A stretch of 13,355 nucleotides of DNA, from assembly GCA_050125095.1 (NCBI GenBank), contig JASFEA010000087.1, forward strand, positions 1 to 13,355. Reading direction: 5' to 3'. The notes under the pieces are model-generated. The model saw nothing but the letters and a program-made list of their open reading frames with translations. It was not told the origin of the DNA and searched no databases. The DNA comes from a bacterium (GTDB taxonomy: Bacteria; Arandabacterota; Arandabacteria; Arandabacterales; JALGWA01). Below, in pieces: positions 1-13,355 of the stretch. Both the position numbers and the translations under genes were made by a program. Numbering within the stretch: the first letter of the stretch is position 1; every line of letters begins with the position of its first letter.

Positions 1-105
1 ATTGCGGCGCATCACGGCGGCGGGCATCAGAAAGTTATAGACTTTGCGGCGAGAGCAAGTAAGAATCTGGGTAAGGTGATATCGGGCGTAATAGACTCCC
101 TGTAG
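1..105 (+). CDS. 3' end of upstream gene, probably purine nucleoside phosphorylase (partial)
   Basis: Frame 1 is open from base 1 to TAG 103-105: IAAHHGGGHQKVIDFAARASKNLGKVISGVIDSL*. H-x-x-V followed by an amphipathic helix resembles the C-terminus of PNP/MTAP-family enzymes (HEEV...A...L...V). Only 34 codons are visible. Confidence 0.4.
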   Translation: MAAHHGGGHQKVIDFAARASKNLGKVISGVIDSL

Positions 106-132
106 CCGGGCCACGCCCCGGCGGGAGGATAT

Positions 133-1065
133 ATGAGCTGGTTCAGGCGAATTGAGAAGGGCCTGAAGGGCAGCGACAAACGCGACCTGCCTGACGGGCT
201 GTGGCGGAAGTGCGACGCCTGCGGCGAGATAATGTATGAGCGCGTTATCGAGCGCAATGTATGGACCTGCATGAAATGCGGCCATCACTTCATTATCTCG
301 GGCCACCAGTACGCCTCGATACTTGCCGACCAGGGCACCTTCGAGGAAATGGACGCCGGCATGAGGTCCACCGACCCGCTGGGCTTCAAAGACTCAAAGA
401 GATACACCGACCGCATCCGCTCGTCCACCAGGAAGACGGGGCTTAACGAGGCCGTCGTGTCGGGAGCCTGCAAGATAGGCGATCATCCGGCGGTCGTGGC
501 CGCGCTGGATTTCAAGTTCATGGGCGGCAGCATGGGCTCGGTCGTGGGCGAGAAGGTGGCCCGCGCCACAAGGCGGGCGGTGGAGGACAAGAGGGCCCTG
601 GTGATAGTCTCGTCATCGGGCGGCGCCAGGATGCAGGAGGGCATACTCTCGCTGATGCAGATGGCCAAAACGAGCGCCTGGCTCACGCGGCTCTCGGATG
701 GGCACCTCCCCTACATTTCCATACTCACCCATCCAACGACCGGGGGAGTAACGGCGAGCTTCTCCATGCTCGGGGATATCATCATAGCCGAGCCCGGCGC
801 CCTCGTGGGCTTTGCGGGCCCCAGGGTGATACAGCAGACCATCAATCAGGACCTTCCAGAGGGGTTCCAGCGCGCCGAGTTCCTCCTGGCGCACGGCCAG
901 GTGGACATGGTGGTGGCCCGGCCGAGGATGAAGAAGACGGTGGTGGGGCTCCTGGACTTCTTCGGCGACATGGACAGGCCGGCGGAGGGCAGGGGAAGGC
1001 CGGCCATATTGACGACCCCGCCGCATATCCAGGTGAAGGCGGACGGAACCGACGGGAATGGGTAG
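133..1065 (+). CDS. accD: Acetyl-CoA carboxylase carboxyltransferase beta subunit
   Basis: GGAGG SD before ATG; Zn finger CDAC..CMKC; DPLGFKD, FMGGSMGSVVGEK, SGGARMQEG, PTTGGVTASF, GFAGPRVI, FQRAEFLL motifs; followed by folC as in the conserved accD-folC order. Confidence 0.98.
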   Translation: MSWFRRIEKGLKGSDKRDLPDGLWRKCDACGEIMYERVIERNVWTCMKCGHHFIISGHQYASILADQGTFEEMDAGMRSTDPLGFKDSKRYTDRIRSSTRKTGLNEAVVSGACKIGDHPAVVAALDFKFMGGSMGSVVGEKVARATRRAVEDKRALVIVSSSGGARMQEGILSLMQMAKTSAWLTRLSDGHLPYISILTHPTTGGVTASFSMLGDIIIAEPGALVGFAGPRVIQQTINQDLPEGFQRAEFLLAHGQVDMVVARPRMKKTVVGLLDFFGDMDRPAEGRGRPAILTTPPHIQVKADGTDGNG

Positions 1066-2359
1066 AAAGTCCTCTTACCGCTCTTCACTTGACTTCCTCC
1101 TCAATCTCCAGCGTTCGGGAATCAAGCTGGGCCTCGACAGGACCGTTAACCTCCTGGACGCCATAGGCAATCCCCAGGACCACTTCCGGAGCGTGCATAT
1201 AGCCGGCACGAACGGCAAGGGCTCCGTGGCCGCCTACATGAATTCCATCCTGTATCATGCCGGCCTGACGAGCGGCCTCTTCACCTCCCCGCATCTCGTC
1301 GAGTATACCGAGAGGGTGCGCGTCAACGGCGAGGCCATATCCCGCTCAGACCTCAGGTCGATCGTCTCGGACATCGCCGGCGCCGTGGCAAGCACGGAGG
1401 CGAGTTTCTTCGAAGCCACCACGGCGGTGGCGTTTGAACAGTTCCGCCGCAGGCGCGTCGATATGGCGGCGGTTGAAGTGGGGATGGGGGGGCGGCTGGA
1501 CTCCACCAATGTGCTAACCCCCGAGCTCACGGCAATAACCTCAATCGATTTCGACCATATGCGCTACCTGGGCAAGACGCTCGGCCTCATAGCCGGCGAA
1601 AAAGCGGGCATTCTCAAGCCCGGAGTGACGGTGGCCACGGCCGCGCTCAAGAAAGGGGCCAGGGAGGCGGTGATGAAAATCGCAAGGTCGCGCCGCTCCA
1701 GAGTCTACGAGATCGGCCGCCATGCGCGGTTCGAGATGCTCGGCATGGATATAGGAGGATGCTACTTCGAGTACCGCGGCCTCAGGGGCAGGCGCCTCCT
1801 CAGAACCGGCATGCCCGGCTGGCACCAGGCTGAGAACGCCAGCCTCGCGGTTCTGTGCGCCGAACTGCTTATGGAGCGGGGAGTGGCGCTCTCGGACCGC
1901 GCGATCGAGAGAGGCGTGGAAGCGGCCCTCTGGCCGGGGCGCCTGCAGGTTCTCTCGGAAGACCCCCTCATCATAGTCGACGGCGCTCACAATGTCGCGG
2001 GAGCGAGGATGCTGGCGAGGTCCCTGGAGGACATGGGCGTATTCCCGGCGATCACCGTGTTCGCGGTGCTGCGGGACAAGCGCTACAAGGACATGCTGAA
2101 GCATATAGCGAGCGTTACCCGCAGTTTCATCTTCACCAGGGCCGAGAACCCCCGCGCGCTGCCCGTCGCGAGGCTCAGGCAGGCCGCAGGAGAGCTGGGC
2201 CTCAAGTCGAGCGGCGTTGGACGCGTCGACCGCGCGGTCGACCGGGCGCTCGGACGGCTCGGCGAGGGCGACGCTCTCCTCATCTCGGGTTCGCTATTCG
2301 CGATCGGCGAGGCCATGCAACATATGGGTTTCGAACCCCAGCGCGTTCGGTTATGTTAA
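1058..2359 (+). CDS. folC: Bifunctional folylpolyglutamate synthase/dihydrofolate synthase
   Basis: HIAGTNGKGS P-loop, FTSPHL, EVGMGGRLDSTNV, DHMRYLG, EKAGI, WPGRLQ, DGAHN, GSLF motifs; overlaps accD by 8 nt. Confidence 0.97.
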   Translation: MGRKSSYRSSLDFLLNLQRSGIKLGLDRTVNLLDAIGNPQDHFRSVHIAGTNGKGSVAAYMNSILYHAGLTSGLFTSPHLVEYTERVRVNGEAISRSDLRSIVSDIAGAVASTEASFFEATTAVAFEQFRRRRVDMAAVEVGMGGRLDSTNVLTPELTAITSIDFDHMRYLGKTLGLIAGEKAGILKPGVTVATAALKKGAREAVMKIARSRRSRVYEIGRHARFEMLGMDIGGCYFEYRGLRGRRLLRTGMPGWHQAENASLAVLCAELLMERGVALSDRAIERGVEAALWPGRLQVLSEDPLIIVDGAHNVAGARMLARSLEDMGVFPAITVFAVLRDKRYKDMLKHIASVTRSFIFTRAENPRALPVARLRQAAGELGLKSSGVGRVDRAVDRALGRLGEGDALLISGSLFAIGEAMQHMGFEPQRVRLC

Positions 2360-2361
2360 TC

Positions 2362-2390
2362 TTGACACCTGAATAGCGGGAAGCTATACT
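2362..2390 (+). promoter_or_regulatory. sigma70-type promoter for the ABC ATPase gene
   Basis: TTGACA (2362-2367), 17-nt spacer, TATACT (2385-2390); GGAGG SD at 2416-2420 before ATG 2426. Confidence 0.8.
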
Positions 2391-2412
2391 CAATCCGCTT
2401 ATACTCAATCCG
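2385..2412 (+). repeat. 13-bp direct repeat TATACTCAATCCG x2 (15-bp period)
   Basis: Identical copies at 2385-2397 and 2400-2412, overlapping the -10 element and the predicted transcription start. Confidence 0.9.
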
Positions 2413-2425
2413 GTCGGAGGCAGAA

Positions 2426-3523
2426 ATGGCGGAAGTCGTTCTGGACAAGGTCACCAAGGTATTCGGAAGCAACGTGGTCGCGGTCGACGAGGCCAGCATA
2501 ACCATCGCGGACAAGGAGTTCGTCGTGCTGGTTGGCCCCTCGGGTTGCGGCAAGTCCACCTTCTTGAGGATGATCGCCGGCCTGGAGGAAGCTACCAGCG
2601 GGGAAATCTACATCGACGGCAAGATGGTGAACAACGTCGCTCCCAAGGACAGGGATATCGCGATGGTGTTCCAGAATTACGCCCTCTATCCCCATATGAC
2701 CGCGTTTGACAACATGGCCTTCGGCCTCAAGCTGAGGAAATACCCCAAGGACGAGATAGCCGGGCGCGTGAGGGACGCGGCCCAGATACTGGGGATAGAG
2801 AACCTCCTGGACCGCAAACCCAAGGAGCTTTCGGGCGGCCAGAGACAGCGCGTGGCCGTGGGGCGCGCCATCGTGCGGAAACCCAAGGTGTTTCTGTTCG
2901 ACGAGCCGCTCTCGAACCTGGACGCCAAGCTCCGTGTGCAGATGAGAACGGAGATCGAAAAACTGCACAACCGCCTGCAGACCACCATGATCTACGTTAC
3001 GCATGACCAGATCGAAGCCATGACCATGGGCACCAGGATTGTCGTCCTGAAGGACGGTCTCATACAGCAGGTCGCCGACCCCATGACTCTCTACGACGCC
3101 CCCGTCAACAGGTTCGTGGCCGGGTTCATCGGGAGTCCCGCGATGAACTTCGCTCACGGCAAGATGGCGGGAGACGGCGAGGCCGTCTTCGAAGAGGGCA
3201 CGTTCAATGTCCCGCTGCCGGCGGAAATACGGGGCAAGCTTGCGGATTACAAGGGCAAGGACATCATATTCGGCGTGCGACCCGAGGACCTTCACGCCAG
3301 GCCGCCGGAGGGAGCGGGAGAGCCGGTCTCGTTCAAGGCCACGGTGGAGGTGGTCGAGCCGATGGGAAACGAAATTTTCGTGTACGTGACGACCGGGAAT
3401 ACGCCGGCCGTCGCCAGGCTGACCACGAGGAAAGAGATTACGCCTGGCTCCCAGATCGAGCTTTTCATAGACATGCGCAGGATTCACTTCTTTGACGCCG
3501 GGAGCGAGGCCACTATAGTCTGA
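2426..3523 (+). CDS. ugpC: Carbohydrate (CUT1) ABC transporter ATP-binding protein, MalK/UgpC/MsmX family
   Basis: Walker A GPSGCGKST, MVFQNYALYPHM, signature LSGGQRQR, Walker B FLFDEPLSNLDAKLR, YVTHDQ, FIGSPAMN, C-terminal TOBE region (GVRPE, VVEPMG). The symbol reflects the family; substrate cannot be determined. Confidence 0.92.
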   Translation: MAEVVLDKVTKVFGSNVVAVDEASITIADKEFVVLVGPSGCGKSTFLRMIAGLEEATSGEIYIDGKMVNNVAPKDRDIAMVFQNYALYPHMTAFDNMAFGLKLRKYPKDEIAGRVRDAAQILGIENLLDRKPKELSGGQRQRVAVGRAIVRKPKVFLFDEPLSNLDAKLRVQMRTEIEKLHNRLQTTMIYVTHDQIEAMTMGTRIVVLKDGLIQQVADPMTLYDAPVNRFVAGFIGSPAMNFAHGKMAGDGEAVFEEGTFNVPLPAEIRGKLADYKGKDIIFGVRPEDLHARPPEGAGEPVSFKATVEVVEPMGNEIFVYVTTGNTPAVARLTTRKEITPGSQIELFIDMRRIHFFDAGSEATIV

Positions 3524-3580
3524 TAATACAGGGAAGAGCCTGCATATTTGTCTCGCCAGAGAAAGGTTGTCGGCTTCGCC

Positions 3581-6500
3581 ATGAGGGTCATCTTCCCCTG
3601 CCTGGTTCTGCTCTTTATCTTATCCCCTGTCCGGGCCGCAGAAGAGGCGTTTGACGTTTCCGCCGACAGGCTGTACGGCCGCCGGACAGCGGAAACCGAG
3701 ATCGTCGTCCTCAAGGACAATGTCAGGATAGTCCACGGCTCCACAGTCGCAACCGCCGACAGCGGCTTCTACGACAAGGCCTCCGAGACCCTCAAGCTCA
3801 TGGGCAGAGCGCGCGTCATGGAAGGGCCCGTGGAGGTGCGCGGAGACGAGTGCGTATACTTCAGGCGGGAGAGGAAGGTTATCTTCCCCCGCGGCATGCA
3901 GGCCCTGGACAGCCTCTCGATGGTCCTGGCCGACAGCGGATCGTATGAGCTCGATATGGAAGTGCTCGATGTCCGCGGCAACGTCTACTACGTAGAGGGC
4001 GACCGCACCATCGAGGCCGACCGCGCCGTCTACCACCGCAAGTCCGAGTTCATAGAGGCCGTGGGCTCCGTGGTCGTAGTCGATGCCGGCTATGGGGCCA
4101 CGCTCAGGGCCGAATACGTGACCTATGACCGGCTGGCGGGATACGGCATAGCCGTCGGGAACCCCGTGCTCGAGCTGAATAGCACGAGAACGGCGGCTGA
4201 GCCGGAATCGCAGGGGCCCTCCGGCGAATCCGTGGAGGGCGAGCCGGCCGACAGCGCGTCCGCCGCGGCAACCGGCCCCGTGCCCGGCGCCCCGCCCGGT
4301 GCCGAGCCCGGTGTCGCGCCCGTACCGGGACCCCGGGCGGCCGAGCCCGCTGCTGAAGAGCCCATCACGGTGAGCTCGGATTCCATGGAGGTCTTCGTAG
4401 ACGAGCACAGGGCCGTGGCCGTTGGTAATGTGAAGATAGTCCGCGGGAGCGTCGTGGGGACGGGCGGCACGGCCATTTTCCTCGACGATGAAGACAGGAC
4501 GATACTGACCGGCAGCCCCTTGCTCGTAGACGGCGAGAGCTCTTTAAGCGGCAATACCATAACCATGTTCAGCACGGGCAACGAAATATCCCGCCTCGAG
4601 GCGGCGGGAACCGCCAAGTCGGTATATCTGACCGAGGGCGGGGAGACGAGCGAGCTGACGGGCGAACATATCACCTTCTCGTTCACGCAAGGGGATCTCA
4701 ACCGCATGTTCGTGGACGGCTCGGCGAAGGGCATATTCTACCCGCCCGAGGCGGACTCGGCCGCTTCGGATTACAGTAACGAGGTTGCGGGCGAGACCAT
4801 CACCATCACATTCGCAGGCAGGGAGGCCGAGAGCGCCGTGGTGACGGGGGGAGTCAAGGGCTCTTACAGAATACAGGGCGACGAGTCCGAGGAGCCGGTC
4901 ACATACGAATGCGACAAGCTGATTTATCAGGTCACAAGCGCGGTCATGGTCCTTGACGGCAACGCGAGGGTCAAGTACGGCAATACGCGGCTCAATTCGC
5001 CGCTCATCGAATACGACTCGCGTTCGTATGTGCTCTTCGCGCCATCGGAACCGGAGCTCTGGGAGGGCGAAGACAGGATCACGGGCACCTCGCTTGCATA
5101 CAATCTGAAGACCCGCCGGGGATCCATCTCCGGCGGCGGCACCAATTACGAGAAGGGCTATTACACCGGCGAGCTTGTGAGGAAGGTGGGCGAGCGGGAG
5201 CTCAACGTCTCCAAGGGCACTTACACCACCTGTGAGCATACGGATGACCCCCACTATTCCTTCACTTCAAGCAAGATGAAGGTCTACCTGGACGACAAAG
5301 TCATAGTCAAGCCTGTCGTACTGAGGGTGCGCGGCATGCCGGTCTTCTGGCTCCCGTTCTACATGTTCCCGATAAAGAAGGGGCGCCACTCGGGCATACT
5401 TATGCCCCGGGTCGAATTCGGGTTCGACGAGGGCAAGGGGCGCTTCGTGCGGAACATCGGTTACTACTACGCTCCCAACGACTACTTGGATTTCTCGCTC
5501 TGGGGCGATTACTACGAGGACGACCGCTGGCTCCTGCATCTGGATTCCAGATACAAGCTCAGGTACGTGCTGAGCGGGGGATTCAATGCCTCATTCACCC
5601 AGGAGCTCGACACCGAGAGCCGGAGGTGGGACCTGGAGGGCAGGCACAGCCAGGAGATCGGCGAGGGAGGGAAGCTGGTAGTCCAGGCCGACTTCGTCAG
5701 CGATGAGAAATACCGTACGGAGACCAGCGAGAACCTGGAGAAGTCCCTGAGGCGCATCCTGGAATCGAGCGTTTCCTATACGCAGAGATGGGAGAAGAGC
5801 AGCCTCAGCATAGCCGCGGACAGGAAGGAGAACCTGGACACGGGCGAGATCACGCAGAAGCTCCCTACCTTCAACTACCTTACGAACAGGCGCACCCTCA
5901 TTGAGGCGTCGCCGGGCGAGAACCGGGTGCACCAGGGCACGTATATTTCAGGGAACCTGACTTTCAGCAACACCTCCAGCGACACGGAGCAGGACAGGAC
6001 CGACAGGCAAAGGGCCCAGCTCAACGCCGCCATTTCGTCCAACCTGAGATTCGCCGACGGCAATCACATTCTCAAGAACTCATCCGTGCTCTCAACCGAC
6101 AGAAAGCCCGGCGACGAGTGGTGCGCCGGATGCGACTCCACGATGCGGGCACACAGCGCCTTCAATAACAGGACGGACTTCACCTTCAGGCTGAACCCGT
6201 GGGCGTCGTTGAACGTAAATCCCAACGTGGCGGCTGCGATAACGGTCTACGATGAGGACATCGAGGGCCAGCGCCTCCCGTTGAGGTTAATATACTGGTA
6301 TTCGATAGCCTCCAACATCACCTTCTACAGAACCTTCAACACCAACCTGGGGGGCCTCAAAGCGCTGCGGCACGTGTTCCTGCCCTCGATAAACTACATA
6401 CATCGCCCCGACTTCTCGGAGTATTCGGGCAGGTTCTACAGCCTGCCCGGCGTAGGGGCCAGCGTGAACAAGTCTATGACCATGAGTATCACGCTCGAGA

Positions 6501-7177
6501 ACAGGTTCCAGGCCAAGATCGGCAGCGGAGAGGACGTAAAGAAGCTGAACAACTTCCTGACACTGACAACCTCTACCACGGCCGACTTCCTCTACAAGGA
6601 AAAGGGAGCCGAAACGCCCTTTTCCACTTTGAACTCGTCGCTCAGGTTCTACCCGCCCGGAGGGGTGAGATTCGACATCAACTTCACAAATGACCCCACG
6701 GACCTCTCCTTCGAAACGCTCAATCTCACCACGAGGTTCGCCTATACGGGCAAAGGTGCGCTGCTCCCGGGTTTTGAGGACCCCGATCGCCAGAACTTCG
6801 AGAGCATGAGGGATCTGACGGGCCAGACGCCATCCTACCAGTTCAACGAGCCCACGGCCAATCCCTGGAACGTATCCGTGATATACCGCCTCAACCGGAC
6901 GTTCGAGACGGGGACGCAGGCTCAGTGGCTCGAGATCCAGACGGGCTTCAACCTGTCCCGGAACTGGCGGGTGGACTACAGCAACCGCTATGACATCACG
7001 CAGCGCGAAATGGCCTACCAGGAGTTCTCGATATACCGGGACCTGCACTGCTGGCAGGCCAGATTCGTGCGCCGCTTCCAGAACGGCAACTGGCAGTATT
7101 ACTTCCGCGTCAACCTCAAGGCCCATCCCGACCTCTACGCCGAGCGCGGCCTCCGGTCGCTCGACCGCGCGTATTAA
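3581..7177 (+). CDS. lptD: LPS-assembly outer membrane protein LptD with extended multi-LptA/OstA-like N-terminal region
   Basis: Signal peptide MRVIFPCLVLLFILSPVRA (ATG 3581; in-frame TTG 3548 is the alternative start). Repeated beta-jellyroll signatures (V+ADR+Y, A+G+V+I, G+P+L). LptD hallmarks GTYTTC...PHY...K...VIVKPVVL...PVFWLPF, NIGYY..PNDY.D, and a C-terminal barrel ending FSIYRDLHCWQARF. Confidence 0.8.
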   Translation: MRVIFPCLVLLFILSPVRAAEEAFDVSADRLYGRRTAETEIVVLKDNVRIVHGSTVATADSGFYDKASETLKLMGRARVMEGPVEVRGDECVYFRRERKVIFPRGMQALDSLSMVLADSGSYELDMEVLDVRGNVYYVEGDRTIEADRAVYHRKSEFIEAVGSVVVVDAGYGATLRAEYVTYDRLAGYGIAVGNPVLELNSTRTAAEPESQGPSGESVEGEPADSASAAATGPVPGAPPGAEPGVAPVPGPRAAEPAAEEPITVSSDSMEVFVDEHRAVAVGNVKIVRGSVVGTGGTAIFLDDEDRTILTGSPLLVDGESSLSGNTITMFSTGNEISRLEAAGTAKSVYLTEGGETSELTGEHITFSFTQGDLNRMFVDGSAKGIFYPPEADSAASDYSNEVAGETITITFAGREAESAVVTGGVKGSYRIQGDESEEPVTYECDKLIYQVTSAVMVLDGNARVKYGNTRLNSPLIEYDSRSYVLFAPSEPELWEGEDRITGTSLAYNLKTRRGSISGGGTNYEKGYYTGELVRKVGERELNVSKGTYTTCEHTDDPHYSFTSSKMKVYLDDKVIVKPVVLRVRGMPVFWLPFYMFPIKKGRHSGILMPRVEFGFDEGKGRFVRNIGYYYAPNDYLDFSLWGDYYEDDRWLLHLDSRYKLRYVLSGGFNASFTQELDTESRRWDLEGRHSQEIGEGGKLVVQADFVSDEKYRTETSENLEKSLRRILESSVSYTQRWEKSSLSIAADRKENLDTGEITQKLPTFNYLTNRRTLIEASPGENRVHQGTYISGNLTFSNTSSDTEQDRTDRQRAQLNAAISSNLRFADGNHILKNSSVLSTDRKPGDEWCAGCDSTMRAHSAFNNRTDFTFRLNPWASLNVNPNVAAAITVYDEDIEGQRLPLRLIYWYSIASNITFYRTFNTNLGGLKALRHVFLPSINYIHRPDFSEYSGRFYSLPGVGASVNKSMTMSITLENRFQAKIGSGEDVKKLNNFLTLTTSTTADFLYKEKGAETPFSTLNSSLRFYPPGGVRFDINFTNDPTDLSFETLNLTTRFAYTGKGALLPGFEDPDRQNFESMRDLTGQTPSYQFNEPTANPWNVSVIYRLNRTFETGTQAQWLEIQTGFNLSRNWRVDYSNRYDITQREMAYQEFSIYRDLHCWQARFVRRFQNGNWQYYFRVNLKAHPDLYAERGLRSLDRAY

Positions 7178-7182
7178 CGGGC

Positions 7183-7211
7183 TTGACCCAGTGCCGGCTT
7201 TGCTGTAGGTT
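7183..7211 (+). promoter_or_regulatory. Putative sigma70-type promoter for the DUF1573-rhodanese-MauE unit
   Basis: TTGACC (7183-7188), 17-nt spacer, TAGGTT (7206-7211), in the intergenic gap. Confidence 0.5.
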
Positions 7212-7276
7212 TTGCTGGAACATTGCCCCGCCGGAGGGGTTTCAAGGTCTGTGTGATCGACGAAAAGGTGACTCAC

Positions 7277-8260
7277 TTGGGCAAATCCCTGTGCGTAGGA
7301 CTGGTTTTCTGGGTAGTTTTCTGCGGGGCGGCCTCTGCGGCCGTCAACTGGCATACGACCGATATCGACGTCGGGCGTATTTACAGGGACGAGCCGCAGA
7401 AGATGTCCTTCGGCTTCGTGAACGCGTCGGATGAGACCCTCTATATTTATGATATCGAGCCCTCATGCGACTGCACCAACGCCCAGGCCATACCCGCGGC
7501 GGTGCCTCCCCATAACTCGGGCGAGATAATGGCCTTCTTCGATCCAATGGGTTATGAGGGCAAGGGCAGGATAACCGAGTTCATCCGGCTCGCGACAAGC
7601 GACCCGGAGACCCCGGATGCGGAGCTTTACTTTACGGTTGACGTCGGCGTGGGCCCCGAGCCCGAGCCCCGCGCCCTCAATTTCGGGAGGATATGCAGGG
7701 GCAGTTCCGACACGCTGGCTCTGGTCGTGCGCCCGGGCTCGGACGACGATCTTGAGATACTCGGCTTCGAAAGCGAAACCGAGTGCGTGCATATAACCCG
7801 GGTGGGCCCCCATAAGGGCGGGGGCGAGGAGTTCAGGGCCATCGTCTGCAACCTGGACTGCAGGGGCGCGGTGTCGAGCTACGTCAACATCAAGACGGCG
7901 GACCCGAAGCGGGAAGTCATCAGGGTGGCGGTTAACGCCAACCTCATGGGGACTATAGTGATCGAGCCGGAGGTCATCGCCTTCGGGCCCACGCTGCCCG
8001 GGAAAGAGGTGGCGCAGAAGGTCAGGGTCTATTGCACCGAAAACCAGCGATTCGAGATAGGGAAGGTCACCTGCACGGCGAATTCGATCGATTGCAGCGT
8101 CACGCTTGCCGAAGAATACGTCTACGAGCTCAGAGTGGCCATTAAGGGAGACGCGCCAGCGGGGCGGGTCTCCGGACAGATACTCATAGAGACCGACTGT
8201 GAAAGCCAGCCCCTCCTGACCGCTAAGGTCACGGGCTATGTAAGGAGCGCGGATAAGTGA
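7277..8260 (+). CDS. Exported DUF1573-domain protein with tandem Ig-like domains and a CxC motif
   Basis: TTG 7277 follows AAGGTGA SD (GTG 7268 and TTG 7223 are alternatives); signal peptide MGKSLCVGLVFWVVFCGAASA; DUF1573 pattern ID+G.I...F.F.N....L.I..I.PSCDCT....VPP..SG.I; two further Ig-like repeats (LNFG, IAFG). The stop overlaps the next start (GTGA). Confidence 0.75.
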   Translation: MGKSLCVGLVFWVVFCGAASAAVNWHTTDIDVGRIYRDEPQKMSFGFVNASDETLYIYDIEPSCDCTNAQAIPAAVPPHNSGEIMAFFDPMGYEGKGRITEFIRLATSDPETPDAELYFTVDVGVGPEPEPRALNFGRICRGSSDTLALVVRPGSDDDLEILGFESETECVHITRVGPHKGGGEEFRAIVCNLDCRGAVSSYVNIKTADPKREVIRVAVNANLMGTIVIEPEVIAFGPTLPGKEVAQKVRVYCTENQRFEIGKVTCTANSIDCSVTLAEEYVYELRVAIKGDAPAGRVSGQILIETDCESQPLLTAKVTGYVRSADK

Positions 8261-8730
8261 CGGAAATACTGACGCGGGCGGTGAAAGAGGCCGTCATCAT
8301 CGTGATCATAGTCGTAATAGTCGCCATGGTGGTGAACCGCGCGCGGGATGAGGGAATCCCCCTTATTGCGGACGCGGAGACCTTCCGGGTGCAGACCAAT
8401 GCCGAGTTCCTGGTCGCCGCCGACGCCAGGGCGTATTTCGATGACGGGTCCGGGATCTTCCTTGATGCCCGCGAGGAGCGCCTCTATGCCGCGGAGCACA
8501 TAGAAGGGGCCCTCAACGTCCCTTCCACGGGCGGCGGTGTGGACGAGATGGCCTACATGGTCCCGGCGGACCCCGTGCTCATCTGCTATTCGGCCGAGAG
8601 CACCGAGCGCGAGGCCGGGGTGATAGCGGATAAGCTCCTTGAGCTGGGATTTACCAGAGTCTACGTGCTCCACGGCGGCCTGGAGGCATGGAAAGCCGAG
8701 GGCCTTCCGACTGTGAAGGAGAGCGAGTAA
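8257..8730 (+). CDS. Membrane-anchored rhodanese-like domain protein
   Basis: AAGGAG SD and GTG start; N-terminal hydrophobic helix; FLDAR....Y..EHIEGALNVP and LLELGFTRVYVLHGGLEAWK rhodanese signatures; active-site loop is atypical (ICYSAEST). Confidence 0.85.
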   Translation: MTEILTRAVKEAVIIVIIVVIVAMVVNRARDEGIPLIADAETFRVQTNAEFLVAADARAYFDDGSGIFLDAREERLYAAEHIEGALNVPSTGGGVDEMAYMVPADPVLICYSAESTEREAGVIADKLLELGFTRVYVLHGGLEAWKAEGLPTVKESE

Positions 8731-9201
8731 ATGAGCGATTTCAGATCGGTGGCGGAGAAGGTCTTCTCAAACAAGTATGTCGTGTTCGCCGCAAGGCTGA
8801 TCCTCGGAGTCGTGTTCATTTACGCTTCCCTGGAGAAGATCCAGAATCCGGAGGGATTCGCCCAGGCGATTTACAACTACAGAATGGTGCCCGAATCGCT
8901 GATAAATATAATGGCGATTCTGCTGCCCTGGCTGGAGCTCATTTGCGGCATCCTGGTTATCGTCGGCGTTTTCGTCAGGGGAAGCGCGCTCCTGATAGGA
9001 GCCATGCTGGCGGTCTTCATCGTGGCGCTGTCGAGCGCTCTCCTGCGGGGGCTCGACATCAGCTGCGGCTGTTTCACGCTTGAGGGGGGACGGGGCATTG
9101 CCGGCAAGACGCTTGTGGAGGACATTCTGCTCATGATATGCGTGGCCATAGCACTTCTCCACGGCGGCAAGGTCTTCTCCTTCAAGAAGGGGCTCAATTG
9201 A
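8731..9201 (+). CDS. MauE/DoxX family redox-associated membrane protein
   Basis: TAAATG coupling; RLILGVVFIYASLEKIQNP..FAQAI.NY, LPWLELICG and GLDISCGCF (MauE-type CGC) motifs; about four TM helices. Confidence 0.9.
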   Translation: MSDFRSVAEKVFSNKYVVFAARLILGVVFIYASLEKIQNPEGFAQAIYNYRMVPESLINIMAILLPWLELICGILVIVGVFVRGSALLIGAMLAVFIVALSSALLRGLDISCGCFTLEGGRGIAGKTLVEDILLMICVAIALLHGGKVFSFKKGLN

Positions 9202-9226
9202 CATAAGCCCCGCTCTGTAGTAATAT
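9198..9226 (+). promoter_or_regulatory. sigma70-type promoter for the selenoprotein unit
   Basis: TTGACA (9198-9203, overlapping the MauE TGA stop), 17-nt spacer, TAATAT (9221-9226). Confidence 0.7.
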
Positions 9227-9262
9227 TAGGCGGCAAAAAGCATGAGATCGGGGGGTTTTCTT

Positions 9263-10627
9263 ATGAAATCGAGTTGGCACATATTCCTCACTCTCACGCT
9301 GCTGTGCCTGCTCACGTCGATGCTGGCGGGCGGTGTCTGCAGCGCCGAGGAAAAGCGCATTATGATCGCGGTCACCGGGGACACCCAGGGCGAGATCGCC
9401 CCCTGCGGGTGACACTCGAGCGATAAGGGTGGTCTGGCCCGGCGGGCCGGCTTCGTTGATTCACTTGCTGAGGAGTACTCCAATTTGCTGCTCCTGGACG
9501 CGGGCAACTTCTTCGGCAGAAGGAGTCCGAGCAAGGAGAAGACGTATACCAAGGTGGTAATCGATTATATGAGGAAGACCGGGTATGACGTGGTCGGTAT
9601 CGGCGAGAGGGAAATGAACTACGGGCTCGCCTTCCTAGATGAGCAGATAAAGCAGGGACAGCTCGAGGCGGTATGCGCCAATCTCTATAATGGCAGCGAC
9701 TCGAGCCTCGTGTTCAGGCCGTACACCGTGCGTGAAGTGGGCGGAGTCAGGATAGGCATCATAGGCCTTCTGAACGACGATCCGCGCAGGGTGGGCGTTT
9801 TCGAGCAGCTGGAAGGCGTCTATGTCACCAATTACTATGAGGCCGCCTACGAGTTCCTTCCCGAGATCGAAGACAAGGCCGACATCGTCATAGCGCTCGC
9901 CGCCATCGGGCTGGGCAACGCCAAGCAGATGGTCAAGGACATCCCGGGTTTTGATGTCGTGCTGGTCGCCCACGGGGCCGACAGGACCCCCATGGCCGAG
10001 AAGGTCAACGAATCCATCATAATGAAGCCGGGCACCAAATCGAGTTCGCTGGGGACACTGCTGCTGGTGTTCGACGAGAACAACACTCTGATCGGCTATG
10101 ACGGCTACACGCACATGCTCAAGAAGAAGGGGCGGACCGATCCGCAGGTCGACAAGGTCGTGAAGGCCTGTGAGGAAAGCGAGGAGCAGAGGGCGAAGCT
10201 CCTGGCCAGGCGCAAGTACAAGCTCCCCAACATACCGCAGCGTCCCGAGGTGCTGGCCGCAAGGGGATATCTCGGATGGAACACGTGCCAGAAGTGCCAC
10301 GGGAAGATCCACGAGAGATGGTCGGAGGGCCCCCACGCGCACGCGTTTGAGACTCTGGCGGCCGACGACAGGTGGAACGATCCGGCGTGCCTGCCGTGCC
10401 ACGTGACCGGTTATGAGATCGCGGCCCAGCGGGATTCATCGGATATAAAGCCCGAGATGTGGAACGTGCAGTGCGAGGCCTGCCACGGCCCGGGTACGAT
10501 GCACCGGCGCGACGGCACCATGGCTCCCGTCGGCGAGAGCGTGTGCCTGAAATGCCATACGCCGGAATGGAGCCCCGACTGGAACTACGAGGAGGCGCTC
10601 AAGCGCGTCGACCACGGAAAGGAATAA
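9263..10627 (+). CDS. Predicted selenoprotein: exported UshA/5'-nucleotidase-like (CxU) domain fused to a tetraheme c554-type cytochrome c (454 aa, Sec at codon 50)
   Basis: ATG 9263 is in frame with the 9485 ORF. Translation: MKSSWHIFLTLTLLCLLTSMLAGGVCSA|EEKRIMIAVTGDTQGEIAPCG-(TGA 9410-9412)-HSSDKGGLARRAGFVD...LLLLDAGNFF. The domain continues across the TGA and a SECIS-like hairpin follows. Four CxxCH motifs at 10286, 10388, 10472 and 10544. Confidence 0.85.
9405..9468 (+). promoter_or_regulatory. Bacterial SECIS-like stem-loop for UGA 9410
   Basis: Upper stem CTGGCCC (9434-9440) / GGGCCGG (9444-9450) with G-led loop GGC; AGCGA (9419-9423) / TCGTT (9453-9457); lower stem GCGGGTGA (9405-9412) / TCACTTGC (9461-9468) containing the UGA. 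Folded by eye. Confidence 0.6.
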
Positions 10628-10637
10628 GGACAGAGGA

Positions 10638-10775
10638 TTGAGGTCCAAAGCGCTCACCATATTATTCATCTTCGTCTTCCTTGTTCTGCTCATAGCGGGC
10701 ATGCGCATGGGCGAACTCGGAGAGAATCTCTTCAACGGCAGCGTGCTATGACTGTCCTGCATAGGGATCGGGTGA
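10638..10775 (+). CDS. Predicted small membrane selenoprotein with C-terminal UxxC-IGIG motif (CD1871A-like CxxC family, 45 aa, Sec at codon 38)
   Basis: TTG 10638, 10 nt after the upstream TAA: MRSKALTILFIFVFLVLLIAGMRMGELGENLFNGSVL-(TGA 10749-10751)-LSCIGIG*. Matches small TM peptides ending CxxCIGIG that precede 4Fe-4S membrane proteins, with TGA at the first Cys position. Confidence 0.85.
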
Positions 10776-10787
10776 TCCCTTCGGTCA
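10749..10787 (+). promoter_or_regulatory. Bacterial SECIS-like stem-loop for UGA 10749
   Basis: Perfect 7-bp stem AGGGATC (10763-10769) / GATCCCT (10774-10780) with loop GGGT starting 18 nt after the UGA; lower stem TGACTG (10749-10754) / CGGTCA (10782-10787). Confidence 0.75.
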
Positions 10788-10813
10788 GGCCCGGGTAACT
10801 AGGAGTCGGGGTT

Positions 10814-11659
10814 ATCGTCGCCAGCATCGGTAGTTTCCTCAGGAAGCGCAGAGTCATACAGGCCATCTCCGCCTACGCCCATAACTTCTATATAACCGGA
10901 TTTATCAGCGTCGGGCTCTACCAGGGCGTCATGAAGAGCTTCTGCGCGCCCGGGCTCAACTGCTATGCCTGCCCTGCCGCGACCTTTTCCTGCCCTATCG
11001 GAACGCTTCAGCACTACGGCGTGGTCCGGCAGGTGCCGTACTTTCTGCTGGGATTTCTCGGGCTCGTCGGCCTGGGCGTAGCCAGGTTCACATGCGGCTG
11101 GCTCTGCCCGTTCGGTTTCTTCCAGGACATGATGAAGAAGATATCGAAGCGCGTGGTGCCGCTTCCGCCGCGGCTGACGTATCTCAAGTACGCTTTTCTC
11201 ATCGTGCCGGCGATTCTGCTGCCCATCTATCTGGGCGATTCCTGGTTCTCGAAACTCTGTCCGGCGGGCGGCCTGACTGCGGCGCTTCCCTGGGTGCTCA
11301 TGGACACGTCGCGGTCGGAGTCTCTCATGGGGATGGAAGTGAGACCCCTGGTAGGTACCCTCTTCTATATCAAGATGGTGATACTCGCGGCCTTCCTCGT
11401 GGGCATGGTCTTCATAAAGCGCCCCTTCTGCCGCCTGATGTGCCCCCTGGGAGCCATACTCTCGCTGTTCAACCGGTTCAGCATATTGCGGCTCAGGGTC
11501 GAAAAAGCCGCGTGCACCGGTTGCGGCCAATGCCACGCCAACTGCCCGGTGGACATATACCCCTACACCGAGGTCGACTCGCCCAACTGCATCAAGTGCC
11601 TCGAATGCACCAGGTGCCCCGAGGGCGCCATCAGGATTCAAGCGGTGCTGGGCAGGTAG
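10814..11659 (+). CDS. Membrane 4Fe-4S binding protein (NapH/MauN/RdxA-like polyferredoxin)
   Basis: CAPGLNCYACP..SCPIG, RFTCGWLCPFG, FSKLCPAG, RPFCRLMCPLG, CTGCGQCHANCP, CIKCLECTRCP; several TM helices. The frame is open back to TAA 10796-10798 and contains the family-typical RRVIQ N-terminus. The start is placed at ATC 10814 behind AGGAG and is uncertain; the first ATG is 10931. Confidence 0.8.
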   Translation: MVASIGSFLRKRRVIQAISAYAHNFYITGFISVGLYQGVMKSFCAPGLNCYACPAATFSCPIGTLQHYGVVRQVPYFLLGFLGLVGLGVARFTCGWLCPFGFFQDMMKKISKRVVPLPPRLTYLKYAFLIVPAILLPIYLGDSWFSKLCPAGGLTAALPWVLMDTSRSESLMGMEVRPLVGTLFYIKMVILAAFLVGMVFIKRPFCRLMCPLGAILSLFNRFSILRLRVEKAACTGCGQCHANCPVDIYPYTEVDSPNCIKCLECTRCPEGAIRIQAVLGR

Positions 11660-11661
11660 GC

Positions 11662-12411
11662 ATGGCTGGGGACTGGCGGGACGCGCTGGCCGGGCTCAAC
11701 CTGACCCGCGACTCCTATGTTACCGTTCTTACGGGCTCCGGATTCTCGGCCGAGAGCGGGGTTCCCACTTTCAGGGGCGAGGACGGCCTCTGGAGGAACT
11801 TCCGGGCCCAGGACCTGGCGACCCCCGAGGCCTTCGCCAGGGATCCCCGGCTCGTCTGGGAGTGGTATGACTGGCGAAGGGGCATAATAGCGGGTAAAGA
11901 GCCCAATCCCGCGCATTACGCCGTCACCGACCTTGAGAACATGTTCGAGCGATTCCTGCTTATCACGCAGAACGTCGACGGCCTTCACCGCCGCGCGGGC
12001 ACGGTGAAACTCGTGGAACTCCATGGATACATATTCGGGATGCGCTGCACGGCGGATGGGACGGTAACAGAAAACCTCGAAGTGCCGCTTGCCGCTATAC
12101 CGCCTGAGTGCGATTGCGGGGCGATGCTCCGGCCCGATGTGGTCTGGTTCGGGGAGGCCCTGCCGGAGCGCGCGATAACCGCAGCGCTCGACGCCTCGCG
12201 CGAGTGCGACCTCATGCTGGTCGCCGGCACGGCCGCAGTCGTCCAGCCCGCCGCTTCCATGCCGCTCATGGCCAAGCAGGCCGGCGCCTTCGTAATCGAA
12301 ATAAACACCGAGTTCACGCCCATATCCCCGTATGTCGACCTGACGCTCCAGGGCAAGGCGGGGGCGATGATGACGCAGATGGTGTCGGCCTTGAGAGACC
12401 TCATAACTTAG
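11662..12411 (+). CDS. cobB: NAD-dependent protein deacylase, class III sirtuin
   Basis: ATG 2 nt after the upstream TAG; VLTGSGFSAESGVPTFRG, WEWYDWRR (Tyr/Arg pair of desuccinylase-type CobB), ITQNVDGLH, ELHG, LRPDVVWFGE, VQPAA, IEIN motifs. Confidence 0.95.
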   Translation: MAGDWRDALAGLNLTRDSYVTVLTGSGFSAESGVPTFRGEDGLWRNFRAQDLATPEAFARDPRLVWEWYDWRRGIIAGKEPNPAHYAVTDLENMFERFLLITQNVDGLHRRAGTVKLVELHGYIFGMRCTADGTVTENLEVPLAAIPPECDCGAMLRPDVVWFGEALPERAITAALDASRECDLMLVAGTAAVVQPAASMPLMAKQAGAFVIEINTEFTPISPYVDLTLQGKAGAMMTQMVSALRDLIT

Positions 12412-12440
12412 TTGACTATTGGCAGTAGCGTTGCTAGTGT
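12412..12440 (+). promoter_or_regulatory. Putative sigma70-type promoter with extended -10
   Basis: TTGACT (12412-12417), 17-nt spacer, TAGTGT (12435-12440) preceded by TGn. Confidence 0.55.
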
Positions 12441-12468
12441 GTCTTGAGGTTATTAGCAAGGGACGTGC

Positions 12469-13355
12469 ATGAGGTATCGCTTCGCCACACCTTCTTTCCT
12501 TATAGCTCTGGCCCTCAGTCTGCTCATAGCCCTCGCTTTCACGGCGCCGGCGGCCGCCCAGGATGATCCCAGGTTCATATCCTTCGACGAGGCCGCGCCC
12601 GAGACCGACCCGGACCACAACAGCAACGCCGAAGCCGATCTCACTTACACATACGGCTACGTGGCCGGTGACACTCTTGTTATCGAGCTCGACTTCGCGA
12701 GCGAGTGGGGCGAGATGCACCTTATGGTTGCGCTGGAGCGGAACCGCGACGCCGATGGGGGCGCCTCAGACCCCTTCGAGTTCCCCGTGACGTACGGGCA
12801 CGCCGACAAGCCCGACTACGTCTTCACATACAAGTACAGCGCAAACGACTATGCCGACCTCAGGCGCTGGGGCGAGGGCGCCTGGGAGTTCTGGGCGCTC
12901 AGCAAGAGCACCTGGACCACGGATGAGGGGGATCCCGACAAGAACGCCCTCGGCATGGTGACAAAGACGGCCGATAAGGTCGTCTTCGCCTTCCCGTTCG
13001 ACGCCGTGGGCGGCGTGGCCCCGGACGATACCGTAATGGTGGAGGCCTATGTGACGCAGGAGCCGGGCGGTACCAAGTACAACGCGCTTGACTCCAACCC
13101 CCACGACGCTACCAATGACATGCTGCCCGACGCCGGAGACTGGACGGACACGGCCACCGAGACCGTGAACCTCTCGCAATGGGCCGAATGGGTGATTCCC
13201 GAATTCGGCGCCCCGCCCGCGCTCTCGGAGGCCGCAGCCGACCCGGATACGGTGCGGGGCTCGGAAGATGTGCTATTCAGCGTGCGGGTTACGGACGCCG
13301 GCGGGGGCATAGGCGACGTTACCGTCAACCTCTCGGCGCTCGGCGGCGAGGCGGA
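12469..13355 (+). CDS. Large secreted protein, 5' part (acidic beta-sandwich, possibly DOMON-like carbohydrate-binding domain plus Ig-like domain); truncated by the window edge
   Basis: AAGGGA SD and ATG 12469; signal peptide MRYRFATPSFLIALALSLLIALAFTAPAAA|QDD; open frame with no stop to the window end (hence absent from the ORF track); Asp/Trp/Thr-rich; ends ...VLFSVRVTDAGGGIGDVTVNLSALGGEA. The coding call is strong; the function is weak. Confidence 0.7.
   Translation, partial: MRYRFATPSFLIALALSLLIALAFTAPAAAQDDPRFISFDEAAPETDPDHNSNAEADLTYTYGYVAGDTLVIELDFASEWGEMHLMVALERNRDADGGASDPFEFPVTYGHADKPDYVFTYKYSANDYADLRRWGEGAWEFWALSKSTWTTDEGDPDKNALGMVTKTADKVVFAFPFDAVGGVAPDDTVMVEAYVTQEPGGTKYNALDSNPHDATNDMLPDAGDWTDTATETVNLSQWAEWVIPEFGAPPALSEAAADPDTVRGSEDVLFSVRVTDAGGGIGDVTVNLSALGGEA

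Follow-up and report, generated by a model that had tools for sequence, protein, structure and literature searches.

A candidate lineage-specific operon places a tetraheme UshA-like selenoprotein beside a selenium form of a tiny membrane peptide and its polyferredoxin neighbor

Do the six genes that span positions 7277 to 11659 of the window (the whole 13,355-nt stretch of DNA analyzed) encode one selenium-dependent redox system of the cell envelope, as the initial annotation proposed, or several that happen to adjoin? An ORF scan and direct reading recovered all six open reading frames and every Cys/Sec motif previously claimed for them. The description of the products as exported or membrane proteins of redox type was likewise borne out, as was the lack of a methylamine dehydrogenase or nitrate reductase gene in the window. 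We favor, at a probability of roughly 0.4, a reading in which the cluster is a lineage-specific operon, in an Eisenbacteria-like bacterium from the FCB group, stringing together three older extracytoplasmic redox modules, with roles proposed below. The features concerned are the following.

7277..8260, + strand: g1, exported DUF1573 (Ig-like) protein with a CxC motif (Pfam PF07610)
8257..8730, + strand: g2, rhodanese-domain protein with an N-terminal anchor of one transmembrane (TM) helix (PF00581)
8731..9201, + strand: g3, MauE/DoxX-family membrane protein with CGC (PF07291)
9198..9226, + strand: promoter-like site, TTGACA-17 nt-TAATAT, 10/12 consensus matches only, overlapping the g3 stop
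9242..10627, + strand: g4, exported UshA-like (seleno)protein (NF041198)
9410..9412, + strand: in-frame TGA of g4, read as Sec, residue 57 (Cys/TGA comparison in loci)
9431..9453, + strand: SECIS-like hairpin of g4, CUGGCCC / GGC loop / GGGCCGG (RNA folding)
10638..10775, + strand: g5, 45-aa single-TM peptide ending L-U-LS-C-IGIG, TTG start, stop TGA at 10773-10775
10749..10751, + strand: in-frame TGA of g5, read as Sec, residue 38 (homologue comparison)
10763..10780, + strand: SECIS-like hairpin of g5, A GGGAUC / GGGU / GAUCCC U, containing the stop TGA
10799..11659, + strand: g6 (open frame), membrane polyferredoxin of the Fer4_5 type (PF12801)

We compared the window with 80 species-level loci that contain a g4 relative, the two closest relatives being L001 and L002. 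The expectation that the six genes recur together held for L001 and L002, the only 2 of the 80 loci with the full set, where the order from g1 to g6 is conserved at 58 to 65% g4 identity, but the other 78 g4-family loci lack g1, g2, g3, and g6. In both L001 and L002, the stop TGA of g4 overlaps the start TTG of g5 (TTGA), and the two genes are translationally coupled in these relatives; in the window they are 10 nt apart. For 17 of 55 close g4 homologues, the longest contig is identical in size to that of one of 62 close g6 homologues (13 of 23 for contigs of at least 5 kb), which indirectly suggests g4-g6 linkage in 17 more metagenome contigs.

The six genes are indeed co-oriented, as had been pointed out, but this is not distinctive, as every window ORF with a family match lies on the + strand. 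An LptD gene precedes the cluster, and a Sir2/CobB gene starts 3 nt past the g6 stop; L002 keeps both in position, and L001 keeps Sir2 and has no LptD upstream. Tight spacing and co-orientation hold across the whole window, LptD and Sir2 included, and therefore do not set operon boundaries. Promoters had been proposed at 7183 and 9198. A consensus scan recovered a promoter-like site at 9198-9226, separating g3 from g4, but none at 7183, and returned 5 sites in 5.6 kb compared with 1.6 +/- 1.2 in shuffles.

Could the three modules instead be independent, merely neighbors through local genome compaction in one lineage? g4 would then work alone in the periplasm as a selenoenzyme, as in most phyla, and g5 and g6, like g1 to g3, would form separate sets. 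Such independence would fit the 78 of 80 loci whose g4 relative occurs without the other cluster genes, the 22 of 58 loci with at least 4 kb upstream in which it simply follows LptD, the g5-g6 pair of Peptoclostridium acidaminophilum, which occurs without g4, the co-directional, tightly packed window, and the promoter-like site at 9198. Since most loci lack the partners and the Peptoclostridium pair lacks g4, neither g4 nor the g5-g6 pair needs the other, and the cluster represents a lineage-specific juxtaposition of modules. Independence is nevertheless at odds with the gene order kept in L001 and L002 despite the divergence of g4, with the overlap of g4 stop and g5 start in both, with the 17 contig-size coincidences that tie g4 to g6 relatives, and with the redox Cys/Sec motifs and the extracytoplasmic or membrane location shared by all products. 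We therefore consider it somewhat unlikely and proceed with the operon of three modules.

The first of these modules, g1 to g3, may act as a thiol or sulfane carrier set in the same compartment as the others. g1 has three candidate starts (TTG 7223, GTG 7268, and TTG 7277), ends at 8260, begins with a hydrophobic segment in a hydropathy scan, and matches PF07610 (58.3 bits, cut-off 26.1); against NF041425, the OS_HP2 (seleno)protein family, it scores 51.6 bits (cut-off 100). Its CDC (TGC GAC TGC, 7466-7474) sits in EPSCDCT, which is invariant in the window, L001, and L002, and the OS_HP2/DUF1573 selenoproteins listed in PMC2398784 carry UxC at a motif of this kind. The start of g2 overlaps the g1 stop by 4 nt. 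g2 has its TM helix at residues 8-26 and matches PF00581 (49 bits, cut-off 22.2), reaching only 21.9 bits against the TsoB model (cut-off 805); its rhodanese active-site Cys is kept in the window and L002 and is Thr in L001. g3 starts immediately after the g2 stop, matches PF07291 (101.7 bits, cut-off 27), and carries CGC (TGC GGC TGT, 9064-9072) within DISCGCF, invariant across the three orthologues.

The profile score of g4 (282.2 bits, cut-off 275) places it, as a full-length member, in the UshA-like (seleno)protein family NF041198, which is known but unstudied. It had been taken for an unrecognized selenoprotein, but the family is curated and published: it was listed in 2008 as "COG0737, UshA-like", CxU, in the GOS selenoproteome (PMC2398784) and appears in a table of a 2026 review (PMC13188914). 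The C-terminal tetraheme c554-like domain (PF13435 match in Pfam) belongs to the family model itself, judging from the alignment of the last 131 aa to model positions 403-519 (120.8 bits). Its four CxxCH motifs (C349/C352/H353, C383/C386/H387, C411/C414/H415, and C435/C438/H439) are invariant in the homologue alignment. The predicted structure has a 5'-nucleotidase fold (AF2, Foldseek), in which DAGN is aligned to the phosphoesterase GD motif and GERE to GNHE. On this alignment, the metal and catalytic residues of phosphoesterases are replaced, and the domain is a degenerate metallophosphoesterase domain rather than a phosphoesterase. In two other loci (L029 and L031), a g4 homologue adjoins a multiheme-cytochrome b561 fusion, a neighbor compatible with g4 needing some membrane electron conduit.

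g5 appears to be the selenium version of a tiny, widespread membrane peptide. A search with a g5-type profile returned 1,447 cluster representatives; among the best 150 of these, 130 end in CxxC-hGhG plus at most two more residues, where h is hydrophobic (I/V/L/M; the second h also A). Against NF040920, the CD1871A family (cut-off 32), the peptides of the window, L001, and L002 score 8.8, 15.4, and 10.2 bits, and intermediates link them to it (P0127, 29.5; P0131, 42.4; P0136, 55 bits), so that the Cys-form relatives of g5 belong to, or border, this CXXC-peptide family. We found no listing of a Sec form of a CD1871A-type peptide: NF040920 is not labeled "(seleno)" in its name and is absent from the 119 selenoprotein families tabulated in PMC13188914.

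g6 is a membrane polyferredoxin (PF12801, 54.2 bits, cut-off 22) with 17 conserved Cys in columns that are invariant in the alignment of its relatives. They include two CX3CP motifs (CGWLCP and CRLMCP), two ferredoxin-type Cys motifs, and an extra N-terminal motif, C-x5-C-x2-CP-x5-CP, conserved in the g6 subfamily. A hydropathy scan gave TM segments amounting to 3-4 helices; the AF2 model was poor (pLDDT 63.8, Cys loops < 50), and no solved relative of the membrane part was found. The coding region starts upstream of ATG 10931: RKRRVIQ..., encoded there, matches the N-termini of relatives in the alignment. Between 10799 and 10930 there is no in-frame ATG, GTG, or TTG; AGG at 10841-10843 occupies the position of the relatives' ATG, and AGGAG (10801-10805) lies 8 nt ahead of an in-frame ATC at 10814. 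In this lineage, g6 thus has no canonical start codon.

g5 and g6 are adjacent in the window, L001, and L002. P. acidaminophilum has a 4Fe-4S binding protein that shares 43.9% identity with g6 across 93% of its length, its start overlapped by an annotated CD1871A-family peptide, and a TlpA disulfide reductase gene 1.5 kb away. By gene neighborhood, g5 and g6 form a conserved two-gene membrane module, paired across phyla. Co-folding of a natural Cys-type pair of relatives (P0164 and P0122, not the window's own pair) gave 0.40, the best control giving 0.01; runs agreed in at least 82% of contacts, with a partner pLDDT of at least 71. Of 80 solved complexes, 58 passed the mark applied, as did 2 of 110 mismatched pairs; at 0.60 or below, only 7 of the 80 complexes plus both of those mismatches did so. 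These counts hold only roughly because alignments made for this analysis were used. The model hints faintly at a g5-g6 contact.

Under our preferred reading, a path of electrons from g6 through g5 to g4 is plausible. g6 would hold its two C-terminal [4Fe-4S] clusters and two CX3CP motifs on the cytoplasmic side, together with another four-Cys loop, and would relay electrons, drawn from the quinol pool or a cytoplasmic donor, to the tail of g5, a one-helix anchor whose C-terminal U-x-x-C is predicted to be periplasmic (topologies from the hydropathy scan and the positive-inside rule only). The tail would cycle between selenenylsulfide and selenol/thiol, making g5 and g6 an iron-sulfur-driven functional analogue of DsbD/CcdA in which selenium replaces the first cysteine. 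g4 would be a periplasmic enzyme, a catalytically dead 5'-nucleotidase fold fused to four c-type hemes, with Cys-Gly-Sec at the former site of the first metal-binding motif. Its substrate, to be reduced or oxidized, may be a disulfide, a sulfane compound, or a small oxyanion of the sulfur or selenium type, and electrons would pass via its hemes, the g5 tail, or both.

The same pair might instead handle a metal or metalloid, g6 reducing Cu, Hg, selenite, or tellurite on the U/CxxC of g5 and g4 acting on the same element. The Fer4_5 architecture of g6, which CcoG itself shares, speaks for this, as does the frequent role of terminal CxxC and UxxC motifs as metal ligands; g6 also has a weak HgcAB-like match (26 bits, cut-off 285). 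The membrane protein CcoG, which carries two [4Fe-4S] clusters, acts as a cupric reductase (PMC7558416). However, g6 has 15 NCBIfam matches, none of them to the CcoG family; the family matches in the window include no metal sensor, metal transporter, or chaperone; and it is a TlpA disulfide reductase rather than a metal gene that lies near the Peptoclostridium pair, all of which leaves a metal substrate improbable. Less tenable by far is a Nap- or Mau-type system, in which a nitrate reductase or methylamine dehydrogenase encoded elsewhere would be served by g6, acting as a NapH/MauN quinol dehydrogenase, and by g3 as a MauE. g3 does match Pfam MauE, g6 shares two CX3CP and two ferredoxin motifs with NapH, and its best NCBIfam names are napH_, NapH, and NosR. 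Yet the scores fall far below the curated cut-offs (napH_ TIGR02163, 52.8 versus 213 bits; NapH, 45.6 versus 234; NosR, 43.8 versus 1000), contrary to the earlier labeling of g6 as NapH/MauN-like. In addition, no NapG, NapA, NapB, MauA, MauB, MauD, or MauM was found in the window or the syntenic loci, and the g6 subfamily is set apart by a peptide partner and a conserved N-terminal Cys motif of its own.

The selenium in this scheme depends on the two in-frame TGAs (9410-9412 and 10749-10751), which are best read, from homologue comparison, as selenocysteine. At the g4 position, within P-C-G-U (9401-9412), the codon is TGA in 45 of the 80 loci and one for Cys in 12, the motif not being found in 23; C55-G56-C57 is invariant in 11 full-length Cys homologues. 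For g5, the window, L001, and L002 share L-TGA-LSCIGIG-TGA and differ past the TGA by synonymous changes alone, in Leu, Ser (TCC/TCT/AGC), and Gly codons; 10 Cys-form homologues (44-47 aa) end in LCLSCIGIG. By this conservation past the TGAs and the Cys at the same positions, the two adjacent selenoprotein genes of the initial annotation appear genuine. Its warning about gene callers was also apt: all 55 close g4 homologues begin after the TGA (289-411 aa, 62-86% query coverage), and three g5 relatives are stored as 37-39-aa stubs cut at the TGA. Hairpins of at least 5 bp at +15 to +55 occur in 41 of 46 TGA-type and 5 of 12 Cys-type g4 genes, an enrichment that is only indicative because the compared sequences are related, and hairpin energy did not differ between the two types (p = 0.44). 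No DNA block in the region is better conserved than the g5 hairpin, which has a compensatory G>A / C>U pair in its L001 stem (GGAAUC...GAUUCC). No Sec machinery, tRNA-Sec, or cytochrome c maturation genes were found in the window and two 20-kb loci. That both TGAs are ordinary stops, with g4 shorter or a pseudogene, g5 of 37 residues, and downstream conservation at the RNA level only, would suit hairpin energies indistinguishable from shuffles (z = -0.18 and -0.39) and public gene calls that end at TGA, but is scarcely credible given amino-acid conservation across both TGAs with synonymous codon changes, Cys exactly there in 12 g4 and 10 g5 homologues, and an NF041198 cut-off passed only on read-through (282 bits, versus 161 and 121 for the parts scored apart).

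Several known systems resemble parts of this cluster. The SAO and Tso operons, like the one proposed here, have adjacent selenoprotein genes, and Geobacter ExtKL, like g4, is a multiheme cytochrome carrying Sec (PMC13188914), but neither g4 nor g5 has a match to any Sao, Tso, or ExtKL model. The analogy previously drawn to the Geobacter Ext cluster is thus unsupported by sequence (no ExtKL match at E <= 0.01). MauE/MauD of methylamine dehydrogenase clusters and the DoxX-SseA-SodA membrane oxidoreductase complex of Mycobacterium tuberculosis likewise combine a MauE/DoxX-type protein with a rhodanese-type or thiol protein (PMC6930017); here, there is no MauD, methylamine dehydrogenase, or SodA, and the partner is DUF1573 plus an anchored rhodanese domain with a Cys that L001 does not share. 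CcoG/FixG is, like g6, a polyferredoxin of the membrane; it carries two [4Fe-4S] clusters and reduces its substrate at the membrane (PMC7558416). g6, however, has no match to that family and no Ig-like C-terminal domain, and there are no ccoHIS genes.

NF041198 shares with g4 the P-C-G-U motif and a C-terminal multiheme region covered by the model. g4 differs in length (461 aa versus 519 model positions, with positions 308-402 unmatched) and in an operon that adds a second selenoprotein and a polyferredoxin, lacking in 78 of the 80 family loci. NapH/MauN proteins are, like g6, membrane proteins with two CX3CP and two C-terminal [4Fe-4S] motifs; unlike them, g6 has no NapG/MauM partner and possesses the extra C-x5-C-x2-CP-x5-CP, a CP loop, and a peptide partner. 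NapH has a four-helix topology with both ends cytoplasmic, which is compatible with the g6 hydropathy scan. DsbD/CcdA supplies extracytoplasmic dithiols with reducing equivalents taken from the cytoplasmic side, the same job proposed for g5 and g6, near whose Peptoclostridium counterparts a TlpA-type gene lies; the likeness would be one of function only, with no sequence relation and a proposed Fe-S route instead of a thioredoxin-fed Cys cascade. Finally, the CD1871A/4Fe-4S pair of P. acidaminophilum (EAL2_RS15620 / EAL2_RS14575) resembles g5 in its peptide of ~45 aa with an N-terminal TM helix and a C-x-x-C-I-G-I-G end, and the cluster in having the peptide gene directly upstream of a g6-type polyferredoxin. 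Unlike in that family, whose cut-off they do not reach, the peptides of the window, L001, and L002 have Sec in place of the first Cys.

The six co-oriented genes described in the initial annotation were confirmed as a run that begins directly behind the LptD gene and is closely followed by a deacylase gene, in the order listed here.

5' of LptD, + strand: acetyl-CoA carboxylase subunit, Mur-ligase/FolC-type gene and ABC ATPase (by family matches)
3548-7177, + strand: LptD, directly ahead of the six-gene run
7223/7277-8260, + strand: DUF1573 protein
8257-8730, + strand: rhodanese domain behind one transmembrane (TM) helix
8731-9201, + strand: MauE/DoxX protein
9242-10627, + strand: UshA-like protein
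10638-10775, + strand: small TM peptide
10799-11659, + strand: polyferredoxin
11662-12411, + strand: Sir2/CobB deacylase, starting 3 nt past the polyferredoxin stop and syntenic in L001 and L002, the two closest relatives among 80 species-level loci with a relative of the UshA-like gene

The spacing is as tight as had been claimed, with a 4-nt overlap between the first two genes, abutment of the second and third, and gaps of 40 and 10 nt ahead of the UshA-like and peptide genes, and direct reading of the sequence confirmed every motif coordinate. The interpretation built on these observations, a selenium-dependent envelope redox system, was supported in part: the UshA-like gene reads as a selenoprotein gene, and the family to which it belongs was already known. 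A foreign origin of the cluster was rejected, with GC content even at 0.58 to 0.65 across the window. Downstream of the deacylase, an ORF at 12469-13353 (295 amino acids, open at the window end) is 56 to 57% identical in L001 and L002 and had no match in Pfam or NCBIfam.

Judged by homology, the two in-frame TGA codons, at 9410-9412 in the UshA-like gene (residue 57) and 10749-10751 in the peptide gene (residue 38), appear to be selenocysteine (Sec, U) codons, and the claim of two selenoprotein genes held in that the first scores above its family cut-off and homologues carry Cys at both TGA positions. Read with TGA as U, the UshA-like protein scored 282.2 bits against NF041198, "UshA-like (seleno)protein" (cut-off, 275), while its halves scored singly gave 161.2 and 120.8 bits. 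At the codon aligned with U57, in the PCGU motif at 9401-9412, 45 of the 80 loci in a genome scan carry TGA and 12 encode Cys, the motif in the remaining 23 having been missed by the regular expression used; C-G-C is invariant at this site in 11 full-length Cys homologues. All 55 stored close homologues (58 to 91% identity) are truncated gene calls, 289 to 411 amino acids long, whose start lies past the TGA. Similarly, 10 peptide homologues of 44 to 47 amino acids terminate in LCLSCIGIG, with Cys at the Sec position, and 3 others, including the window's own, are stored as stubs of 37 to 39 amino acids that stop exactly at the TGA. As had been anticipated, standard gene callers therefore cut both genes, so that selenoproteins are undercounted in these lineages.

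The peptide gene in the window, L001, and L002 reads L-TGA-L-S-C-I-G-I-G-TGA at its end, and the seven codons past the first TGA show synonymous differences only (CTG/CTA, TCC/TCT/AGC, and GGG/GGA); the N-terminal part is only 43 to 44% identical among the three. Reading the second TGA as Sec was rejected because nothing is conserved beyond it (SLRSGPGN, FLRE, and SPPCLRS) and because the Cys homologues end in CIGIG. A fusion of peptide and polyferredoxin by −1 frameshifting at C CCG GGT was also rejected, the −1 frame running into TAA at 10796-10798.

Hairpins lie downstream of both Sec TGAs, at 9431-9453 in the UshA-like gene and at 10763-10780 in the peptide gene, the latter with a compensatory G>A/C>U change in L001. 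A stem of at least 5 bp was found in the right place in 41 of 46 TGA-type versus 5 of 12 Cys-type UshA-like genes, a comparison among related sequences for which a P value is indicative only. The 60-nt segments that follow the two Sec TGAs had folding energies no better than those of shuffled sequences (z = −0.18 and −0.39), and minimum free energy did not differ between TGA-type and Cys-type UshA-like genes (P = 0.44). A permissive Rfam scan of the window returned two sub-threshold matches to miRNA models and no SECIS-type family, and a search for tRNA genes found none of any kind, tRNA-Sec included, in the window, L001, or L002. We regard the hairpin evidence as modest. The true stop of the peptide gene (10773-10775), the second TGA, lies 8 codons after the Sec TGA within the hairpin loop and 3' arm, and the hairpin around it may be what prevents recoding there.

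The UshA-like protein combines an N-terminal hydrophobic export segment, a core with the fold of 5'-nucleotidase-type metallophosphoesterases, and a tetraheme c554-like domain (PF13435; PDB 1bvb, E = 4.7e-6). Its AlphaFold2 (AF2) model (pLDDT, 79.4) had its best Foldseek matches to 3ivd and 2ush (E about 1e-24 to 1e-23; TMq, 0.54). The phosphoesterase motifs of UshA (DxH, GD, and GNH(E/D)) are not retained: motif I reads GDTQGE followed by P-C-G-U, DAGN stands opposite the GD motif (D-N-G-D), and GERE stands opposite GNHE. Phosphoesterase chemistry has, on this alignment, apparently gone. The heme domain corresponds to positions 403 to 519 of the NF041198 model, so the architecture is not new, and the protein is a member of an already known family. 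Under the name "COG0737, UshA-like, CxU," this family has appeared in the literature since 2008, when an ocean survey placed it among 20 selenoprotein families called major in its samples (PMC2398784), and it is one of the 119 families tabulated in a review of 2026 (PMC13188914, section 7); the entries for it in these two sources state no function. The analogy drawn with the Geobacter Ext cluster found no support in sequence, as ExtKL (NF040886) is absent from the 17 NCBIfam families that match the protein at E ≤ 0.01.

Among the three upstream genes, the DUF1573 protein satisfies PF07610 and scored 51.6 bits against the OS_HP2/DUF1573 (seleno)protein model NF041425, below its cut-off of 100. 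Its CxC motif is CDC, at the position where OS_HP2/DUF1573 selenoproteins carry UxC (PMC2398784), so it is a Cys-type counterpart of a further known (seleno)protein family. The active-site residue of the rhodanese domain (PF00581, 49 bits) is Thr in L001, against Cys in the window and in L002. The third protein is well above the MauE threshold (PF07291, 101.7 bits; cut-off, 27), and MauE gene contexts on plasmids gave nothing informative.

The small peptide aligned end to end with NF040920, the CD1871A family CXXC motif-containing protein, below its cut-off of 32 bits: the Sec peptides of the window, L001, and L002 scored 8.8, 15.4, and 10.2 bits, respectively. Its Cys-type relatives scored 9.4 to 55 bits, with 2 of 10 above the cut-off, and grade into the family (P0127, 29.5 bits; P0131, 42.4 bits; P0136, 55 bits). 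The shape also fits CD1871A, at about 45 amino acids with one N-terminal TM helix and a C-terminal CxxC-IGIG in which the first Cys has become Sec. A profile of the Cys form retrieved 1447 cluster representatives (E ≤ 0.001) from 1.84 billion proteins, and among the 150 best, 130 have CxxC-hGhG at the C-terminus with at most two more residues behind it (h = I, V, L, or M, with A also allowed at the second h). This peptide family is large and unstudied. Its NCBIfam name carries no "(seleno)," and the table of 119 selenoprotein families in the review has no entry for it (PMC13188914). A literature search on "CD1871A" found no paper, and the matches listed for "CIGIG" were all unrelated. What looks new is that the peptide occurs in a Sec form and that its gene stands in tandem with the UshA-like gene, with an earlier description elsewhere possible. 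Natural alternation of Sec and Cys marks the first cysteine of CxxC-IGIG peptides as a putative redox-active nucleophile.

The last gene encodes a Fer4_5 polyferredoxin that the initial annotation had called NapH/MauN-like. It shares with that family the CX3CP motifs (CGWLCP and CRLMCP) and two [4Fe-4S] motifs (CTGCGQCHANCP and CIKCLECTRCP), and this much of the description stands. Its scores lie far below the family cut-offs (TIGR02163, 52.8 bits against 213; PRK09477, 45.6 bits against 234) and well short of that for NosR, and no NapG/MauM partner or Nap or MADH enzyme was found in the window, L001, or L002. In an alignment of 38 relatives, 17 Cys vary little or not at all; they fall in the two ferredoxin motifs, the two CX3CP motifs, a C-x5-C-x2-CP-x5-CP near the N-terminus, and one loop CP. 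Its AF2 model (pLDDT, 63.8) gave no Foldseek match at E ≤ 0.001, ferredoxin domains were the only matches of its profile against the PDB, and in the ESM Atlas a relative, P0122, found unnamed clusters at 0.87 to 0.88, under the level that counts.

The start of this gene is unusual, in that its conserved N-terminus has no ATG, GTG, or TTG at its start (window 10799-10931). Codon 10841-10843 is AGG where four homologues of 72 to 85% identity (P0137, P0138, P0140, and P0145) have the ATG of MKRR. Two closer homologues, P0139 (92%) and P0143 (89%), were likewise assigned later starts, so the absence of the codon is common to them and does not stem from a read error. An AGGAG (10801-10805) lies 8 nt ahead of an in-frame ATC at 10814, which may be a non-canonical start.

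A CD1871A-type gene stands directly 5' of a Fer4_5-type 4Fe-4S membrane protein gene in the window, L001, L002, and the 809-kb replicon of Peptoclostridium acidaminophilum (L081). In the last, a gene for a "4Fe-4S binding protein" begins before the annotated CD1871A-family gene has ended; its product is 43.9% identical to the polyferredoxin (93% of its length aligned) and shares the N-terminal Cys motif. Peptide and polyferredoxin are a conserved module, and the window's peptide is its selenium form. The Peptoclostridium locus also holds a TlpA disulfide reductase family gene (4751-5341) 1.5 kb 5' of the pair, with an opposite-strand MFS transporter gene between. Co-folding weakly supported an interaction, in that the natural Cys-type relatives P0164 and P0122, presumed to share a contig as both list a longest contig of 4436, scored 0.40 against 0.01 for the best control. 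Of 80 solved complexes, 58 passed the mark used, as did 2 of 110 mismatched pairs, counts that hold roughly given that our own alignments were used; only 7 of those 80, and both of the mismatches that passed, did so with a score of 0.60 or lower. The runs agreed in at least 82% of contacts, with partner pLDDT of at least 71.

We asked how far the six-gene set reaches. The full set in the same order recurs at only 2 of the 80 loci, L001 (65% identity in the UshA-like protein) and L002 (58%, labelled Eisenbacteria), and tblastn, local HMMs, and a motif scan agree on this, so that the expected recurrence was borne out in these two and not in the other 78. HMMs of the DUF1573, rhodanese, MauE/DoxX, and polyferredoxin proteins run against all ORFs of the 80 loci added two weak single matches (L070 for DUF1573, E = 1.5e-4; L074 for rhodanese, E = 1.1e-6), and a scan of all loci for U/CxxC-hGhG-stop (h = I, V, or L) found the three known copies only. 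Pfam searches on 132 neighbouring ORFs from L003 to L050 revealed no recurrent redox partner; the neighbours there were LptD, HU, RNase T, FlgD_ig proteins, and a few DsbA/thioredoxin genes (L032, L033, and L037). Recurrence in L001 and L002 only, with distant UshA-like genes elsewhere, indicates a clade-specific assembly of three modules, and the six-gene cluster is not a widely conserved system.

One setting of the UshA-like family involves LptD, which it follows on the same strand in 22 of the 58 loci that offer 4 kb or more of upstream sequence (L002, L003, L005, L006, L008 to L013, L017 to L020, L023, L024, L026 to L028, L030, L036, and L043), among them MAGs labelled Krumholzibacteria, Fibrobacteraceae, and Eisenbacteria. 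The intervening gap is 199 to 1066 bp in 21 of the 22 and is occupied in the window's clade by the DUF1573, rhodanese, and MauE/DoxX genes. Further neighbours of the distant genes are HU, an unknown secreted protein, and RNase T. The secreted protein, conserved at about 275 to 287 amino acids with no Pfam match, is encoded 3' of the UshA-like homologue in four Krumholzibacteria- and Fibrobacteraceae-labelled MAGs (L009, 11208-12041; L017, 11214-12038; L019, 4422-5285; L020, 11252-12091); an RNase T-type exonuclease gene follows in three, and in L019 the next ORF has no Pfam match. In L029 (11686-13656, − strand) and L031 (11569-13581, − strand), a fusion of multiheme c-type cytochrome and cytochrome b561 (PF01292; 656 to 670 amino acids) adjoins the UshA-like homologue on the opposite strand and might offer the family a different electron route at the membrane.

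The main alternative to a joint function is that the modules are merely neighbours, and linkage between the UshA-like gene and the peptide/polyferredoxin pair speaks against it. In L001 and L002, the TTG start of the peptide gene is overlapped by the TGA stop of the UshA-like gene. Furthermore, 17 of the 55 close UshA-like homologues share an exact longest-contig size with one of 62 close polyferredoxin homologues (13 of 23 for contigs of at least 5 kb), which points indirectly to linkage in further homologues.

Under a joint function, the membrane arrangement can be sketched from charge distribution. The peptide has K/R residues at its N-terminus, a TM helix at residues 4 to 22, and an acidic tail, and by the positive-inside rule the tail would lie outside. 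The polyferredoxin carries 5 K/R in a loop at residues 107 to 128, and its ferredoxin domain and both CX3CP loops would lie inside. Its four-Cys loop would face out beside the peptide tail if the weakly hydrophobic helix at residues 20 to 42 spans the membrane; AF2 predicts residues 4 to 37 as helical at low confidence. In the path that we favour, electrons would then pass from the Fe-S clusters to the Se-S bond of the peptide and on to periplasmic clients. The UshA-like protein is the obvious client in this clade because it is the only translationally coupled partner. Its C-G-U pair would sit in a fold of the oxyanion-binding kind with four hemes wired to it, a setting that points to a redox reaction whose substrate is a disulfide or a compound of the sulfur or selenium type. 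We infer the direction of flow, the substrate, and any coupling to the three upstream genes alike.

If this reading is correct, the UshA-like selenoprotein family would gain its first functional context; for a family still without a function, a translational link to a defined membrane module offers a concrete partner. The peptide/polyferredoxin module is a worthwhile and testable unknown. Compared with known systems, it may represent a widespread, so far uncharacterised, iron-sulfur-based counterpart of DsbD/CcdA for carrying reducing power over the cytoplasmic membrane, to which we give a probability of roughly one in five, in which a polyferredoxin would reduce the CxxC/UxxC tail of a 45-residue peptide, and the tail would serve extracytoplasmic thiol/selenol enzymes, here upgraded with selenocysteine and wired to an UshA-like tetraheme selenoprotein.

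Follow-up and report, generated by a model that had tools for sequence, protein, structure and literature searches.

The locus and its interrupted gene

The stretch of DNA that we analysed, referred to here as the window, is 13,355 nt long. It carries the gene of a UshA-like (seleno)protein whose C-terminal part is a four-heme domain; this gene is flanked by genes for a DUF1573 protein, a rhodanese-domain protein and a MauE/DoxX protein on one side and by a gene for a NapH/MauN-like polyferredoxin on the other (Table 1). Frame 1 of the four-heme gene runs from ATG 9263 to TAA 10625-10627 and contains exactly one internal stop, TGA 9410-9412. The version in the open reading frame track begins only at TTG 9485; it has 380 aa, opens with LLLLDAGNFFG and is without a leader. 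Reading through the TGA adds MKSSWHIFLTLTLLCLLTSMLAGGVCSA and then IAVTGDTQGEIAPCG-U-HSSDKGGLARRA at the N-terminal side of this truncated protein. The sequence-only reading had pointed out that the track protein has four CxxCH motifs and yet no leader, and that read-through provides one; we reach the same result from the sequence and from the leaders of homologs. The gene could alternatively start at an in-frame ATG at 9242.

Table 1 Coordinates of genes and features in the window
Feature	Position	Strand	Basis or remark
DUF1573 protein, C82-D-C84 at 7466-7474	7223..8260	+	upstream; Pfam, NCBIfam
Membrane-anchored rhodanese-domain protein, Cys110 at 8584-8586	8257..8730	+	start overlaps DUF1573 stop
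MauE/DoxX membrane protein, C112-G-C114 at 9064-9072	8731..9201	+	ATG abuts rhodanese stop; ends in TGA
UshA-like (seleno)protein gene with C-terminal four-heme domain	9263..10627	+	454 residues on read-through
N-terminal hydrophobic leader, residues 1-28	9263..9346	+	sequence, model helix, aligned leaders of homologs
5'-nucleotidase-type metallophosphoesterase fold, about residues 31-290	9353..10132	+	fold and profile matches
C48-G49-U50 motif, TGC GGG TGA	9404..9412	+	predicted Sec codon 9410-9412
Predicted SECIS hairpin within the GGLARRAG codons	9432..9452	+	core stem 9434-9440/9444-9450, loop GGC 9441-9443
Long linker helix, residues 294-319	10142-10219	+	after the phosphoesterase fold, AlphaFold2 model
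Four CxxCH motifs (C342, C376, C404, C428) at 10286-10300, 10388-10402, 10472-10486 and 10544-10558; c554-like domain about residues 335-454	10286..10558	+	PF13435
NapH/MauN-like membrane polyferredoxin (Fer4_5)	10931..11659	+	downstream; scores below curated cutoffs

The leader was called from the sequence, from a helix at residues 3-22 in the AlphaFold2 model and from the alignment with the leaders of homologs. Its lipobox is non-canonical, with Val at position -1 of Cys26. On this basis, the leader is probably a Sec-pathway signal peptide.

Profile scoring, in which Sec was read as Cys, placed the protein in the NCBIfam family NF041198 (UshA_like_PCGU, "UshA-like (seleno)protein"), with a score of 282.3 bits where the cutoff is 275. 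Both the N-terminal domain (residues 14-310 to model positions 5-306, 161 bits) and the heme domain (residues 333-443 to positions 402-519, 121.9 bits) match the model, and the family signature of PCG[U/C] before GGLARRA is found as APCGU HSSDK GGLARRA. The protein differs from the model in that its margin is only 7 bits and that positions 307-401, between the two domains, are unmatched. These matches assign the gene to a family of predicted selenoproteins that is already on record. At E <= 1e-30, the family has 519 cluster representatives, and its genomic relatives number at least 569. The sequence-only reading had described the gene as hidden, which is true for ORF callers, as they miss it, but not for curated profiles, as NF041198 already includes the heme domain. 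The combination of a UshA-like protein with four hemes and a probable export leader is borne out by NF041198, by PF13435, by the four CxxCH motifs and by the leader gained on read-through.

A selenoprotein described as "COG0737, UshA-like, CxU" was listed by Zhang & Gladyshev in 2008 (PMC2398784), and the UshA-like CxU selenoprotein is also tabulated in two reviews (PMC9312934, PMC13188914). The tables and passages on the family in these three papers mention neither a function nor heme, and the Discussion of the 2008 GOS study left UshA-like proteins out of the families with Cys-based redox motifs (PMC2398784). The earlier statement that UshA-like proteins with PCGC or PCGU are predicted selenoproteins of unknown function is thus in agreement with NF041198 and with these listings. 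The same reading had called exported proteins with both heme and Sec rare. This was overstated, as PMC13188914 also lists ExtKL (NF040886) and the octaheme tetrathionate-reductase family (TIGR04315), both of them exported multiheme c-type cytochromes with one Sec. The window protein is distinct from these two families, scoring only 17 bits for the first (cutoff 250) and 16 bits for the second (cutoff 375) and having a different architecture.

A closer relative is NF049981, the UshA-like (seleno)protein family 2 (CxxU), which shares the N-terminal strand, the motif and the GGLARRA helix (E 1e-10). The window protein differs from it in score (41 bits against a cutoff of 140), in having CxU instead of CxxU and in carrying hemes. 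Heme-less paralogs that share the same strand, motif and helix were seen at four of the sampled loci (L007, L014, L019 and L009). Membership in SoxB (TIGR04486) was considered and rejected (66.3 bits against a cutoff of 550).

Predicted selenocysteine at UGA 9410 and the hairpin that follows it

An alignment of homologs had been proposed as a check on the Sec codon. In this alignment, column 50 is Cys in 77/77 full-length homologs, with no other residue, and column 48 is Cys in 77 of the 78 rows. At the DNA level, at least 569 genomic relatives were ranked by their similarity to the Sec-form query and the best 80 were sampled; the N-terminus was present in 76 of these loci, which gave 82 gene copies. 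The codon at the Sec column is TGA in 62/82 copies and TGC or TGT in 20/82, proportions that may overstate the share of Sec, given that the query behind this ranking was itself in the Sec form. The TGA copies represent many phyla-level MAG lineages; across loci, the peptide flanking the TGA/Cys column is conserved on either side. A FastTree phylogeny of 79 heme-bearing copies contains at least seven changes between Sec and Cys, four of which are forced by starred branches. All 54 of the closest database proteins (58-91% identity) are cut at the N-terminus and cover 63-87% of the query, which is what gene callers do at a Sec codon.

The TGA is followed by a hairpin with a 7-bp stem and a 3-nt apical loop (GGC), located 28 nt after the UGA and with a folding energy of -12.7 kcal/mol. 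As given in the legend to Fig. 2 of PMC13188914, a bSECIS has an apical loop of 3-9 nt with a G within its first two positions, a stem of 4-16 bp, a distance of 16-37 nt between UGA and loop and an MFE <= -7.5 kcal/mol; the hairpin in the window agrees with all of these published rules. Across 61 TGA genes, 90.0% of the cells in the hairpin are paired and there are 46 double changes, a result matched by 0/500 shuffles. In the same register, 57.3% are paired in 19 Cys genes, a value matched by 95/500 shuffles. Where Cys paralogs share a locus with Sec paralogs (L048 and L079), the GGLARRA codons of the Cys copies do not form the hairpin. Folding of single sequences 3' of the TGA was no better than shuffles (z -0.11 and z -1.14), a measure that is uninformative here because the DNA has 61% G+C, and the significance of the hairpin arises solely in the comparison across homologs. 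The window had no Rfam match at gathering thresholds. The SECIS-like hairpin of the sequence-only reading therefore holds up, both in its fit to the bSECIS rules and in its covariation, which is seen in TGA genes and not in Cys genes. We predict that the hairpin is a SECIS that aids the decoding of Sec at UGA 9410. A SECIS placed inside the codons of a conserved protein motif, with Cys paralogs of the same genome as a control, would be a clean example of dual coding.

The alignment of the TGA with the Cys of homologs, the conservation of both flanks and the hairpin together argue that UGA 9410 is decoded as selenocysteine, as had been proposed; these are comparative predictions. ARAGORN found no tRNA or tRNA-Sec in the 13.4-kb window, and no family of the Sec machinery was found among 13 of its ORFs searched with Pfam or 10 searched with NCBIfam.

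Two other readings of the TGA were weighed. If it were a true stop, or stemmed from a nonsense mutation or from an error in sequencing, there would be a pseudogene here, or else two genes, one for a 49-residue leader peptide and one for a leaderless cytochrome from 9485. TGA does act as an ordinary stop elsewhere in the window, and the 380-aa form is the one given by ORF callers and public databases. However, a chance stop does not fit with TGA at the same column in most copies from so many lineages and Cys in the others, with a peptide that is conserved on either side, or with a covarying hairpin that is confined to TGA genes. Moreover, a c-type cytochrome without a leader cannot receive heme during cytochrome c maturation. 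We therefore strongly disfavour a true stop and consider it very improbable. The frame would also stay open if the organism used code 4 or code 25, in which TGA stands for an ordinary amino acid and position 50 would be Trp or Gly. This has virtually no chance of being correct: TGA is the stop codon of three neighbours, the ABC, DUF1573 and MauE genes, at the expected ends of their families, and the code is therefore the standard one. In addition, the homologous residue is Cys and never Trp or Gly, and the hairpin is specific to TGA genes.

A degenerate 5'-nucleotidase fold joined to a four-heme domain

The AlphaFold2 model of the protein (pLDDT 88.7, pTM 0.83) has its best Foldseek matches among 5'-nucleotidases (3ivd, 2z1a and 1ush; E 3e-25 over about 310 aligned columns), and a profile search likewise found 2z1a (E 2e-38). 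The match to Pfam PF00149 stayed below the cutoff (17.9 against 21.5 bits). With UshA and the CD73 family (1ush, 2z1a, 3ivd), the protein shares the fold of the N domain, the GG-x-ARRA helix and a long helix linking the two domains. It differs from them in that the metal ligands and the catalytic His are not conserved, in having a cytochrome instead of the nucleotide-binding C-terminal domain and in carrying CxU on the loop after strand 1. C48-G-U50 lies on this loop just after the strand, where the active enzymes carry their DxH metal ligands.

We mapped the columns of the metal ligands through the profile match and counted them over the 78 alignment rows. His is present in 4/78 at the DxH column, Asp in 30/78 at the GD column (column 82) and the His of motif IV in 32/78. 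At the Asn column of GNH, Glu (35) and Asp (14) are found and Asn is not among the seven commonest residues; the His column of the same motif has Arg (21) and Lys (9), with His again not among the seven commonest. In GHxH, the first His (column 237) is kept in 37/78, and the second position has no His among its seven commonest residues. None of the dimetal and catalytic ligands (DxH, GD, GNH[E/D], H, GHxH) is therefore conserved in the family. The corresponding positions in the window protein are D40/Q42, N82, E115/R116, A214 and H237/A239, and only D40 and H237 are retained, two of about seven. The N domain is thus predicted to retain a 5'-nucleotidase fold without most of its metal ligands. 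The sequence-only reading had recognised the first strand and helix of a metallophosphoesterase in the read-through segment, which Foldseek and the profiles support for the fold but not for the metal site, which is degenerate.

PF02872 (5_nucleotid_C), the substrate-binding domain of 5'-nucleotidases, has no Pfam match in the protein, and PF13435 is found in its place (51.8 bits against a cutoff of 20.8). Where true 5'-nucleotidases have their nucleotide-binding C-terminal domain, this protein has the four-heme module, joined to the N domain by the same kind of long linker helix. Profile searches matched this module to cytochrome c554 (PDB 1bvb/1ft5; E 4e-20 for 1bvb) and to the c554-like modules of multiheme cytochromes such as OcwA (6i5b, E 1e-22), and the module shares with them the combination of four hemes and three conserved extra His. 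In contrast to cytochrome c554, it is fused to a non-heme domain with the Cys/Sec pair and has no context of hydroxylamine oxidation.

All four CxxCH motifs are invariant in the 78 rows. Leaving aside Gly and structural positions, conservation reaches >=80% at C48 and C50, in the four CxxCH motifs and at three further His, namely H358 (78/78), H414 (77/78) and H451 (69/78, replaced by Cys in 7/78), and nowhere else. No Met, Lys or Tyr reaches >=80% in these rows. With four hemes and three conserved extra His, one heme is without a conserved sixth His ligand.

Redox neighbours and a possible role for the Cys/Sec pair

The DUF1573, rhodanese and MauE genes lie upstream both in the window and in L001-L005, where the DUF1573 orthologs retain EPSCDCT. 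The NapH/MauN-like gene, possibly an electron link to the membrane, was found in L001, L003, L004 and L005. These redox neighbours are limited to the clade of the window (5/80 loci), and elsewhere the family gene is surrounded by housekeeping genes. Fusion to DUF1573 domains, each with its own CxC, occurs in 6 of 21 long homologs. DUF1573 proteins are themselves listed as a selenoprotein family with a UxC/UGC motif (PMC2398784, PMC9312934). Fusions to DsbA-like domains were rejected as a strong redox link (3/6 reach the Pfam cutoff and 2/6 have CxxC). A clustering of neighbourhoods, in which shadow ORFs contaminated the clusters, gave a single wide association, with an LptD-type gene upstream in 38/81 sources. 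Taken with accD, folC and an HU-like gene, this association looks like synteny of lineages and not a functional link. Downstream clusters included a secretion ATPase, RNase T, a PLP enzyme and others.

Most metal ligands of the N domain are lost, and we therefore infer that a redox role of C48/U50, wired to the hemes, is the best account of the protein. This view is favoured because C48, C50, the CxxCH motifs and three His are the conserved non-structural residues, and because CxC-bearing DUF1573 modules are fused or adjacent, with a rhodanese and MauE (CGC) upstream. The pair would most likely be a redox centre that trades electrons with the hemes. It could work as a selenenylsulfide/selenol-thiol couple, or as a selenol beside the heme that has no conserved sixth His. 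By exchanging electrons with the heme chain, the Cys/Sec pair might make the protein a periplasmic thiol or chalcogen:cytochrome oxidoreductase. Candidate partners in the clade of the window would be the CxC-bearing DUF1573 protein, the rhodanese, the MauE/DoxX protein and the NapH/MauN-like polyferredoxin. The earlier proposal that the hemes feed electrons to a selenenylsulfide is a reasonable hypothesis.

The protein might instead still be a 5'-nucleotidase or SoxB-type hydrolase, such as a thiosulfohydrolase resembling SoxB, with the hemes serving to oxidise its product and the Cys/Sec pair as an auxiliary. The N domain does match 5'-nucleotidases and, more weakly, SoxB (TIGR04486, E 1.6e-18; 2wdc, E 1e-19), a rhodanese gene lies upstream and some members keep partial ligands at columns 82 and 237. 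However, the few ligand and catalytic positions left in the window protein, the lack of family-wide conservation at any of them and the missing 5_nucleotid_C domain make hydrolysis quite improbable. A role of C48/U50 in ligation, whether of the heme without a conserved distal His (in the sixth position) or of a soft metal or metalloid, would also differ from a dithiol-type couple. His/Cys hemes are found in TsdA and SoxAX. Here, H358, H414 and H451 are the only conserved extra His for four hemes, the one other set of conserved candidates consists of Cys48 and Cys/Sec50, and some rows have Cys in place of H451. Nevertheless, cytochrome c554 itself has one five-coordinate heme, and the missing ligand therefore needs no Cys; the DUF1573 modules found in fusions, which are heme-free, have CxC pairs as well. 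We regard a purely ligand role as unlikely.

As a whole, we consider it very probable that the gene encodes an exported selenoprotein of NF041198, in which Sec would be inserted at UGA 9410 by means of the SECIS and a degenerate 5'-nucleotidase fold is combined with c554-like hemes and a putative Cys/Sec redox centre. This corrects a truncated gene call, and the same truncation affects all 54 of the closest database entries. It also concerns a widespread family that has been listed among selenoproteins since 2008 and is given no function in the passages of the literature cited above. The degenerate metal site, the substrate-binding domain replaced by four hemes, the heme without a conserved sixth His and the fused or adjacent CxC-bearing DUF1573 modules narrow the hypotheses for this family to a heme-wired Cys/Sec centre that acts in redox chemistry or as a ligand. 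A more specific idea, which we hold to be unlikely, is a new type of periplasmic redox enzyme. In such an enzyme, a metal-free shell of the 5'-nucleotidase/SoxB kind would hold Cys-x-Sec at the old active site, facing the heme without a conserved sixth His in a c554-like wire, and the selenol would either ligate this heme (His/Sec) or form a selenenylsulfide that trades electrons with it. If true, the family may contain a naturally occurring His/Sec heme, a counterpart to the His/Cys hemes of sulfur-oxidising cytochromes, and would offer a way to oxidise or reduce thiols, persulfides or CxC-bearing DUF1573 modules without flavin or quinone.

Reading frame and the in-frame TGA

The plus-strand frame from ATG 9263 to TAA 10625-10627, for which the in-frame ATG 9242 is a possible alternative start, contains a single interruption, TGA 9410-9412. 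When this codon is read through, the frame encodes a 454-residue protein, of which a mechanical ORF list gives just TTG 9485-10627 (380 aa). The sequence-only reading had described a hidden selenocysteine (Sec) multiheme cytochrome here, and every element of that description (one in-frame TGA, a leader, C-G-U and four CxxCH motifs) is present.

Features of the Sec cytochrome, its window neighbours and heme-less paralogs in other loci (L numbers)
Feature	Position	Strand	Remarks
Hydrophobic leader MKSSWHIFLTLTLLCLLTSMLAGGVCSA	N-terminus of read-through protein	+	from sequence
Sec segment IAVTGDTQGEIAPCG-U-HSSDKGGLARRA	directly after leader	+	from sequence
Domain of ~260 residues	after Sec segment	+	
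Long linker helix	residues 294-319	+	between ~260-residue domain and heme motifs
Four CxxCH motifs	10286-10300, 10388-10402, 10472-10486, 10544-10558	+	
DUF1573 protein	7223-8260	+	C82-D-C84 (7466-7474); tightly packed upstream of Sec cytochrome
Rhodanese	within 8257-9201	+	upstream; membrane-anchored by N-terminal helix; Cys110
MauE/DoxX protein	within 8257-9201	+	upstream; C112-G-C114
NapH/MauN-like polyferredoxin	10931-11659		downstream of Sec cytochrome
Heme-less paralogs (approximate)	L007:6841-7950, L014:6784-7785, L019:9324-10300, L009:2681-3655		

The Sec column is Cys in all 77 full-length homologs aligned with the query, and both flanks are conserved, so the earlier reading of the TGA as Sec is sound. 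The Cys two residues before is kept in 77 of the 78 rows. Scanning one genome per species with a heme-domain pattern turned up at least 569 relatives, of which the 80 best loci were analysed. Four of these (L006, L021, L023 and L060) reach a contig end before the motif. The remaining 76 hold 82 gene copies with TGA (62) or TGC or TGT (20) at the Sec column, a ratio that may be inflated because loci were ranked by likeness to the Sec-form query. The first Cys is replaced by Ser in the TGA copy of L046. A FastTree phylogeny of 79 heme-bearing copies, from which a filter excluded four heme-less paralogs, requires at least seven Sec/Cys switches, four of them forced by well-supported branches.

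Two other readings of the TGA were weighed. A pseudogene, in which the codon would be a nonsense change, is effectively excluded; the peptide on both sides of the codon is conserved in every listed copy. The 54 closest database proteins (58-91% identity) all lack the N-terminus, with 63-87% of the query covered, the truncation to be expected when gene callers meet a Sec codon. A recoded genome is effectively excluded too: TGA is the stop codon of three genes in the window (ABC, DUF1573 and MauE), so it is not decoded as an ordinary residue in the source genome.

A hairpin with a 7-bp stem (9434-9440/9444-9450) and loop GGC lies 28 nt past the UGA (-12.7 kcal/mol). It falls within the four constraints that PMC13188914 (legend to Fig. 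2) gives for bacterial SECIS elements. Folded as a single sequence it is not better than shuffled sequence, and the evidential weight lies instead in comparison across genes. Among 61 TGA genes, 90.0% of the cells in a 9-pair helix pair and 46 are double changes, a level that 0 of 500 shuffles attain, and slid registers all reach 54% or less. In 19 Cys genes the same register pairs at 57.3%, which 95 of 500 shuffles equal or exceed. The hairpin is encoded by the L-A-R-R-A-x codons. L048 and L079 each have a Sec and a Cys copy, both encoding GGLARRA, and the pairing codons GCC-CGG-NGG-GC occur only in the Sec copy. Rfam contained no family matching the hairpin. As judged from these comparisons, the gene carries the signals for Sec decoding, and a dual-coded SECIS with Cys copies in the same genome as controls is possibly new.

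The UshA-like family and its two domains

The protein matches NCBIfam NF041198, 'UshA-like (seleno)protein', at 282.3 bits (curated cutoff 275). Scanned by halves, the protein aligns to model positions 5-306 with its N part and to 402-519 with its heme part (121.9 bits for the latter); the four-heme module is therefore already part of the curated family. The GOS study lists 'COG0737, UshA-like, CxU' with 76 Sec sequences in its table, and its Discussion keeps UshA-like separate from families with Cys-based redox motifs (PMC2398784). 'UshA-like protein, CxU' is also tabulated in the reviews PMC9312934 and PMC13188914. The available portions of these three papers mention neither a function nor hemes for the family, and literature excerpts joining selenoprotein, multiheme and UshA yielded nothing beyond table listings. 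The Sec cytochrome is a further member of a known, curated, functionally uncharacterised selenoprotein family, and its novelty is modest.

A confident AlphaFold2 model from 78 sequences (pLDDT 88.7, pTM 0.83) has an N domain that superposes on the 5'-nucleotidases 3ivd, 2z1a and 1ush (E down to 3e-25), structures that the family profile matches too (E 2e-38). Ligand columns were mapped through the profile alignment to 5'-nucleotidases and counted over the 78 rows; the family conserves neither the metal nor the catalytic positions. The window protein has D40 at the Asp of DxH, H237 at the first His of GHxH (His in 37/78), Q42 at the His of DxH (4/78), N82 at the GD Asp (Asp in 30/78), E115/R116 at the GNH Asn/His (family mostly Glu/Asp and Arg/Lys), A214 at the motif IV His (32/78) and A239 at the second His of GHxH, where His is not among the seven commonest residues. 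By this alignment the N domain has lost its metal site, possibly a new observation for the family. The CxU follows the DxH position by 5-7 residues, on the loop into the GGLARRA helix, which would place it in the old active site.

Unlike true 5'-nucleotidases, the Sec cytochrome lacks the nucleotide-binding C-terminal domain. After the linker helix comes a c554-like domain (PF13435, 51.8 bits; family profile against 1bvb, E 4e-20, and 6i5b, E 1e-22), and a heme module in place of the substrate domain is possibly new. Only three His outside CxxCH are conserved, H358 (78/78), H414 (77/78) and H451 (69/78, with Cys in 7/78), and no Met, Lys or Tyr is conserved at 80% in the 78 rows. Three such His for four hemes leave one heme without a conserved sixth-side ligand, unless C48 or U50 serves; this missing His is possibly new.

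Heme-less paralogs of ~280-330 residues with a CG(U/C)...GGLARRA start (three TGA, one TGC) lie directly upstream of the heme-bearing copy in L007, L014 and L009 and just downstream in L019. These paralogs may represent the stand-alone 'UshA-like family 2' type. In three giant relatives of ~1200 aa (P0123, P0132 and P0146) the UshA-like plus four-heme unit is C-terminal; a DsbA-like stretch lies mid-protein, and a second motif, EPC(E/D)C, lies near the N-terminus.

Gene neighbourhood and fusions

The redox neighbours recur as a set only in the closest five loci (L001-L005), with the polyferredoxin missing from L002; L058 and L061 hold partial copies on the opposite strand. The rhodanese and MauE genes show translational packing: the GTG start of the rhodanese overlaps the stop codon of DUF1573, and the ATG of MauE follows immediately on the stop codon of the rhodanese. 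The MauE CGC resembles the CGU/CGC of the Sec cytochrome. EPSCDCT is invariant in the five DUF1573 orthologs. The window DUF1573 protein scores 51.6 bits against NF041425, the OS_HP2/DUF1573 selenoprotein family (cutoff 100), and its CDC is the Cys form of that family's UxC/UGC motif. Tables in PMC2398784 and PMC9312934 list DUF1573 proteins as selenoproteins with UxC or UGC. DUF1573 is fused in 6 of 21 long homologs scanned, each with CxC in the DUF1573 domain and EPCGC in the UshA-like domain; this CxC/DUF1573 link is possibly new. Six other long homologs gave DsbA- or GILT-like matches (3/6 above the Pfam cutoff, 2/6 with CxxC).

Upstream on the same strand, accD, folC, (ABC ATPase) and an LptD-type gene occur in 38 of 81 sources, among them the window (133-7177) and loci in the range L002-L077. 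The LptD-type product is a 1209-aa LptD_2/LptA-repeat outer-membrane protein, with seven Cys in the window copy, and L016 has a 99-aa HU-like gene between this block and the Sec cytochrome gene. This order looks like lineage synteny of Eisenbacteria, Krumholzibacteriota, Fibrobacteres-like and Gemmatimonadota MAGs. Unrelated housekeeping genes lie downstream in most other loci.

A 37-residue hydrophobic ORF just 3' of the Sec cytochrome gene (10638-10751) had no family match and no tblastn hit in the loci, weak evidence for so short a query, and may not be a gene. The listed 439-aa Sir2 ORF (11092-12411) overlaps the polyferredoxin gene; its Sir2 domain begins near residue 204, so the true start of this CobB-like deacylase is probably near 11700. 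The open-ended ORF 12469-13353 has a leader and 56-59% identity to counterparts in L001, L004 and L005, with no match in Pfam or NCBIfam.

Proposed working of the Sec cytochrome

Family membership, fold and the four heme motifs are established, as are the Sec decoding signals and the loss of the metal site. We propose that the Cys/Sec pair would be the working centre and would communicate with the hemes. Thiols, sulfur or selenium species, or CxC partner modules would be the substrates. Residual hydrolase activity of the UshA-like domain, which keeps the 5'-nucleotidase fold, is unlikely. C48/U50 may alternatively act as a heme ligand or a metal-binding site. For a family listed as 'function unknown', the dead metal site, heme swap, missing His, CxC/DUF1573 link and dual-coded SECIS provide testable hypotheses.

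Follow-up and report, generated by a model that had tools for sequence, protein, structure and literature searches.

Proteins of the CD1871A type are small, have one membrane helix and end in the motif CxxC-I-G-(I/L)-G, features that recur in the alignments reported here. NapH-like proteins with a PF12801 domain are presumed to move electrons through the membrane and on to small mediators on its extracytosolic side; in the systems covered by the accessible part of PMC8238504, a multi-helix membrane Fe-S protein is combined with a mediator that is an ApbE-flavinylated FMN domain. The bacterial SECIS consensus, as given in the accessible part of PMC13188914, places a G in the first two loop positions, 16–37 nt from the UGA, and has a small apical loop that opens with G and has G or U next. 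In UXX-star, SaoC and HgcB (GVGU), selenocysteine (Sec) sits even closer to the C-terminus than in the protein described here (PMC13188914 Table 1).

Analyzing a 13,355-nt stretch of bacterial DNA (hereafter, the window), we describe a sequence at 10638–10775 that, with a probability of roughly 0.8, is an unannotated gene for a single-pass membrane micro-protein whose UGA at 10749 is read as Sec via a hairpin at 10763–10780. Like CD1871A proteins, the predicted product is ~45 aa long, with an N-terminal membrane helix and the CxxC-I-G-(I/L)-G type of C-terminus, and is encoded directly upstream of a Fer4_5 gene. It differs in belonging to a divergent ‘(N)G..L-[CU]-LSC’ branch with a TGA replacing the first Cys; moreover, the CD1871A family name carries no ‘(seleno)’ tag, whereas the families of the neighboring genes in the window have one. 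Compared with the flavinylated systems described in the accessible text of PMC8238504, the mediator proposed here is a CxxC/UxxC micro-protein, often together with a ResA/TlpA-like thioredoxin.

A small gene with two in-frame TGA codons

The features of the locus, all on the forward strand, are the following; L001 denotes the related locus whose downstream partner protein is 58% identical to that of the window.

7223–8260, +: DUF1573/OS_HP2-like gene, same order in L001
8257–8730, +: membrane-anchored rhodanese gene, same order in L001
8731–9201, +: MauE/DoxX gene, same order in L001
9242–10627, +: UshA-like/cytochrome c554 selenoprotein gene, in-frame TGA at 9410–9412, motif APCGU
10626–10630, +: Shine-Dalgarno-like AAGGA, 7 nt 5′ of the TTG at 10638, overlapping the stop of the upstream gene
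10638–10775, +: small gene of 45 codons, TTG start, TGA stop; a transmembrane helix, then (on the proposed reading) U-L-S-C-I-G-I-G
10749–10751, +: in-frame TGA at codon 38, proposed Sec codon, aligned with the first Cys of the CxxC in relatives
10763–10780, +: SECIS-like hairpin, 7-bp stem AGGGAUC/GAUCCCU, loop GGGU starting 18 nt after the TGA
10773–10775, +: TGA stop of the small gene, straddling the hairpin loop and 3′ arm
10814–11659, +: NapH-like membrane 4Fe-4S protein (Fer4_5) from its possible start, conserved downstream partner

The upstream gene stops with the TAA at 10625–10627, and the small-gene frame that follows reads M-RSKALTILFIFVFLVLLIAGMRMGELGENLFNGSVL-TGA(10749–10751)-LSCIGIG-TGA(10773–10775). 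Translated from the TTG at 10638 onward, the same frame gives MRSKALTILFIFVFLVLLIAGMRMGELGENLFNGSVL, then the TGA at 10749–10751, LSCIGIG and the TGA at 10773–10775. The two in-frame TGAs are 24 nt apart. Hydropathy (15-residue mean) peaks at 3.08 over residues 7–21, indicating a peptide that consists of a single membrane helix and ~24 residues after it. All coordinates that the first-pass annotation had given proved correct on direct reading; the membrane helix, the U-L-S-C-I-G-I-G ending and the 24-nt spacing that it described are likewise seen in the sequence, and the hydropathy profile agrees. Its ‘300-nt gap’ after the upstream gene exists for canonical starts only: with ATG, GTG or TTG as start, the ORF of the downstream gene does not begin until 10931.

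Some minor observations attach to the same region. In P0003, a relative that is 84% identical, the ATG start lies two codons earlier, at a place where the window has AGA (region 10632–10640). A sigma-70-like match inside the small ORF (10638–10665: TTGAGG, 16 nt, TATTAT; 9/12) is probably due to chance. An ORF on the minus strand (10436–10762) was rejected, as it overlaps the conserved UshA-like gene by 190 nt and has no homologue from any search.

Relatives carry Cys or TGA in the same column

To place the peptide, we gathered 80 related loci via the downstream 4Fe-4S protein (best partner identity 58%), which together with the window make up 81 sources. Relatives ending in CxxCIG(I/L)G, on which the first-pass interpretation hinged, do exist: a regular expression ([CU]xx[CU]-h-G-h-G, applied to the 600 nt that precede the 4Fe-4S gene) identified a small ORF with the ending CxxC[IV]G[IL]G directly upstream of that gene in 64 of the 80 loci. 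A profile of 63 peptides (alignment A2) raised this to 79 of 81 sources, missing only L002 and L048; the 14 peptides recovered in addition have other last residues (CIGIE, CIGLF and similar), and two of them are TGA forms. The small gene stands directly before the Fer4_5 gene in 79/81 sources. Five columns are invariant in the 63-sequence alignment, namely G21, C38 (the TGA in the window), C41, G43 and G45. When the micro-protein profile was run against 1.84 billion representative proteins, it matched 3720 with a threshold of E ≤ 1e-3, and 928 when this was tightened to E ≤ 1e-10.

The sole NCBIfam match of the window peptide was CD1871A_fam (NF040920), with 8.8 bits (E = 1.5) against a cut-off of 32. 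Despite this low score the alignment runs end to end, over profile positions 2–38 of 38; given the sub-threshold score, we class the peptide as a divergent CD1871A relative rather than a scored member. A Pfam search with the peptide returned no match, and none of the NCBIfam selenoprotein models was matched at E ≤ 10. All 63 aligned peptides match NF040920 at E ≤ 10, the best at 8.8e-20. A profile built from Cys forms only (46 forms, alignment A5) matched the read-through frame of the window at E = 1.4e-10 (34.7 bits), the runner-up among the 179 six-frame pieces of the window reaching E = 1, and it matched all nine TGA forms at E ≤ 1.8e-4 (20,059 pieces searched). The label ‘CD1871A-like’ given at first pass therefore stands on homology (the Cys-only profile), C-terminal motif and gene position, and fails on the curated cut-off (8.8 vs. 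32 bits).

In the column of the first Cys, nine sources have TGA (the window, L001, L003, L004, L005, L006, L008, L015 and L032) and 70 have Cys, which bears out the Cys/Sec alternation that had been anticipated at codon 38. The second Cys column has TGA in no source. Sec at the first Cys would mark that residue as the likely catalytic nucleophile, an experimental handle for the whole micro-protein family.

Two groups of loci depart from the simple layout. In nine Oscillospiraceae and Eubacteriales loci (L036, L042, L047, L066, L070, L073, L074, L079 and L080), the frame ending in …ICTEC(I/V)GLG is open for ~150–210 codons upstream, and may encode a long protein form with extra membrane segments. 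In L069, the C-terminal motif is matched three times at 7876–7975 (CMECIGIG, CMECVGIG and CMECAGIG), by stretches that overlap or adjoin one another, which suggests small-gene fragments duplicated in tandem.

The downstream partner and a candidate redox role

The frame of the 4Fe-4S gene is open from 10799, and the stop of the small gene ends at 10775. Within this frame there is no ATG, GTG or TTG before 10931, and conserved N-terminal residues lie upstream of 10931 (Q21 and N29 in A1, an alignment of 29 NapH-like relatives drawn from thousands). Relatives begin with MKRR where the window has AGG-AAG (10841). An ATC at 10814, 8 nt behind AGGAG (10801–10805), could serve as the start. The nearest relatives in the database, P0006 (251 aa) and P0010 (242 aa), are shorter than the next relatives (268–272 aa); judged from lengths alone, this fits their having been called from an internal start. 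In L010, a Cys form, the small gene stops and the 4Fe-4S gene starts within one shared ATGA (7984–7989), which suggests translational coupling in Cys forms.

The window and L001 (4506–9610) share the order DUF1573, rhodanese, MauE/DoxX, UshA-like PCGU cytochrome, TGA-form peptide, Fer4_5 and SIR2. As this order is kept at 58% partner identity, the set can be regarded as a conserved unit. A ResA/TlpA-like redoxin gene lies beside the pair, on the same strand, in 43 of the 65 sources with a regular-expression peptide and in 47 of all 81; there is none within about 3 kb of the pair in the window. Two neighbors in the window match families named ‘(seleno)protein’ below cut-offs, the rhodanese (8257–8730) matching rhodanese_LYCAU and the DUF1573 protein (7223–8260) matching OS_HP2. 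Neither gene contains an internal in-frame TGA. The ‘cytochrome’ of the first-pass annotation is a fusion protein in which an UshA-like metallophosphoesterase is joined with a cytochrome c554 domain.

Conserved gene order suggests that the peptide may be a redox partner of the downstream polyferredoxin. It would work with the NapH-like 4Fe-4S membrane protein, its C-terminal selenol/thiol pair serving as a redox relay that accepts electrons from this Fe-S protein and hands them to proteins outside the cytoplasm. The acceptor would be a ResA/TlpA-like thioredoxin in most genomes and, in the window, the neighboring set of rhodanese, MauE and UshA-like cytochrome. More tentatively, and on balance doubtfully, the Sec micro-protein and its NapH-like conduit may form a trans-membrane reductant route distinct from DsbD/CcdA, one that would feed ResA/TlpA-like thioredoxins in most lineages and would here be re-wired, with a faster selenol, to a sulfur/selenium set (rhodanese, MauE and the UshA-like PCGU cytochrome). 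The DsbD/CcdA→ResA/TlpA pathways serve as a working analogy only: in both cases a membrane component adjoins the gene of an extracytoplasmic ResA/TlpA-like thioredoxin, but there is no homology, and electrons are proposed to pass via Fe-S clusters and not via membrane-embedded Cys pairs. Complex prediction for the L010 Cys-form protein with its 4Fe-4S partner only (alignments A5 and A4) scored 0.20 and 0.18, below the mark of 0.32, values that weigh neither for nor against a complex.

The Sec/Cys pair might instead be a ligand that, together with the N-terminal Cys cluster of the partner, binds an Fe-S cluster or some other metal where the subunits meet. The invariant Cys-rich N-terminal motif of the partner (C49, C55, C58 and C65) would suit such a role, and UxxC occurs in metal-ligating selenoproteins (PMC13188914 Table 1); the frequent ResA/TlpA-like neighbor (43/65), by contrast, fits thiol-disulfide exchange better. 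We consider metal ligation unlikely, though with enough in its favor to be kept in view beside the redox relay.

In L003, the pair has a setting of its own (3409–10796), in the order selA, an HGD-D/BcrAD pair, a ResA-like redoxin, the TGA-form peptide, Fer4_5 and two selD. The position of this module between selA and the two selD makes it conceivable that it has a direct part in supplying selenium.

A SECIS-like hairpin accompanies the TGA forms

In the window, positions 10763–10769 (AGGGATC) pair with 10774–10780 (GATCCCT) around the loop GGGT (10770–10773). The stop TGA is formed by the last loop base and the two bases that open the 3′ arm, which ends in intergenic DNA. The first-pass annotation had described just this, a hairpin with a GGGU loop that holds the second TGA and has a non-coding 3′ arm, and it can be read directly in the sequence. 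RNAfold recovers the 7-bp stem together with a weaker lower helix starting right after the first TGA. The SECIS of E. coli fdhF contains a bulged U; the hairpin of the window resembles this element and the bacterial consensus in being a stem-loop 3′ of the UGA with a small, G-led apical loop, and differs from the fdhF element in that no bulged U is evident in its 7-bp stem. Its geometry (GGGU, 18 nt) fits the bacterial consensus in the accessible part of PMC13188914.

Fold energy is uninformative here. The hairpin of the window has z = −0.51 relative to shuffles, and 58 of 200 shuffles fold as well. Shuffling only the 28 nt 3′ of the last Gly codon gave p < 0.05 in none of seven TGA forms, with a mean z of −0.72 for these, as compared to −0.24 across 58 Cys forms (Mann-Whitney p = 0.02). 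At 9410, the known Sec site of the UshA-like gene, fold energy is likewise unremarkable (z = −0.13), indicating that in DNA as GC-rich as this the test discriminates poorly. More-than-chance support for the hairpin comes from comparative data and not from fold energy.

For the comparison, we scored a stem of at least 6 contiguous bp (G-U allowed) with a loop of 3–6 nt that has a G in its first two bases, the 5′ arm ending 16–35 nt after the first base of the codon; Cys forms served as the control. An earlier run covered 7 TGA and 58 Cys sequences. In the full set, such a stem is present in 8 of 9 TGA forms vs. 8 of 70 Cys forms (Fisher p = 4e-6). Shuffled sequences are expected to contain it at rates of 0.118 (TGA) and 0.089 (Cys), so that the Cys forms (8/70) are at chance level; the probability of at least 8 of 9 is 1.2e-7. 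The remaining TGA form, L032, has a stem of only 5 bp at the expected place. The arms of the others are:

Window: 5′ AGGGATC, 3′ GATCCCT
L001: 5′ AGGAATC, 3′ GATTCCT
L004: 5′ GGGGTC, 3′ GACTCC
L005 and L006: 5′ GGGTTA, 3′ TAACCC
L008 (shifted): 5′ AGGGTA, 3′ TACCCT
L003 (shifted): 5′ TTGGAGT, 3′ ACTCCAA
L015 (shifted): 5′ TCTTCC, 3′ GGAAGA

Arm changes in L001, L004, L005 and L006 are compensatory and pairing is kept. The 5′ arm is constrained by the Gly-Ile/Val/Leu codons, and the 3′ arm, which is free, tracks it. In L003 and L015, extra C-terminal residues of the protein house the shifted stem. The covariation proposed at first pass, with UGA and Cys orthologs set against each other, is thus found, both in the counts (8/9 vs. 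8/70) and in the compensatory arms. The TGA forms are not independent, and about six distinct hairpin sequences remain.

These data also bear on the idea that the hairpin is no SECIS and arises as a by-product of the Gly-Ile-Gly codons, or tunes translation of the 4Fe-4S gene. The codons GGN-AUH-GGN do fix the 5′ arm and the greater part of the loop, the minimal-free-energy statistics are weak, and with a downstream gene that has no canonical start, unusual control of initiation is conceivable. But Cys forms with the same codons reach the stem only at the shuffle rate (8/70), the non-coding 3′ arm co-varies with synonymous or conservative changes in the 5′ arm, and the C-terminal extension in L003 and L015 houses a shifted hairpin; a search for a terminator-like site found none. 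This makes a non-SECIS hairpin very improbable. An Rfam search of 9300–10900 returned no SECIS family, the only matches at E ≤ 10 being two unrelated ones at chance level.

Translation probably continues past the first TGA

If the first TGA were a true stop, the gene would encode a 37-residue peptide or be a decaying pseudogene of a Cys form, with LSCIGIG as an untranslated remnant. Gene callers do end the gene there: a word-based homologue search with the peptide retrieved only the window's own 37-aa form and one 39-aa relative, lengths that show both entries to be cut at the TGA. The unremarkable fold energy of the hairpin would also be in keeping with a stop. Against this, nine sources, which span several phyla, have TGA at precisely this codon. 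All nine retain the motif [LM]-x-C-I-G-x-[GF] after the TGA, and the seven post-TGA codons of the window and L001 keep the family motif with three base differences (CTG/CTA, TCC/TCT and GGG/GGA), all synonymous, the GGG→GGA change being paired with a C→T in the 3′ arm of the hairpin. The hairpin goes with TGA forms and not with Cys forms, and a truncated peptide would drop both invariant Cys positions. We therefore judge a true stop to have only a slim chance of being correct.

To ask how often the trait arose, we placed it on a tree of the partner protein covering 78 of the 81 sources (fewer than 180 residues were readable from the match start in L011, L014 and L032). Eight TGA rows fall inside one well-supported (starred) set of 20 rows; the trait requires 3–4 changes, of which the starred branches force at least two.

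That Sec can be decoded in the genome of the window follows from the UshA-like PCGU gene, 1.3 kb upstream. With its in-frame TGA read as C, this gene reaches 282.2 bits against NF041198 (UshA-like (seleno)protein, PCGU type), above the cut-off of 275, as compared to 231.7 bits for the truncated ORF. Ordinary ORF calling starts this gene at 9485, with loss of the signal peptide and the Sec site. TGA is the ordinary stop of at least three other genes in the window (ends 3523, 8260 and 9201) and is therefore not generally reassigned. In L003, the module lies between selA (Pfam E = 1e-143) and two selD (TIGR00476, 309.5 and 179.4 bits; cut-off 125).

The comparative data show translation past the TGA and not the inserted residue, so that a near-cognate tRNA (Trp or Cys) or local recoding without Sec might be imagined; Cys in 70 relatives as in a classic Sec/Cys pair, the SECIS-like geometry of the hairpin, the presence of a known selenoprotein gene in this run of genes, selA and selD flanking the L003 module and the use of TGA as a normal stop in neighboring genes leave this the faintest of prospects. 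Judging by sequence comparison, the UGA at 10749 most likely encodes Sec. The first-pass proposal that the first UGA is read as Sec and the second as stop accordingly gains support from the alternation, the post-TGA conservation, the link to the hairpin and the upstream selenoprotein gene.

A probable selenium form of a widespread micro-protein family

In type, this would be a bacterial selenoprotein with Cys homologues and a standard SECIS. The 2026 table of 119 prokaryotic selenoprotein families (PMC13188914 Table 1) contains neither CD1871A/NF040920 nor a micro-protein beside a NapH-like protein. None of the nine new families named in the accessible part of the deep-Sep paper (PMC12013277) is described as a CD1871A-like micro-protein; deep-Sep, BSepDB (PMC13326102) or the 2026 review may yet carry the family under a different name. 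Within the searched library, no paper names the CD1871A family, and the motif led to one microproteome preprint and otherwise to papers that are unrelated by title; by title and abstract, the literature on selenoproteins and polyferredoxins held nothing bearing on a CD1871A-like family, nor did the accessible part of the Haft preprint (10.1101/2022.07.06.499078). Papers on C. difficile that mention CD1871 or CD18710 were set aside, as they concern other genes.

If the proposed reading is right, the gene would represent a very small prokaryotic selenoprotein family that is absent from the table of 119 (PMC13188914), and would add a selenium form to a widespread micro-protein family beside iron-sulfur membrane proteins. 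With a truncated ORF of only 37 codons, the gene is invisible to standard annotation. The pair of a CxxC micro-protein and a NapH-like Fe-S membrane protein, often with a ResA/TlpA-like thioredoxin, is common and unstudied.

Proposed termination inside the hairpin

In most TGA forms, the stop lies inside or adjoins the stem-loop. It is TGA in the window, L001 and L004, and TAA within the 3′ arm in L005 and L006; in L008, a TAG spans the 5′ arm and loop, and in L003 the stop comes directly after the stem. This location results from the Sec being only seven codons from the C-terminal end. Any bacterial selenoprotein whose Sec lies close to the C-terminus is expected to have its stop in or ahead of the SECIS, and no new mechanism is involved. 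In the proposed course of events, the ribosome would read the UGA at 10749 as Sec, helped by the SECIS-type hairpin at 10763–10780. When it reaches the second UGA (10773), the hairpin would be in the course of melting with no further hairpin 3′ of it, and translation would for this reason terminate.

UXX-star, SaoC and HgcB offer the nearest parallel, with Sec a few residues from the end and genes truncated in databases. In such proteins, as in the small peptide, the SECIS must reach past the stop; the motifs of the three families suggest that their SECIS lies beyond the stop codon. They differ from the protein of the window in belonging to other protein families, the latter being membrane-anchored and having a stop that is itself a UGA inside the stem-loop. 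In L003, the terminal TGA of the peptide is in frame with the Fer4_5 ORF.
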